IMG/VR virus record: IMGVR_UViG_3300026512_000005
Span: 32,001 to 96,000 of that record
Source of the DNA: a virus
Strand: one strand, 5' to 3'
DNA: 64,000 nt
The position numbers and the translations under genes were made by a program. Position 1 is the stretch's first letter, and each line of letters begins with the position of its first letter. Under the pieces are notes generated by a model, which had not been told where the DNA came from, ran no database searches, and was given only the letters and a program-made list of their open reading frames with translations. This document shows, one piece after another, positions 1-64,000 of the stretch.

Positions 1-1227
1 CTTTTTTAATTTTAAATCTAGATTGAATCCGCCTAGATCGACCGCTAGTAATGGTATTGTTTTCTCGTAACCTAATAACTTATTACCAGCACAAGTCATG
101 CATAAACCCGTATCTGACTTACAATATAATGGATCGCGCAGTTCTACTTCTTTATTAAGATAGGTGGTTATACTATCAGTTGTTAACATCGTCATGGTGT
201 TACCCACCTTAATAAATCTACCAAGTAATTCTTCAGTGTTATCTTTAGTTATAACGGTCTTTAGGTATATCTTGGTTTTACAATCAGTATGGTCTATAAC
301 TATATCAGCCGTACTTCTTGTTAGATATTTTGTTAATACACCAGCATCTTTTGTTTCATCACCACGACCCATAGAACCACCTATAACATCATTAAACATA
401 GCTGCTAATGTTTCTGGGTCTTTATTATACCCATCTGATAATGCTATCATGATAGGTGTAGCTTTACCTGTTACATCATTACCAATACCATAAATCCCAT
501 ACATACGTTTTCTGGCCATATTGGTAACTTTCTTGGTAATCATCTTACCGTATGATTTATCTTGTTTAAGATATGCTATATCATATTGTTTCAGACTATC
601 CTCCAACTCGGCAATAGCCAATGCTGTTTTTAATGGTTTCTCCTTATACTTTACCTCCAATTCTTTTATCTTCTCAGATTTAAATTTATCAATACCTGGT
701 GCTTTCCTAATACTATGTTCTGTTACGCCTAAAGTTAAAAAGTTTGTTAATGTATCTATAAACAAACGCATATCTATAAAATTAAGATATTCCTCCGTCG
801 TAATATATGTTTCTAAATCCTTCTTCTCTAACATATTACTTATAAACATGTTCTCTATATAAGATAAGTCAAACTCCTCATTTATATAAGGTATTTTACC
901 ATTAAAGCATTCTACACCTATTAAACAATTAAATAATAATCTACCCATGGTAGTTACTTCTTTTTTAGTTATATTAGGTAATATATCGGGAGTTATTTCT
1001 ATCTCATCTGTACTCTCTACCAGACTACTCTTATACTTATCGGTTATTAATAATACATCTTCGCCATCTTTTATAAAGAACTTAGTACCTTCTACTATTA
1101 CGTAGTCATCTTCATAATCCTCTATTATATAGTTGAATAAACCTAAAATCCATTTTAGTTTAAGGTAACTTTTTTCTTTTATATGCTTGTGGATATGATC
1201 TTGTAACTCTATTTTTATTAATCCCAT
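1..1227 (-). CDS. Virion RNA polymerase beta' subunit, C-terminal part (phiKZ gp80-like); runs off the window edge
   Basis: Not in the ORF track. I translated it from ATG 1227 (MGLIKIELQD...TTMGRLLFNCL...GSMGRGDETKDAG...IDHTDCKT...LRDPLYCKSDTGLCMTCAG...). The T-x-GR-x-x-FN, DC-x-T and R-x-P-x-x-C...C-x-x-C-x-G Zn-site motifs are those of RpoC C-terminal regions. Confidence 0.85.
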   Translation of the reverse strand, partial: MGLIKIELQDHIHKHIKEKSYLKLKWILGLFNYIIEDYEDDYVIVEGTKFFIKDGEDVLLITDKYKSSLVESTDEIEITPDILPNITKKEVTTMGRLLFNCLIGVECFNGKIPYINEEFDLSYIENMFISNMLEKKDLETYITTEEYLNFIDMRLFIDTLTNFLTLGVTEHSIRKAPGIDKFKSEKIKELEVKYKEKPLKTALAIAELEDSLKQYDIAYLKQDKSYGKMITKKVTNMARKRMYGIYGIGNDVTGKATPIMIALSDGYNKDPETLAAMFNDVIGGSMGRGDETKDAGVLTKYLTRSTADIVIDHTDCKTKIYLKTVITKDNTEELLGRFIKVGNTMTMLTTDSITTYLNKEVELRDPLYCKSDTGLCMTCAGNKLLGYEKTIPLLAVDLGGFNLDLKLKK

Positions 1228-2141
1228 AATAGTCCTTTATTAATATAGTTATAAAATCCGGACGTTTCTAGGATAGCATTAACTTCATTAATATCACTAT
1301 GTGTTAATTCAGTAAATTCCTTTAATGCAAAAACAGTTTCTTCTGTATAGGTATCTCTATCAGATATATAATTAACCACCAACAAAGACATAACTATAGT
1401 TATTAGACGTTTCTTAAACAATTCAGCATCATTGTCTGCGTGAATTAGCCTAAGTTCATTTACACCGCGTTTTATAATACTTTGTGTATTATTCTTTATA
1501 AAAGATATCTGATATTTATCTGTTAAAACCTCACTTATTATACTTGGTAGGTTATTGATGTTATAAATTTCTCTAAGTCGTGTAACCATTTGCATATGTA
1601 TAATACTTCCGTTAGTGTTTATTTCTATGTCAGGAATTATATCCTCTTCCTTGCCAATAATACTATTCATTAATATATTTATATTTTTAAATATCTCACC
1701 ATGCGTATCAGTTATAACGTGGTGTGGTAAAGTTGGTTCGATTTTATCATCTAGTATACATATAATCATTTGTATCTTTGTGATATTATCAAACTCTGTA
1801 GTTATTATATCTTTTATGATAACGGCTGTTGACATATCAACATCTTTCAGTGCATCCAATGCCTGTATAATCCGTATAAGCTTATTTATACTATAGTCAA
1901 ACACATCCTCTATTGTTATTTTAATACCTAGTTCCCAGAACACATCTGGTAACAATAATTTATATCTACCTATAAGACGATTACACAACTCACCCGTTGA
2001 CATATCCTCAGGTTTCATAGTTGAGATAATGTCATCTATACTTTCATCATTGTTTCTTATATAGTATTCTCTAAACCATATCAGGGATTCAGCAGTTGCT
2101 GGAGTTGTTATCCCCTGTATAAAAATGACCTCTTGTTCCAT
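1218..2141 (-). CDS. Conserved hypothetical protein (phiKZ gp79-like by position)
   Basis: 307-aa ORF with an AGGAG SD; overlaps the start of the gp80-like gene. Confidence 0.55.
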   Translation of the reverse strand: MEQEVIFIQGITTPATAESLIWFREYYIRNNDESIDDIISTMKPEDMSTGELCNRLIGRYKLLLPDVFWELGIKITIEDVFDYSINKLIRIIQALDALKDVDMSTAVIIKDIITTEFDNITKIQMIICILDDKIEPTLPHHVITDTHGEIFKNINILMNSIIGKEEDIIPDIEINTNGSIIHMQMVTRLREIYNINNLPSIISEVLTDKYQISFIKNNTQSIIKRGVNELRLIHADNDAELFKKRLITIVMSLLVVNYISDRDTYTEETVFALKEFTELTHSDINEVNAILETSGFYNYINKGLLWD

Positions 2142-2240
2142 CGCATACTCCTATTATAAAATCAACTGAACAAATAAGTATATTTATTATTGGTATTTAA
2201 TATACTGATACAAATACTAATCTAATAGGAGATAATAAAA

Positions 2241-2783
2241 ATGGCAACAGCAGAAAACGGTATTGAAGTACCAGCAAACATAAACGATAATAAAACTGGT
2301 ACCACCAATGATGTTAAATGGGAGACACTAGTAGAACTATACAATGGATTATTAACAGGTATAAAAAGTCAGAGACAGGTTTTGCTAACTATTGAAGAAA
2401 CATTCAGTAATGTACTACAGACTAGTCCTGAACTAACTAAGGAGCTAATGGGTGCTGGTCAAGTCACGGTTGAGTTATTCACTGAGTTAACGAATCTTGT
2501 TAAACAACATTCTACTATGGATGATGTTAAGGCTAATAAAATATATCCGTACTCAGGTGTAGTTAATTCCGAAAATAAGAAACACATGGAGGTTTACATA
2601 AATATGATAGTAGCCTATGAGGGACTAAATACCAAGTTAATTGATATTACAGAAATTGTTACAACACATATACTTGCTCGAATGTATGAAGTAGCTAGCT
2701 TAAATAATATTACAGTTACCAATAAAGGTATTGAACTACTTAAAACAACTGGAATTGAAGGAGCTAAAGATGTCACAAAATAA
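2241..2783 (+). CDS. Hypothetical helical protein
   Basis: 180-aa ORF with an AGGAG SD. Confidence 0.6.
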   Translation: MATAENGIEVPANINDNKTGTTNDVKWETLVELYNGLLTGIKSQRQVLLTIEETFSNVLQTSPELTKELMGAGQVTVELFTELTNLVKQHSTMDDVKANKIYPYSGVVNSENKKHMEVYINMIVAYEGLNTKLIDITEIVTTHILARMYEVASLNNITVTNKGIELLKTTGIEGAKDVTK

Positions 2784-4236
2784 TGATGAAGTATGTGAAC
2801 CTGTTATAGATCAAAAACCAAAAGTAGATAACACACCAGAGGATGAGTCAGACTTTTATCTTGGTGCAGAACCTATAGACAACAATGGAATGTCTAAGTT
2901 AAAAGAACCTAGAGTTATACCGTCTTATACAGCGGATAGTATTGAAAAATATCAAGAGTCTGAGTATGAGATAAATCCTAAGGATAAAGAGTTAGCTGTA
3001 ACTGATTACCTTGTACAACAGTCAAATGACTTTGTTCCTAAGTATAACATGGGATGGGTACGCGATTACAAGACAGTTACTAATAAACCAGTGGTTGACG
3101 GTGTCAATGTCGCGTTACGACAACTTAAACTAGGTACTCGTGCTAAATCTGGTAAATCGGCTCTATTAAAACTAACTGAAAAGATAGGCTTGGGTAGACC
3201 TATTTCTGTACCGTTATATCATAGTGGTTTCACTGTTAACGTAACCCCCTTTAATAGCGAAGATATTATTAAGTTAGAATTTGCATTAGTAGAAGAACTT
3301 AATCGTGTCGGTAAACAAACGAATACCTTAGCGTTTAGTCATTATGAGATTATATTTGCTAAAGTCATTTTTGATTGTTTTAAAGAACGTATTATGGACA
3401 GTACTTTGGATTTGTCTACTGATGAGGATATTGCATCTTACATAAGTCTTAATGACATTTATATAATAGCTTGGGCTTTAGGTTTGTCTATATATCCAAC
3501 AGGTTTTCAGGCTGTTATACCGTGTAGTCAGTCCGTTATCAGGGATGAAAAAGGTAAACCTATGTGTAGTCATAGAACCAAACTGAAACTTAATGTTGAA
3601 GATTTATTACATGTTGATCCAAGTAAATTGAACGCAAAGCAACGCACTCTCATCACTACCAAGAAACCTCGTTCACTCACTACAGAAGAAGTTACACAAT
3701 ACAGAGAAACATTAGCACCTAGTGAAACTTACACTTATGATACAGAGGATGATACTAATCTTTCTATAACATATGCTGTACCTACACTAGATAAGTATTT
3801 TGAATATGGTGAGATTTTTATAGATGAACTACACGAAGAGTGTATCGAGTTGGTTAGAACTAACAAACAGTTGGACGATAAGTCTGCTGAGAATATACTT
3901 ATGGAAGTGGTTAAACTTAAAACATACAACCATATGATAGAAGCGATACCTATCGATGACGTTCTACTTACAACCCATGAAGGGATAAATGAAGCGTTAT
4001 CTATATTTAACTCTGATACTGTACTTATAAATGATATAACGACAGATATACAAGATTATCTACAAAAAACAAGTATTGCTACAGTAGGCGTACCTACATA
4101 TACTTGTCCTACCTGTACAACCGATATGAGTAAGACTGAACTTATACCTCTGGCGGTATACGATTATTTTTTTACCCTACTGCATTCAAAATACAAAAAG
4201 ATATTAGAACGTCTGGAAAAACAAAACAAGAAATAA
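2770..4236 (+). CDS. phiKZ gp77-like protein; putative T4 gp26-like tail/baseplate assembly chaperone
   Basis: Start moved to ATG 2770 (AAGGAG SD). It has a GLG-x-P-x-x-VPLYHSGF motif, Cys pairs (PC...C, CPTC) and a C-terminal 'YDYFF' on a T7 run. Confidence 0.65.
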   Translation: MSQNNDEVCEPVIDQKPKVDNTPEDESDFYLGAEPIDNNGMSKLKEPRVIPSYTADSIEKYQESEYEINPKDKELAVTDYLVQQSNDFVPKYNMGWVRDYKTVTNKPVVDGVNVALRQLKLGTRAKSGKSALLKLTEKIGLGRPISVPLYHSGFTVNVTPFNSEDIIKLEFALVEELNRVGKQTNTLAFSHYEIIFAKVIFDCFKERIMDSTLDLSTDEDIASYISLNDIYIIAWALGLSIYPTGFQAVIPCSQSVIRDEKGKPMCSHRTKLKLNVEDLLHVDPSKLNAKQRTLITTKKPRSLTTEEVTQYRETLAPSETYTYDTEDDTNLSITYAVPTLDKYFEYGEIFIDELHEECIELVRTNKQLDDKSAENILMEVVKLKTYNHMIEAIPIDDVLLTTHEGINEALSIFNSDTVLINDITTDIQDYLQKTSIATVGVPTYTCPTCTTDMSKTELIPLAVYDYFFTLLHSKYKKILERLEKQNKK

Positions 4237-4742
4237 AGCACCAAGAATTAGTTCTTGAGAAATATTTAATTCAATTTGGTGTCTATGATATTAAACATAA
4301 TATTATAGACACTATAAAAGATTTACTTGTTCTTGATAAAGATGAATTAGTATTGCGTTATATAAACACCCTTAAAAAGGTAGTACCTAAGAATACTGAT
4401 TTGTCATATTTGAATGCAGAGATTATAAATCTTAAGGTTACAAATATACTATTGAAACAACCTGTTAATAAGAATAATAATTTAGATACTGTTAGTTACA
4501 GTGAATCTAATAATATTTATTTAACAGAGAATTTCTTTACGATATACGAAACCTTTATACGCACTAATATTTACGAATTAACTGGTATAGGATATACTGA
4601 ATTTAAAGAACTTAGTATACTAGAGCGTGAAACTATGCTCAAATATTTAAACTTTAAATTGGATACAATGAATTTAGATGTTGAAGAACTTACTGATACG
4701 ACCACTCCTACCTATACAGATAATGATGAGATATTTAGATAA
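4173..4742 (+). CDS. Start-less -1 frame ORF, putative frameshift extension of the gp77-like protein (gpGT/gp51-like)
   Basis: The frame is open from 4134 to 4742. The track's TTG start at 4353 has no SD. The C-terminal 'ELTGIGYTEFKELSILERETML' resembles chaperone-extension motifs. Confidence 0.6.
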   Translation, partial: YPTAFKIQKDIRTSGKTKQEIKHQELVLEKYLIQFGVYDIKHNIIDTIKDLLVLDKDELVLRYINTLKKVVPKNTDLSYLNAEIINLKVTNILLKQPVNKNNNLDTVSYSESNNIYLTENFFTIYETFIRTNIYELTGIGYTEFKELSILERETMLKYLNFKLDTMNLDVEELTDTTTPTYTDNDEIFR

Positions 4743-4749
4743 TAAGGAT

Positions 4750-5487
4750 ATGACCTTGGAAGAAACACATTTAAAACTTAATAAAAGTATTTATATAGAC
4801 TTAGATAGTCTATATGATACTAGGTTAGCTACAGTTAAGGAGATAGATAATGTACTAGCTATATCGGAATTAGATAACGTACATTATCTATCAAGGGTCT
4901 ACGAGGAGTTCGGCTATGTAACTAATAATGTTTTTAGTTTACGTTACCAACTCAGGAATAATAAAACTCTTAAAGATAGTTTTGTAACACGTGCCTTACA
5001 TTTATTAATTCTAGAATGTGAGTCACTTATGGAGAAACATCGTGAACTTGATGTTAACTCTATAATAACTGTTGATATAAATATGTTTCCGTATAACATA
5101 GGACAGGAAACACAAGAGATGATTATAAAGATTATAAAGACATTTAACAGAATGGATAATGTAGAGTATTACTTTATAAACGTTAACCCCAAAAAGTATA
5201 GTCTACAAATGGCTAATGATACTTACAATGTTATGATTATGTATGAAGGGTTGAGATGGTTAGATATATGCTTAACTAAACGACCTTACAACGCTTCCAA
5301 CGTACATTTATACGTACCAGCTTTGTTAATGGATGCAATGGTGTTAACTAATGTTAAAGACATAGAAAACATATTTGAGGCACAGGCAAAGTTATATTCA
5401 CCATATATAAATATGACTATGTTGCCTATAGAATATTTTTCCTATATGGAAAACTTTAAAGAAAAAATAATAGAACAGTATAAGTAG
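4750..5487 (+). CDS. Conserved phiKZ-like protein with an N-terminal HAD-like DxD motif
   Basis: 'IYIDLDSLYDTRL' motif; the start is probably ATG 4750, after AAGGA. Confidence 0.5.
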   Translation: MTLEETHLKLNKSIYIDLDSLYDTRLATVKEIDNVLAISELDNVHYLSRVYEEFGYVTNNVFSLRYQLRNNKTLKDSFVTRALHLLILECESLMEKHRELDVNSIITVDINMFPYNIGQETQEMIIKIIKTFNRMDNVEYYFINVNPKKYSLQMANDTYNVMIMYEGLRWLDICLTKRPYNASNVHLYVPALLMDAMVLTNVKDIENIFEAQAKLYSPYINMTMLPIEYFSYMENFKEKIIEQYK

Positions 5488-5505
5488 TCGTGAGACTACT
5501 TATAC
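5478..5505. terminator. Bidirectional terminator-like hairpin between convergent genes
   Basis: GTATAAGTAGTC-gtga-GACTACTTATAC, a 12-bp perfect stem containing both stop codons. Confidence 0.75.
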
Positions 5506-7224
5506 CAACTCTGCTATTTCTGCTATATTTTCACTCTCTACAATTGTATCATTTTCAAATGTATTTGTTAACATAGGACGGACACAGTCTATCATCTCCT
5601 GTGTTTGCGTATCTATTATAAACTTACCCGTTTTTATATCAACATTGGTATAGGGATTTATTTTAAATCTAGGACTAGGATTCTTTTTAGACATATGTAA
5701 CATAGAACCGAACACTATATCCTCAGCACTAATAAATTTGGTATTAAGTGGGAATGCATTCTTTTTAGATCTCGACACCCCTGAACCACGGTTCTGGTCT
5801 TCTAGAATGCTTGTCATATTGAAATACATATTATCGGATGTATTACTAACGGGTGTTACCCCTAGGTTAATAGCATTTGATTTAATGTTCTTATATATTT
5901 TCTTGGTAGATAGTACCTTGTTAAATATACGTGCTAACTCTTTCTCAGTTAATATCCTGTTACTGGAGGCTCGTTTGAATTCTAGGAATGCTTTATTAAC
6001 ACCTACAATGATTACAAATAATATGTAATAAGGTAAATCTATATATCTGTTATCTAACTTACTACTGTAATTTTCATAGTTCAAAACTAAATCATTAAAT
6101 GAAATAATACAATGATTTAATAACTCGAAGAAATCATCTACATCTATGTTTATCTCTAACAGCTTTTCTTTCACTATTAGGTCTAAGTAACCATTAAGTA
6201 TATTTATGTGTTCTAGCATATCTGTTTGGACTCTGTCTAGTGTAAATCTATTCTTAAAGATGACCTTACCTAATAATGTAACCCAGAAGAGCGACTCATC
6301 ATCTATCTTAGAAAAATCAAAGTCAGTAGTTATTGGTTTATCACCTTTTATAACTGTTGGTACTTGTTCGGCAAAAGCTGGTGTTAAATCAAAACTGTAT
6401 ATGAGACTAGCTACGTATGTTTCTAGTATAGGATTAACATCTTCTTTCTTAATAAATATAGATATATTATGTGGTACATAATTAACTGTATTTAATGTAC
6501 GTGGCCGTATACCTGTTGTAGTGTACTCTTTATAATTCTTTCGTAATGCAGTCGTATCTATATCTTTAGTACGCATTATTTTGGGTACGGTATTAAAAAG
6601 TTTCTTAAATGTATTAAGAAATCCATATTTAACAAAACTATACAAAGCTATTGGAATTATATCATTTACTTTATCAACAAGTTTATACGAACGAGAATGT
6701 ATAATTTGTATAGATACCTTCTCATCGTCTACTAGAATGTTACGATACATTTTCTTTATATTTAACTTATCTCTAAGTACACGTACAAATAACTCACTAG
6801 GTGCTGGACTGATCGGGTACTCAGATAATACTGGATTTAAACAGTAATGACTATCAGATAATTTTAAGTAGCCACCTCTATCTACATATGGTAATGCTAT
6901 AACTCTATTAAAAGCTTTATTATTATATTCAAAACCATACTCTACCTTATAGATATAGTCACGACCTATGTCTATAATGTTCTTACTAGCACTAGCGTTG
7001 ATGTTGTTATAGAAATCTTCTAATGGAGATAGTTTTCTAAAACCTTTATATATCATAGGTACAGAACTATCTATAGTACTCATGGCTGATTTAAAAACAG
7101 CATCTAAATATCTAGGTAGAACCTTGACGTAATGTCTAGCTAGACCGTCGGCTATATCTTTATTAAACTTGGGATTATCATTCTCTAAAATATCCATCAT
7201 AATTGGGTCAAGTGCGTTTACCAT
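5500..7224 (-). CDS. Non-virion RNA polymerase beta subunit, N-terminal part (phiKZ gp123-like)
   Basis: 574 aa; N-terminal PKFN...DGLA and 'ALPYVDRGGYLKLSDSHY' (equivalent of RpoB region A); lies downstream of the MCP block as in phiKZ. Confidence 0.8.
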   Translation of the reverse strand: MVNALDPIMMDILENDNPKFNKDIADGLARHYVKVLPRYLDAVFKSAMSTIDSSVPMIYKGFRKLSPLEDFYNNINASASKNIIDIGRDYIYKVEYGFEYNNKAFNRVIALPYVDRGGYLKLSDSHYCLNPVLSEYPISPAPSELFVRVLRDKLNIKKMYRNILVDDEKVSIQIIHSRSYKLVDKVNDIIPIALYSFVKYGFLNTFKKLFNTVPKIMRTKDIDTTALRKNYKEYTTTGIRPRTLNTVNYVPHNISIFIKKEDVNPILETYVASLIYSFDLTPAFAEQVPTVIKGDKPITTDFDFSKIDDESLFWVTLLGKVIFKNRFTLDRVQTDMLEHINILNGYLDLIVKEKLLEINIDVDDFFELLNHCIISFNDLVLNYENYSSKLDNRYIDLPYYILFVIIVGVNKAFLEFKRASSNRILTEKELARIFNKVLSTKKIYKNIKSNAINLGVTPVSNTSDNMYFNMTSILEDQNRGSGVSRSKKNAFPLNTKFISAEDIVFGSMLHMSKKNPSPRFKINPYTNVDIKTGKFIIDTQTQEMIDCVRPMLTNTFENDTIVESENIAEIAELV

Positions 7225-7276
7225 AGTTATCCTTCTTTAATTTATTTACATCTTAATATTAAATGTTTAAAAAACA

Positions 7277-8299
7277 CTATGGTATTAAAGTCTTTAAAAG
7301 ATTTATTCCATCTTTAAAAGCAGAGATTTCTTCTTTCTCTAATTTAATCTCAGCTGTAGCTTGGTTAACTACATACGCATTTAATTTATGTAGAGATATC
7401 TCTTGGTCTATAAGGTATTTTCTCCAGTCATTGATTGCTTTAATTTTAGTATTAACAACATTGGCAATTTGTAATTGATGTTCAGCGTAATCTTTTAATA
7501 GGTCTGATTCTGTTCTAGTCTTAGCGAATAACCCAGTTAATGATAGTTCATCCTTATAGACCTTTTCACTATGGACGCGTTTACCATTGTAAAACATAGT
7601 TGTATCCAGATGACAACTATCCGTTGTATGAACTGTTGGTATACTCACTTCCTTATCTAAAATGTTAACACGTAGTCTGTTATTGTTTTTACTCTTAGCC
7701 TTAATAACTAACGTAAGTCCTTTTTCCTCATGTGTGCTATTTGCTATAGGGGTCACCTCTTTAGCGACTATATCGCGATAAAGGTCTTCTATACTAAGAG
7801 ATATTCGATGTCCATTGCAACTGACTACCTTATACTTTATAATACTTGACATTGGTATAAAATATACAAAACGAACAGTTATTCTCCTACCATAATTATT
7901 ACCACTAGCTACCTCCTCTAAATATTTCAACAAAGACGCCACCTCACTTTTAGGTAACATCATCCTGTTATTTTGTACCGTATAAACTAATGAGTTTATA
8001 TGGGATTTCATCTCTGGTCTAATAGTAAAAGCTTTTACAATATAGACACCTTTACCATATGTATGTTCATTAAACATATTATAACTATGTACTGCACGTA
8101 GTGGGAAGCCACCACTATCTATCCAAGGCATCGCCGCCTGTGTATCTACGTTACAATAAAACCATGTTTTTATAGATGGATTTATATACTCGACGTTTTC
8201 ATCTATAGCAGACCTGTGATCCAATATATTCGTCTTAAATATTACATCGCTAAATGGTAACTCTGCGACGTAACGGCTCTTTATCTCTTCGTTATTCAT
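7277..8299 (-). CDS. Hypothetical protein (phiKZ gp122-like by position)
   Basis: 340 aa with a C-terminal coiled coil; preceded by an early-type promoter motif. Confidence 0.55.
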   Translation of the reverse strand: MNNEEIKSRYVAELPFSDVIFKTNILDHRSAIDENVEYINPSIKTWFYCNVDTQAAMPWIDSGGFPLRAVHSYNMFNEHTYGKGVYIVKAFTIRPEMKSHINSLVYTVQNNRMMLPKSEVASLLKYLEEVASGNNYGRRITVRFVYFIPMSSIIKYKVVSCNGHRISLSIEDLYRDIVAKEVTPIANSTHEEKGLTLVIKAKSKNNNRLRVNILDKEVSIPTVHTTDSCHLDTTMFYNGKRVHSEKVYKDELSLTGLFAKTRTESDLLKDYAEHQLQIANVVNTKIKAINDWRKYLIDQEISLHKLNAYVVNQATAEIKLEKEEISAFKDGINLLKTLIP

Positions 8300-8321
8300 T
8301 ACACTCCTTTATATTGTTATA

Positions 8322-8342
8322 TTTACATATTAGTAATATATA
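8322..8342 (-). promoter_or_regulatory. Early (virion-RNAP) promoter
   Basis: Minus strand TATATATTACTAATATGTAAA; matches the phiKZ early TATATTAC motif and the other copies in this window. Confidence 0.7.
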
Positions 8343-8361
8343 GAACAATAGGAATAGAAAC

Positions 8362-8398
8362 AATATAACAGTCTAGGATTACCCTAGACTGTTATATT
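8362..8398 (-). terminator. Terminator hairpin
   Basis: AATATAACAGTCTAGG-attac-CCTAGACTGTTATATT, a 16-bp stem right after the stop codon. Confidence 0.75.
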
Positions 8399-9008
8399 AA
8401 ATAGCGTAGTATCTTGTAATATTACTGATGCCTGTATCAGTAAGATATTTAAACATAGACGGCACATGAATAGTACCCTTATTAACATCTCTTGTAGAAA
8501 TATCTGCAAGTGTATGTATAACTTCGCTGATAATCTGGAAAGCCAATTTACTCTCATTACCGAAAGTCCAATGATAATCAAACTTAAGTAATGCAACTTC
8601 CGAAAACTTACCGTCACCAGCAATCATAAACATTCTATTTATAATATCAAAGTTTTGTTTAAAGTGGTTATAATCAACAGTGTTAATTACATTTCTTAAT
8701 TCAACGCAAAAATCGTATTTAGTAGCGACTTCTACTTGTGGTTCAGTATTAGCTGGTAAATTAAGATATCTCTCTATAACACTAATAGTATGGTCAACAA
8801 CACTGTTACCCTTATGGAACTCTTTAATCTCTTCAAAAGACTTAAGGTGGTTAACACTTTTAGCTTTGACCACAGGTGGGTTTGCAGGTGGGTTTGGAGG
8901 TATCGTTGGCGTAGGTTCTAATTGTTTAGTACCATTTTGTTTAACCTTAGGTTCACCAGTCTTTTCATCTAGTCCATCATCATTTTTAAATTGTTTTGCG
9001 TGTGACAT
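8397..9008 (-). CDS. Hypothetical protein with a Pro-rich N-terminal linker, next to the MCP gene
   Basis: 203 aa; contains PTPTIPPNPPANPP; AAGGAG SD. Confidence 0.6.
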   Translation of the reverse strand: MSHAKQFKNDDGLDEKTGEPKVKQNGTKQLEPTPTIPPNPPANPPVVKAKSVNHLKSFEEIKEFHKGNSVVDHTISVIERYLNLPANTEPQVEVATKYDFCVELRNVINTVDYNHFKQNFDIINRMFMIAGDGKFSEVALLKFDYHWTFGNESKLAFQIISEVIHTLADISTRDVNKGTIHVPSMFKYLTDTGISNITRYYAI

Positions 9009-9095
9009 TTTAATATTCTCCTTATTAATTGTTCAAAAGATTAATACATAGCCTCCATAAAAGAGAACTATGTATTAAGAAAAAGTAGGTGTCTA

Positions 9096-11213
9096 CTATT
9101 TAGATTTATCTACAAAGTATGTAGCAATCTTACCACTAGCAGCCTCAATACCAGATACACTTAATACAGTTATAATTGGTAATAAAGTCTGATGTCTGTA
9201 AACAGGCATATGTAAAGTTTCATATGTTAAAGCACCACCAGTTTCACGTTGTGAAGCAAGTACTGTTTCAGGTGACCATCCACATACACCATAGTTAAAT
9301 ACTGTAGGAGAAGCGTTTCTCTCTTTACCCATAATACCGAATGATATGTAAATCATACCAGCAATAAGACTATCATCAGAGCGTCTAACCACATAGTTAA
9401 ATGTTTCATCTTCAAACGACTCTACATAACGACCAATATTATAATCAGTACCAATAATAATTGTTGGTTTAATATCACCGTAAACGGCTCTAAACGGTTT
9501 AGAGTAGTTCGAGTTTGTATACATTTTAGTAGCATAGTTCTTAATCTTTAGTTTAAGAGCAGCTGTAATGTCAGTTTCTCTTCTAGAAGACTCTCTACCA
9601 TCTACAATAGTTGAAACATCAATATCTTCAGTGTATGATGTTTTAAAGAACATGTCCGAAGCTAACCCATAGTCAGTAGTATTAATATGTTGTGTATCAA
9701 TCACAGCAGCACTAGTTACTAGTTCTAACAGACCATTTTTAGATAGAGCATGTGTAGTAAAATCAATAAGTGCTTGACCTACGTTATCACCACTATTACC
9801 ATTAATTGGTGCCACCTCACGAATGATATGTCGTTTCTGTAAAGTATAAACATAACGTTTTGTTTCAGTAGCTAAAGTCTTAGCTCTAAATCTACCATTT
9901 GAGTTTTCAGCATAAGCTTCAGGTAAAACTGCAGGTACTTTAATAGACTCTATAACCGCTTTAACTTTATCATACTCATCACCAGATGTAATCTCATTAC
10001 CAGCGGCATCAAATAGACCAGCAAATTCACGAGAAACAGCATATACAACGAAATTACTTGTTTCAAGATTAGCATCACCCTTTAAGTGGATGTCTACATT
10101 AACATAGTGTCCTTTAGCAAGTTTAAGTAAATCAGTAATTCTAGTCGTTTCATTATCAGTTCTAGTTAAGGCATCGCCTCTAAATGTAATTGTAGTTTGA
10201 TAATCTAAACTAAGGTTCATAACATCGCCAACTTTAGTATCCGTAAATACAGCAGGTAAACCATGAATGTTTCTAGAGAAGTTATCTACAACATCTTTAC
10301 CATCTTTATCCTTACCTTCAAGAGTTAGAAAGATTGTTTCGATAGATAAATGTGTATTTAACATATCGCTATCATCTACAATACCTTTTGAAACTAGTTC
10401 GTCTGGTTGTGATAATGTTAGAATATTTGATTTAACATCAGTTCTAATTGGAGCAGTAGTGATACCATAACCATCACCAATAGTTACTTGTCTACTGATA
10501 CCACTAACCCCTTTAGGATTATAAAGTACATCTCTGTTTTCATCACGAACAACAGGATATAGTCTATTTGCATCTAATGTGAAAAGTGAAGTATCATTAA
10601 GTTTTTTGAATAAAGACTCGCTAATATTTTTAATAGCTTTACCAGATAAGTCACGTTTAACAGTTGTAACTAGGTTGGTGATAGTAGTAGTAATAGAGAA
10701 ACCATTTTTAGATGGGTCTACAACAACGATTGGATAAAATAGTTCTGCAACAGGATCTTGTTTAAGAGCTAAAGACTGATAAGCAACAGTAAAATATAAA
10801 GATGCACTAGCATCGACTTTCTCAAATGACTCTAAGCCAGCTTTCATATCTCTATCAGAGATGAAATCAGTAGGTGTCAAAGTTCTATTATACGTAGTGT
10901 CACCTTCCCCAGCAACACTAGCTCTAGAACCCATAGTTCTTGAAACTGATGCCATTGGATTAAGTGCGTATTGTGCAGCTTCTTGTGCGGCAACAATTTG
11001 ATGGTCTGATAATTTAAAAGCTACACTACCATCTGCAGATATTGTAGAACCACGAAGTGCCTCACCAATAGTTGTATGTAACATAGAACGTTTACCTTCA
11101 GCATCCGCTCTCACCGAGTTATTACTAGATTCAACTCCAGCCGTAATCCCACTATAACTAGCATCGATAGAAACGCCACTTACAGAATCAAATATCTTTT
11201 TAAAATTTGTCAT
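9096..11213 (-). CDS. Major capsid protein (phiKZ gp120-like)
   Basis: 705 aa; 'AGLE|SF...KQDPVAELFYPIVVVDP' signature with propeptide cleavage sites; adjacent to DnaB as in phiKZ. Confidence 0.9.
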   Translation of the reverse strand: MTNFKKIFDSVSGVSIDASYSGITAGVESSNNSVRADAEGKRSMLHTTIGEALRGSTISADGSVAFKLSDHQIVAAQEAAQYALNPMASVSRTMGSRASVAGEGDTTYNRTLTPTDFISDRDMKAGLESFEKVDASASLYFTVAYQSLALKQDPVAELFYPIVVVDPSKNGFSITTTITNLVTTVKRDLSGKAIKNISESLFKKLNDTSLFTLDANRLYPVVRDENRDVLYNPKGVSGISRQVTIGDGYGITTAPIRTDVKSNILTLSQPDELVSKGIVDDSDMLNTHLSIETIFLTLEGKDKDGKDVVDNFSRNIHGLPAVFTDTKVGDVMNLSLDYQTTITFRGDALTRTDNETTRITDLLKLAKGHYVNVDIHLKGDANLETSNFVVYAVSREFAGLFDAAGNEITSGDEYDKVKAVIESIKVPAVLPEAYAENSNGRFRAKTLATETKRYVYTLQKRHIIREVAPINGNSGDNVGQALIDFTTHALSKNGLLELVTSAAVIDTQHINTTDYGLASDMFFKTSYTEDIDVSTIVDGRESSRRETDITAALKLKIKNYATKMYTNSNYSKPFRAVYGDIKPTIIIGTDYNIGRYVESFEDETFNYVVRRSDDSLIAGMIYISFGIMGKERNASPTVFNYGVCGWSPETVLASQRETGGALTYETLHMPVYRHQTLLPIITVLSVSGIEAASGKIATYFVDKSK

Positions 11214-11222
11214 ATATCTTCC

Positions 11223-11906
11223 TTATATTTTTTGTTTTGTTTTTGTATACACACACGAGTTCTTAAGTTGTAAGAAAATGTTGTTAAGGGTTATTGTATC
11301 TTTCGTGTAGTTATCATTATGTGTGTTCTTTCTTTCTTTAGCTATTATATTCAAATAAACTTTAAATACTGCATAAATTTCACAAGCGTAACTTGTTTCA
11401 GTTATATAGTCTATAAATAAAAAATTATTTATATCATTATTGTTTATTTTCACATATTTAACGTTACCTATTACTTTAGTAACAGTATCATTACCGTATT
11501 TTACAAAGCATGTTTTATCAACACTATAATTGCCTCGTAATATTTTTCCTATTTCAATACTATTAAACAAATTATCAGTAGTTGAACCAGAAGTTATCTG
11601 TAACGGTGATGTATCTACAGTTTTCTCTCGCATTTTACCTATTTGTCTCAATAATAATAATCGGGTATTTTCTTTAACACCACTCTCATCAAGTATATGT
11701 AACACCCTATGTAATAATTTAGCATTAAAACCATACGCTAAGAATAACTCATTCATTTCTATAACGCTGATTATATTAAAAATCTTATTAGCGTCCAACT
11801 CCGCTGTTTTATAAGTTGTGTTACAGAGTATATCTACAATACGTTCTATGTTGTTAAAAATATTTTCTGTTACTGGTACTACCTGTGGTATTTGTTCTAT
11901 CATCAT
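11223..11906 (-). CDS. Hypothetical protein between DnaB and MCP
   Basis: Track ORF 11223..11933; a better start is ATG 11906 with an AAGGA SD. Confidence 0.55.
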   Translation of the reverse strand: MMIEQIPQVVPVTENIFNNIERIVDILCNTTYKTAELDANKIFNIISVIEMNELFLAYGFNAKLLHRVLHILDESGVKENTRLLLLRQIGKMREKTVDTSPLQITSGSTTDNLFNSIEIGKILRGNYSVDKTCFVKYGNDTVTKVIGNVKYVKINNNDINNFLFIDYITETSYACEIYAVFKVYLNIIAKERKNTHNDNYTKDTITLNNIFLQLKNSCVYTKTKQKI

Positions 11907-12001
11907 TATCTTATCCTTATAAAGTAATTTCAAGAAAATGTTTTAATTAACTTTTATAAGCTGTGATTATCTTGATTTATAGATAAAACAAGGAAGAACA
12001 G

Positions 12002-13489
12002 ATGAATAATATGGAAACACTGGTTAAGGCATTAATATTACTGATAAGTGAGTTTAGTTTAAATGGTAAAATAAAATCAACGGTTTTAATAAAAGAGCTA
12101 TTAGAAGAGACAGTAGAGGCTAAGCGTGCTAAAACATTCAATGATGAAATGGATTTGATTGCTAATATGCGTAACTTACTAACCAATATATTAGATGGTA
12201 GCATCATACCTAACGATGAATTATATGTCAGTATAGATATCATGTTAGCTAATAGACAAGCACTAGCTAAGATCGTCTATAAGTATAGTACTAAGAAAAG
12301 TGAAGTGGTTATTAAATTATTAAGAAATGAACTATATAAACTTGTTAAAAAGATAAGAGTTAAGAAACTATTCCAGACAAGTCTTAATAGAATGTTGTCC
12401 AATAATATAGATGTGGATATGGCGTTAATAGATATAGCCGATAAGATTACTAAATTAAAAGAAAAGAAAACAAAGAGAATACACCCCGCACTTGTAGATA
12501 GTATTAATTTTAAAGATGAAAAGTCAGTACGTGAGGCCGCTCAAAAGGCTGTTGATCTAATTAAGGGTAACACCGTTTTTAAGACTGGTTGGTCTTGTTT
12601 AGATACTATGACACAGGGTGGTTTCAGAAGGGGCGAAACAGTTACAGCTGGTGCACTACCACATAATTATAAATCATCGTTTACTAAGTCAGTATTCTTA
12701 CAATTATGTAGATTTAATAAACCTATTATAAAAGATAATAAGAAACCGTTAATGTTATTTGTAAGTTTGGAAGAGGAGACTGATAATATTATGTTCTTCT
12801 TTTATAGTTACCTGAAATTCTCATTAGAGAATATCTCTATAAAGAAGAAAGATAAAAAGAAACTTGACCCTAAGGAAGTCTCTAAATATGTTTATGATAT
12901 ATTAGAGGCAACTGGTTTCCATGTTGAAGTTTTACGTATGGCTCCCGATAAATTTGATAAACAAGCTTTTGAGGAAGTTATCGAAAGTTATGAAAACGAT
13001 GGGTTTGAAATACAGTCATTCTTTTTAGACTATGCCAAGAAAATGAATAGAAGAGGTATAGACCGAGGCGGTCCTTCTGGAACTGATTTATTGGAACTAT
13101 TTAGTATACTTAGAAACATTACGAGTAGTAAGAGTATATTGTTTTTCACACCGCACCAGTTAAATACTCGTGCCAAAGGACTATTACAAAACGGTTTACC
13201 TGATAATGAATTTGTACAGTTTATAGCTGGTAAAGGTTATTATGCAGATAGTAGCCAGTTAGACCAAGAGATAGATTTAGAATTGTTCTTACACCTTATT
13301 AAAAAGAATGGCAAGACATACCTAGCATTACAGCGTGGTAAGCATAGAATACCAACAGTAATCCCCGAGGAAGAGAAATATATAGAACTAATGTTTCCTA
13401 ACAAGGTAAGTCCTATACCTGATAGTAGTGATACCCACACCGATATATGTAGTAAAGTAGATAACGAGGATGATGATTTTAACTTTTAA
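12002..13489 (+). CDS. dnaB: Replicative DnaB-like helicase (phiKZ gp118-like)
   Basis: 'KTGW..LD.MTQGGFRRGE', Walker A variant ALPHNYKS, 'SLEE', 'FLDY', 'PHQL', 'RGKHR' and an acidic tail. Confidence 0.9.
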   Translation: MNNMETLVKALILLISEFSLNGKIKSTVLIKELLEETVEAKRAKTFNDEMDLIANMRNLLTNILDGSIIPNDELYVSIDIMLANRQALAKIVYKYSTKKSEVVIKLLRNELYKLVKKIRVKKLFQTSLNRMLSNNIDVDMALIDIADKITKLKEKKTKRIHPALVDSINFKDEKSVREAAQKAVDLIKGNTVFKTGWSCLDTMTQGGFRRGETVTAGALPHNYKSSFTKSVFLQLCRFNKPIIKDNKKPLMLFVSLEEETDNIMFFFYSYLKFSLENISIKKKDKKKLDPKEVSKYVYDILEATGFHVEVLRMAPDKFDKQAFEEVIESYENDGFEIQSFFLDYAKKMNRRGIDRGGPSGTDLLELFSILRNITSSKSILFFTPHQLNTRAKGLLQNGLPDNEFVQFIAGKGYYADSSQLDQEIDLELFLHLIKKNGKTYLALQRGKHRIPTVIPEEEKYIELMFPNKVSPIPDSSDTHTDICSKVDNEDDDFNF

Positions 13490-13498
13490 AGAAAAAAA

Positions 13499-13528
13499 AG
13501 AAGATATAGGTCTGTTCCTATATCTTCT
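13499..13528. terminator. Terminator hairpin between convergent genes
   Basis: AGAAGATATAGG-tctgtt-CCTATATCTTCT with a flanking A-tract. Confidence 0.7.
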
Positions 13529-13553
13529 AAAGTCATTCTTGTTTCTATGAACA

Positions 13554-13763
13554 TCACACACGACTGTGGTGTGGTCGCGATCTGTTTGTAGCTGAGGTAG
13601 TCGCATCCTTTCGTGTCCTCTTAATACGAATTATCCTATTAGGAACACTTTCCTTATTTTGTTTGTTATAACACACTTGACACAACTTCGCCATATGTAC
13701 TATGTCCTCGAAGCTTTTCACCGCTGGTTTAGATCCGCATTCTTTACAAATATATACTAACAT
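13554..13763 (-). CDS. Small early Zn-finger protein
   Basis: 69 aa; CKEC...CQVC with a basic tail; AAGGA SD and its own early promoter. Confidence 0.6.
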   Translation of the reverse strand: MLVYICKECGSKPAVKSFEDIVHMAKLCQVCYNKQNKESVPNRIIRIKRTRKDATTSATNRSRPHHSRV

Positions 13764-13790
13764 TTGTTTTCCTTTTTACAGTTAAATTGT

Positions 13791-13811
13791 TTTACACTTT
13801 AATAATATATA
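13791..13811 (-). promoter_or_regulatory. Early promoter
   Basis: Minus strand TATATATTATTAAAGTGTAAA. Confidence 0.65.
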
Positions 13812-13824
13812 AGTGAAAAAGTTT

Positions 13825-13854
13825 AGATACTATACCTAGATAGGTATAGTATCT
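13825..13854 (-). terminator. Terminator hairpin
   Basis: AGATACTATACCTA-ga-TAGGTATAGTATCT. Confidence 0.7.
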
Positions 13855-14747
13855 TATATAGCTGTTCTTAATTTAAAATATTTAGTACTCATGGTAGTAC
13901 CATCTGTTTTAGTAACTTTGATACCCACTAAGAATATGTTTGTATCATACTTAAAAGCTTCCTTAGGAATTACTTTAGTCAGACCTTTAACCTTGTGTTT
14001 ATATGTTTGTATAGAATCGGATAATCCTGTAGCGTGCACTGTTACTTCCATGCTCTCGAAATTTGCTATAGGTTTAACCATGAGGTTAACACCGGTACTA
14101 TTACTAACACCATCTAAATCCTGTACTAACTGCACCTCTTTAACATCTGGCACGGTAAATACTTGTTGTGCAAAATCGGATTGGTCGTTACTTGTAGATT
14201 TATGTGCAACCTTTAGAATATAACTCCTACCACTTTCTAGTATAACATCATCCATTAGTTTATGTGTTAAATCATCTTTATTAATAAGCTCACTAAATAC
14301 TGGCTCGCCATCTAGTGTTTCTATGATGTAACTAGTATACTCGTGTTTACCATTAGACGTAGTAGACATCTTACTCGTTCTAACTGTAAATAGACTATTA
14401 GGCATATTTTTATGGTCGAAATCCAGCTGTACAGATGGTGTCATAACCATAGACGGTATTGGATAATCAAAAGCAATCTTGATAAAGTCATTGGTTTTAA
14501 TAATACCAACTTCAGATTCAAATATTGATTTATTACATATAATACGTGCTTTAGCATAGTATATTGTGTCTGGTTTCATTTCATAGTCTAAGATTACTGA
14601 AGTAAGGTTATCCTTATCCTCAAGACTAGTTTTAACTATATTAGCTTCTGTAAATATCTTACTCGTAGATAGATACCACGATGTCGCTTCGTGTATCCAC
14701 CCCATTGTTTTTGGTAAATCTATTTTCGGTGTGTATAGAACAACCAT
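13854..14747 (-). CDS. Putative virion protein with repeated beta-sandwich (FN3/Ig-like) domains
   Basis: Internal repeat HEATSWYLS / HEYTSYIIE, each followed by Y-x-x-K/R-x strands. Confidence 0.5.
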   Translation of the reverse strand: MVVLYTPKIDLPKTMGWIHEATSWYLSTSKIFTEANIVKTSLEDKDNLTSVILDYEMKPDTIYYAKARIICNKSIFESEVGIIKTNDFIKIAFDYPIPSMVMTPSVQLDFDHKNMPNSLFTVRTSKMSTTSNGKHEYTSYIIETLDGEPVFSELINKDDLTHKLMDDVILESGRSYILKVAHKSTSNDQSDFAQQVFTVPDVKEVQLVQDLDGVSNSTGVNLMVKPIANFESMEVTVHATGLSDSIQTYKHKVKGLTKVIPKEAFKYDTNIFLVGIKVTKTDGTTMSTKYFKLRTAI

Positions 14748-14806
14748 ATTAATCCTTTATTTTATTAATCAATTTATAGAGTACCCGATAGACTGAGAAA
14801 AAAAAG

Positions 14807-15190
14807 TTAGAAGTATTTATCCAGTTCTTGTAAAGTATCTAGTATATACTTAACACCTGTTTTACTTCTATGAAAATGTTTAATATCCGTAAACAATTCT
14901 TCTATCATTTCTGGAGTTGAACGAGTACATCTATACATAAGTATTTCATGAGCTACTTCATCTAACATCATGTCAGTCCTAGCAACTGTTAATGAAATGC
15001 CTTTAGTTTTTCTATTCAATTCTATTTTAAGTATTATCGTACCTTTATCATAAGGTGTTAAGTCATATACTATGTTGTCATCATATGTCGTAGTACCAGT
15101 ATTTACTATCTTTCTATACGGATTTTCTATCTCAGAACTAGTTAGCTTCGTAAGCAAGTTCTCATATACTCCCATTAAACGTAACTCCAT
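14807..15190 (-). CDS. Hypothetical protein
   Basis: 127 aa; AGGAG SD. Confidence 0.55.
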   Translation of the reverse strand: MELRLMGVYENLLTKLTSSEIENPYRKIVNTGTTTYDDNIVYDLTPYDKGTIILKIELNRKTKGISLTVARTDMMLDEVAHEILMYRCTRSTPEMIEELFTDIKHFHRSKTGVKYILDTLQELDKYF

Positions 15191-15211
15191 TTTTAACTCC
15201 TGTTGTTTTAT

Positions 15212-15535
15212 TCATCCGAATACAGCTATTTTTTTGTTGTCAATAATATTGCCTGTTACAGTTTCATACCACATAATGGAAGCATGTTTCATTAATTTAG
15301 TAAATTTAATGTTAAAACCTGTACTAGCTTCTAAGTTGTGTAACTTAACATATTCCTTATGTGGGTGAGTTATGTTCGTATACTCCTGTTTCAATCTCTG
15401 ACAAATATCATTGAATTCATGGTCGTTAAATATACTCACATCTAACTTGTAATAAAGATAAGAGGACATTATATAAAACGGTACGAGTTTATTTACACCT
15501 ACATCTTGTAAATCTCTATAACTTTGCACTACCAT
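15212..15535 (-). CDS. Stand-alone LigA N-terminal (Ia, NAD+-binding)-like domain protein
   Basis: 'SYLYYKLDVSIFNDHEFNDICQRL' matches the LigA YY..d.P.isDaEYD.L...L motif; there is no KxDG ligase domain. Confidence 0.65.
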   Translation of the reverse strand: MVVQSYRDLQDVGVNKLVPFYIMSSYLYYKLDVSIFNDHEFNDICQRLKQEYTNITHPHKEYVKLHNLEASTGFNIKFTKLMKHASIMWYETVTGNIIDNKKIAVFG

Positions 15536-17772
15536 TATATAAAACCTCTATATTCTATATTACGAACAGATTTGGATGTCTTCTTAAATAAATCTATACG
15601 ATTAACATTATATCGTTTATGTGGCCGTATGTCGCTGGACCATGTGTACGCATATATCAATTTCTTGTCTTCTATAAAACGTAGACGACCTTTTGACTGT
15701 GTGTTTGATTGTTTAGAATCGGTATTAACTGTATTAAGTACAGATATAAGATTGGGTATATCCAGAGCTGTACTAGCTGACCCTAACGTTGATACTATAA
15801 AATCATTGGCTGCTATTACTGAATAACTATCTTCCTCTGTATATTTAGTTACTTTTATATTCGGGTGTTTACGCTGGATATAATCTACCACAATTGTACA
15901 CATTTTAACTGTACCCATAAACACTAACATTTTCTCGTCGTTTAGTCTATGCTTGAAAAAGATATTCTTACTAATACTATTTATCATGTCCAGGTAGTTG
16001 CGAAGTGTAGGCCCATGCTTAATAATTGACTTCTCAAATGCTGATTGGTTATATCCAAAATGATTCTTAAATTTAATCATTCTACTATTCTTAAATCTAA
16101 AACGTATAGATAATATGTCTACATATTTTTTAGCAGTAATAACATTAGATATTCTATTATAAAGTGGAAAACCTATTTCATACATTTTATTAATATACTT
16201 ATCACTATGTTGTAGTGTGGCCGTTAAACCCAATGTTAGTCTGTTATTACAAAAGAGCATAAAATTATATACATTAAAAAATTCTTGATGACTCTCATCA
16301 TTGAGGACTATGTCAACACCTAACGCCTCCGTTATGACCTCTGGTGATAAATCTAAACCACCCGTTATAGTATTTGTTAAATATGATTTAATAAACCCTC
16401 TGATAGTAGTTAGTGATATTATATAGCACTTATACTTTTTATGTATACCCTCAGTAGTTATTGCTTCTATAAGACTCTGACCACCTTGTATGACTAATAT
16501 CTCATCACGTTTTATATCAGTTAGATATAGCACATCATTTATCCATTTCTCTAGGTATCTAGGTAAGACAATAATAGCAAATAAACGTTTAAGTTCCGAT
16601 ATGACCGACATGGAAATAAATGTATTATGCGTTACTATATAATCCTTAACAACAAATAATTTACTCTCATTATCAACGGCGATACATATTGCCTCTTTAC
16701 TCTTATCTAATATATTATAACTAACTAGATATGTACGTCTCATCCGTCTGTTATAGGCTAGTTCATAAACTCCTTTATTGCGTTTAATATTAATAGTATA
16801 TCCTAGTTTATAAATAATCTTTTTTAACGCATCTACAAGGATACCCTGCTCCGTCCTGAATAGAACTTCGTCATCTATAATATCGGTAGATAGTTTCTCA
16901 AGAACATATTCTATGTCGTCATACTTTAATGTTAGTAACATATCACTTATAATCGTTGGTATGGTATGTGTAGTCTTAATAGTTTTTATAATAGTATTAA
17001 GTCTACTGGTACTTATCTTTACATCACTTGTATTACCAATAGAGTTGTATCCTGGTATATAGACTTCTTTATTGGAATCTAGTGAACGCATTATAGACTT
17101 TGTGTTACGTACACCCCTGTTTGTCTTCCACAAATGCTCGTAACCGGACTCAATAACCCTACCATCATTTGTCGTAAATTCTATAATTGGTTTATATCCC
17201 TGTGGATAGACTCCAATTACATTAGTTGGTTTTCCGTCATTACCTGTAACTTTATCGCCAACCTTTATATCGCCTAGGATACGCCAACCATCTGGAGTTA
17301 ATATTGGTGTATCTATAGGCATTTCTTTACCGTAACCTGGGTCTAAATCTACTAACACATTATGCCTAGACCACGAGGTAATTTTATCTATGAAGACGAT
17401 TTGATATGTTCTACGTATTAACTCTTTGTTTATATTAAGTATAATGGGGTATGATTGGTGTATTTTGTTTTCTACAATGACAACTTCATCCAACTTTTTT
17501 ATATTCCTCAAGTACGTATATAAATCATCTAGTAACGATATAGGATAGCGTATGACATTTTTGCTAGCCCTATTATCGGGATGTTCCGTTTCTATGATAT
17601 AAAGTTGTTTATCAACAGCCTTGATAACTTCTGGCTGTTTACCTCGTATACGTTTATCTAATTTCATCGTGTAGGTTACCAACGTCTTATTAAACTCGTG
17701 TAGTAAAAAAACTAACTTGGAAAAGTTTAAATCGGTTATGGTAAAATACTGGCTGTACTTTTGTATTGTCAT
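15535..17772 (-). CDS. SF2 DExH helicase (phiKZ gp75-like) with an intein
   Basis: Walker A PGYGK|T split by the intein; DESHQ, LTAT, STLGSASTALDIPNL and QSKGRLR motifs. Confidence 0.9.
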   Translation of the reverse strand: MTIQKYSQYFTITDLNFSKLVFLLHEFNKTLVTYTMKLDKRIRGKQPEVIKAVDKQLYIIETEHPDNRASKNVIRYPISLLDDLYTYLRNIKKLDEVVIVENKIHQSYPIILNINKELIRRTYQIVFIDKITSWSRHNVLVDLDPGYGKEMPIDTPILTPDGWRILGDIKVGDKVTGNDGKPTNVIGVYPQGYKPIIEFTTNDGRVIESGYEHLWKTNRGVRNTKSIMRSLDSNKEVYIPGYNSIGNTSDVKISTSRLNTIIKTIKTTHTIPTIISDMLLTLKYDDIEYVLEKLSTDIIDDEVLFRTEQGILVDALKKIIYKLGYTINIKRNKGVYELAYNRRMRRTYLVSYNILDKSKEAICIAVDNESKLFVVKDYIVTHNTFISMSVISELKRLFAIIVLPRYLEKWINDVLYLTDIKRDEILVIQGGQSLIEAITTEGIHKKYKCYIISLTTIRGFIKSYLTNTITGGLDLSPEVITEALGVDIVLNDESHQEFFNVYNFMLFCNNRLTLGLTATLQHSDKYINKMYEIGFPLYNRISNVITAKKYVDILSIRFRFKNSRMIKFKNHFGYNQSAFEKSIIKHGPTLRNYLDMINSISKNIFFKHRLNDEKMLVFMGTVKMCTIVVDYIQRKHPNIKVTKYTEEDSYSVIAANDFIVSTLGSASTALDIPNLISVLNTVNTDSKQSNTQSKGRLRFIEDKKLIYAYTWSSDIRPHKRYNVNRIDLFKKTSKSVRNIEYRGFI
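16624..17325 (-). mobile_element. Class-3 intein (234 aa) with a degenerate endonuclease region
   Basis: Starts EMPIDTPILTPDGW; block B HLW; block F AICIAVD; block G IVTHN|T. This gives the WCT triplet. Confidence 0.85.
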
Positions 17773-17831
17773 ATTTATAATCCTTTTTAATCAGTTAAAA
17801 TATGGTTATTAACAAAAGCACGAAGCCTTTG

Positions 17832-19865
17832 TTAATCTAGGTCATATTTCAATACCTCGTTTGGCTTTAAGAACACATCCATAGGATGGTCAGGTTTACC
17901 ATCTTCTTTATATAACATTGGGTCGAATACTTTATTCTGTAAATCATCCCAGTTATATGATGCACCTAAACTACGATAGTCTATGGCTTGTTTAAATCCT
18001 ATAATATCGCTTAACTCACCTGCTCTACCTAAGTCATAATCTTGATTTGTAATGTCATTAACCGTAAAGGCATAAACTATAACTTCAATGATGGCTCTGT
18101 TTACAGATAACTTACTATTAAGTAAATCAAATAGATTCTGTACTAAAACAGATGGTGTATATTCAGAACGAATTACACCGTCGACACTTTTGAACTTATG
18201 TGACTTTAACATAGATTTAAACTCTTTGTTTAGTAAGGCTAAGTTAAATTCTATCTTGTCATACTTGAACACCGGTTCCTTATGATTAAAATCGTTTATG
18301 TTTATAAGATAATGTTCCTCATCATATGTTTCATAACCATTCTTAATAACATACGCTAATAAGTCCTTAGATAAAAATGTTTTAGCACCATTCACTTTTA
18401 ATGGTAATTCTATCTCTTCCTCTTCACCATGTTTACCTCTAATGATAAGGCTAACAGTATCAATTTTAGATACCTTATTAACATTAATACTAAAGATATC
18501 TTTTACTTTCATTATATTATCAAGACCCCATGTTTCATCTTGTCTTACTTTTAGATAAACAGTTTTAACTTTCTTATTTAAAACGTTAGCTCTAAAATAT
18601 AAATTCTCATTCTCACGAATGATAAGATATTGTTTAACCTTAGCCAGTAGTTTTATAGAAGCACTCTCAGCAGTTTTAAGTAAGTGCTTAGCCGATAGTA
18701 ATCCTTGTGACATGAGTACCATTAGTGTTACTGTTATAATACTACCTAAATTTTGATGAACTAATATGGAATCAGCTATTTCCCCAATACATGCTCTACA
18801 TATTTTGTACTTATCTTTGTAACCACAATACATTGCTTCACGTATCTTAATACTTCTACCTATTAAATGTTTATCGTCTTTAGTTATAACCTTCTCGACA
18901 TTTGTATCTGGGCAAATATAGCGTTTACCGACCATATTATGTAAGTCAGAATCACACACTTTATTACCTAACTCGTCAAATGTGACATCTTTAACATATA
19001 CGTCTACATATGTAGGATTACCACAATCCTCGTGAACTACACCCTTAATTAACATAGTCAGGATGGTTATCTCTCTGTTAGCATATTCAGCATCCTGAAT
19101 AGACTTACCTGATAACCACAGAGCTTTTGTGCCGGCTCTACTTTCTATTATTGCCTCATAAATATTCTTAAACCCTAGTGTAAAGCTATTAGTCATTGGC
19201 ACACTGAAAATCTTACTATTTAACTCTGTAATATAGCCACGTGACGCTAACCACTGTTTCATTTGTCCAGCGTTACCTATACCTGACAAATACATAAGGG
19301 CTATAGAATTACCATGATAGATAGGTTTGGATATAACCTTATCTAAAGTTTTGTATGTATCTTGTATAGTTTGTGGCGATGGTCGCTCAGCTGCTTTAAT
19401 CATACTCTTAATTAAATCTTTGTCAAATTGTATATGTAACGCATCTGTAACAGACAGTCCTAGACTATAACGCAGAAGTTTTTTAGATATAAGTCTATTG
19501 ATACTCTCTATATTTAAATAGAAGTCCTTAAACAAGTCTTCAGCTATTTCATTACTCTTATGTTTTTCTATATATGGTTTAACAATAGCTCTATAAATCT
19601 TACTATATATAGAACTATATGTCTTATTAGAGAAGTAGCCATTGTTATAATGGTTACCTATCCATATGTCTGATGTAATCATTACGTCATATTTTACTAT
19701 GAAATCGGTAAAAGCTCTGAAGAATATGATGTCTTTAAAGTAACAATTTTCATACACCACATCATCTTCAAAGCGTAATGAGAAGTTACGTTTTAATTCT
19801 AGTATCTGCTCTATATCCAACTGGTAGAGTGTACGTACATTTATTATTCTTTTACTCATTGGCAT
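17832..19865 (-). CDS. Non-virion RNA polymerase beta' subunit, C-terminal part (phiKZ gp74-like)
   Basis: 'SRGYITE', 'ESRAGTKAL', 'EDCG', 'C...ICRACIG' and 'QGLLSAKH' RpoC-type motifs. Confidence 0.9.
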   Translation of the reverse strand: MPMSKRIINVRTLYQLDIEQILELKRNFSLRFEDDVVYENCYFKDIIFFRAFTDFIVKYDVMITSDIWIGNHYNNGYFSNKTYSSIYSKIYRAIVKPYIEKHKSNEIAEDLFKDFYLNIESINRLISKKLLRYSLGLSVTDALHIQFDKDLIKSMIKAAERPSPQTIQDTYKTLDKVISKPIYHGNSIALMYLSGIGNAGQMKQWLASRGYITELNSKIFSVPMTNSFTLGFKNIYEAIIESRAGTKALWLSGKSIQDAEYANREITILTMLIKGVVHEDCGNPTYVDVYVKDVTFDELGNKVCDSDLHNMVGKRYICPDTNVEKVITKDDKHLIGRSIKIREAMYCGYKDKYKICRACIGEIADSILVHQNLGSIITVTLMVLMSQGLLSAKHLLKTAESASIKLLAKVKQYLIIRENENLYFRANVLNKKVKTVYLKVRQDETWGLDNIMKVKDIFSINVNKVSKIDTVSLIIRGKHGEEEEIELPLKVNGAKTFLSKDLLAYVIKNGYETYDEEHYLININDFNHKEPVFKYDKIEFNLALLNKEFKSMLKSHKFKSVDGVIRSEYTPSVLVQNLFDLLNSKLSVNRAIIEVIVYAFTVNDITNQDYDLGRAGELSDIIGFKQAIDYRSLGASYNWDDLQNKVFDPMLYKEDGKPDHPMDVFLKPNEVLKYDLD

Positions 19866-19882
19866 TTCCTTATGTTTTCTTA

Positions 19883-22129
19883 TTAAACAGCGTCTACATC
19901 TTCCACTGTGGTAACATGTATAGTATCTGTTTCCACGTATTGTCGTTTCTCCACATATCTATTCTTATCCTTGACATGTTTAATCTCTATACCTACAGAC
20001 GAGTATAATGTGTTAAGTATTTCTAACCCTCTATCTGTACCAAATTTAACCGTCTTTCTGTCGATAAGTTTTGGTATATTAGTGGGTTGTGCTGCTGATA
20101 GTATTTTACTATAAACCATTTTATGTGTTGTTAGTGAAGCGTTCATGTCCTTTAATTCTGCCATTAGTTCTTGACCACCGTAGGCTACATAAATCCTACC
20201 CTCAGTTTCACCATTTGTACGAACTGGATTATTTTTATACGGTAAAGCATTTTTATCTTTCTTATTAACTACTACTGGTAAACCATGATAGTTAACAGAA
20301 GCTGATGAAGTTGTTAAAATGTCGTCTGCTATTTTATTTAACATAATAATATACATAGGTGCAATCATTATGTCATCTACAGTAGTAGCTGTGACACCAT
20401 CCAGTGTAAAGGTAACTGGACCACTATCTGCCGCATAAATAGATTGTTTAAGTTCCTCTACTATCATATACTTACGCTTTTCATTATCTAATCGTAGGTA
20501 TATTTTAAATGCATCCTCTACTATATTAATTATAGTTAAACGCATTACTTCATAATTATTACTACTATATATATTCTCATATTTATCAGTGAACATATTT
20601 TGTAATATTCTAGCGAAACCTAGAGGTATCTTAAATAATTCTTTAGCATCGTCATCAGTTATATTAGATGGATTACTATATCCTAATTCACTTAGTCGCT
20701 TAGCTACTAGTTTCTCTACTTTTAACATACTACCTTTTATGTAGTATTCATAAAGTCTACCGCCATTTAACCGACTCGGGGTAGATTTAATGTCACCTAT
20801 TACATCCGCAACATTACCAAACGCATCCCTAGGCATATCCTTCTTAGGGAGTATTTTCGTGATGATTCCTTTATTAGCGGAGAAATCCGTGAACTTAGGA
20901 CCTTTTATTTTAGGTAGAAATGTATGTTCTATAACTATCTCTAAACGATATAGAGACAGAGGTGATAACTTATACATCTTCTTCAGTTTACTATTAGGTC
21001 TAGCACTCTCCACCATACCATACGCCTCTACAATTAGTGTATTGAAACTTTCACCTACAATTAGATCGGTACCTGTTATAGCTCGAGTTTCTTTATTTAA
21101 CGTTTCATAAACATCTATAATTTGTTTATAATAGTCAATGGTAGATGCGTGGTATTTTTCTAATAGTTCATCTGTTTTAGTTGGTATACGTTTTCTCCGT
21201 TTAGGATTTTTGAATACTTTAACATCTACTACTAGACCGCCACCTGTCCTATCGTACACTACTTCGTCGAATATAGGATTGTATTCACATAAATCTTTCT
21301 TACTTAACAACCCAGCCGCGTATCTATAATCATATTTACGTTTGGCAAATACTACACCATCCTCGTTTATACGTTCGCCAAGTTCTTTAAAAGGAACGTA
21401 TTTCTCTGGGTCACCACTCTGGTTTATAAGAAATTCATCTTCATCTATTTCTATGGTTCTAGTCTCATAAAGATTAAACTTAAACTTTTCACAAAATTCA
21501 TCGCTAACCATAAACCCATCCTCATCGTTCTGTTCTAACGGCATCAAACATACGTTGACATTACGACCATCACCGTAACTACCATCTTCCTTTATAGAAC
21601 CAGAACTTGCTAAGATAGTTCCTGACTCCACTATATCCCCACGAACATAATTTTCTACCTCATCTGCTATTTTATTTTCATAACCAAAATACGTATGTAA
21701 CTTGCTATATCTAGGTATTTCTATACAATTAATTATACCGGAATCTATCTCTCTATATATTATAAGACTTTCTGCAGATAAAGAGCTACCATATGTGTGG
21801 TGTCGTTTTACTACAGATATAATCTCACTTGTTCTCTCTATCTTTTTCATAAGACTATACTTACCTAATTCATAATCAACACCAGTTTGTATCGTGTTAA
21901 TATCCGTTTCGCATAGTGTTAATGTATTGGAGCGTTGTGATGCACCCATTATACCACGTGGGGAACTATTATGCTCTATGGCAAAGTTGTTGCCTGATGT
22001 CGAAAAGAACTTATGGTTTAATTTAAGTCTTGGGTCTGTTTCTACAAACCAACTCATATTTTCTTTAAAGAACTCCAAGTTCCCACGATGCACTTGTTCT
22101 AATGCTTGTTTATTTACGAAACCTCTCAT
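19883..22129 (-). CDS. Non-virion RNA polymerase beta subunit, C-terminal part (phiKZ gp71/73-like), intron-less
   Basis: 'NSSPRGIM', 'GRNVNV', 'EDG', 'KFTDFSANKGII', 'SRLNGGRLYE' and 'GETE' motifs. Confidence 0.9.
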   Translation of the reverse strand: MRGFVNKQALEQVHRGNLEFFKENMSWFVETDPRLKLNHKFFSTSGNNFAIEHNSSPRGIMGASQRSNTLTLCETDINTIQTGVDYELGKYSLMKKIERTSEIISVVKRHHTYGSSLSAESLIIYREIDSGIINCIEIPRYSKLHTYFGYENKIADEVENYVRGDIVESGTILASSGSIKEDGSYGDGRNVNVCLMPLEQNDEDGFMVSDEFCEKFKFNLYETRTIEIDEDEFLINQSGDPEKYVPFKELGERINEDGVVFAKRKYDYRYAAGLLSKKDLCEYNPIFDEVVYDRTGGGLVVDVKVFKNPKRRKRIPTKTDELLEKYHASTIDYYKQIIDVYETLNKETRAITGTDLIVGESFNTLIVEAYGMVESARPNSKLKKMYKLSPLSLYRLEIVIEHTFLPKIKGPKFTDFSANKGIITKILPKKDMPRDAFGNVADVIGDIKSTPSRLNGGRLYEYYIKGSMLKVEKLVAKRLSELGYSNPSNITDDDAKELFKIPLGFARILQNMFTDKYENIYSSNNYEVMRLTIINIVEDAFKIYLRLDNEKRKYMIVEELKQSIYAADSGPVTFTLDGVTATTVDDIMIAPMYIIMLNKIADDILTTSSASVNYHGLPVVVNKKDKNALPYKNNPVRTNGETEGRIYVAYGGQELMAELKDMNASLTTHKMVYSKILSAAQPTNIPKLIDRKTVKFGTDRGLEILNTLYSSVGIEIKHVKDKNRYVEKRQYVETDTIHVTTVEDVDAV

Positions 22130-22152
22130 TGTACTTCCTTTTTATTATTGTA

Positions 22153-22196
22153 TTTACATTTTAATAATATATACTAATAAAAGGATAGAGGTCAAA
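22153..22196 (-). promoter_or_regulatory. Early promoter with upstream element
   Basis: TTTGACCTCTATCCTTTTATT-AGT-ATATATTATTAAAATGTAAA; near-identical to 27102-27145. Confidence 0.75.
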
Positions 22197-22222
22197 CCTT
22201 TATAATATATAGGACAAACGTC

Positions 22223-22543
22223 CTATATATCTTTAATATTAGAAATTATGGTTTCCACTGTTTCAGGGTTAAGTATCATAAGATTTAACCTACCATCATA
22301 AGTTAATGATGATTTAAACCCATTGATACGTATTATTAAATAAATAGCAAAATTTGGTATATTAAATTCATTATGAAGTAACCCATACAAATTACCTTTA
22401 TATTTTTCACCTTTATACGGTTCAAGCGTTACCATCGTTATATTATCACGAATTAATTGTGTATCCAGTAATGATTCAAATTTGTGAATAGTTTCTGCAT
22501 CCAGTTGCATTGTATCATCACCCATCATATTTACTATATCCAT
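22223..22543 (-). CDS. Small conserved protein upstream of the nvRNAP beta gene
   Basis: Start moved to ATG 22543 (GGAG SD); 'KYKGNLYGLL...IIRINGF' LysM/tail-X-like pattern. Confidence 0.55.
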   Translation of the reverse strand: MDIVNMMGDDTMQLDAETIHKFESLLDTQLIRDNITMVTLEPYKGEKYKGNLYGLLHNEFNIPNFAIYLIIRINGFKSSLTYDGRLNLMILNPETVETIISNIKDI

Positions 22544-22581
22544 AGTTACAACTCCAAAAAAAAAATGTCTATAGGGGAGGG

Positions 22582-23988
22582 TTACCACCCAGCCCCTATA
22601 ACTCTAGCATGTCCATGCTGTGTCTGTACATTACGTACGCTACCATGATTACTGACTGCACGTGTAGGTTCTCGACTATTAACTAGTCTTGGTGTAGCAC
22701 GACTAGCGTAAGAACTACGTCCATTATCATAATCCCTAGACTGTGGTCTATTATAACTAGGCTGTCTATTATAAGACTGTCTATCGTACATATCCTCATT
22801 AGCTGGTAGACGATCGTTACGTACTGGTGGGTTTTCCCAAGGTGGCAAATCAGCAGTACGTTGATCGTATCTAACAGCTGGTTCTCTAATAGGTTCGCGA
22901 ACTGGACGACTATACGATGCAGGTTGACGATCGTAACTTCTGACTGGTGGTAAGGCTGGTTCTCTAGACTTACTCTCCATTCTATCCCAGAAACTACCAG
23001 TATCGGCTTTTGCCCTTGCGGTTGTGACTGGAGTATTAGATACAGGTATACTACCAGTTAACTCCGAAGGTGTACGTTTTATCTCTTGTTCCATATCATT
23101 AATAATACCAGTTAGATCGACTATATTATATGGTAAAGGTTTAAGTCTTATGAGCTCCTTAATATCATCCTCTATATCGGAAGTTAAGACTGAAGCTATT
23201 ATATTTTCTAACTTACTGTATATTCTATCATACATTGTTAATAACACGTGCGTCGATGGTGCTATTCGATTTAAACTACCTATTTGAATACCGTCAACTA
23301 TATTTGTAATATCTCCCACTATAAATTCAAATAATGATTTAAATGTATGTACGTCTTTGTTACGTAATTTAACATCTAGTACCGTTGTTTCTTTACTAGG
23401 TAAAGTGAATAGTTCTTCACCTATGGGGAAAGTTATTACGCCTATACGGTTATATTTGACATCATTTAACTTGCCACCCTTTGATACTACCAAAGTGATA
23501 TGTTTTTTACTAATGTACTTGTTAACAATATTTTCATATATATGTGACCAGTTTTCCACAGTCTTTTGGTCTATAAGTGTCTTAGCTGTAGACTTATAAC
23601 GACTCACTAATGAAGACAATTTCATCAGAGATAAATCATTGACTTCAGTATCGGTACTGGCTAATTTAACTAATAACGCTTCACATAGATAATGTATGAC
23701 ACCTAATAATTTAACTTCCATACTAGTCCGTAATTTATTAAAACTGGCGTTACCACCTTTAACCGTACTCTCTAGTAGGGGGTTAAATAATGACTTAACG
23801 GCATTACCATTCACATCCGTTAATGTGGCTATGTTATCATCTGTAGGTAGGAATGCTGGTAACTTGTTAATAAGCAGTGGTGTTTTACCATCTGCTATTG
23901 GTACGAAAAGTTGACCATTATCATCAACCACTAAATCTATCATCTCACATAGTCCTCTATAGAACTTTGTTAATACTGTATCTTTCAT
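22582..23988 (-). CDS. phiKZ gp70-like protein (Nlp, nucleus-localised) with an R/Y/P/S-rich disordered C-terminus
   Basis: 468 aa; 'FNPLLES' motif; positioned after the PicA-like gene; low-complexity tail. Confidence 0.6.
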   Translation of the reverse strand: MKDTVLTKFYRGLCEMIDLVVDDNGQLFVPIADGKTPLLINKLPAFLPTDDNIATLTDVNGNAVKSLFNPLLESTVKGGNASFNKLRTSMEVKLLGVIHYLCEALLVKLASTDTEVNDLSLMKLSSLVSRYKSTAKTLIDQKTVENWSHIYENIVNKYISKKHITLVVSKGGKLNDVKYNRIGVITFPIGEELFTLPSKETTVLDVKLRNKDVHTFKSLFEFIVGDITNIVDGIQIGSLNRIAPSTHVLLTMYDRIYSKLENIIASVLTSDIEDDIKELIRLKPLPYNIVDLTGIINDMEQEIKRTPSELTGSIPVSNTPVTTARAKADTGSFWDRMESKSREPALPPVRSYDRQPASYSRPVREPIREPAVRYDQRTADLPPWENPPVRNDRLPANEDMYDRQSYNRQPSYNRPQSRDYDNGRSSYASRATPRLVNSREPTRAVSNHGSVRNVQTQHGHARVIGAGW

Positions 23989-24005
23989 TTTTTTCCTTTT
24001 CCTTT

Positions 24006-25478
24006 TTATGTATAGTACTCATTGACCATTCCACGTGTAGCATCTCTAGAAACCTCTAATGCTGCATGTAACGCTGTCTCTGTTATTTCCCCATAATTTT
24101 CAGCCATTATATCTTGTCGCATATCATCCATTATAATTGGTGTATATTTAGCATCGGCAAATGTTGGATAGATATACACTACTTCTGGGCGACCATCCAA
24201 TGCCATTTTAATTGTCATATCAGTACCATAACAAAATATTTCTAATTTAACTTGTGATTTATTATTGTTAGAAATAATACTCCAAGCCTTGTTTATGAAT
24301 GTTGTTACAAATATCTCGCCTTGTATAGGTAAATTGATATTCTCTATAACTGATGTTAATCCATCTACTGTATACATCGGTTCGCCAGCTACATTATTAA
24401 TAGTAAAAACTACATCATCCAAGATTGACATTGACATAATGTGTGATACTGCGTCTTGTATGACCAAGGACATTCTTGTTTCATAACTGGAATCATCTGT
24501 GTACGCACCGTCATCAGTTAAGAACTGGTTACTATTAATTCTTTTAGCTGTATCTGTAGATGTCCTTACTATTATGTCTGGGTACTGACTATCTATTAAG
24601 GATAAATCCTCTAGGGTGAAATCAGTGGCTTCACGTGATTGTATCTGGTATAATAGTTTATAGAAGTCTATGTCACTAGATGTTAGCGATAACAGGTCAC
24701 CTGTTGCTGTATCATAGATGTCGCTATCTGTTCCAGTAACACCATTTATCATAGCGTTGTCCATCAATGTAGATATAGTTTTAGATAGATGACCCATAGG
24801 TGTTGTTTCATCTTTACTAGTAATCTGTACATTATCCAGTGAACCTATGTTGGACACGAACTTAGTATTTGCACGAACACCTTTTAAACTAGAAATTCTA
24901 GACATAATATCATCTGGTCTAGATACCTTTAGCTGACTCATGATATTATTCATAGATACAGCTGTTTCATCATATGCAACACTATATACACCTAATGGTA
25001 CTGTAACAATACTACCTGTATGGTAATCTACAGTTTTACGTAAAACACTAATACTATTTATGAATATACGCATTTTATCATCTATAGTACCCTTATAGGA
25101 AATACCTAGAAACTCTGAATACCCAGAGATATAGTTAATGGTTGTGGTATTAGACCCTCTGTGTTTTATCTCTAATACTATAGTTACAAAGAAACGCTTC
25201 TCACTCCATCCATTAATAATTGGTGCTTGTGAAATAATTTGTGCAGATGGCATGAGTATATTGGGGTTAGCTTTGTTCATATATGTTTCTATCATATCAC
25301 GATTGGTACTACCTCTACCCATAGCGTTAATCACTACCGACTTAATTTTATTTAAATCATCATAATTAGCACTGACCTCATATGGTCGTATATTCATAGG
25401 TTTATATGATTTTGTTTCGATTAGTTCGATATGCGTTATACGTATATCAGGACCTTGTTGCTGTTGCGGGTAATTCAT
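24006..25478 (-). CDS. picA: PicA/Imp1-like phage-nucleus protein importer (phiKZ gp69-like)
   Basis: 490 aa; 'RPY', 'IINGWSEKRF', 'GYSE', 'RPDD' and 'PTFAD' motifs; synteny gp68-gp69-gp70-gp71. Confidence 0.7.
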   Translation of the reverse strand: MNYPQQQQGPDIRITHIELIETKSYKPMNIRPYEVSANYDDLNKIKSVVINAMGRGSTNRDMIETYMNKANPNILMPSAQIISQAPIINGWSEKRFFVTIVLEIKHRGSNTTTINYISGYSEFLGISYKGTIDDKMRIFINSISVLRKTVDYHTGSIVTVPLGVYSVAYDETAVSMNNIMSQLKVSRPDDIMSRISSLKGVRANTKFVSNIGSLDNVQITSKDETTPMGHLSKTISTLMDNAMINGVTGTDSDIYDTATGDLLSLTSSDIDFYKLLYQIQSREATDFTLEDLSLIDSQYPDIIVRTSTDTAKRINSNQFLTDDGAYTDDSSYETRMSLVIQDAVSHIMSMSILDDVVFTINNVAGEPMYTVDGLTSVIENINLPIQGEIFVTTFINKAWSIISNNNKSQVKLEIFCYGTDMTIKMALDGRPEVVYIYPTFADAKYTPIIMDDMRQDIMAENYGEITETALHAALEVSRDATRGMVNEYYT

Positions 25479-25503
25479 GTTACCTCCTTATATCTTTTTT
25501 ATA

Positions 25504-25523
25504 TTTACATTTTAATAATATAT
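25504..25523 (-). promoter_or_regulatory. Early promoter
   Basis: Minus strand ATATATTATTAAAATGTAAA. Confidence 0.65.
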
Positions 25524-25528
25524 GTATG

Positions 25529-27076
25529 TTAATGTTTAGAGTCTACTGTTAGTATCATATGGGCTAACTCATTTTTTATATCTTCTCGTATCGCAACTTC
25601 ACGATTTCGTGTATCGAAGTAACGCTCTAATAAATCTTCGCTAAATATACTAAATAAATTATAACCCATAAGTTTTTTACTTAAAATAGTTATACTGTCA
25701 TCTATATAGTTCACTTCTTTTTCTTGTCCATTAATTACGCTATCCTTCTGATACGGAAACGCTTCAATAAGACCATCGCGAATTTCGCTATCCAATTTAT
25801 TCCGTAGTGAGAAATTTAACTTAAATACATCTGTACTTATAGAGGTTGTAGTTAACATAAGTGCTAGGTTTTCGTAACCATTTTCGTATAGCCATATAAA
25901 GGACAAAGCCAAATGTATAAATGTTTCGCCCTCTAAGTACACAAAAGCACGAGGGTCCATTATATGTTTATGTATGATGCTAGCTATATAAATGTTCTCT
26001 TCTACTGGCAATAAATCCAAGGTTGTTTCTAATGATTTAAAAACTTTGATAATCTCATTAACTTCTTGTAGTTTTGTTGTAATACCTAAATCATGCACCA
26101 ACTTAGGTACGTTTCTAGATACATTTTTAAACTCTTCTATAAAACCACTATTAACATCAGAATTAGACCGACCACTTTCAAATACTGATTCTGCATCACC
26201 TGTATCGGTATCTTCGTTCTTGAAATACTTTATCTTTGTCTTAGACCCATTCTCTTTTAGATTAAGTTGGTCAGAAGCAAATGTATATATCTTAGTTACT
26301 GTATTTCGTAACTCACTATCCTCCGTTTCATTGTTTAATAATAATTTCTGTATAACAACTTTACCTGTTACATAAAATGGAAAGATATCAGTTGTCAGAT
26401 TACGTTCGATTATCTTTATAGCTGTACCCTCACTATTCTTCAATAATCGTTCCACCAATTTTATTAGTGATTGAAATATTTTAACAAATGGGTCAGATTT
26501 AAACAATGGGTGTGTTCTATAGAAATTAAAAAGTATCATCTCCTTATAATCAGTGCCGCCTATTACTTCCTCTTTAATAGTTGCAAAATTACCAAGTGGA
26601 CCTGTTGTTGCTTTAAGTATAGTTATTAAAGCGATAAGTTCGATATAATCGTTACGAGTATATGTTTGCTCCCTTGAACCTTTTTCGTCTAGGTCACGTG
26701 TTGTATCGTACTCTTCCGGAAACTTAGGTGGTATTTTAACATACTTAGATGTTTTAATATATTCTATCACATCTTGTAAGTCCATATAGTCTAGAACGTT
26801 ATGGATTACCTTATTGGGTAGAACATCTACGTCATCACGAGATATGTTGAGAATAATCAGGTTTTTACATTCTACTAACCGATCGTATAATCCGTCTATA
26901 TACTCCTTACCTTTATATTCTAAATATCCATTTAGAATAACAAATACCGATTTTGGTAGTATTGCATCTCGTAATCTTCTATTAACAATAGTCTCTATTA
27001 CAAACTCTACTGTTTTACCAGTTGTATTTGTAAAGACCACTGACACCTCCGTATTAACATTCTTTAATGAATACAT
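25529..27076 (-). CDS. Non-virion RNAP promoter-specificity subunit (phiKZ gp68-like)
   Basis: 515 aa; 'IPP...SREQTY.R.DYIEL' and 'FPY' motifs; synteny. Confidence 0.7.
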   Translation of the reverse strand: MYSLKNVNTEVSVVFTNTTGKTVEFVIETIVNRRLRDAILPKSVFVILNGYLEYKGKEYIDGLYDRLVECKNLIILNISRDDVDVLPNKVIHNVLDYMDLQDVIEYIKTSKYVKIPPKFPEEYDTTRDLDEKGSREQTYTRNDYIELIALITILKATTGPLGNFATIKEEVIGGTDYKEMILFNFYRTHPLFKSDPFVKIFQSLIKLVERLLKNSEGTAIKIIERNLTTDIFPFYVTGKVVIQKLLLNNETEDSELRNTVTKIYTFASDQLNLKENGSKTKIKYFKNEDTDTGDAESVFESGRSNSDVNSGFIEEFKNVSRNVPKLVHDLGITTKLQEVNEIIKVFKSLETTLDLLPVEENIYIASIIHKHIMDPRAFVYLEGETFIHLALSFIWLYENGYENLALMLTTTSISTDVFKLNFSLRNKLDSEIRDGLIEAFPYQKDSVINGQEKEVNYIDDSITILSKKLMGYNLFSIFSEDLLERYFDTRNREVAIREDIKNELAHMILTVDSKH

Positions 27077-27101
27077 ATTTACTTCCTTTTATATTATTAT
27101 G

Positions 27102-27145
27102 TTTACATCTTAATAATATATGCCAATAAAAGGATAGAGGTTAAA
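27102..27145 (-). promoter_or_regulatory. Early promoter with upstream element
   Basis: TTTAACCTCTATCCTTTTATT-GGC-ATATATTATTAAGATGTAAA. Confidence 0.75.
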
Positions 27146-27151
27146 GTACAC

Positions 27152-27179
27152 CTATCATATGGTGTTTTCCATATGATAG
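27152..27179 (-). terminator. Terminator-like hairpin after the chmC-like gene
   Basis: CTATCATATGG-tgtttt-CCATATGATAG. Confidence 0.65.
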
Positions 27180-27186
27180 TTTCTTG

Positions 27187-27747
27187 TTAATAGGCTTTAT
27201 CTTTTTTAACTTCTAAACCCTCTGGAAACATATCTAACATGGCTTTGACGGTATCGGAGTACGCCTCCGTCCATAGTGTAGACAATTTGGTTTTATCTTT
27301 AATTAACTCACCATTTTCAACAATTGTTATATATGGGGTTGGCAATAAACCGAATGAAAACTTCTGTTCCTTGTCAGTAGTTATCTGTATAACGTTAACT
27401 AACCCACCGTCTGTTTTAACTCGTAATATCGTAAGTTTACCATTTAACACCTTTTCGTTGTGTACACGCTTGTCATCTTCAAATTTAGCACCATATAGAT
27501 TAAACGTAACACTATAACCTTCTTTCTCATCATTGATACGAGCTAAAGCTCTACTGAATAGTCTAGAGTTAATATGTGTTAATGCCAAGTTACCTACAGA
27601 ATCGAAAGACTTATAATCATCGCGTTTAACTGTATTAATATAAAGTCTAATAGTACCATTATATACACCATATGATAACGTTAAAAGTTTATTATCTTTT
27701 ATTTCTTTATAGAGTTTCAATTTACTCATTATTACATTTACATTCAT
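27187..27747 (-). CDS. chmC: ChmC-like (phiKZ gp67) Whirly-fold RNA-binding protein, lacking the disordered tail
   Basis: 186 aa with a beta-beta-alpha pattern, immediately upstream of the gp68-like gene. The assignment rests mainly on synteny. Confidence 0.6.
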   Translation of the reverse strand: MNVNVIMSKLKLYKEIKDNKLLTLSYGVYNGTIRLYINTVKRDDYKSFDSVGNLALTHINSRLFSRALARINDEKEGYSVTFNLYGAKFEDDKRVHNEKVLNGKLTILRVKTDGGLVNVIQITTDKEQKFSFGLLPTPYITIVENGELIKDKTKLSTLWTEAYSDTVKAMLDMFPEGLEVKKDKAY

Positions 27748-27794
27748 TTGTTACTTCCTTATTTATATTTATCATATAAGATATCGTAGTTAAT

Positions 27795-27865
27795 AAAAAG
27801 AAAAAAACAATGATAACATTCTATCTGTAGACACACAAAGTGTGTCTACAGATATATAAATGTTT
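27795..27865 (-). terminator. Intrinsic terminator
   Basis: 15-bp stem TATCTGTAGACACAC-aaa-GTGTGTCTACAGATA, followed on the minus strand by a long T-tract. Confidence 0.75.
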
Positions 27866-28287
27866 AGTGGTGCGTGCTATACTCATGTATAGGAAGTAAC
27901 TATGAGGTTTAAACATACTTACCGAACTGAATGTTGTGACTATTCTAATTAACAGTATAATGTAAGTATAATTAAAACATAGACTGAACTATGTTTGGTT
28001 GTACGTTAGTACATATTTGTAAATATAATAAAGGACACCACTTGATGATTATTTCATCTGTTGGTTCATAGCAATGAACTTACATCTGGTATTAATTACC
28101 CGATATGACCATTATAGCACTTGTCATATTTAGATGTTAAAAAAGGAAATCCAAGACACCTTAACCCAATCATTTAGTTAAGCAGGACAAAATTGTATTT
28201 AAAATTTCAAGTATCCATCACAATCATAGAACACTCTATCTACTAATAACGGCTCGTAACATTATTAGCAGATTAAAGTGTTCTCTC
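27800..28287 (-). ncRNA. Putative structured non-coding RNA (~490 nt)
   Basis: 557-bp gap with no long ORF; many stems and two long-range pairings; G-U pairs occur only on the minus strand; a TATG start motif and a terminator bound it. Confidence 0.6.
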
Positions 28288-28304
28288 ATATAATAGAAAA
28301 CCAT

Positions 28305-29246
28305 TTAATAAAGTTTGCGGTATAACTTTTCTATCTCACCACCCAATACTGGATCGCGTCGTTTAATACTAGCTAACACTTCATTATTGGACATTCGTGT
28401 AGACCAGCGTTGGTCCATAGCTATTGTATAAATATGCTTCCGTAGCTTAACGTTCTGTGGTTTAATATATACTTTATCGCCCAGTATAGGATACAAAACT
28501 TCGGTAAAAGGAAATACGGTCATACTATTCTTACCCAGTCTGTGATATTTACTCCACCACGTATCATTATGTTTTATAGCACCGGTGTGTGATTCTAATA
28601 ACTTAACATCCGCCTTAGACCTAAAGTTCAATAAATCGAAAGCTATGTGTGTTGTTATAAGTAGGTCTTTTACATACTTTAACTTATGTGTTGTTTTTAC
28701 TACTAAAGCTTTGAATGGTATTAATAAATCTTTGATAGCGTCATCCTCCGTTATCTGTATATGATAGTTAATAGATGTGAAGTCATCCTTATCTTTAAAA
28801 TTAAACCAATTCTTTTTAAGTATATTATAGTCTGGTATATAAATCTGTACATCCATACCTAAACCTAAAGCTGCTTCTATAAAAATTTTTGTATCTTCTA
28901 CAAAGCCTTTACGTATCTGTAAAAACGTAATAGATGATTTAAGGTATTTAATTTTACTGTTGGTGTTACCATCTAGGCAATTTACATAATTCCTATATAA
29001 AGTTCTGGCGTTTATATAATATACTTTATTTTCTACATCTTTACGAATAAGATTTTCGAGTATAATACCTGACGCAATATTACAGCCTATGTCAGAAATG
29101 GCTTCGGTATTTAGAACAACACCTGCTGTAACTTCCCTTGCCAATAACTTATCTAAATCAATTTTACTAATACTATCGGAAATAGTGTCCGTAGTATTAG
29201 TAACAGTTTTCATGGCTCTATCACGCATATGTGTCAACCCTGTCAT
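28305..29246 (-). CDS. Conserved phiKZ gp66-like protein (possible PIN/FEN-like nuclease fold)
   Basis: 'INARTLYRN', 'ITTH..FDL', 'LLESHTG' and 'ILGD' motifs; synteny with sbcD. Confidence 0.55.
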   Translation of the reverse strand: MTGLTHMRDRAMKTVTNTTDTISDSISKIDLDKLLAREVTAGVVLNTEAISDIGCNIASGIILENLIRKDVENKVYYINARTLYRNYVNCLDGNTNSKIKYLKSSITFLQIRKGFVEDTKIFIEAALGLGMDVQIYIPDYNILKKNWFNFKDKDDFTSINYHIQITEDDAIKDLLIPFKALVVKTTHKLKYVKDLLITTHIAFDLLNFRSKADVKLLESHTGAIKHNDTWWSKYHRLGKNSMTVFPFTEVLYPILGDKVYIKPQNVKLRKHIYTIAMDQRWSTRMSNNEVLASIKRRDPVLGGEIEKLYRKLY

Positions 29247-29248
29247 AC

Positions 29249-29878
29249 TTACTCCTTACAATGTTCTTTAATAATATCTCTAACTTTATACTTATCAATT
29301 CTATCAACATCTTTTTGCAAATTCCTAACATCATTACCATAGGCTCTCATGTAAAGCTTCGGATACTCAATATACCCGTTACTACCAAATTTTTCATGAA
29401 GATGTTCAACTATACTTTGGTAAATTTCATTTACTTTTTTACCTTCTCTATAATGATATTTATAACTCCTACAAATCATCTCTGTTAATATCAAACGACC
29501 TTTATCGGCTGTTGCAATTAACTCAGCCAGTTCACCACTAAAGTTCACTATTTGTAGAGACGAACGATGTTCATAAACCGCGATGGCTATACGATTACGA
29601 GTAATTTGATCCAATTCTTTTAGGAAAATATCATCAGTATTTAGTAACACATAATCGTGAGCCAGCTTATTATGTAACTTTCTATCTTCACCAGTAAAGA
29701 TATCATGAATATATGCAGCTAGTATAATTTCCTTTTTATCTATCTTAAGATTTAGCCGTTCGTTTATATCCAATGCATTATTACAAACATCATCTGCATG
29801 GTCTATTTTATGTGCTTCATCATTTTTATCATAATAATGTTTATAATAACTTCTAACTTCTTCTCTAAATTCTACCAT
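29249..29878 (-). CDS. HD-domain metal-dependent phosphohydrolase
   Basis: AHKIDH...AAYIHDI...H...EHRSS...ATAD. Confidence 0.8.
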   Translation of the reverse strand: MVEFREEVRSYYKHYYDKNDEAHKIDHADDVCNNALDINERLNLKIDKKEIILAAYIHDIFTGEDRKLHNKLAHDYVLLNTDDIFLKELDQITRNRIAIAVYEHRSSLQIVNFSGELAELIATADKGRLILTEMICRSYKYHYREGKKVNEIYQSIVEHLHEKFGSNGYIEYPKLYMRAYGNDVRNLQKDVDRIDKYKVRDIIKEHCKE

Positions 29879-29908
29879 TTGTATTCCTTATTATTTTATG
29901 TTTACACA

Positions 29909-31021
29909 TTAATGATGTACATCTGTAAGTTTTTGTAATTCATTTACTATAACTTTTATATCTATACCATCCTTTCTGGCTTCCTCTAGTATATGATTAG
30001 TTATAATAGACTTGTCTAACTTAATAATATCACGGGATATACGTTTAGGATTTAAGATTTTATCAACTTTCTTATCAGAACGTTTCTCTATCTTAAGATT
30101 TAGATGTGGGAACAACTTATGCAACTCTTTTATGTTACTCTTTAGTGTATTAAAATTGTCGGTTATTAACCTAAGATATTGTCGTCTTTGTTTTATTTTG
30201 TTAAGTAATGAACGGATATCCTGTATATTACTATTACCAACGTCTATTGTTCTAAATTTTAATCTGTTCTTATTCTCCAGAAATCTGTACTTAAATGTAC
30301 TATTTTTTAAATTCATGTGTATCATTAATGCACCCTTTTTAACATCATCATCTTCATGAGTTAATGAATCAATGCTACCTGGAATTAGGATATTCTTATA
30401 TACAGAATGTTTATGAACGTGTCCGCAAATTATGGGTCCTTTACAAATGTCTATATAATTATCTGGGTTATGTAAATTCTCTATGAAATCTGGTAATTGA
30501 AAAGTAAAAGCTCCATGCATGATAATAACATCAACTGTTTTTAAATTATGTTCTCGTAACTTAAGCTGTACATCCTTGTATATATCTTTAGCAGTAACAT
30601 TCCATTCATCCGGCAAATATAGAATATTTATATCCTCTTCATCTAGATGCTCTATACTTAACGATTCTACATATCTAAAGTCTACATCCATGTCTAACGC
30701 CTCTATAATACTATAGATTATTTTAACCTGTTTCCAATCATGACTAGGTGTTCCCTCCAGAATACGTAGTTTAATATTAAACCCTTTACAGAATAGTACT
30801 AACTCTGATAACCATTGTTTAATCATAATCATCTCTGCGCTATTAGCACTGAGTAGTCTATCGAACGTATCACCAGATATAGCTATCATATCTGCTTTAG
30901 TAATTTGCGTGTGATATGTCTTAAATAATTTACGTACATTAAATATAATATCCTCAGTTTTATTAGTATTATGTCCCAGATGTATATCTGATAAAACAAA
31001 TATTGAAAATTGTTCTAGCAT
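29909..31021 (-). CDS. sbcD: SbcD/Mre11-like metallophosphoesterase nuclease (phiKZ gp65-like)
   Basis: SDIHLG, GDTFD, GTPSHD, MHG, GHVH and PGS motifs. Confidence 0.9.
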   Translation of the reverse strand: MLEQFSIFVLSDIHLGHNTNKTEDIIFNVRKLFKTYHTQITKADMIAISGDTFDRLLSANSAEMIMIKQWLSELVLFCKGFNIKLRILEGTPSHDWKQVKIIYSIIEALDMDVDFRYVESLSIEHLDEEDINILYLPDEWNVTAKDIYKDVQLKLREHNLKTVDVIIMHGAFTFQLPDFIENLHNPDNYIDICKGPIICGHVHKHSVYKNILIPGSIDSLTHEDDDVKKGALMIHMNLKNSTFKYRFLENKNRLKFRTIDVGNSNIQDIRSLLNKIKQRRQYLRLITDNFNTLKSNIKELHKLFPHLNLKIEKRSDKKVDKILNPKRISRDIIKLDKSIITNHILEEARKDGIDIKVIVNELQKLTDVHH

Positions 31022-31063
31022 ATGTATCCTTTTTTTGTTTGATTATAAAAAACAGGAGAATAA

Positions 31064-31483
31064 ATGTATAAGACAGTACCTACGTTAACAACCGATGGCT
31101 TCGTTACGCATCCACCACATATGTTAATTAAAATCTTTGAATATTTCCTATCGTCAGATTATTCACAAACTGTAACATTTTATGGGAGTATTGCTAGCTT
31201 TAGATACATTGTAAGAAAACATTCCGATAACTTAGATAACCTAAGATATGAGTTAAACACTAAACTACAAACTACACTTAGTAGATTTTGGAATAATGTA
31301 ACTGTTGAAACTGAATTAACAGAGATACCCAATAGTGTTTTCATGAGCGTCATATTTAATATAGAGGTTATTGTTGACGGTCAGAAGTATATTTTAGAAC
31401 GAGAGATACGTTTAAATAATACGACTTTCCTTAATAAGGATGTCTTGATTGAATATTTAGAGACAGGAGTATATAATGGATGA
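31064..31483 (+). CDS. Conserved phiKZ-like protein (possible gp25-like baseplate fold)
   Basis: 139 aa; 'PTLTTDGFV...SDYSQT'. Confidence 0.5.
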   Translation: MYKTVPTLTTDGFVTHPPHMLIKIFEYFLSSDYSQTVTFYGSIASFRYIVRKHSDNLDNLRYELNTKLQTTLSRFWNNVTVETELTEIPNSVFMSVIFNIEVIVDGQKYILEREIRLNNTTFLNKDVLIEYLETGVYNG

Positions 31484-32048
31484 TTTAAAGAAGGTCAATG
31501 CGGTATTAATAAATAGTCACCTTGAGGAGCTAACTGAACTTAGTGAGCGTTTGGCACCTATAAGCGAGGTTAGTGAGGATATAACGATAGAAGAGTTTGA
31601 GTTATACTTCTTACCGTTTATAATAGGTGAGCTGGAGTTTAATGATGAAAATAAAACAATCTTCTTTTATAATTACAAAAAGATTGCTAAAGGTGTAACG
31701 ACACCACTATACGTTATAGAGGATGATGAGGTTAAGTACAAGCTACCGCCTATGTTAGTTACGAATGATTTAGATGGATTAGATGAATTTAATTTTCATA
31801 GAATATTAAATGTGTTCTCTAATACAAAAGACACTAATCCAATGGTTGCGGACAAGTTTTTAGCTAGCAGTTTAAATACTATCTCTGATGAAATAAACAC
31901 TAGTAAAAAATACGACTTATATATAAATGAGTTACGTAGAATATATGCAGATTATAGTTACAGACTAAAAGTTGATGTGAAAGATGAAAAGTCTACGCAA
32001 ACAGTTAAGGACGAAGAAATAGAAGAAGACTTTATAGAATACTACTAG
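31476..32048 (+). CDS. Conserved hypothetical acidic protein
   Basis: 190 aa; 'EEFELYFLPF'; translationally coupled to the upstream gene. Confidence 0.55.
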   Translation: MDDLKKVNAVLINSHLEELTELSERLAPISEVSEDITIEEFELYFLPFIIGELEFNDENKTIFFYNYKKIAKGVTTPLYVIEDDEVKYKLPPMLVTNDLDGLDEFNFHRILNVFSNTKDTNPMVADKFLASSLNTISDEINTSKKYDLYINELRRIYADYSYRLKVDVKDEKSTQTVKDEEIEEDFIEYY

Positions 32049-32070
32049 TATAGCAAATGCTATACTAGTA
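32043..32070. terminator. Bidirectional hairpin between convergent genes
   Basis: TACTAGTATAGCA-aa-TGCTATACTAGTA, containing both stop codons. Confidence 0.7.
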
Positions 32071-32389
32071 AGGTTTTACTTATATTTAGACCAGAGCCAA
32101 GCTCTTCACTCTCCAATTTAACAAGATTGTAATGTTGTACAGTCTCATAAATGTTTATCTTTATAAGATAAGGTTTATTAACTTCCAATACAGTGTCTAT
32201 CGTTTTTATTCTTTTTAAAATTTCATTACGTAGTGCAATGTCAAAATATTCTCTGTAAAAGAATTGTGATACTATCTCTTTATTAACACTCTTCGATAAT
32301 ATATCATCTATATATTCTATAAACTCTTGTGTATTATTTATATGTAAAAGGATAACACCATCCTTAACCGATACCTCTAAATATTCCAT
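32060..32389 (-). CDS. Hypothetical protein
   Basis: 109 aa; last gene of the structural operon. Confidence 0.5.
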   Translation of the reverse strand: MEYLEVSVKDGVILLHINNTQEFIEYIDDILSKSVNKEIVSQFFYREYFDIALRNEILKRIKTIDTVLEVNKPYLIKINIYETVQHYNLVKLESEELGSGLNISKTLLV

Positions 32390-32397
32390 TTTAATTC

Positions 32398-33714
32398 CTA
32401 TAGTTTACGTAATCTCACAATAATTACACCATGTATAAATTTTTTACTTATATCATAATTATAATCAATAGCCTGTACTGTACCAGTTGTGAACATTGCC
32501 TTTTTATCTTTTAGAAACATATATTTAACTGCCATACCGGGTTCTATTATGTTAAAGTCTATGTTTGTTACTCTCATAATAGCCAATAGACTTGTATTCT
32601 TATTTACATTACTTCTATATTTAAAAGTATTATCATCAAATTTTGTGTTAATAAACTTAGAATAGTCCAACAGTTTTCCATCTATATTCTCTATCCCATA
32701 AAGAGTTTCAGGTGTTACTATTATTTGTTCATCGGTTATCTCAGAAATATTTTGTGTTATTATATCTGATTTAGTTTCTATTATACCTGTACCATTCTTG
32801 AAACGAACCTCCTCAGTATCATTTTTGAACTCGACGTCACCTACTATTACTTTGTAAGTATCTACGTCATAATACGCGTTAAAATCGTTCTTATGGTTAT
32901 AACCTACCGATGGGTTAACAATAAGTAGTTTTGGTAAGTCCTTCTCTTTTTCATATCTATCATAATCAAACATTGGAAATACATTTATATTATATGTAAC
33001 GGTTTTTTGGTTACTTTCTATATTAGAGAAATAGATACCTACATCATGATTATACAAACCATAATCACCCTTTTGTAGAGTATAAGGTAACTTGACTACA
33101 TTCGTAAAAGCTGGTATAAGAATATTTTTATACTCGACTTCATTATCCAAGGGAAAAATATTTAACTTATAATCTAACGGTTTACCTAAAACAGTAACAT
33201 CTTTTAAGTTATAACTAAAGGTACTAGACAGTAGTTTAGTTATAGTTAGATTATGATAACAGCCGGAGGTTACAGTGTTTTTAAGTGCAAGTGTCAATGG
33301 GTCTATTAGTTGTAATACTACCTTCTGTACATCCTGCGTATCTAACGCTTCTGCTGATACATTTCTAATTTTACTATTATAATCTACTGGTGCTTTGGTG
33401 ACGACTACTACCTTATATCGTTTAGTAATGGATTTAAGTTTATGTTTAAAAACTAAACTAGCCTCCATATTATCCTTATTACTATAAATCTTTTTCATAA
33501 ATTCACCCATACCAATTGTGAACTCTACATTAATATTATCTGTTATATTTGTTGTATAATTGGAATTAACATTTATATTAGTTAATATGTCTATTGTTAA
33601 ATCATCATAGTCGATAGTATGTATAACCATTTTAATCTTTGGAAATACAAAAGATGTACTTTTAAGTGTAATATCGATTATCTCTTTGTCTAATGCCGTT
33701 GGTTTAGCTTCCAT
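32398..33714 (-). CDS. Virion structural protein (phiKZ gp101-like; baseplate hub-like)
   Basis: 438 aa; 'DYGLY..DVGIY' and 'IEPGMAVKY' hub-type motifs; synteny. Confidence 0.6.
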   Translation of the reverse strand: MEAKPTALDKEIIDITLKSTSFVFPKIKMVIHTIDYDDLTIDILTNINVNSNYTTNITDNINVEFTIGMGEFMKKIYSNKDNMEASLVFKHKLKSITKRYKVVVVTKAPVDYNSKIRNVSAEALDTQDVQKVVLQLIDPLTLALKNTVTSGCYHNLTITKLLSSTFSYNLKDVTVLGKPLDYKLNIFPLDNEVEYKNILIPAFTNVVKLPYTLQKGDYGLYNHDVGIYFSNIESNQKTVTYNINVFPMFDYDRYEKEKDLPKLLIVNPSVGYNHKNDFNAYYDVDTYKVIVGDVEFKNDTEEVRFKNGTGIIETKSDIITQNISEITDEQIIVTPETLYGIENIDGKLLDYSKFINTKFDDNTFKYRSNVNKNTSLLAIMRVTNIDFNIIEPGMAVKYMFLKDKKAMFTTGTVQAIDYNYDISKKFIHGVIIVRLRKL

Positions 33715-33725
33715 ATAAACTCCTA

Positions 33726-34370
33726 TTAGTTAACTAGTATATCACTTAAGTCTATATGTCCCATACGCTTATCTTCCATATCAGTAGACAACAGACCGCC
33801 GCCATAACCTATTACTTCTTGCTCTAACGTACCGGTTATGTTGTTAGCCTGTCCAGTAACGGTTTTCTTTTTGTTTTTGATAAACTCTGTATAGAATTCT
33901 TCTATATATTTTGTAACTGGTATAGACTTATCTTTATCTACAGCTAAATCCAATTCATCGAGTACCTCATTTAGTTTAGTAGCCATTCTATTTATATCAT
34001 CTTTATTTGTTAACGCTATAGCAAATCCATTATGGTATATGTCAATTATTGCGTTTAACGATATATATACTTCTTGTGGTAAATACTCCGTACCACGTAT
34101 GTGTTTATTGTCTCTATAACCACCTGGCATACTTGATAAAGTAGGATTACCTTTTAACCTACGGTCATCGGTACTAGTGTATTCATTAGTTTGTTTATTC
34201 TTACGTAACAGATTATACCTAACCCCATTCTTGTAAATGGTCTCAGTAGGTAGTGGTTCCAGTTCCACATCAGAGACCAGAGCTATAGCTGGTACCTTTA
34301 CAAAGAACTTTACAGAACTTAAATCTTGTATGACGTGGTATGTTAAATTACAATTAAAACCTTTTTGCAT
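33726..34370 (-). CDS. Hypothetical protein (phiKZ gp100-like by position)
   Basis: 214 aa; located within the structural operon. Confidence 0.5.
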   Translation of the reverse strand: MQKGFNCNLTYHVIQDLSSVKFFVKVPAIALVSDVELEPLPTETIYKNGVRYNLLRKNKQTNEYTSTDDRRLKGNPTLSSMPGGYRDNKHIRGTEYLPQEVYISLNAIIDIYHNGFAIALTNKDDINRMATKLNEVLDELDLAVDKDKSIPVTKYIEEFYTEFIKNKKKTVTGQANNITGTLEQEVIGYGGGLLSTDMEDKRMGHIDLSDILVN

Positions 34371-34384
34371 TTTTCTAACTCCTC

Positions 34385-35635
34385 CTATATAAATTTAACT
34401 GTAAATGTTGTTAAATAGTATTTCATAATGTAAATTAATATTGGTATAAAATAGAATTGTTCTTTAGTAGGTATTTCATAGATATTATCTACCAGTTTGG
34501 TAATGTCATCCTTATTAGGAATATTGCCAGTTATGGTGCTCAAGAATAGTTTTTCATACATTGTTAAATGTTCTAGTATTAAATCAATACTTTCACCTTC
34601 TAATACCCTATATATATTTCTACTAAATATATAATAACTATTACTAACCTTAGGGAAAAATTCATTTATTATCTCATATGTATCTTGATCTAACTCCGCC
34701 ATATCTGTTACTTCAGTTATCCTACCAATACCATTGTACGATAGTGCATAAAGGTATGGATTATTAGTATATTCAGATGGTCTTTTATGTTTACTATATT
34801 TCTTTATAGTTGTTTTTGATAATGTTTCATTAACTAGATATTCTAATATAGAAGTATATTTAGATTCTAAATCGATAATCTCCACTCTATTATTAAGGTT
34901 ACCAATACCAATGGTATTACGTATGAAATGTTCCATATGTATGTCATAGTGTAATATTTGTTTATCAGTATACGCTATGTAATAGTTGGTATCAGGTGTT
35001 ATGAATTCATTTACCCAATAACCTAATAGATTAGTTATATGTTCAGTAAACTTACTACGTATTACAATATCATCATTACTATACATAGGACTTGTTCGTG
35101 TTAATCTATAATCTTTGTTATATGTAAACTCTTCATATACAGATTTCATTAATTTGGTGAATATACCATCTTGTGTGTTATCGAATGCTGTATATATACT
35201 GTAACCTATTTTAAATAAGTTATTGTTATTATAATTAATACGCTCAACTTTCTGAACTGTAAAGATAGCAGTCCTACCATCTGGTAGTTTTGTTAAGAAT
35301 ACATCGTTAGGGTTCGGTACTATATTAAAATCAATTATACCGCTACCAGATAAATTGTCTGGTACACCTGTTGGTAATGGTGTATCGACTTTTATGATAA
35401 GCTTATTAACACGTATATACTCCTGTAAGGTTATATCTAATTCAGTATCGAATTGTGTTATTGAGGTATTTTCATCAATCTTTCGATGTAGGTATGTAAC
35501 CTCCCAATTGTAACCACTCATAGTTACTAGTAGCGACGTGTCCACACGTTCACTATCGTATATAGGTACTAGTGATGTATTCTCTTTATCCGTTATATTT
35601 TGTTTTATCTCTTCTTCTATTCCAAAAATAGCCAT
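34385..35635 (-). CDS. Virion structural protein (phiKZ gp99-like)
   Basis: 'SGYNWEVTY', 'QEYIRV' and 'VPNPNDVF' motifs; synteny. Confidence 0.65.
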   Translation of the reverse strand: MAIFGIEEEIKQNITDKENTSLVPIYDSERVDTSLLVTMSGYNWEVTYLHRKIDENTSITQFDTELDITLQEYIRVNKLIIKVDTPLPTGVPDNLSGSGIIDFNIVPNPNDVFLTKLPDGRTAIFTVQKVERINYNNNNLFKIGYSIYTAFDNTQDGIFTKLMKSVYEEFTYNKDYRLTRTSPMYSNDDIVIRSKFTEHITNLLGYWVNEFITPDTNYYIAYTDKQILHYDIHMEHFIRNTIGIGNLNNRVEIIDLESKYTSILEYLVNETLSKTTIKKYSKHKRPSEYTNNPYLYALSYNGIGRITEVTDMAELDQDTYEIINEFFPKVSNSYYIFSRNIYRVLEGESIDLILEHLTMYEKLFLSTITGNIPNKDDITKLVDNIYEIPTKEQFYFIPILIYIMKYYLTTFTVKFI

Positions 35636-35698
35636 CTTATATCCTTTAGTTTATTCACTTCAAGAAAATCAATATCTTACATAAACGGCTTTAACCGT

Positions 35699-37084
35699 TT
35701 ATGTATTTTTGAATTCTGCTGATGTTTTACGTATTGAAATATGTTTATTCTCGTTATTAAAAACATATCCAATATTAAGTTCATCACATACTCTCTTATC
35801 TCTAGCAAGTTGGTCACTCATCATGTTGTATGTTAAGAAATCTAAATTACTAACTATACTTATTAACAAATGATACACTGATTCACCGTTTAACTCTTTA
35901 GTGGTTACAATGTTATTTTCATCATCTTTAAACATTTTATAATCTTTGATAACTTTACCCTCAAATAGTTCTACTAAAAATAGACTATTCCCAAAGTTGA
36001 ATAAGTCATATTTCTCTGTATCTTTGAAGTAGTCTATGATACATTTTGGTAATCCTATACGCTTTAAATCGTCAATATTACATATAAAGTTTCTATTGTT
36101 GAAATCTACAGTTAAAAGTAGAGATACTAAACGTACTTTATATAAATCGTGTTCACCATCCCATGGTATAAAATTATCATATGTAGGTATTCTATAAATA
36201 ACATCATTGTTATTTGCACTGGTGGATAAAACACTACCCACTATACTAGATATATTAAGTTTTGTTGTTGCTGTTTCTATAGACTTAGCATATGTCTGTT
36301 GCGGTAACCATTTATCTGGTATTTTGGTATTATTAACCATTATAGGATATTCCAAAACAATAGTAGTTGGTTTTTGAATAGTTAACTTATATGTAAACTC
36401 TAATATATACTCAGCATCGCTCTTTGTTATCTTTATATCGTCGGGAGCTGTCATTATATTACCTATAATGTTATTTTGTTTACCTCTAAAAACTGGTACC
36501 TTATTTTTACTATTACGCGTTACCGCCTTATCCAGTTTATATATGCTATATGTATCTATATACTCGTCTAATGTCAATCCCCTTAGTTCAGCTATACTAC
36601 TAGTTAGTTCTAATACATTATTAGGTAGTAAATATGAAAACTCCAAGTCATGTAGCATTCTATATGAACTATTATCGTAATACATCCTAAAGTTATTTTT
36701 GATAGAAGTCATTCTTTGTTTGGACTGACATCTATATGTATATGTTATCTCCATATTGGTAGACGTATATAGAGGTCGCATAGAGTACCCAGTTACCTTA
36801 TCCAGAAAAATTAACTTATTTGTAGGGTTGAAAGTGGAATTAGTATTACCTAAGATAATATCATCAGTTATTTCAACATTAATATCTACAGTAGATCCGC
36901 CTATTGCGTTATCATAGATGTTATCAGGCATCGTTGCATTCTCGTTGTTATACAGATACTCCATATTGTTAAATGCATCATCATCATGTATAAAATTTTT
37001 ATTTAAGGTAGCACAGACTTGTTTTATAATAGGTGTTATTACAGTTTCATCAACACCACGTATATCGGCTATTCTACGAATCAT
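35699..37084 (-). CDS. Virion structural protein (phiKZ gp98-like)
   Basis: 'IF.D......RP.Y', 'KP....YPIMVNN' and 'IPTYD' motifs; synteny. Confidence 0.65.
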   Translation of the reverse strand: MIRRIADIRGVDETVITPIIKQVCATLNKNFIHDDDAFNNMEYLYNNENATMPDNIYDNAIGGSTVDINVEITDDIILGNTNSTFNPTNKLIFLDKVTGYSMRPLYTSTNMEITYTYRCQSKQRMTSIKNNFRMYYDNSSYRMLHDLEFSYLLPNNVLELTSSIAELRGLTLDEYIDTYSIYKLDKAVTRNSKNKVPVFRGKQNNIIGNIMTAPDDIKITKSDAEYILEFTYKLTIQKPTTIVLEYPIMVNNTKIPDKWLPQQTYAKSIETATTKLNISSIVGSVLSTSANNNDVIYRIPTYDNFIPWDGEHDLYKVRLVSLLLTVDFNNRNFICNIDDLKRIGLPKCIIDYFKDTEKYDLFNFGNSLFLVELFEGKVIKDYKMFKDDENNIVTTKELNGESVYHLLISIVSNLDFLTYNMMSDQLARDKRVCDELNIGYVFNNENKHISIRKTSAEFKNT

Positions 37085-37087
37085 AAC

Positions 37088-37567
37088 TTAGGTTAACCAT
37101 TCAAGTGCACGTAAAGATTTGGACGTAGCGTCGCGTCCGACCACAGTTAACAAAATGGATGTTACTTCACATATTGTTAAGTTACTGGTCTCTGGCGAGA
37201 CTACAAGTTCTTTTTTAACAGGACGATGCTTACCTGATTCAAAATATGTTTTCTCGGTTATGTCATTATCTGTAAAATCCATAATAATCAAGTCGGAATA
37301 ACGTTTAAGCTCCATACGCTCACCATCAACATGTTTGTTAATAATATTAACTATGTGTTCAAATGTAATCAGACTGTTTAGTATATAATCATTACGTCTT
37401 CTCTGTTTATACTTATCTATAAAATACGCCATTGTTTTATTATATAAGTCAGTTCTATCCAGATAATCGCCGACTATTTCCAATACCTCTGTATGTGTTA
37501 AATTTTCATCAGCGATTTCACCAATACACCTCACTTCTCTTGCTTCACTACTCGTTAATAAACTCAT
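37088..37567 (-). CDS. Hypothetical protein
   Basis: 159 aa; AAGGA SD. Confidence 0.5.
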   Translation of the reverse strand: MSLLTSSEAREVRCIGEIADENLTHTEVLEIVGDYLDRTDLYNKTMAYFIDKYKQRRRNDYILNSLITFEHIVNIINKHVDGERMELKRYSDLIIMDFTDNDITEKTYFESGKHRPVKKELVVSPETSNLTICEVTSILLTVVGRDATSKSLRALEWLT

Positions 37568-37643
37568 TCTTATTTCCTTAGTTATTTTTTATACGCTCAA
37601 AAAAATAAACACTTTTTTACTTTATAGAGCATACAAACAAAAC

Positions 37644-37671
37644 ACTTACTACTGTCTAAGCAGTAGTAAGT
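37644..37671 (-). terminator. Terminator hairpin after the internal head genes
   Basis: ACTTACTACTG-tctaag-CAGTAGTAAGT followed by a T-rich tract on the minus strand. Confidence 0.7.
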
Positions 37672-37686
37672 AAAATAGTTAGAAAC

Positions 37687-39261
37687 TTATTTTTTTGTAT
37701 AAAGTCTTACGGACTCTTTAATAATATGTGAAACTGACGAACGAACTAACTCCATACCAAGTTCAGTATTAGCTGTTGCAATCGCCTTGTATTCTTTTAA
37801 AACTATCTCTTGATTTTTGTTAAAAGTAACCTGTACCGCTGAACCTATTTTCTCTGAAATAGGACTGGCTTTACCAAGTTTAGTAAGTGCCTTCTCAATA
37901 TTATCAGAAGCTTTATCCACCGTTTTTGAAGCTTTAGCAACAGTACTTGAATATTTATTTATTTTAGACTGTGCTTTCTTACCATACTCTTTAAGTCTTT
38001 TAGCAACCTGCATTGCATCTATAGGTTCCATAGGTTTAATTAACTCTTCATCTATAGTGATATCTTCAACGTCTGGTTTTACAGTTACCGTATGAAATTG
38101 TATACCATTATAAACTTTCTTAGTGTCATTAAGAAGTTTTGTTAATCCCTCTTTACCTTGGTTTTCATATTTGTTACCATCTGCGTCCTTACCATCTAAG
38201 AAATTCGTAACTAGTTCACCAGCATTATCTGTAAGTAATACAATCGAGATAACAGCCTTAGATGCCGTAATTGAAGCTACTCTAATAATACTAGAATATG
38301 CTTCAGAAATTTTATCTTCTACATCTGTACCTTTCACGCTCAGATCAACCCCATTTAATAACTCTGTATCACCAGCACTTGATAATTGTTTAAGTAGATG
38401 GTTTTCATCATTAGGGATTACCGTTGCACATATATCTACTATAACTGCTTTATACGCGGCCTTTATTTCATCTTCATTATCGGCGTTATCCGATGTTTCT
38501 GAAACAGGTTTAATAGTTTCAGAAAGCGTTGTAAGCTTCGCGTCTAAACCGTTTATAAAAGTAAGTGCACTATCAACATTTGTACCTATTGTAGGTTTAT
38601 CTAATAGTGAATCGATCACACGATATTGATCCATAAAGTAATCAGCATCAAGTTTATTATCATTTTGTAATGCGAAACCATAATGAGTAGCTAAACGCTT
38701 ACGCACATCCTCAGAAAAGTTGTCTTTTTTAAGTTCAGTACGTTTCTCTTTTTTAGCTTTTTCTAAAAGTTTAACAAGGTCAGAACCCGTATCTTCAGAT
38801 TTACCGAATAACCCTTTAATGAAATCCTCAACTTTGGCTAGAAGATTACGGATATATTCCCATACTTTTTTGGCAGTGGTTTTAACAGCATCCCACATAC
38901 TTTTGAATACATCACCAGCAGACTCAACACCAGCAGTAACAGATTCTGTACCTGCCTTAATAGAAGTAGCAGTAACGTTTTTACCAATAATGGCTAAACT
39001 TGTAGAAAGACTTTCCGCACCAGCTACTATAGCTGCATCAGCATCACCAGTTTTATCATAAATGGCAACAGATAACGCTTGACCACGTTCAATTGTGTCC
39101 ATAGCTGTACCAAGTAAATCTATTTTTAAAGATTCTCTTTCAAGACTCTCTGTACCAGCCTGTACTCCAGCAAATGCATCCAGTGCATTAAAATCGTCTG
39201 ATCTAAAATTACCACGTGTGCTTGACTCTGTACCAAGTTTAATATCTAATCCATTTATCAT
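37687..39261 (-). CDS. Internal head / ejection protein (phiKZ gp93-97-like family)
   Basis: Propeptide with five G-x-E|S sites, followed by an amphipathic helix 'FKSMWDAVK..AKKVWEYIRNLL'. Confidence 0.75.
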   Translation of the reverse strand: MINGLDIKLGTESSTRGNFRSDDFNALDAFAGVQAGTESLERESLKIDLLGTAMDTIERGQALSVAIYDKTGDADAAIVAGAESLSTSLAIIGKNVTATSIKAGTESVTAGVESAGDVFKSMWDAVKTTAKKVWEYIRNLLAKVEDFIKGLFGKSEDTGSDLVKLLEKAKKEKRTELKKDNFSEDVRKRLATHYGFALQNDNKLDADYFMDQYRVIDSLLDKPTIGTNVDSALTFINGLDAKLTTLSETIKPVSETSDNADNEDEIKAAYKAVIVDICATVIPNDENHLLKQLSSAGDTELLNGVDLSVKGTDVEDKISEAYSSIIRVASITASKAVISIVLLTDNAGELVTNFLDGKDADGNKYENQGKEGLTKLLNDTKKVYNGIQFHTVTVKPDVEDITIDEELIKPMEPIDAMQVAKRLKEYGKKAQSKINKYSSTVAKASKTVDKASDNIEKALTKLGKASPISEKIGSAVQVTFNKNQEIVLKEYKAIATANTELGMELVRSSVSHIIKESVRLYTKK

Positions 39262-39386
39262 TTGTTCTCCCTAAAGAATAATATTTTTTTTATTGTGAAC
39301 TTCTATGTTCATGTGTCATACATAGTAACACATTACTGTTTAACATTTTCTCAAGTAATGAGGTTAATGTATATTTTTTTACTATG

Positions 39387-41267
39387 TTATTCTGCGATAC
39401 CGGTTTCCGATAAAGCACTAACATTTATCATTTTATCTAATAAACGTTTTAGATCATCTTTTATAATTATAGTATTATTAGCCACAAAGAAACTAATGAC
39501 ATTTTTATTGTTAGCAGTGAGGTTATTAATATAATTACTAAGACTATTAGCAAACTCTGTTAATTCCTTTCTGTTCTTAACATACTTACCATCTTTGGTT
39601 TTATTATCTTTACTAGTACGCTCTATAATCACATCTAATGTAAGTTTAAACTTGTCAATTATTTTCTTACTGGCTTCTAGACGTTCAACTCGTTTCTTAG
39701 AATCTTCTTTAAAAACTTTTACTTTCTTCTCTATACTATTATAGATATCATCGATACACCCCTCTACTTTATTAAGTTCTAATTTAACTTCTACCTCACT
39801 AAGTCTCATGATAGGATTTATATCTGTTTCACGTGCAATCTCTTGTATTTCATCGCCATAAACAGAAACTATATTAAATTTAGTTGTTCTAATATTAAAG
39901 TTTTTAAATACTTCTTTTATAAGAATTGAAATTATGTATAATACTTGGTGTATAGGTGCATCTGTTTTATTAACAGATAAAGGTATTTTCGATTCTGTCG
40001 AAATGCGTTCTATGTTTGTACCAAATTTTTCATACAGTTGATTGATTTCTTCTTCAGTACGTTCACCACTACTTACAGGAGCTGCATCTTCTATTATATG
40101 TTCTAGTTCATTTACCAGTTTACCATACTCTTTAAAACGTTCCTTGGCTTTAGGTAGGGTTGTCACAAAAATTTCATCAGTACTATGTCCAACGATGGTG
40201 TAGTCTAAATCTTCGAGGGAAGATACCTTACTCAAAACTTTTATGAAATCATGTTCATACAAGTCAAATTCATCTCGTGTTTCGTTATAATATTTATCAG
40301 CTTCAGAATTACTAAAGACAGTTATAATGTGTCGTATGACATCAAGTATACCGCCATTCTCAGTAATACCCATTTCATATAGTGTGGTTATTCTTGCTTC
40401 TTTAGACGTGATGTCATTTTTTGTAGCTTTATCTAGGATAGTGAGGAATTTACCATATAGACTAAGGAAGTCTTTACCACTCTCTATATCCTTCGTAATA
40501 ATAGTCTCAGTGCTATCAAGAATTTTAAATGCCTCGAATGATTGGTCAAAACTAAATATCCTATCTATGTTGTTATTAAAGTCTGTAAGAAACTTTATTA
40601 TATCAGAATAATTTAGCTCACCGTTAGTAATCCCATCATTTACTATAAAAAGAGCTGGTATATTGGCCAAGAACTTTTTGGTTTCTTTTAGATTAACCTC
40701 TAAGTCATTTTTAATATTGGCTTTGAAGTTAGTACCCATTTTATTGGCATTGGTTCTATCTACGATTATTTGTTCTTTAACTTCAGTGTACTTATCTTTT
40801 AATGACTTCGTCTTATTATTCTTTTCATCTTCTTTTTTCTCTTTAAAGAAACTTGTAAAGAAGTCGACTATACCCTCTATTAGCTTTGTTAGTAAATCGA
40901 CAATTTTACTAATAATACTGGCTATTGCATCGAAAATAGCTTGTATAAAATTACTAATACTATCCATTATAGATTCCGTGCCGGCGGTTATGTTAGTATT
41001 AGGATTAAAGTATTGACTATAATCCATACCAGTTAATGTGGCAACGGTTTCCATAGTATCTGTTACCTGATTTATTATATATGGTTTACCGTTACTGATA
41101 CAAGTATTAGTATAGTTTAGAGCTTGTTCACTTACTTCGATACCTTTTACCAGTATACTGGCCTCTGTCTCTGCCTGATGTATAACCGTTGATAGTCGAG
41201 TAATATGTTCATATTTTTCTAAAAGGGTTTTTTCATAACCCTCATCCTGTTTAGTAACTACTATCAT
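39387..41267 (-). CDS. Internal head / ejection protein paralogue
   Basis: AGTE|S followed by an amphipathic helix 'ISNFIQAIFDAIASIISKIVD'. Confidence 0.7.
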   Translation of the reverse strand: MIVVTKQDEGYEKTLLEKYEHITRLSTVIHQAETEASILVKGIEVSEQALNYTNTCISNGKPYIINQVTDTMETVATLTGMDYSQYFNPNTNITAGTESIMDSISNFIQAIFDAIASIISKIVDLLTKLIEGIVDFFTSFFKEKKEDEKNNKTKSLKDKYTEVKEQIIVDRTNANKMGTNFKANIKNDLEVNLKETKKFLANIPALFIVNDGITNGELNYSDIIKFLTDFNNNIDRIFSFDQSFEAFKILDSTETIITKDIESGKDFLSLYGKFLTILDKATKNDITSKEARITTLYEMGITENGGILDVIRHIITVFSNSEADKYYNETRDEFDLYEHDFIKVLSKVSSLEDLDYTIVGHSTDEIFVTTLPKAKERFKEYGKLVNELEHIIEDAAPVSSGERTEEEINQLYEKFGTNIERISTESKIPLSVNKTDAPIHQVLYIISILIKEVFKNFNIRTTKFNIVSVYGDEIQEIARETDINPIMRLSEVEVKLELNKVEGCIDDIYNSIEKKVKVFKEDSKKRVERLEASKKIIDKFKLTLDVIIERTSKDNKTKDGKYVKNRKELTEFANSLSNYINNLTANNKNVISFFVANNTIIIKDDLKRLLDKMINVSALSETGIAE

Positions 41268-41276
41268 ATACCACTC

Positions 41277-42212
41277 CTAATTTTGTTCTCTGATTTTCTC
41301 TATCTTAAGTTTTAGCTTGTTCACTTTAGTTTCATAATACGCTATAGCTTTAGATACCTCAGCATTAGGTGTATTGCTATTTTGGTTACGTAATTCCAAT
41401 AAACGTAATTCCAATAGCTGTACGTCTTCTTTATATCCTTCCAAACGCAGTACTTGCATATCTATTAGAAATATTCTTAGATGATAAATGGGATTACCTA
41501 TAAAGTTACGCGAGATATCAGCGTGTGCCTTTCTTTCTTCTTTAAATTTAAAATAACCCATAAAACGTTTAGTTAAAGTTTGTGTATAGAAGTCTTTTAT
41601 ACCAAAACTGTCTGAGAAAAAGTCCATAACTAAGTCAACAGGTATAGTAGATTCATCTTCTTGTTTAAGTGTTTTAATAGTAGGTATGTTACCTATCGTT
41701 TTAACGACTTTATCTAAATCAGATTTCTCCAACTCAGGAATCATTTTGATTAACGTCATTAACTTATTAGCATTTTTAAGTTTGACACCTTTTTCTAAAT
41801 CTGAGTCTGACTTAGTATAAAAGGTTGCTATTATATATGCAAATACTTCTAATATCTCTATAGAAAGGAAAATACCCTCACTAACTAAAGCTAACGCAAT
41901 TTTACTATTAAGATTATGCGTGTTAGATGTAATAGTATCTGGTAGTTCCTCAGCTACTCTCTGTTTTAAGTCTGAAAGTATGTGTTTATACTTAGATACA
42001 ATATTATCAACTCTCTTAAAGAAATCTGAATCAGATTTTAATTTCAATTGTGAAAATAGAATATTATCAGATAACTCGTCATGTGTAGTAGCTTCTTTTT
42101 GTAACCCATCGAGAGCTGGTAATACCTCTTTAACAATACTACGTTCTATATTATCTATCATATCCAAAAGGTCATCTCTTTTAAATATTGTTGTATGTAA
42201 TTTGTATTTCAA
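41277..42212 (-). CDS. Inner-body/head protein (phiKZ gp90-like)
   Basis: C-terminal 'GNPIYHLR...LELRLLEL...I.YYE' coiled coil; TTG start with an AAGGA SD. Confidence 0.65.
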   Translation of the reverse strand: MKYKLHTTIFKRDDLLDMIDNIERSIVKEVLPALDGLQKEATTHDELSDNILFSQLKLKSDSDFFKRVDNIVSKYKHILSDLKQRVAEELPDTITSNTHNLNSKIALALVSEGIFLSIEILEVFAYIIATFYTKSDSDLEKGVKLKNANKLMTLIKMIPELEKSDLDKVVKTIGNIPTIKTLKQEDESTIPVDLVMDFFSDSFGIKDFYTQTLTKRFMGYFKFKEERKAHADISRNFIGNPIYHLRIFLIDMQVLRLEGYKEDVQLLELRLLELRNQNSNTPNAEVSKAIAYYETKVNKLKLKIEKIREQN

Positions 42213-42221
42213 TTCTTATCC

Positions 42222-43316
42222 TTAAAATGGTGATTTATTCTGCATAAGTTCTTTAACAACTTTTGATATGTCCGAGTCTTTCTCTTTCTTAAGCATCGCG
42301 AAAGATAAAACACTGAAACCTGGAATACTATCTATGAAGTATGTTAGTTCTTCCCTTTCAACATCTACAAATGTGATACTGAATGCCATAAGGTCATCTG
42401 CTAATTTGTCCTTGTACAAGTCTTTGTGGACATTACCCTTTAATAACTTATTAACTGTAGTTTCATATTCGCTACTAAATAAATAGATATTAAAATTTTT
42501 ACTAAATGAGTTTTGATTATGTAGTAAATCTTTAAATGTAGACACCTTGTCGGTCTTGTTTAGATACTTAGCAAAGTCATTACTGTTGGTAAGTTTATGG
42601 TTCTTGTATTCTTTAACCAAACTAGTTGCGGTTATAATGTCCATGAATGATTTTAAACCCGCTTTATAATCGTTTATAACATCAGATAAATATTTACCAT
42701 TGTTACTTGCTATACGATTGTGTATTAGCGTATGTACATTTGTAAACGTAATATTCGGATATATGATAACTGGTATAACTAATACTCTAGCGTCACCACT
42801 ACCATTACTAAAACTAACCTGTACTTCATAAGTGTTAATAAAACTCGCTACATCTTTCTGTATAGCCAAGTTATTATCAACTGTTTTATTGGATGCTTCT
42901 GTAGCTGGTAACAATGTGTTACTATTTAATAAATCACTTACATAGTCAAATGACTCTATACCTGCCTTATAAAGTTCATATGCTTTATTAGCACTATCAT
43001 ATGGGTTTATCTTATTAATAGCAATCATTGGCTCAACATTATGCATTTCTACCATAACACGAATAGCCTGTGTTACTATTCCTGTAAAAGTCATCATCTG
43101 TGTTTTAACTAAATCCTTAAATACGGTATTATCCATATACTTAAGTTTATCATCAACAACCACATTCGGAGTTATAATAAATTTAGACATCATCTTAGTA
43201 ATTTTACCACTACTAACTATATCTGGTGCTAAATCTAACACATTCTCTTTCTCTTCATAAATGTTTTTAACGAGATTACCTATAACAAACATACCATTTT
43301 TAATTCCACTGGCCAT
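42222..43316 (-). CDS. Inner-body/head protein (phiKZ gp89-like)
   Basis: Start moved to ATG 43316 (AAGGAG SD); AGIE|S site; synteny. Confidence 0.6.
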   Translation of the reverse strand: MASGIKNGMFVIGNLVKNIYEEKENVLDLAPDIVSSGKITKMMSKFIITPNVVVDDKLKYMDNTVFKDLVKTQMMTFTGIVTQAIRVMVEMHNVEPMIAINKINPYDSANKAYELYKAGIESFDYVSDLLNSNTLLPATEASNKTVDNNLAIQKDVASFINTYEVQVSFSNGSGDARVLVIPVIIYPNITFTNVHTLIHNRIASNNGKYLSDVINDYKAGLKSFMDIITATSLVKEYKNHKLTNSNDFAKYLNKTDKVSTFKDLLHNQNSFSKNFNIYLFSSEYETTVNKLLKGNVHKDLYKDKLADDLMAFSITFVDVEREELTYFIDSIPGFSVLSFAMLKKEKDSDISKVVKELMQNKSPF

Positions 43317-43411
43317 TACGACTCCTTGTTTTAAACTAATAAATTTCATTTTAATAGGTGGGTTATAATGATTTTATCTTGATTATATTAATACTTAGGA
43401 GTATATACAAG

Positions 43412-44494
43412 ATGAAAATTAATTTAAACATAGATGATTACATGGAAGCATCTGGTGTTACCGACATGTCTAGAGTTGTTTCCAATACTCTCTATGGATT
43501 TAAACACAACAATCACTTACCAATGATACCATCTAATAAAGATTATAATGGACACGTATTTTTCACAAGACCACAATTAAATCTTACAGATAGGAATTTA
43601 AAGAAGATACGACACATGTATAAATTTCTTAATAAGGAGAAGTTATCTATACAACGTACTGTTAGGTGTTTATTAGACCCAAGGTTACAGTACGGCGTTA
43701 GTCACCCTATGTATAAACAGGATAAGTTAAGTGCACCATTAGTAGACCAATTTAGTCCGTTCATACCTGTCATGTCTAATACAATAAAAACACTATCAGG
43801 ATGGCCTGATATAACTACTCCTACATATACAAGTAGTGCTGGTCTACGTAAGGAACAGTGGGCAATGGTTGATGGTACATACGAAGTAAATGATGTATTT
43901 GAATTAAATGCTGTATTTATGAACTTTGTTAATGAACCTATAAGTACGATAATGGAATTATGGAACAGGTACCCATCATTGGTTTTTGAAGGTTCATTAT
44001 ATCCTTATATAGATTTCATACTAGAGAATGAATTTGATTACAATACAAGAATTTACAGATTTATAACTGATGAAAATGGTATAATAAAAAAGTCTGCCGC
44101 TACTGGTGCATCTTTTCCATTGGGTGAACCTACTGGGAAAGCTTTCGACCTTACATATGGTAAAAGTTATAGTGAGCAAAATAAAGATATAACAGTTAAG
44201 TTTGTATGCATGGGTGCTAACTATAATGATGATATTACTCTATTAGAGTTTAATAAAACCGCTGCTATTTTTAATACAGATGTAAGACAATATTTACAAG
44301 GCGACACTTCTCATATGGAGGTAATTCCAAGAGATCTTTTACAGGCTTTTGAGAATAGAGGGTACCCTATTGTAGATTTGGATACATATGAACTAAAATG
44401 GATAATTAATAAGAATGATAAAACTTATAAACGTGTAATGAGTATATTAAAAGATAATGACGAATTATCTAAAATAGATAGACCTATATATTAA
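43412..44494 (+). CDS. Virion structural protein (phiKZ gp88-like, baseplate/tube-related)
   Basis: Start moved to ATG 43412; 'G.VFFTRPQLNL', 'LSGWPD', 'DYNTRIYR' and 'GYP' motifs. Confidence 0.7.
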   Translation: MKINLNIDDYMEASGVTDMSRVVSNTLYGFKHNNHLPMIPSNKDYNGHVFFTRPQLNLTDRNLKKIRHMYKFLNKEKLSIQRTVRCLLDPRLQYGVSHPMYKQDKLSAPLVDQFSPFIPVMSNTIKTLSGWPDITTPTYTSSAGLRKEQWAMVDGTYEVNDVFELNAVFMNFVNEPISTIMELWNRYPSLVFEGSLYPYIDFILENEFDYNTRIYRFITDENGIIKKSAATGASFPLGEPTGKAFDLTYGKSYSEQNKDITVKFVCMGANYNDDITLLEFNKTAAIFNTDVRQYLQGDTSHMEVIPRDLLQAFENRGYPIVDLDTYELKWIINKNDKTYKRVMSILKDNDELSKIDRPIY

Positions 44495-44506
44495 AAAAGG
44501 ATAGTT

Positions 44507-47344
44507 ATGAATAAACATGAACAACTTATGAAGGAATTACAGGTAGCTGTGTATGACCCAAATATAATACAGATAAAAAGTTTAAAATTATTACAAGCAC
44601 AGTTGAATGGCGAATGTAATATACCTGATGCCACTAATCCGTTTATATTCCTTATGGAGAATAACGCAATGGTAACAAGTGCCGCAGTACATGAAACTGC
44701 AGTTAATTTTAGACGAACCTATCCAGAATTGGCAACCAGTAAAACCGATCTATATGGACATATAAATACTAACGAGGTTAATAATATATTTGCCGGACCC
44801 AGTAAGGCTATGTTTAATATATATCTAGGTGCAGATGAAATAATGAAGTTCGGTAAAATCACTGGTACATTTAGTAGCATTATAGTCCCTAAGTTCAGTA
44901 ATATAACTGTTGATGAAATAACATTTACTTTATTAAATGATTTACAGATTTACCTATATAGTAATGGTAAAACTTTTGCCAAATACACTTATAACAACAT
45001 AGAAATAGGTGTTAATACAGATAACATTTTAAAGTCTACATTGGTAAGTGATAAAAACGGTAAAAAATGGTTAATGGTTGAGTTGGAAATACAGCAACTT
45101 AAGCGTTACACTTTCAGAGAAACACTTATGAACAGTGTACCATTTAATACAACATTTAACCTAGGTGATGATGAAAGATTCACATATATAGAAACTAGGA
45201 GCCTTAACAAACAAACCAGTGAAGTTATTAGATTACATACGACATTTAGTCAGTTTGTTTATAATCCCGACGTACCTACTATGATCATAAAACCAGATAA
45301 CAATAAAATTAATTTGGAACTACCGGTTACTTATACTCTTAATAAATTAATCTCTAGCTTTATAGATGTAGAACTTTTTACCACACTAGGTAAAAGGATA
45401 ATACCTCTTAATAAATATGACACACTTGATTATGTTTTTAAAGTGGTGTTACCTAATACAACAGATGAGTCAATTATAGGTATAAACAACATACCTATAA
45501 AAGTTAATTCTAACAGCTATACATATGGTGGGCAAGATGAGATAACCTTTAAATCACTTAAAAATAAAGTAATGAACTATGCTACTGGTGATAATAACTT
45601 ACCTATAACTACACATGAGATTAAAAGTAGAGTTGAAGAGTATGGTTATAAATTTAAACGCATAAATACATCCATACTTAAAAGTGAAGTTTTAATTACT
45701 AAAGATATAGGTGCGTTAGATTATGACCTAAAAACTAACTTAACCCTGATATCTGGAGATATTACAATTAAACCTGCCGATGTTACAAGTAGTAAAATAC
45801 ATATTATTAGTTCTACTAAGTTATCTATAGAGCCATTTCAGTTATTTAAGAATGTGAATGGTACAACTATACCGTTAAATGATGTAGAAAGAATTAAAGT
45901 TACTGAAGATGCTAAATCTAATATATCCGAGTATAATAAACAGAAGATATATTTTAACTTATATAAATATGTACTAGACTATAGTAGCCTTGTTAACGTA
46001 CGTGTGTACGATGTTAACCAGCCAACTTTGAATAATGCCACTACGTTATATAACAGTAGTGAACTATATACCCCATTTGTCATTACAAAACGTAACCTAG
46101 TGAACGTCGGTGGTAACTATAAAATTATCTATAACATAGTACCTAACAGTGAGATAGATAAGTTAGATCTAGATAAATTATTTGTTCAACTTTATATACC
46201 GTTAGGTACTAATGAAAAAATATATTTTAAAGGTACATTCCACCGTACTGAAACAGACCTAGTGATGACCATAAACTTAAAACTTAGTTATTATATAGAT
46301 AAAGATAATAAGACAATGATAAGTACTGATGTCGGCGTTATTCGTAATGCCTATATAGATATTATCGCCCAAGGTAATATAACAATTTATAGTGTCGACC
46401 AAGCTATGGTTACAAGTAGTAATATTAACCCTCCTGAAGTGGTTATTGATGAAAGTACTTTTGTAGTTTATAGTGAACATTTTAACTTAACATTTGCCAA
46501 GAGTTTAGAACACCTATTTGTCAGCTATGCATTGGAGTATACCGATAGAAAATTTAAAACTTATGATAAAGATGTTTATAAGACATATGATGCTGATGTC
46601 TATGAAACTGATGAAACTGGTACCATAAAAATAACTAAAACAAATGATAATGATGTAATCTTTAACATCCTACATAAAAAAGGCGATGTAATGATGTATA
46701 GTGATAAACCTATTATTGTACACAAAAAAGGCGATATAATGCTAGATAGTGATATGATGCCTATTGTGGATCACATTTTAGGTATTAGTCACAAACTTAA
46801 CATATTACTAATGGAAGATCATTTCCTACGCACTACTAATGACATATATAAACGCTATCGTATAGATTACTTTATTAGGTTAACAGATATCATAACTAAA
46901 GAATTAGAACCGATTGATAAAGAACTGTTGGACAATACTGCTATTAAGTTCTCACCTAATGTAAGTCTTAGTGATGTCTATATAGAGACTAATGGTGAAA
47001 TTAAAAGTTACACTAACCAGATAAGTCCTACTATCAATATCTACTTAGGCAATGAAACCAGTTTAGAGGTAACCGATGAATTAGGAAAACGTTTATATAA
47101 CTATCTACAATCTAGATTGTACGAAAATGTAACTATACGCTCTATTGAAGATGGTCTAACTAAATTAATCGATACAGATATACTGACGATAAAGTTAACA
47201 GATGTAACCCCAGATAATAACCTTAACATTCTGAATTATACCATGGAGAGTAGTAAGTTTATTATAAATAAAACTTTGACATTCTTAGAAGATAGTACAC
47301 TTATAGTAAAACCAGAACTAAAGATAAACTTAATAACTATATAG
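44507..47344 (+). CDS. Virion structural protein (phiKZ gp87-like; baseplate wedge-like)
   Basis: 945 aa; 'DATNPFIFLME', 'YPELA...DLY.H', 'GG.DE' and tandem 'HKKGD' motifs. Confidence 0.7.
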   Translation: MNKHEQLMKELQVAVYDPNIIQIKSLKLLQAQLNGECNIPDATNPFIFLMENNAMVTSAAVHETAVNFRRTYPELATSKTDLYGHINTNEVNNIFAGPSKAMFNIYLGADEIMKFGKITGTFSSIIVPKFSNITVDEITFTLLNDLQIYLYSNGKTFAKYTYNNIEIGVNTDNILKSTLVSDKNGKKWLMVELEIQQLKRYTFRETLMNSVPFNTTFNLGDDERFTYIETRSLNKQTSEVIRLHTTFSQFVYNPDVPTMIIKPDNNKINLELPVTYTLNKLISSFIDVELFTTLGKRIIPLNKYDTLDYVFKVVLPNTTDESIIGINNIPIKVNSNSYTYGGQDEITFKSLKNKVMNYATGDNNLPITTHEIKSRVEEYGYKFKRINTSILKSEVLITKDIGALDYDLKTNLTLISGDITIKPADVTSSKIHIISSTKLSIEPFQLFKNVNGTTIPLNDVERIKVTEDAKSNISEYNKQKIYFNLYKYVLDYSSLVNVRVYDVNQPTLNNATTLYNSSELYTPFVITKRNLVNVGGNYKIIYNIVPNSEIDKLDLDKLFVQLYIPLGTNEKIYFKGTFHRTETDLVMTINLKLSYYIDKDNKTMISTDVGVIRNAYIDIIAQGNITIYSVDQAMVTSSNINPPEVVIDESTFVVYSEHFNLTFAKSLEHLFVSYALEYTDRKFKTYDKDVYKTYDADVYETDETGTIKITKTNDNDVIFNILHKKGDVMMYSDKPIIVHKKGDIMLDSDMMPIVDHILGISHKLNILLMEDHFLRTTNDIYKRYRIDYFIRLTDIITKELEPIDKELLDNTAIKFSPNVSLSDVYIETNGEIKSYTNQISPTINIYLGNETSLEVTDELGKRLYNYLQSRLYENVTIRSIEDGLTKLIDTDILTIKLTDVTPDNNLNILNYTMESSKFIINKTLTFLEDSTLIVKPELKINLITI

Positions 47345-47371
47345 ATAGGACATATGTCCTATCTATATAGT
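47336..47371. terminator. Perfect 36-bp palindrome between convergent genes
   Basis: ACTATATAGATAGGACAT|ATGTCCTATCTATATAGT. Confidence 0.7.
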
Positions 47372-47814
47372 GTTATTTTTGTACCGGATGTTACGTAATC
47401 AATCTCTTCCTTGGTTAATCCACGTATACCAGTAGACAATAGTTGTAAAGCACTAAGTTTACCAGCTTCTAGTTCATGACGTTGTAACAACATATTTTCT
47501 AACTTCTTGACAGAAGTTTCTATGTTAACAACGATCACTTCATTAATATAGTTAACTAAACGGCGTGCTGTATTTTGTATAACCTGATGTATCTCAGTAT
47601 CAGCATCATCGTTCTGAAATTTAAACTTAATGAAATCTGTATCGAATGCCATAAAGGCTAGTAATGCAGTTATCACATGAGCACGATGTTCAGGATTGTT
47701 CAATTCACCATATGAATTAACATTTAATCGTTTTACACTAGCTATAAACTCGTCCTCTATGCTATTTAGATTAGCCGTTACGTTAAGTTGGTTTTCTGTT
47801 ATTTGTAAAGTCAT
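47359..47814 (-). CDS. Hypothetical protein
   Basis: 151-aa ORF. Confidence 0.5.
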   Translation of the reverse strand: MTLQITENQLNVTANLNSIEDEFIASVKRLNVNSYGELNNPEHRAHVITALLAFMAFDTDFIKFKFQNDDADTEIHQVIQNTARRLVNYINEVIVVNIETSVKKLENMLLQRHELEAGKLSALQLLSTGIRGLTKEEIDYVTSGTKITLYR

Positions 47815-47817
47815 TTA

Positions 47818-49266
47818 CTATAGTCCTTTAAATTTATTACTGTAATAATATAAATCATTATCTTCAAGTAATTCTACTAAATCATTTACAGTGTTATTCT
47901 TAGTGATATCTATGTAACCGTATTTATTAAGATTACGCATATTACGCTTTAATAAAGAAAGAGTATCTTTAATCTCGTCTATCTGTTTTACCAACAATTG
48001 TTTATCTTCATCTGTACTCTCAATGGATCGTAAACTATGTATCAGTTCCAATTTGATTTTATCTAATCTTGTAAAGATATCATCATAGGTAAATTTTTTA
48101 TAATTATTATTTTTAAACAACATTAGGAAGGTAGATAAAACCGTATTGAAAGCAACGCCTAATAGTATTTGAATCATAGTATATACGAAGACACCTACAA
48201 ATATCAGTACACCCACTAATAATAGTAGCATCATTGTGAAAACAAATACTGTTACAGCTATCATAGTTGATAAGGTTCTAATAAACTCACTACCAACTGA
48301 TTCGTATTCATTACTCTCATTTATAGACACTATACCACTAGAAGCACGTTTAGCCAGTACCGCTGTTAACTCCGTAGCTAGACCAAATCTTATCGCAAAT
48401 ACGTCAGCACTACGTTGATAATCTATTTGTATAGACCCTTTCGTGTTATTAATTCTATACGTATTTAATATATATGAGTTTAAGTCTTCCAATACAGCTA
48501 CAGTTTCTGTAGCGTTTTTAGGCTGTATCGTTTTATCAACTTTACTCATACTTATAGATATCGATTCTATGGGCGACTTATTCTTAGTAAAACGTTCATT
48601 TATAAATGTATCTATTAATTTAAAAGAGGCGTTAGTAGTAGTTGTCATATATTCTAGATATGCAAATATCCTACCTACCTCGCTTATAATCAATGATGTT
48701 ACTTCTTCAGCAGATGCACGTAATATTAATGTACGTATGAAATCTATATTGATAATGAAATCACTATTAACCAAACCATTCACAGTAGCGTTTTTCAAAT
48801 CTATGTTAAAATTATCTTTACGTATAGCTTCTTTAACAGAATTTAAAGTGTTGTATAAACTATGTTCCATAGTACTTGCTTTACTCTCCCATAAAACCTG
48901 GTTATTTTGTTTGTTTGGAAACAGGTCATCTATGGAATTAAGTGCTATATTAGTTGTTTTATAATTTAATATTGGCATTATCAGTGAGCTTAATTTAAAA
49001 TCCTTCATTGTTAGGTTACGTATAGTGATATTAAATCCAAATCTATCCGTTAATATACTAGAAATCTCAGATAAATCTTTCTCTAGCATATTACGTGTAA
49101 TGACCTTTTTATATTTATCTAATCTCTGGTATGTAAGATGTTTATCGGAAACATCATCCTTAATATTAACACGCATTGTATCTTGTACGTTATTTATTAT
49201 TTTATTTATCTTATTAATAAATAATATGTTCGTTTGTTTATGTATACTCTCTATACCTATTTCCAT
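47818..49266 (-). CDS. Virion membrane-segment protein (phiKZ gp84-like), degenerate zincin fold
   Basis: 'AEEVTSLIISEVGR' (HExxH position), 'ADVFAIRFG' and a ~50-aa hydrophobic stretch; N-terminal GIE|S. Confidence 0.6.
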   Translation of the reverse strand: MEIGIESIHKQTNILFINKINKIINNVQDTMRVNIKDDVSDKHLTYQRLDKYKKVITRNMLEKDLSEISSILTDRFGFNITIRNLTMKDFKLSSLIMPILNYKTTNIALNSIDDLFPNKQNNQVLWESKASTMEHSLYNTLNSVKEAIRKDNFNIDLKNATVNGLVNSDFIINIDFIRTLILRASAEEVTSLIISEVGRIFAYLEYMTTTTNASFKLIDTFINERFTKNKSPIESISISMSKVDKTIQPKNATETVAVLEDLNSYILNTYRINNTKGSIQIDYQRSADVFAIRFGLATELTAVLAKRASSGIVSINESNEYESVGSEFIRTLSTMIAVTVFVFTMMLLLLVGVLIFVGVFVYTMIQILLGVAFNTVLSTFLMLFKNNNYKKFTYDDIFTRLDKIKLELIHSLRSIESTDEDKQLLVKQIDEIKDTLSLLKRNMRNLNKYGYIDITKNNTVNDLVELLEDNDLYYYSNKFKGL

Positions 49267-49342
49267 TATAACTCCTTATATTCAAAGTATCAATCTTTTT
49301 TGTAAAATGAATCTTATGACGTTAAATAAAAAAGGATTGTTA

Positions 49343-49714
49343 ATGGCGATGTTTTACATAGATGACTATATAAGTTACAATAGTTTCAGGAAGATAACCG
49401 GTGTTAGTTGGGAGATATCCGCTGATAAAGAGTTTACTAAACTAATCTCTTCTACATACAATAATAAGAATGCTATTAATGGATGGTATACTCCATTAAA
49501 ACGCTTGGATACTGACGGTTATTATGGTGAATTTGATACCTTATTTAGTCGTTGTAAAATACATACAGAAATATATGGTAAAGACAATACAAGCGAATGG
49601 TTTGTTAAAGAATTGAACACGGGTATAGTTAAGAGTGTATTAATAAAGCGAAAAGATAAAGTTATAGGTGAGATAGCTGAATATAAAGATGGGACATATA
49701 AAATACTATGGTAG
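49343..49714 (+). CDS. Small beta-sandwich protein related to the 13854-14747 repeat unit
   Basis: Start moved to ATG 49343 (AAGGA SD); 'TGVSWEISADKEFTKLI'. Confidence 0.55.
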   Translation: MAMFYIDDYISYNSFRKITGVSWEISADKEFTKLISSTYNNKNAINGWYTPLKRLDTDGYYGEFDTLFSRCKIHTEIYGKDNTSEWFVKELNTGIVKSVLIKRKDKVIGEIAEYKDGTYKILW

Positions 49715-49733
49715 TATAGCACGCGCTATACTA
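49712..49733. terminator. Bidirectional hairpin
   Basis: TAGTATAGC-acgc-GCTATACTA; its ends are the two stop codons. Confidence 0.6.
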
Positions 49734-51872
49734 TCCTAGGCCATCTCCAATTTCATCTATTAGTATACTATCTTTCTTTAGGTAATAACCTAACGACTCT
49801 AAGGTCATATGTAACGAACCAACATTATCCTTTATTACACGTTTATAATCTATATAATCAATCAGTTCCTCAGGTATACCTTTATTATAAACAAGTATCA
49901 AAGGTAAACGAAAAACAGTTATTTTATCTTTATTTATTTTAGATAGAAATGCACGAAACTTGCGTTGTATAGTATCGTCCTTAATATTATCTAGAAACTT
50001 CACCATGTCACCTTTACTATTAATAGTAGTGGGTACTTTAACGGCCATATACTGTGGGTCTGGTGCACGCCCGTACTTATCACTAAATACCTCTTCCCAT
50101 AACATATAATACATATACGGTGATTCTTTAGCTATTTTCTTATAAGCTTTGGCATCCTTTATTTTCTCCATCTTTAGAACATCTGGACTACCATTTCTTA
50201 TCTTTTCATTTATAAGTTTCTCAGCGTCGTGCACCTTCTCGATGTACTTATCCATAGATAATTGTTTGTTGCCAGTTACATCATTTATAATACCTATCAT
50301 TATCTGTTCACCCATTCCGCGGACAGGGGCATATGCATTTGGTGCTATTAGATTAACACCCTTCTTCTCTAATGACTTAAGTGGGTCCTTATGATTAAAT
50401 ACATTACCCTCTTGTATGCGTATATTAGCGAAATAATGTTTAGACACATTTGTGTTAACGAATACATCCCAAAAGAACTCATTTTTCATGGCTAAAGCTT
50501 GAGCTGCTTCATTCGTTATATTCATGTTACCTGCAAATGTTTTAATATAATGGTCAGTTACTTGCGTTACTATAGTCATTACGGATGCTGCTACTGAAAC
50601 AGCTTCATCATCTATATTACAACTACCTATAAACCATGTAGACCAGTTTTCATACGTAGCACATGTACTGTCTGTATCACTAAGAACTATTGCTTCCCTA
50701 ACCATATCTTTTACATACGCTATTGAAACTGGAAATATATCCGTTATTAGAAATGCCTTAATTAGCATATCATATTTCAAAAGTACCTCAGTTAGATTAA
50801 GAATAAACGATGACATATGTTGTAAAGCATCTAAACTATAATCTTCAGCTTTCTTACCTTTTATCTTAGAAGAATGAATATGGATAGCCAGATTTAAAAC
50901 CCAGCCGGGAGCACCATCTAACACCTGTCTACATTCCGACTTACTATGGTTATTTAATGGATGATTAACCATACTGTTAATCATATCTCTAACCAGTTTG
51001 TCATTAAACTTACGTATATGAAACAAATCGTTATGGTATAAGATAGCCACACGCTCGTAACCTTGTAACGATTCCAAGTATTGAAGTATGACTTGTTCTT
51101 TTTCTAGGTTTCTCCAGTATTTAACTGTGGATTTCATTAATGAAAACATTACTTCTTCTGCAGTTGGTACATGTAGATTATAAACAGTAATAGCTTCTTT
51201 TACTTTATCCATATCTAGCATGGCCGCAATCGTAGCTATATGATTAAATGTAATATCAGGAGTTCTATAATGGCGATTACCTGATATGATGGATTCAGCT
51301 ATTGTGTTACCTATAGATGTAACACTACGTGTAATGGAGGTTAATGTATAGTGTGCTGATGGATTATTCAGAACAGTACCCATACTTGCGTATGCTCCAG
51401 ATAGACTATTATTAAAAATCTTTTTTACTTTTTGAATTACATTATGGTAAGACGCTTTAACGTAATTTTCTTCCATTTTATATTTAAGGGCTAATTCTTT
51501 ATGCATAGCACGTTCTTTAACATTTACATCAATAAATTCTGCATGTAAACTCGCCTTCTTCTTTTTACTAAAGTATACTGTAAATGATGGTACGATAATG
51601 TCGCCAGAAGTTTTTGTATAGTTTACGTAGTTATTGAGGTTATCTATTCTGATTTTACGTACACCATTTAAGTCACGTTCATGAAACTTTACTTTTGGAT
51701 TCTTAAATTGTTTTGTTTCTTTAATATATTTCTTTAATTTCATTATTGGGTTTTCTATATTGTTAACCGTCTGTAGGACCCTACTAGCAATTGTTATATA
51801 ATCCGATATTGGATTCTTTTTATCTGTATATTGCTCTTTTGGTATTTTAAAAATTTGTTCTACACTACTCAT
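49731..51872 (-). CDS. Family B DNA polymerase catalytic subunit (phiKZ gp50-like)
   Basis: Motif B 'QKVKKIFNNSLSGAY', motif C 'SDTDS', 'KHYF' and 'KGV'; no exonuclease domain (split polymerase). Confidence 0.9.
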   Translation of the reverse strand: MSSVEQIFKIPKEQYTDKKNPISDYITIASRVLQTVNNIENPIMKLKKYIKETKQFKNPKVKFHERDLNGVRKIRIDNLNNYVNYTKTSGDIIVPSFTVYFSKKKKASLHAEFIDVNVKERAMHKELALKYKMEENYVKASYHNVIQKVKKIFNNSLSGAYASMGTVLNNPSAHYTLTSITRSVTSIGNTIAESIISGNRHYRTPDITFNHIATIAAMLDMDKVKEAITVYNLHVPTAEEVMFSLMKSTVKYWRNLEKEQVILQYLESLQGYERVAILYHNDLFHIRKFNDKLVRDMINSMVNHPLNNHSKSECRQVLDGAPGWVLNLAIHIHSSKIKGKKAEDYSLDALQHMSSFILNLTEVLLKYDMLIKAFLITDIFPVSIAYVKDMVREAIVLSDTDSTCATYENWSTWFIGSCNIDDEAVSVAASVMTIVTQVTDHYIKTFAGNMNITNEAAQALAMKNEFFWDVFVNTNVSKHYFANIRIQEGNVFNHKDPLKSLEKKGVNLIAPNAYAPVRGMGEQIMIGIINDVTGNKQLSMDKYIEKVHDAEKLINEKIRNGSPDVLKMEKIKDAKAYKKIAKESPYMYYMLWEEVFSDKYGRAPDPQYMAVKVPTTINSKGDMVKFLDNIKDDTIQRKFRAFLSKINKDKITVFRLPLILVYNKGIPEELIDYIDYKRVIKDNVGSLHMTLESLGYYLKKDSILIDEIGDGLG

Positions 51873-51950
51873 TATTAGTCCTTCATTAACTTATATTCAA
51901 TACTAAGGTTAGTTCTTAAAAAAGAATATGGATATAAGACTTTTAAAGTC

Positions 51951-52916
51951 TTATATCTCGATTATTTCATCTTTGTATGTTCGCATTAGAATCTCTCCCA
52001 TTTCTTTTGTTTTCAGAATACGTTTATTACTATCCAGTATTTTTCTAAACATTGACTTACTATTTATACCCTCTGTTTCCACCATTACTATAACTGAAAT
52101 AAGTGTTGGTAAATCTTCTATCATAGCTACTGATAAATATTTACTATCGGAACTGTAGAAACCTCGTGATAAAGCTTGTAACAAGATATCTACGGTTAGA
52201 CCGTCAGCACGACCATTTGTTATGACCGCTTTTATATTATTCACTAGACTACCTATAGTTGCACTAGGAAAGATTAAATCACCAGACTCTACCTTATATC
52301 TAAGTACACTATATAGTTCTTTTAAGTCACCTCTGGTAAGAGATTGTATATCATCTCTACTTAACATGTGTAATAGAGCATCAAATGTAAACTCATCGTT
52401 ATCCATATACATAGAATAGTAATGTAATTTAGTCATCATCTCTATAACTGGTATTATATTTTTATCGTATAGTATCATTGATACTGTAGAACTGATTATT
52501 TTGGATATCGCCCTAATTAGACTACTACGTGTGTGCGTTAACCAACTATCCTCTTCATCAAGAAGTAACTTAGTAAAGATAACTCTATATAATTGTAATG
52601 TACCATTATATTTATCCTGCATCCGTTCACGTAAAGTAATCATATCGTCTAATTTATTTACCATAAATGGACGCATGTCCATAGCAATAACATTTTCTTT
52701 ACGTGTATTAGTAAATATTATAGGATGTGACCACATTGGTAAGTTTTTCTCTTCGTCATTTCTACCCGTTATTAACACTACTCGTGTGTCGTTTTCAACA
52801 ATCTCGTAGTTTAGTGGTTCGTCGTTACGTAAGATATATTCATTTATAAGATAAGTTAACTTATCTCTATCAAACATCGTACCTAATGTACCACTGTAAA
52901 CATCATCTATCATCAT
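51951..52916 (-). CDS. Conserved phiKZ-like protein (gp49-like by position)
   Basis: 321 aa; 'P.WSHPI', 'D.RPF' and 'A.IEDLPT' motifs. Confidence 0.55.
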   Translation of the reverse strand: MMIDDVYSGTLGTMFDRDKLTYLINEYILRNDEPLNYEIVENDTRVVLITGRNDEEKNLPMWSHPIIFTNTRKENVIAMDMRPFMVNKLDDMITLRERMQDKYNGTLQLYRVIFTKLLLDEEDSWLTHTRSSLIRAISKIISSTVSMILYDKNIIPVIEMMTKLHYYSMYMDNDEFTFDALLHMLSRDDIQSLTRGDLKELYSVLRYKVESGDLIFPSATIGSLVNNIKAVITNGRADGLTVDILLQALSRGFYSSDSKYLSVAMIEDLPTLISVIVMVETEGINSKSMFRKILDSNKRILKTKEMGEILMRTYKDEIIEI

Positions 52917-52982
52917 TTATATGTCCTTTGTATCTTTTATTAAAATCAAATTAATTCTATGATTTTATATAAGGATACATAA

Positions 52983-53309
52983 ATGAGTAAAAAGAAAAAG
53001 ACAAGTGGTTTTACTAATAACTTCTACGCCATAAACAAATGGGTAGTTGACTGTGATGATTTGAGTGAACAATTGGGGTTAAATGGTTTTCTATTTAACG
53101 TGTTAAAGTCATTATTTGGTATGTCACAGTCTAGACACAGTGGCACTAGCGTTATAAGAGACAGTGAAAAAATAGTACATTACAGTATAAGGAATTTAAT
53201 GTTAATAAAACGTAGAGATAATATTAAGTTTACTATTGGTGATTTATTAGTAGAATTAATACAAAGGTTACCTGAGAAAGAGCAACAAAAAATAAAAGAC
53301 AAGCTATAA
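52983..53309 (+). CDS. DUF3310-like small protein
   Basis: 'F.FNVLKSL...RH.GT...RD.EKIVHY' resembles the DUF3310 N-x-x-K...D-x-x-K-x-x-x-Y pattern. Confidence 0.5.
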   Translation: MSKKKKTSGFTNNFYAINKWVVDCDDLSEQLGLNGFLFNVLKSLFGMSQSRHSGTSVIRDSEKIVHYSIRNLMLIKRRDNIKFTIGDLLVELIQRLPEKEQQKIKDKL

Positions 53310-53339
53310 TATATACTAGGATTGTAATCCTAGTATATA
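53310..53339. terminator. Bidirectional hairpin
   Basis: TATATACTAGGATT-gt-AATCCTAGTATATA. Confidence 0.7.
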
Positions 53340-53767
53340 AAAGAGTTCTTGAGTTTATTAGTCTTGGCATAATCGGTAATTATTTTACTACTTGTTTCGC
53401 TATCGTAGAAACCACTGGGTAGAACATTCATATGTACCGTATCAAAATTTACACGTTTATTATACTTGTCATAAGCATCAATCAACACTATAAGTAACAA
53501 CATAATTTTACCAGGGTTATTTAGTTCATACATGTAAGCTAAAACAACTGCTAAGTTAATGGACACTTTATCTTCTAGTTTAAAGGCTTTAATACGCTTG
53601 ACCATAAAACTACCTATTGCATCATTCTTGAGTTCATTAACTAATTCCACTAACTCGTCTGGAAGATGCTCCAAATCTTTATCATGAAACATCAGCATCA
53701 GTAACATTCCGTTCTTACTTAGAACGTTGTATTTAATCGGTATATCTTTAATATCGCTAATATGCAT
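53330..53767 (-). CDS. Hypothetical protein
   Basis: 145-aa ORF. Confidence 0.5.
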   Translation of the reverse strand: MHISDIKDIPIKYNVLSKNGMLLMLMFHDKDLEHLPDELVELVNELKNDAIGSFMVKRIKAFKLEDKVSINLAVVLAYMYELNNPGKIMLLLIVLIDAYDKYNKRVNFDTVHMNVLPSGFYDSETSSKIITDYAKTNKLKNSFIY

Positions 53768-53768
53768 C

Positions 53769-54254
53769 CTATAATCCTAATATTTTATTTTGTAGAAATT
53801 TAACTTTAACACGTATGGAATTAGCATAAACTTTACTACCATTATAAGCTGTCCATACTTTATTGTAATCCCCATTATAGGCTTTTACTAATGTTTGTAA
53901 TTTATTAATGACATATGTTTCTGCCACATCAGGTTGTGTCATTAAAATTGTGGCATATCTAGAACGATTCCACATGGTATCCTTGACTTTTATCTCTTTT
54001 AAATACCAATAGATATTTATGTGGTATAGTCCGTAATCAGACGACATTTCGCCAACGGTAAGTTGCCATCTACCACCTAGTGATTCGTGCCAGCATATTG
54101 CCGCTAAACTGAAACCAAGGTTATATTGTAAGCCTTTGTAATATGAACTCATGATTACTTCTCGTTCTTTATGAGAAAGTGATAACCAATCTTTCTCAAT
54201 ACTCTGTGCATGTAACGTTATAACTATTAATATAGTCATGATTAATGTTTTCAT
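53769..54254 (-). CDS. Secreted lytic transglycosylase (SLT domain)
   Basis: Signal peptide; 'AAICWHES', 'DYGLYHIN' and 'AYNG' SLT motifs. Confidence 0.8.
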   Translation of the reverse strand: MKTLIMTILIVITLHAQSIEKDWLSLSHKEREVIMSSYYKGLQYNLGFSLAAICWHESLGGRWQLTVGEMSSDYGLYHINIYWYLKEIKVKDTMWNRSRYATILMTQPDVAETYVINKLQTLVKAYNGDYNKVWTAYNGSKVYANSIRVKVKFLQNKILGL

Positions 54255-54326
54255 TTGTTTCCTGTTATTTATTTTAAAAAAGAATACGAATATATCATAG
54301 ATGCAAAAACACCTATGATATAAGTT

Positions 54327-56162
54327 CTAATATCTAAAAGATCTATATTGTGGCATATTTCTAGCACTACCTGTTGTATGTGTTGTACCAAAGTTATGAG
54401 CTGTAACTCTACCAGCACTATATGCATTTGAGATTGCCTGTAGATTAGTATGGTTATTATTAGACATGTTTGGTGCCTCAATACGTGGTGTATAGTTAGA
54501 TCTAGATGCACCTCTTATAAGCGTATCCATAAACGCACCGTTAAGCACTATACGTCGTGCTTTACCAGTAACTACTGGTTTTACTTTAAGTATACGAGCT
54601 AGTTTATCAATTACTTCCAGTCTTAGAGTATAAGGTAAGATACCACGAGTATCTAGACATTGACTATCTGATAAATTAGAGCGTGCCCAATCGTAGATCA
54701 ACTGTTGGTCATTTGTTTTATCCGCTATAAAGGTTGTAGTGATTTCACGGAAATCGTGACGTTCACCATCAGCGTATTCAAAATATCCAATTGGTATTGT
54801 AAGACCTTCATCAGCTGCTACTTCCATCTCATCAATAGCAAAACCTAATAAATCTTCGGTAGCGGTTAGAATCTCATCATTAGCCATTGCACCATAATTA
54901 GGATGTCCCAACGTTGTGAATGCAGATGTATATGCAAAGTCTGGACCATAGAATTCAATCTCTACTGCAAATAGAGGCATGTCAGTAAAATGTTCCTGAA
55001 TGATATCCGCAACCATATCTGGTTTAGCTTTAGGATCTTTAAAATCTATGCGTTCACCCAGTTGTTTAGGGTCACCACCATAATTAAATAAGAAATTTAG
55101 CACTCCACCATTTTTCTCTATAATAAGATTTCTAAGGTTGGCGTATGATGTAAATACCGCACTATTGATGATACTCGTTAATACGTGGTTAAGTGTAGGT
55201 ACTTTACCAACAAACTCATTTAGAATGATCATAGGCTCTGCTATTTTCGTAGAGACACCACTATACGCATGCGTTTTACTTCTAATAAGATAATCCATAT
55301 AACCTGTTGCTAGTGCAATACGCTTGCGTCCTTCAACATCATTAATACCACGCATAACGGTATTTTTAACTATAGATGACTCGATAAAGAAATCAGTATG
55401 TACCGGTCTACCCAGTTTATTAACTGTAATACCATCGTTAAATGATAGGTCTACATTTAGGTAAGAGTTTCTACTATCTTTAGTTAAAATATTTAAAGTA
55501 ATATCTCTACCTTTACCTGTATCTTTCATGTAAGCAACATAAAATAAATCGTGTGCTTGTTTAGTCACGATATCAGCCGCTACTAAAACTGGAGTATTAT
55601 TAGGTACAACCATACCCTCTAAACTTGCTGTCGGTACATCACCAAAAGCTTTTGATAAAAGGTATTTAACTTTCTCGATTACGGTTCTATCAAATCCGTC
55701 TGCTGTAACATACAATGCAGTACCGTCTTTCTGGTCCATATCTTCTAGGACTTGCTCTACGGTAAGTGGTTCACGTCCAGTTATCTCCAGTAAAGCGGCG
55801 AAGTAATAGATTTTACCGTTGTCAGCTTGTAGTGCATAAACTATATACGAGTGTCCAATCATGAACTTGTCTTTATCCATTTTAAAAACTTTGATATTAA
55901 GTTTAGAAGATTTCACAACTTCCACAGCACGTGTATAAAATTCTTCTAGGTATTCGTTATCACCGGTTGTACCTGATAGTAAAACATCAGTGTCGGTTAA
56001 ACCAAATATTTCTAATTCAGCTGGTGCATCATCAGGTGTAGGTGATACCCCACTAACCTCTTCGTTTGATAATGGTGTACTCGTTTGTGTTTGTCTTCTC
56101 GACGCTCTTGGTGTATTTAGAGTTTCACTTTCATGAATCTCGAATCCTGTGTCTACTGCCAT
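54327..56162 (-). CDS. chmA: Chimallin, the phage nuclear shell protein (phiKZ gp54-like)
   Basis: 611 aa with disordered N- and C-terminal segments; 'LLE.TG', 'G.P...DF', 'GYMD' and 'P.II' motifs; early promoter; genome context. Confidence 0.8.
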   Translation of the reverse strand: MAVDTGFEIHESETLNTPRASRRQTQTSTPLSNEEVSGVSPTPDDAPAELEIFGLTDTDVLLSGTTGDNEYLEEFYTRAVEVVKSSKLNIKVFKMDKDKFMIGHSYIVYALQADNGKIYYFAALLEITGREPLTVEQVLEDMDQKDGTALYVTADGFDRTVIEKVKYLLSKAFGDVPTASLEGMVVPNNTPVLVAADIVTKQAHDLFYVAYMKDTGKGRDITLNILTKDSRNSYLNVDLSFNDGITVNKLGRPVHTDFFIESSIVKNTVMRGINDVEGRKRIALATGYMDYLIRSKTHAYSGVSTKIAEPMIILNEFVGKVPTLNHVLTSIINSAVFTSYANLRNLIIEKNGGVLNFLFNYGGDPKQLGERIDFKDPKAKPDMVADIIQEHFTDMPLFAVEIEFYGPDFAYTSAFTTLGHPNYGAMANDEILTATEDLLGFAIDEMEVAADEGLTIPIGYFEYADGERHDFREITTTFIADKTNDQQLIYDWARSNLSDSQCLDTRGILPYTLRLEVIDKLARILKVKPVVTGKARRIVLNGAFMDTLIRGASRSNYTPRIEAPNMSNNNHTNLQAISNAYSAGRVTAHNFGTTHTTGSARNMPQYRSFRY

Positions 56163-56205
56163 GTTCTTTCCTTTTTTAGTTAAATTGCAATTTGAACTCT
56201 AAGGC

Positions 56206-56240
56206 TCATATAAGTAATATACCTATATAAAACTTTAGAA
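56206..56240 (-). promoter_or_regulatory. Early promoter of chmA
   Basis: Minus strand TTCTAAAG...GGTATATTACTTATATGAG. Confidence 0.7.
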
Positions 56241-56388
56241 TTAAAAAGATTCGTACTTTCTTACTGTATCAGTAATCCAATTAAAGATTACTTTTATACT
56301 TATTCATATTATAGTTAAACATATAAAAAAAAATATAGAAAACTAATTAGGTTAGTTTTCTTTGAAAAAAATAGAATAGGGATATAAA

Positions 56389-57456
56389 ATGTTAAATAAA
56401 CTATGGGATAGAAATGATGTTAATTATAAACATCTTACATATGGTAAAGTCAATAGTCTTAAACATTACTTTAATAGTTATATAGACGGTAGTAATACAT
56501 ACTATGGTAGTCTTAATAACGCGGTAATGCGACCTAATCCAATTATTAAATTATTAGATTTATTAGAAGTGAATATACACGAAACGATAACTGAACTTTA
56601 CTACAGACTGGACGCAACTGCTATCTATATAGCCAATGACGTAAACCTTGTTACTACGGTTAACAAAAATACGGAACCGTTGACAGGAACCATTATAAAA
56701 GATATGGATGAGTACTTCCTGTATACGACCGACAAATTTGATATTAATAATAAGAGTTTAACTACTACGCCTATTAAGTGTTTATATACCACACTGGATA
56801 GAATTTTTATAACACACCCTACCATGTTTACTGAAGCGATTGAAGATATCGACTTTACTATATACGAAATAGATGTTGTTAAATTGGGTATAGGATATTA
56901 TCACTGGATGAAGGAACAACATTTTTTGAATAATAATACAGATGCAGGTAGGTTCTTATTTGAGGTTGTATTTAACAATCTAACGAGTAGTCTAGTAGAT
57001 ATGAACCTTGCTAATAGATTTATACGTATGTTTAACGGCGAAACACCCAGTAAGTTTAAGAACTTTAATGTTTTTATACTAAAGGATTTTACAAGAGACC
57101 TGGAAAAATGTTACGATTTTTACATTAAGAATTTGAAAATAGATAGGTTAGATTATTCCGAATATTTATCCAACATACCCCTTATGGTTAAGGATAACCT
57201 TTTAGACATACTAGATATACCGAGTACGACATTAAATCGACGTAATAAATGGTTAGTATGGTTGAGTAGATTTGATTTTATTATCTTTATAATAAAGGAA
57301 TTAGACAGTACCACTAATAGACATAGATTAAATGATTTAAGAATAAACTTAGAATTTGATAAACGTAATGGTATCTTTAAAGTTAAGAACTCAGGATTAC
57401 AATTTCTAATAGATGACAAAGTACAAGAAATAGAGAACATATTAAAGGATTTATAA
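56389..57456 (+). CDS. Conserved phiKZ-like protein (gp52-like), divergent from chmA
   Basis: 355 aa; position relative to chmA. Confidence 0.55.
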   Translation: MLNKLWDRNDVNYKHLTYGKVNSLKHYFNSYIDGSNTYYGSLNNAVMRPNPIIKLLDLLEVNIHETITELYYRLDATAIYIANDVNLVTTVNKNTEPLTGTIIKDMDEYFLYTTDKFDINNKSLTTTPIKCLYTTLDRIFITHPTMFTEAIEDIDFTIYEIDVVKLGIGYYHWMKEQHFLNNNTDAGRFLFEVVFNNLTSSLVDMNLANRFIRMFNGETPSKFKNFNVFILKDFTRDLEKCYDFYIKNLKIDRLDYSEYLSNIPLMVKDNLLDILDIPSTTLNRRNKWLVWLSRFDFIIFIIKELDSTTNRHRLNDLRINLEFDKRNGIFKVKNSGLQFLIDDKVQEIENILKDL

Positions 57457-58269
57457 ATGAATGCACTAATCTATAGTATAAATAGAATTTTAAGAGTGAT
57501 ACCGAAGGACATTTTACATTTAGCATTTATGCGAAAAGTTGAATCGTATAATATACCCAAGATGCGAACTACTACGTTGCAACAACAAATACAAGAACTA
57601 GTATTGGATAATATTGTTCTTGTAGATATAAACCTGATAAGTGGTATGAGTCTATCTATACCTATTGATAAATGTCATATGTATGAATATGAGCATGACA
57701 GTGGTTCACGTAATATTGTTATACGAGTACCATTTAATTTAACTAATGATAAACGTATCTCGGCAGTATATAATCTTACTACAAATGGTAGTAATGTTGA
57801 TAGTAAAATATCCAAAGGTGATTACATTACTGGACAGATAGGTGAGCAACTTGCTAAAACAACACGTAGTAGCCCTGGTATGGTGTACACTGGTCTGGAA
57901 ATAATCTCTAGTAATACGATATTGGTACATGATGATATTTCTATTATATCAAATGGTTTTCTTAACGTAACTGTTGAGAATAATCGTAATCTTAGTAATT
58001 TTAAACCCAGAAGTCAAATACAATTTGCTAAGATGGTTGTTCTAGCTGCTAAAATGTTCATTTATAATACACTAATATTAGAGTTAGATAAAGGTGCATT
58101 ATATCATGGTCATGAACTAAACAGAATATCCGAAATAATTGATAAGTATGAAAGTGCTGAAGAAGAGTATAATACCTTCCTAGAAACTAAGTGGCCTAAG
58201 ATTTCGTTTGTGAATGATGATATCGCAATGTCTAGTTATATAAAACTAATAGCAGGACCGTTACAATAG
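57457..58269 (+). CDS. Conserved phiKZ-like protein (gp59-like)
   Basis: 'MNAL.YSI.RI...IP.DIL..AF', 'LA.K.FIYN' and 'Y..AEEEY..FL..KW' motifs. Confidence 0.55.
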   Translation: MNALIYSINRILRVIPKDILHLAFMRKVESYNIPKMRTTTLQQQIQELVLDNIVLVDINLISGMSLSIPIDKCHMYEYEHDSGSRNIVIRVPFNLTNDKRISAVYNLTTNGSNVDSKISKGDYITGQIGEQLAKTTRSSPGMVYTGLEIISSNTILVHDDISIISNGFLNVTVENNRNLSNFKPRSQIQFAKMVVLAAKMFIYNTLILELDKGALYHGHELNRISEIIDKYESAEEEYNTFLETKWPKISFVNDDIAMSSYIKLIAGPLQ

Positions 58270-58272
58270 TAG

Positions 58273-58300
58273 CTATATAGGAGAGTATTCTCCTATATAG
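58273..58300. terminator. Bidirectional terminator hairpin
   Basis: CTATATAGGAGA-gtat-TCTCCTATATAG followed by a T-tract. Confidence 0.75.
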
Positions 58301-58301
58301 T

Positions 58302-59660
58302 TTATTTTATTTTTGAGTTACCATATCTGAGTATTACATTAGATAAATGCTTAGCTTCATCCATGTTTAAAGCTTTCTCGTGTATTAATAAATGTTTTAG
58401 CACACCACGTGTTACTTGATCTTTGTCTTTATTAACACCGATATCATCCTGCTCTTGTCCCAACATAATTGCGTTATGTACAGTATTAGGTAATTCATTA
58501 AAATCATAATTACTATCTGTAAATACTTCATCACCATTAACATACATTGTCAAGCCCTTACCCTTCTTAAATGATAGACTATAACTAATAGTTGTATTAA
58601 GTGGAATTTGTACGCCTGTACCGGGACTAATATTGCGGTCATTAACAGTATGTGATAATTTAAGTATACCTTTATAGTTCACTAATAAAATATAGTTACC
58701 GTATGAACATCTACCGTCTACAGCCCATGACAGAATAGGTCTGAAACCTTCATTATCGTATGACTTGTACGTACCTGAAATAGTAAAATCTTCGGCATGT
58801 GATAGATTTTCTAATAGTACATATCGTTTAATACTTTCATTACTTTTAGGGAACTCTAAACCATCGTTGGTATACCTTAGTAACTCACCATCTATACCAT
58901 CTACTTTGCCAATAACATTTAACGAGTCCTGAGTAAGAGGCCAGTAATCACGTAAAGTATCATTGAAATCAATACCACTAAAATTAACCATACGTTTAAA
59001 ATTCACATTTCTACATTTAGTTACCATACTTGCGTAATAAAGGTTACGTCCTTCACTTACTGTAAGCGTCCCCTTAAATAATCGGGTACTACCTAACGTA
59101 CCTGTGAACGTATACCGCTCGTCACCATTCTTGATAGACCAGAATGAACCTACATATAGTTTACCATTAGCATAATTTATAATTGCTGATTTAGTAGAAA
59201 ATTTACCTGTTATCTGTTTAAGTTTTTGTTTAACACCATCTATAGTTATTTCGTTATTACTGACGTCGTAATTACTGAATTTGACAATTAGGTGATGTTC
59301 CTTACCATCTCTAAAGATATCAGCACTGCAACCATAGATGTCTTTAAACGTAGTATTAAAACCTATTACACCGTCTTTAAAAACAAGACTATATGCACCA
59401 TTACCAAATAGTATCTTAAATCCACCATCTGGATTAACGCTAACCTTTGTCTCTATAGTTAAATTAAAATCGCTATCGTTATCTAAATCGAATTCACCTA
59501 TTAATACCTTACCATTTATAAATTTACCTACCTTGCCAGAAGATGTTTTTTCAATCTCAACTGCACCTGTTAGTACTTCTGGTATCTTACCCTTAAATTC
59601 TAATTCTTTTATTAACTCAGCATTTACTGGTGAGAATTCCAATTTATGTTTTCTATCCAT
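58302..59660 (-). CDS. Tandem LamG/concanavalin-A-like (pentraxin-type) lectin protein
   Basis: 'DGKEHHLIV', 'IDGV', 'MYVNG' and 'LGQEQD' motifs; two beta-sandwich units. Confidence 0.7.
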   Translation of the reverse strand: MDRKHKLEFSPVNAELIKELEFKGKIPEVLTGAVEIEKTSSGKVGKFINGKVLIGEFDLDNDSDFNLTIETKVSVNPDGGFKILFGNGAYSLVFKDGVIGFNTTFKDIYGCSADIFRDGKEHHLIVKFSNYDVSNNEITIDGVKQKLKQITGKFSTKSAIINYANGKLYVGSFWSIKNGDERYTFTGTLGSTRLFKGTLTVSEGRNLYYASMVTKCRNVNFKRMVNFSGIDFNDTLRDYWPLTQDSLNVIGKVDGIDGELLRYTNDGLEFPKSNESIKRYVLLENLSHAEDFTISGTYKSYDNEGFRPILSWAVDGRCSYGNYILLVNYKGILKLSHTVNDRNISPGTGVQIPLNTTISYSLSFKKGKGLTMYVNGDEVFTDSNYDFNELPNTVHNAIMLGQEQDDIGVNKDKDQVTRGVLKHLLIHEKALNMDEAKHLSNVILRYGNSKIK

Positions 59661-59693
59661 AATATCTTTCCTTTTTTTTAATGTTCAAAATAT

Positions 59694-59723
59694 GTTAACT
59701 ATGGTAGTACTACCATAGTTAAC
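59694..59723. terminator. Perfect 30-bp palindrome ending the holin-cytochrome operon
   Basis: GTTAACTATGGTAGT|ACTACCATAGTTAAC. Confidence 0.65.
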
Positions 59724-60039
59724 TCGTTATATAATATTGTTTAAGCTTTTCTATATCCATAAAGATATTTTGTTTTATATCAAGTACACCATCTATGAAC
59801 AATATAAAATCTTTTTCTTTAAGGTTTACTATAAAACTTATATCAGTAGCGGTTGGAGAAACATTAATATAAAACTCACTCATAACCAATGTACAATTAC
59901 TGTATTTGTGATTGACAATTATATTATTACATTGTTCGATAGAGTCGGTCCGTTCATCCTCAATATCATTCATACCTAGTACTAAAGAGGTAGTTGTCCT
60001 ACCTCTATTTTGTTCATCATCGGTTATAATTACAGCCAT
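59719..60039 (-). CDS. Hypothetical protein, third gene of the holin-cytochrome c operon
   Basis: 106 aa; its AAGGA SD overlaps the upstream stop codon. Confidence 0.55.
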   Translation of the reverse strand: MAVIITDDEQNRGRTTTSLVLGMNDIEDERTDSIEQCNNIIVNHKYSNCTLVMSEFYINVSPTATDISFIVNLKEKDFILFIDGVLDIKQNIFMDIEKLKQYYITS

Positions 60040-60052
60040 GTTATTAAATTCC

Positions 60053-60550
60053 TTACTTCAATGTTTTCCAGATCTTACCTAGCGTATAGTTATCAATAGT
60101 TTCTTCTGGGATAGGAGGCATCATAATACCATTCTTAGTACGACCACCCTTTCTTACATATGCCTTAAATTTTTCTACATCAGTGAATATTGAACCTAGG
60201 TCACTTATCATCATATCTGGGGTATTATGACACGTCATACATACTGTACCATTTAACACACCAACACTCTTTTTATACTCATCAAAACTTTCTAGTACGA
60301 AATCTAATTTACTTTCTACTACATTATTCCGTTCAGCTATTTTTTGTACTGGAATATATGTAAGTATAGATATTATAAATATCAGTAGGATTATGTATAT
60401 ATTAAATTTTTGTAGCGGTTGGTCTGATAATACTCGTTGTTCCATAACATAATCATATATATCATCTATCTTTTGTACATATATAGGAATGAGTTCCTGA
60501 TGTACTTCACCCATATCCTCTTCTATAGTTGATGTTTCACCTTTCTTCAT
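60053..60550 (-). CDS. Membrane-anchored monoheme c-type cytochrome
   Basis: One TM helix (aa ~50-67), CMTCH heme motif (60227-60241) and distal 'GIMMPP' Met ligand with class I spacing. Confidence 0.75.
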   Translation of the reverse strand: MKKGETSTIEEDMGEVHQELIPIYVQKIDDIYDYVMEQRVLSDQPLQKFNIYIILLIFIISILTYIPVQKIAERNNVVESKLDFVLESFDEYKKSVGVLNGTVCMTCHNTPDMMISDLGSIFTDVEKFKAYVRKGGRTKNGIMMPPIPEETIDNYTLGKIWKTLK

Positions 60551-60556
60551 AATAGG

Positions 60557-60931
60557 TTATCCTTTCTTGTTTTTATTTATCCCTAGATCTTCTTTACTCA
60601 TTTCTTCTACAGTTTTAACAACCTTAGCCTGTAACATACTGAATACTTCACCACTTGCAGTTGCTACTAAACAGCTTATAAAAATAACTAAATTAATATC
60701 ATTAATATATTTTAAATAATCAAGTAGTAAGTAAGTACCTATACCCACAAAGCCACCTATTAGCATATTCACAAAGAAATAAACTCGTTCATAACTCCAG
60801 TTTATTTCACCATTATTATTGCGTGCGATTATCTTCTTGTTATTTAACAACTTCCACGATCTACTCATGATCGCAACTGCCCCAGCCAATAAGTAAATTA
60901 ATACATATAATAGGTAATCAAATTTGTCCAT
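60557..60931 (-). CDS. Holin-like small membrane protein (3 TM)
   Basis: 124 aa; three hydrophobic segments, 'GGFVG' and a highly charged C-terminus. Confidence 0.6.
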   Translation of the reverse strand: MDKFDYLLYVLIYLLAGAVAIMSRSWKLLNNKKIIARNNNGEINWSYERVYFFVNMLIGGFVGIGTYLLLDYLKYINDINLVIFISCLVATASGEVFSMLQAKVVKTVEEMSKEDLGINKNKKG

Positions 60932-61085
60932 ACTTTTTATTTAAAGATTATAGTTTATACAAACATATGTCTTCATCTCCCTGTCTTTTATTTTTCCTAT
61001 ATATTTTATAAAAGGTAATCTATTATTTATATAGTTCAATAAAAAAGAAAAAAAGTACTTCGGTATAGGTGAACAGACTTATTGT

Positions 61086-61502
61086 CTATTCACTTATATG
61101 TTCTTTTGTACGTATCTTGATGTAAACATCCTTTCCGGACAGCCACGGTAAGTCGTACCTCATAGTATATATAATATTTTGTACTACAATACCTTCTACA
61201 CCTATACACCTTCCCTTTTCAGCTAGTGGTACCATTAACTTAATGCGAACACTTTGATACTTCTTAAGCTTATTCTGTGGTATAATAACATACCCGATAG
61301 GTAAAGTTATAATATAGTATCGATATTTATATTTAGATGTACCATTATTAATATCTTCTAATAATTCTATAAAATCATCTTCTTCCTCTTTAGAATAATC
61401 CTTTCCTAGAACATCTTCTACAGTGAAACTATAAAACATCCTAGGTACGAACCCTTTAATTATTAATAGATTACTTCTATACTTAATTTGTCTTTCCATC
61501 AA
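61086..61502 (-). CDS. Hypothetical protein
   Basis: 138-aa ORF. Confidence 0.5.
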   Translation of the reverse strand: MMERQIKYRSNLLIIKGFVPRMFYSFTVEDVLGKDYSKEEEDDFIELLEDINNGTSKYKYRYYIITLPIGYVIIPQNKLKKYQSVRIKLMVPLAEKGRCIGVEGIVVQNIIYTMRYDLPWLSGKDVYIKIRTKEHISE

Positions 61503-61963
61503 TTATCCTTCAATTGCTGCTCACCCATGAATTTTGCGAACATCTCTATAGTGTATTCATAACTACGTTTATGTGCCATGAGTACTACGTTAGTTGTATC
61601 CTCAGGGATTTCTGTTAACCCTGCATAACCACACTGGCTGTATTTTTTACTGCCATAATCTTTACATATAATCGGACGATCTGCATATACACTACATTTG
61701 TTGTCTTTGTAAAAGACACACTTCTTACTAATGTCTATCGCCTGACCCTTGGGGGATAGTCTAAATGTATCACCTTTTCCAGGGTTATGCTGTTTAGTTA
61801 TATGTTTAAACGAATACTTCGCTGACAGTCTTTTAATGTCATCCTTCGTAAAAATAACATCCTGACTACAGCACTCACCACCACATTCATCGCATGGTAA
61901 CCTACCTGTAATCTCCTCTTGACGCAAAAAATTCATGAACTCACTATTGAGCATCTCATCCAT
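61499..61963 (-). CDS. YkgJ-family (CxxCxxCC) Zn/Fe-S cluster protein
   Basis: CDECGGECC...CVFY...CSVYADRPIICKDY. Confidence 0.8.
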   Translation of the reverse strand: MDEMLNSEFMNFLRQEEITGRLPCDECGGECCSQDVIFTKDDIKRLSAKYSFKHITKQHNPGKGDTFRLSPKGQAIDISKKCVFYKDNKCSVYADRPIICKDYGSKKYSQCGYAGLTEIPEDTTNVVLMAHKRSYEYTIEMFAKFMGEQQLKDN

Positions 61964-61979
61964 ACTATCTCCTTTATGG

Positions 61980-62345
61980 TTATCTTCTGTTTATACTCCA
62001 TCGTAACTCCGTTCTAATACGTGTTGCGACATCTGTAAGTAATTCAAAATCATTAATATCTGTTATATACTCATCGTGTTCTTTCATTAATATCAGGATA
62101 ATCTGCGGTAGGTTATCGCCTATAATTTCACTCATCTGTAGTAATTTCTTATCCGAGACATAATGAGCTTGCTCTAAATAATAAGCCATGTTATATTTCA
62201 GTTTTATTATGTTTATCTTACGATTAAGATCGTTATACTCTTTACTACCATACGCGTATAGGTATAACCGTTTCTGCTTTCGTTGCATATGATTTTTAAA
62301 CCGTCTACTAGTTATTTCGATTATTACTTTATTTATTAAGAACAT
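61980..62345 (-). CDS. Hypothetical protein
   Basis: 121-aa ORF. Confidence 0.45.
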   Translation of the reverse strand: MFLINKVIIEITSRRFKNHMQRKQKRLYLYAYGSKEYNDLNRKINIIKLKYNMAYYLEQAHYVSDKKLLQMSEIIGDNLPQIILILMKEHDEYITDINDFELLTDVATRIRTELRWSINRR

Positions 62346-62823
62346 TGGATACTAGCCTTTTAAAAGCTTTACTAGATGAATAACAAATAGTTTTTGCTTT
62401 GTGGTATATTGAACGTTTTTGCAAACGATCTAGTAATTGTTCATTTCGGATTATAATCGTCGTGAGTAACATTAAATGTTTTATATCAGTAAACCCACGT
62501 TCTGATTTACTGTTCATAAAACGTACATAATCTTCTAAGGCTACCTTATGAACGACTATCTTATTCTTAACGCGTGCAACGCGTATTCGTTGTTTTAATT
62601 TATAATCAGAACTAGGTACTATATTATCCAGTAAGTTATAAAAACTCTCATAATTATGTACATGTAAACTAGTTATTGATAACCTGTCATCTTTTGTATC
62701 AATTCTGACACGCTCCAAATTCTGCATTGTATGGAACATAAAAACTGCTTGTACCATTAATGTTTTATGCTTTATTGGTATACCTTCTATTACGGTATAA
62801 ACACCCATTTCATTATACGTCAT
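62329..62823 (-). CDS. Hypothetical early protein
   Basis: Start moved to ATG 62823 (AAGGA SD); TATATTAC motif at ~62868-62876. Confidence 0.5.
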   Translation of the reverse strand: MTYNEMGVYTVIEGIPIKHKTLMVQAVFMFHTMQNLERVRIDTKDDRLSITSLHVHNYESFYNLLDNIVPSSDYKLKQRIRVARVKNKIVVHKVALEDYVRFMNSKSERGFTDIKHLMLLTTIIIRNEQLLDRLQKRSIYHKAKTICYSSSKAFKRLVSNVLNK

Positions 62824-62895
62824 GTATATATTTCCTTTTTGGTTAAATTTGTACATTGTACTATATAAGTAATATAAAAGTAAAAAAAGATGGAT

Positions 62896-62923
62896 ACTAG
62901 TATGTACATATGTACATACTAGT
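62896..62923. terminator. Perfect 28-bp palindrome / terminator
   Basis: ACTAGTATGTACAT|ATGTACATACTAGT, followed on the minus strand by a T-tract. Confidence 0.65.
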
Positions 62924-63068
62924 TTATTTATCATCTGTAAGTTACTTTTAACTGTAGTAAGAAACTAATTAGAGTTATTTAGAACAACCTGAACAGATGC
63001 TTCGATCCGAGTAACATTAATACTGTGAACTCGCCATCTGTCCTCAACTCGTTTCAACATTCTTTAAC

Positions 63069-63590
63069 TCACATTAAACTTATCTTCCCATTCTGTGAAC
63101 TTCGACAATACCTGTCATCACCAAATAAAGTTGACTCTAAATGTAATCGTAAACTATTCATAATCAACAAACGACCATACTTGTAGAGTATATGTTTATT
63201 ACACTTTAAATCCAACTTACCTATGGGATCATTCAACAGGTAGAGTATTTCTTCTATCACATTATCTAGTGTACCGGTATCTAAACCAATTATTGATAAG
63301 TAAAAGTTTATACACTCACCTTCATTACTACGTCTAACTACATTCTTGCTATAAATACGGTATTTATTCATTAGAATTAAATTAAATATTAGAGCAACTT
63401 TCTCCTTAACCGCAGTACCATTTATACCCGTGCTACTATATATTACTAACTTATCAGCGTTAGACTGTAAACGTAGTCCATAACTCGGATACATCAACTT
63501 TAAAACACGTACGAAAAGCATGAGATCATCTAGAAATGTATGAAAATGTTCATTACCTTTTTCTATTTCAAATATACGATATGTTCGCAT
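63069..63590 (-). CDS. Hypothetical protein
   Basis: 173-aa ORF. Confidence 0.45.
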   Translation of the reverse strand: MRTYRIFEIEKGNEHFHTFLDDLMLFVRVLKLMYPSYGLRLQSNADKLVIYSSTGINGTAVKEKVALIFNLILMNKYRIYSKNVVRRSNEGECINFYLSIIGLDTGTLDNVIEEILYLLNDPIGKLDLKCNKHILYKYGRLLIMNSLRLHLESTLFGDDRYCRSSQNGKISLM

Positions 63591-63594
63591 TTGG

Positions 63595-64000
63595 TTAATC
63601 CTGCTCGATTTCTATATCATATCCTAGTTGTTTAACATACTTCATAAGCATAGTCGCAGTTATATCATTAATAAGTTTCGATGACACAACTAATGGTTCT
63701 AACGTTTGTATGTACTCATCAAGTACGTTAGTAATAAATTCCATATCTAGGATATGTGTTCGGATATACTTCAACGATTTTACTTCTAGATATAACCCTT
63801 TAATACGTTTATCAACCATTTTCATTACCGCTGTATAAATTTGTACTTCCGCAGTAATACCGTTAAACTCAAATGCATATAGGAAACTAATAATATCTCC
63901 AATACTAATGTTATCCCCTTTAGTAGTTTTACGGCTCAATTGTTCGATAAATCTAGCACTATCCGCAAAGTACACTCCATCGGTAAATAATGTTTGCTCT
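63595..64000 (-). CDS. Hypothetical protein, probably 5'-truncated by the window edge
   Basis: The frame stays open upstream of the track's GTG (63975) to the window end. Confidence 0.45.
   Translation of the reverse strand, partial: EQTLFTDGVYFADSARFIEQLSRKTTKGDNISIGDIISFLYAFEFNGITAEVQIYTAVMKMVDKRIKGLYLEVKSLKYIRTHILDMEFITNVLDEYIQTLEPLVVSSKLINDITATMLMKYVKQLGYDIEIEQD

Follow-up and report, generated by a model that had tools for sequence, protein, structure and literature searches.

What would a phage do with a cytochrome c encoded next to a putative holin? The question is raised by a window of 64,000 nt, the whole stretch of DNA analyzed here, from an uncultured, deep-branching, phiKZ-like, nucleus-forming jumbo phage whose 116-kb record is ca. 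40% complete. Within the window, the gene for a small protein with three transmembrane helices (3-TM) is followed directly by one for a membrane-anchored, cytochrome c-like protein, and the initial annotation had proposed that the two together exert redox-sensing control over lysis. The timing of phage lysis is thought to be set by holin concentration and membrane potential and to be tuned by protein antiholins. As that annotation had supposed, no haem-c lysis regulator appears to have been described: a literature search found no redox-cofactor component of a lysis cassette, nor any paper on this gene pair.

Layout of the gene pair in the window

The operon as first described, with a 3-TM ORF, a 165-aa protein beginning 6 nt further on, and a 106-aa ORF closed off by a palindromic terminator, was recovered in full (Table 1). 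The AAGGA Shine-Dalgarno sequence of the cytochrome gene lies within the 3' end of the 3-TM gene. The 106-aa ORF starts 13 nt past the cytochrome stop, and its own stop codon is overlapped by the terminator-like hairpin, one of 5 such sites observed in the region versus 1.0 +/- 1.0 in shuffles. This last ORF has no Pfam or PHROG match, and it lies outside the conserved module, a counterpart being absent from every related locus. At the other end, the gap before the 3-TM gene is a possible phage promoter region; a sigma-70 scan of the region found sites no commoner than in shuffles, and transcription in phiKZ-like phages relies on RNA polymerases of their own.

Table 1. Features of the gene pair and its surroundings, in window coordinates
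Feature	Position	Strand	Basis
Small 3-TM membrane protein gene, 124 aa	60557..60931	minus	ORF reading
Cytochrome c-like gene (candidate), membrane-anchored, monohaem, 165 aa	60053..60550	minus	ORF, alignments, model
Intergenic gap between 3-TM and cytochrome genes, 6 nt	60551-60556	minus	
ORF without functional annotation, 106 aa, final gene of the unit	59719..60039	minus	ORF reading
Intrinsic-terminator-like hairpin, 13-bp stem, 4-nt loop, T-rich tail	59694..59723	minus	
AT-rich gap 5' of 3-TM gene, 154 nt	60932..61085	minus	
CMTCH haem c attachment motif, aa 104-108	60227..60241	minus	sequence and family conservation
Met144-Pro-Pro (MPP, aa 144-146), candidate distal (sixth) haem ligand	60113..60121	minus	M144 and P145 invariant

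The two encoded proteins

The 124-aa protein has three hydrophobic helices (ca. aa 4-22, 50-70, and 79-100), a conserved basic loop (SRxWKLLNN), a glycine-zipper-like GGxVGxG in helix 2, membrane-embedded Glu95 and Cys87, and a charged C-terminal tail (QAKVVKTVEEMSKEDLGINKNKKG); its family includes 12 further clusters at 43-59% identity. Like the class I holins, which have three TM helices in an N-out/C-in arrangement (lambda S105), it combines three helices with a basic cytoplasmic loop and a charged tail, and in the relatives its gene comes right after an endolysin. Neither HMMs nor profiles, however, connect it with a holin family: Pfam scans gave no holin match, PHROG scans gave no holin family (the best holin row, E 0.41, came from one of 8 members), and hhalign returned a probability of <1% against the GTA-type holins, to which it is unrelated. 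Thus, size, helices, and tail agree with the holin-like label first given to this ORF, but the Pfam and PHROG families do not, and the protein is holin-like by shape and context only. A CcdA/DsbD-like or haem-handling (WWD) role was dismissed because the protein has no conserved His, Trp-rich motif, or PCxxP.

The 165-aa protein consists of an acidic N-terminal helix (aa 1-48, net charge ca. -6), a TM helix that is its most hydrophobic stretch (aa 50-68, mean Kyte-Doolittle 2.38), a helical stalk (ca. aa 69-99), and a predicted class I cytochrome c domain (aa 100-165), so that each element reported by the initial annotation, including CMTCH and the distal Met, was found in its place. The N-terminal helix, which would be cytoplasmic, carries the conserved motif IPxYVxKID; Lys and Arg counts on the two TM flanks are all but equal (61 vs 60) and favour neither membrane orientation. 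Both Cys residues of the protein are in CMTCH. Failure of this motif to be conserved in homologues had been named beforehand as evidence against a cytochrome; CxxCH is present in 21 of 21 family members, with C, C, and H invariant in alignments A2 and A5 (15 and 9 members). A Met-Pro follows 34-40 residues past CxxCH, again in 21/21, and is the sole Met-Pro downstream of the motif. M144 and P145 are invariant, after which comes a C-terminal helix ending in IWKxL, and M144 probably ligates the haem. Across members that share only 23-57% identity, CxxCH, Met-Pro, F128, and R133 do not vary, and in 20/21 CxxCH comes 52-57 residues after the start of the TM helix. A SAR-type anchor was rejected as a general feature of the family, the window TM being strongly hydrophobic, although that of some relatives is weaker. 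Also dropped was P0016 (448 aa, with saposin-like repeats), a spurious match.

The AlphaFold2 model of the 165-aa protein (pLDDT 81.6) shows one long helix (aa 45-99) leading into a globular domain (aa 100-165), with a helix at 154-164 after the Met-Pro. The best structural match of the modelled haem domain (ca. aa 95-165) is 2d0s, cytochrome c552 of Hydrogenophilus thermoluteolus (Z 5.7, rmsd 2.8 A, 69/79 residues, 26% identity). Over aa 94-165, 2d0s, 1dii_C, 1cch, 3zox, and 1ynr matched with rmsd 2.5-3.2 A across 61-70 residues and Z scores of 5.0-5.7, which are modest for a domain as small as this one. All top rows for the haem domain in Foldseek and VIA are class I cytochromes; the BFVD viral structure library held no meaningful match.

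Comparison of sequences gave weaker matches. Against Pfam Cytochrome_CBB3 (PF13442; gathering cut-off 27 bits), the window protein scored 13.5 bits (E 0.094), and the member nearest to the cut-off, P0022, scored 26.7 bits (E 7.4e-6). Sub-threshold matches to this profile occur in 21/24 scanned members; among recurring Pfam matches it ranks first in 14/15 and 7/9 members. A PDB search with the single haem-domain sequence returned rows at chance level only, and a PDB profile search yielded, with weak E-values, the CxxCH surroundings of multihaem nitrite reductases and one class I subunit. The comparison with CBB3 that had been suggested at the outset thus came out divided, with a class I fold predicted but the window protein under the Pfam cut-off. 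Taken over the family, motif conservation, the sub-threshold Pfam matches, and the predicted fold back the claim of a class I cytochrome c domain, and the 165-aa protein is very probably a genuine haem c protein. The phage record contains no cytochrome c maturation genes.

The second protein, then, resembles a class I His/Met cytochrome c in its motifs and its predicted fold, and its haem domain is held on a stalk of fixed length. Like the small c8/c551/c552-type cytochromes of class I, it has a CxxCH, a Met then Pro ca. 40 residues on, and N- and C-terminal helices in a predicted domain of ca. 70 residues. Unlike them, it is phage-encoded, its haem domain is joined to an acidic helix that would be cytoplasmic, to a TM anchor, and to a rigid stalk, and its relatives occur in lysis cassettes, with no respiratory neighbours.

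The pair in related phages

The cytochrome family is narrow and was encountered only in metagenomes. Among the cultured phages of INPHARED, megablast with 7 kb found no match, nor did tblastn with the cytochrome, the 3-TM protein, P0022, and P0010. Matches in IMG/VR were confined to the record of the window itself and L012, which is the same contig as L010; scans of that database with A1, P0022, P0011, A6, A8, P0006, and P0012 added nothing further. Scans of GTDB species genomes with A1 and A6 revealed no relative and no prophage in a named host.

Gene context was counted over the window and loci L002-L010. In the window, as in L002, L003, L004, L006, L007, L008, and L010, the 3-TM gene lies directly 5' of the cytochrome gene. 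Gene order is the same in L005, a 5'-truncated copy, and in L009, where the contig end leaves only the 3' end of the 3-TM gene. Junctions between the two genes are either a 6-nt gap or overlaps of 11-29 nt. The adjacency, whose recurrence in related phages had been put forward as a check, is present in 9/9 loci with a visible upstream side; with CxxCH and Met-Pro invariant as well, the layout of the pair is not due to chance. By blastp, the pair is the sole thing common to the window phage and seven smaller metagenomic phage loci.

An endolysin gene lies immediately 5' of the pair in all seven non-jumbo loci where that side is visible, ending within 1 nt of the 3-TM start or overlapping it. 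These endolysins are of two types, GH108+PG_binding_3 (Pfam 5e-26; phrog_315 2e-52) and M15 (phrog_894 1.5e-22). The idea that the pair occupies a lysis-gene site is therefore borne out in the relatives, but not in the window, where no endolysin is near: searches of the vicinity and of the 116-kb record for GH108, M15, Phage_lysozyme, and PG_binding_1 all gave nothing, and an SLT search of the record gave two matches, both sub-threshold. A separate GTA_holin_3TM-like holin (PF11351), recognizable as an extra holin besides the 3-TM protein, flanks the pair in L003, L010, and L008, and in two lineages the pair sits between endolysin and GTA-type holin. In the nearest deposited phage, MW202665.1, the GTA-type holin directly follows the lysozyme. 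Because of this adjacency, the pair looks inserted rather than being "the" holin; it would therefore be dispensable for the basic cassette and could be a moron at a strongly expressed late site.

The apparent insertion between an endolysin and its own holin favours the main rival to a role in lysis, namely that the cytochrome is an auxiliary electron carrier of the c_y or membrane-bound c552 type, which would join the host respiratory chain and either sustain energy supply during infection or benefit the lysogen. Lysis cassettes would then be strongly expressed insertion hot spots, with the 3-TM protein as membrane partner or unrelated passenger. An integrase close to the pair in L003 and L010 provides a typical moron neighbourhood, and the small phages with the pair are partly temperate. 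In jumbo phages, the pair has remained intact at sites with no endolysin nearby, whereas the holin next to it in L009 is decaying. The architecture also fits, in that Rhodobacter cytochrome c_y and Paracoccus membrane-bound c552, tethered proteins that shuttle electrons between bc1 and oxidases, likewise have one class I His/Met haem domain (on what would be the periplasmic side here) attached by a linker to a TM anchor at the N-terminus. The linkers of those carriers, however, are flexible and rich in Ala and Pro, and their genes lie in respiratory contexts on chromosomes. The window protein instead has a rigid, fixed-length helical stalk, a 48-aa cytoplasmic extension (predicted) with the IPxYVxKID helix, and an obligate 3-TM partner gene, and shows no homology to them beyond the haem domain. 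No respiratory or haem gene accompanies the pair in any locus or phage record to suggest a c_y-type link to bc1 or a terminal oxidase, and the two genes move only together, their reading frames overlapping or coupled and closely joined to the endolysin stop codon. On balance, we find a carrier rather unlikely.

The second phiKZ-like contig, L009, carries a pair that is 93.7% identical in nucleotide sequence to that of L006, a co-occurring phage, and that is followed by a 29-aa broken remnant of a GTA-type holin. It thus seems that part of a lysis cassette was transplanted. The 3-TM and cytochrome genes travel together, and two distant phiKZ-like jumbo phages have acquired them. In line with co-inheritance, the pairwise identities of the two genes correlate (r = 0.84, 28 non-independent pairs). 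Because the relatives have endolysin and holin neighbours, because the pair alone is shared, and because of the apparent transplant in L009, we propose, at even chances, that the two genes are a single accessory module of phage lysis cassettes, coupled in translation and mobile by horizontal transfer.

Movement between unrelated phages would also suit a mobile two-gene cassette with some other membrane function, such as superinfection exclusion, counter-defence, or envelope remodelling, including the case of a CxxCH site with a ligand other than haem. The narrow, metagenome-only family is in keeping with such a function, as is the location of the window pair in an accessory island whose surrounding genes have no PHROG match. 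The consistent adjacency to endolysins of two types in 7/7 non-jumbo loci argues against it, and, if no haem is bound, it is hard to account for the complete cytochrome c signature with its distal Met-Pro and for the predicted fold. We consider this explanation improbable.

The initial annotation had also placed the cytochrome where a spanin usually sits. A protein that replaces the spanin, either i-spanin-like or as a final-step factor disrupting the outer envelope, might be expected in phages of Gram-negative hosts that have no Rz/Rz1. No canonical spanin was found in the loci, the relatives of these endolysins are all from phages of Gram-negative hosts, the position just after the endolysin is a frequent one for spanins, and the model combines an N-terminal membrane anchor with a helical, putatively periplasmic segment. 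This placement nevertheless fails, because there is no lipoprotein partner gene (o-spanin) and the stalk is short: lipobox-pattern matches in 8 loci are solely in-frame internal starts inside the 3-TM gene, with no embedded, overlapping, or downstream lipobox ORF, and a helix of only ca. 32 residues followed by a compact 66-residue haem domain cannot reach the outer membrane. A 48-residue cytoplasmic N-terminus is, moreover, atypical of i-spanins. Spanin replacement is accordingly the reading to which we give very little credence.

A possible role in lysis timing

Because one unit lies within the lysis genes of unrelated phages, lysis may involve haem or redox chemistry. We give even or marginally better odds to an action of the pair either in lysis or, as infection ends, at the envelope. 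In the mechanism that we favour, the TM anchor would place the haem domain in the periplasm, where host Ccm or CcsBA would attach the haem. The 3-TM protein would be a holin or a holin-modulating membrane protein, with which the cytochrome might act through its TM helix and the conserved N-terminal helix. When the membrane lesion forms could then depend on the redox state of the periplasmic domain, or on its loading with haem, the cytochrome being an antiholin-like or trigger-like timer tied to respiration. Redox-sensing lysis control by the pair is plausible in these terms; that the pair is specifically a redox-gated holin regulator is a tentative proposal, well below even chances. We hold just as guardedly the possibility of a haem-based lysis clock, in which the cytochrome would report respiratory electron flow, O2, or haem-maturation capacity to the holin-type protein, with a signal passing through the TM and cytoplasmic helices to delay or trigger the lethal lesion. 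Class I cytochromes with His/Met ligation usually carry electrons and do not serve as sensors.

Known systems offer partial parallels. T4 RI, P2 LysA, and P1 LydB are, like the cytochrome-like protein in the related cassettes, small anchored proteins with a predicted periplasmic globular domain encoded beside holin or endolysin genes, and a part in setting lysis time may be common to all of them. The cytochrome-like protein has no sequence or fold relation to any of these, however, and Pfam and PHROG scans of its family identified no known antiholin family, nor was there a cultured-phage match. T4 RI binds the large periplasmic domain of the holin T, whereas the 3-TM partner has almost no periplasmic surface, and no antiholin is known to contain haem. 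Periplasmic haem c sensors, such as Desulfovibrio DcrA, Geobacter GSU0582 and GSU0935, and the Tll0287-like proteins, report redox state or ligands. They resemble the window protein in having covalent haem c (predicted here) in a membrane-tethered periplasmic domain; they differ from it in their PAS-like folds and often weak or missing distal ligands, where the window domain has a predicted class I fold with a conserved Met. Tll0287 matches in the Pfam scan of the family are at chance level (E 0.04).

Were the lysis clock real, it would be the first lysis regulator to bear a redox cofactor, and a portable one, exchanged among phage lineages. Even if the protein is an electron carrier, a tethered cytochrome c would not be a usual auxiliary gene for a phage to carry, and it would give the first hint of host physiology for a very divergent phage, whose host would have to mature c-type cytochromes. 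A conserved, mobile pair of this kind, lodged between endolysin and holin, would make it directly testable whether phages of respiring bacteria in redox gradients read the respiratory state before lysing. Complex prediction for the 3-TM protein (alignment A3) with the cytochrome (alignment A7) gave run scores of 0.38, 0.01, and 0.00, which count neither in favour of binding nor against it.

The cytochrome c-like protein and its 3-TM partner

By its defining motifs and predicted fold, the 165-aa protein is a class I cytochrome c with a membrane anchor. It contains just two cysteines, both in the CMTCH motif (aa 104-108), and its homologues form ~25 clusters, every one metagenomic. As the initial annotation had proposed from a single sequence, the protein combines a TM anchor with class I motifs: all 21 family members have one TM helix and a Met-Pro 34-40 residues past CxxCH, and in 20 of them the TM start lies 52-57 residues before CxxCH. 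Residues C104, C107, H108, F128, R133, M144, P145 and L157 are invariant in the family alignment down to 23% identity; loss of CxxCH in homologues, named beforehand as a refuting condition, was not seen. Comparison with cytochrome profiles and structures was divided. Cytochrome_CBB3 was the recurrent Pfam match (14/15 and 7/9 members in two member sets), but its cut-off of 27 bits was missed both by the window protein (13.5 bits) and by its best-scoring relative, the distant family member P0022 (26.7 bits). The AlphaFold2 model (pLDDT 81.6), on the other hand, comprises a helix (aa 14-42), a long TM and stalk helix (aa 45-99) and a small helical domain, and its aa 94-165 resemble c552/c551-type cytochromes (2d0s: Z 5.7, rmsd 2.8 A, 69 residues, 26% identity); the leading Foldseek and VIA matches were class I cytochromes throughout. 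We infer haem attachment and a periplasmic haem domain; the charges flanking the TM helix favour neither topology.

Immediately upstream is the gene for the 124-aa protein, whose three hydrophobic helices are accompanied by a basic loop that is conserved and by a charged tail; helix 2 is rich in glycine, and a Glu and a Cys embedded in the membrane are conserved. Twelve further relatives (43-59% identity) occur on the same contig types as the cytochrome. Neither Pfam nor PHROGs gave a holin family match for it, and profile comparison found it unrelated to the GTA_holin_3TM-like (GTA-type) holins near its relatives. The three-helix shape in the original description stands, and the protein is holin-like by shape and gene context. 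The gene order first described was recovered with every element in place on the minus strand (Table), and a ribosome-binding site (AAGGA) lies within the 3' end of the 124-aa gene.

Table. Features in the window and in related phage loci
Feature	Position	Strand	Remark
124-aa protein, three hydrophobic helices	60557-60931	-	ORF
165-aa cytochrome c-like protein	60053-60550	-	ORF; starts 6 nt after 124-aa ORF
106-aa ORF	59719-60039	-	starts 13 nt after 165-aa ORF
Terminator-like hairpin	59723-59694	-	13-bp stem, T tail
452-aa protein	58302-59660	-	directly downstream of hairpin; C-terminal concanavalin-like lectin domain (Laminin_G_3 3.6e-10, Pentaxin 1.4e-5)
Terminator-like palindrome	58271-58302	+	14-bp stem; between convergent DUF7484 and lectin-like genes
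DUF7484 gene	57457-58269	+	
161-aa protein	53769-54254	-	adjoins chimallin gene; phrog_600 3e-19 (unknown function)
PF03692 protein	61499-61963	-	
PF03692 protein	L009:1214-1714		
29-aa and 66-aa ORFs	L009:600-904		directly after cytochrome gene
GH108 endolysin fragment, 67 aa	L008:5905-6108		downstream of RTX-repeat gene
RTX-repeat protein	L002:1781-2677		
RTX-repeat protein	L007:1418-2911		
RTX-repeat protein	L008:4981-5895		HemolysinCabind 2.6e-16
RTX-repeat protein	L006:8319-9191		
Tandem repeat	L005:1-400		upstream of 5'-truncated 3-TM gene (75 aa remain)

The 452-aa protein, possibly a carbohydrate-binding or adhesin-type accessory protein, is encoded in a block of genes lacking PHROG matches, and the palindrome between its gene and the DUF7484 gene could be a bidirectional terminator.

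Distribution and mobility of the pair

The pair resides in a 115,990-base IMG/VR record judged ~40% complete, of which the window covers bases 32001-96000. The window has a GC content of ~31% and no tRNA genes. Among its products are a major capsid protein of the PhiKZ type (Pfam, 5.9e-80) and a PhiKZ vertex protein, together with a chimallin-like protein of the nuclear shell; it also codes for split subunits of a multisubunit RNA polymerase and for a divergent DNA polymerase of family B (3.9e-170). Because no cultured phage has a DNA polymerase more than ~32% identical to this one and megablast against deposited phages gave no match, we assign the window, on gene content, to a deep-branching uncultured nucleus-forming jumbo phage.

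No relative of the pair was found among 50,697 deposited phage records, in GTDB species genomes by two pattern-based scans, or in IMG/VR beyond the window's own record and L012, which lies on the same contig as locus L010. BFVD gave no structural match, and the literature searched described neither a haem-bearing lysis protein nor a phage-encoded cytochrome c of this kind. Candidate leads came from the ESM Atlas (12 viral clusters of ~150 aa at 0.91-0.92 and one viral Cytochrome_CBB3 cluster).

One metagenome scan yielded ten related loci. The suggested test for recurrence of the 3-TM/cytochrome adjacency was positive: in every locus that extends far enough upstream, the 3-TM gene precedes the cytochrome gene, with overlaps of 11-29 nt. 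Locus L009 opens with 112 nt that code for the C-terminus of the 3-TM protein. In L005 the upstream stretch is coding-like and tandemly repeated, with the peptide LVGLANWWVWRTGGFGE occurring twice, and may stem from a rearrangement or from faulty assembly.

When every ORF of the loci was compared by blastp with the complete phage record, the pair was the sole element common to the jumbo phage and the small phages. L009 additionally shares capsid and other core genes with the window phage (31-36% identity), which identifies it, by gene content, as a second, distant phiKZ-like phage. The deposited phage with the most similar endolysin is MW202665.1 (48.8% identity). Its lysozyme gene is followed directly by an annotated holin gene, homologous to the GTA-type holin of L010 (37% identity, E 8e-15). 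Relative to this layout, L003 and L010 appear to carry the pair inserted between endolysin and holin, and from such comparisons we regard the pair as a mobile insertion. Bases 1-589 of L009 are 93.7% identical to L006, the similarity ending at the cytochrome stop codon. Over 26 residues, the 29-aa ORF that follows shares 77% identity with the start of the L010/L003 holin; together with the 66-aa two-TM ORF after it, it has the look of a holin that arrived with the module and was then frameshifted or decayed. Part of a lysis cassette thus seems to have been transferred to a jumbo phage, in which the pair stayed intact and the accompanying holin did not. The two genes show correlated pairwise identities (r = 0.84), but recombination between them also occurs, as L008 combines a 3-TM protein nearest the L002 group with a cytochrome nearest the L006 group.

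Possible roles at the host envelope

The proposed link to lysis genes holds for the relatives but not for the window. The gene directly ahead of the pair encodes a GH108+PG_binding_3 endolysin (5e-26; phrog_315 2e-52) in L002, L003, L004, L006, L007 and L010, and an M15 endolysin (phrog_894 1.5e-22) in L008, where an exchange of endolysins probably took place beside an unchanged pair. The pair is followed in L003 and L010 by a GTA_holin_3TM-like holin (phrog_3427 2e-7) and an integrase; a small protein similar to this holin precedes the L008 endolysin. No endolysin was recognised beside the window pair, and the sole faint muralytic signal in the 116-kb record was a sub-threshold SLT lytic transglycosylase match (13.8 bits, E 0.003) of the 161-aa protein.

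The consistent association with endolysins, of two types, together with the tight gene coupling, argues for an action of the pair on the envelope late in infection, in lysis or another envelope role, a reading to which we give an even chance. In our preferred reading the 3-TM protein would be a holin or holin-modulator, and the cytochrome a haem-bearing regulator tying membrane-lesion timing to respiration or haem maturation; redox-gated regulation as such we consider less likely than not. The 3-TM protein has hardly any periplasmic surface, so that it could touch the cytochrome only through the cytochrome's membrane helix and its conserved N-terminal helix in the cytoplasm (IPxYVxKID). The haem domain would thereby stay accessible to redox partners of the host, at a constant distance from the membrane. 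The main competing explanation, a tethered electron carrier or accessory moron using the lysis cassette as an expression site, is favoured by the separate canonical holin of the relatives and by the survival of the pair in jumbo phages with no endolysin nearby; overall we think it rather improbable. The cytochrome had also been placed in the position of a spanin, an unlikely role given its short stalk and the lack of a lipoprotein partner ORF in eight loci.

RTX calcium-binding nonapeptide repeat proteins, which might be tail-fibre-like, adjoin the endolysin/3-TM/cytochrome block on either side in four loci. Both phiKZ-like phages encode a CxxCxxCC putative zinc- or iron-chelating protein (PF03692, 6.9e-11) <1 kb from the pair, with 34% mutual identity and differing gene order, which could reflect common descent of the jumbo phages or a functional tie to a metal/redox theme.
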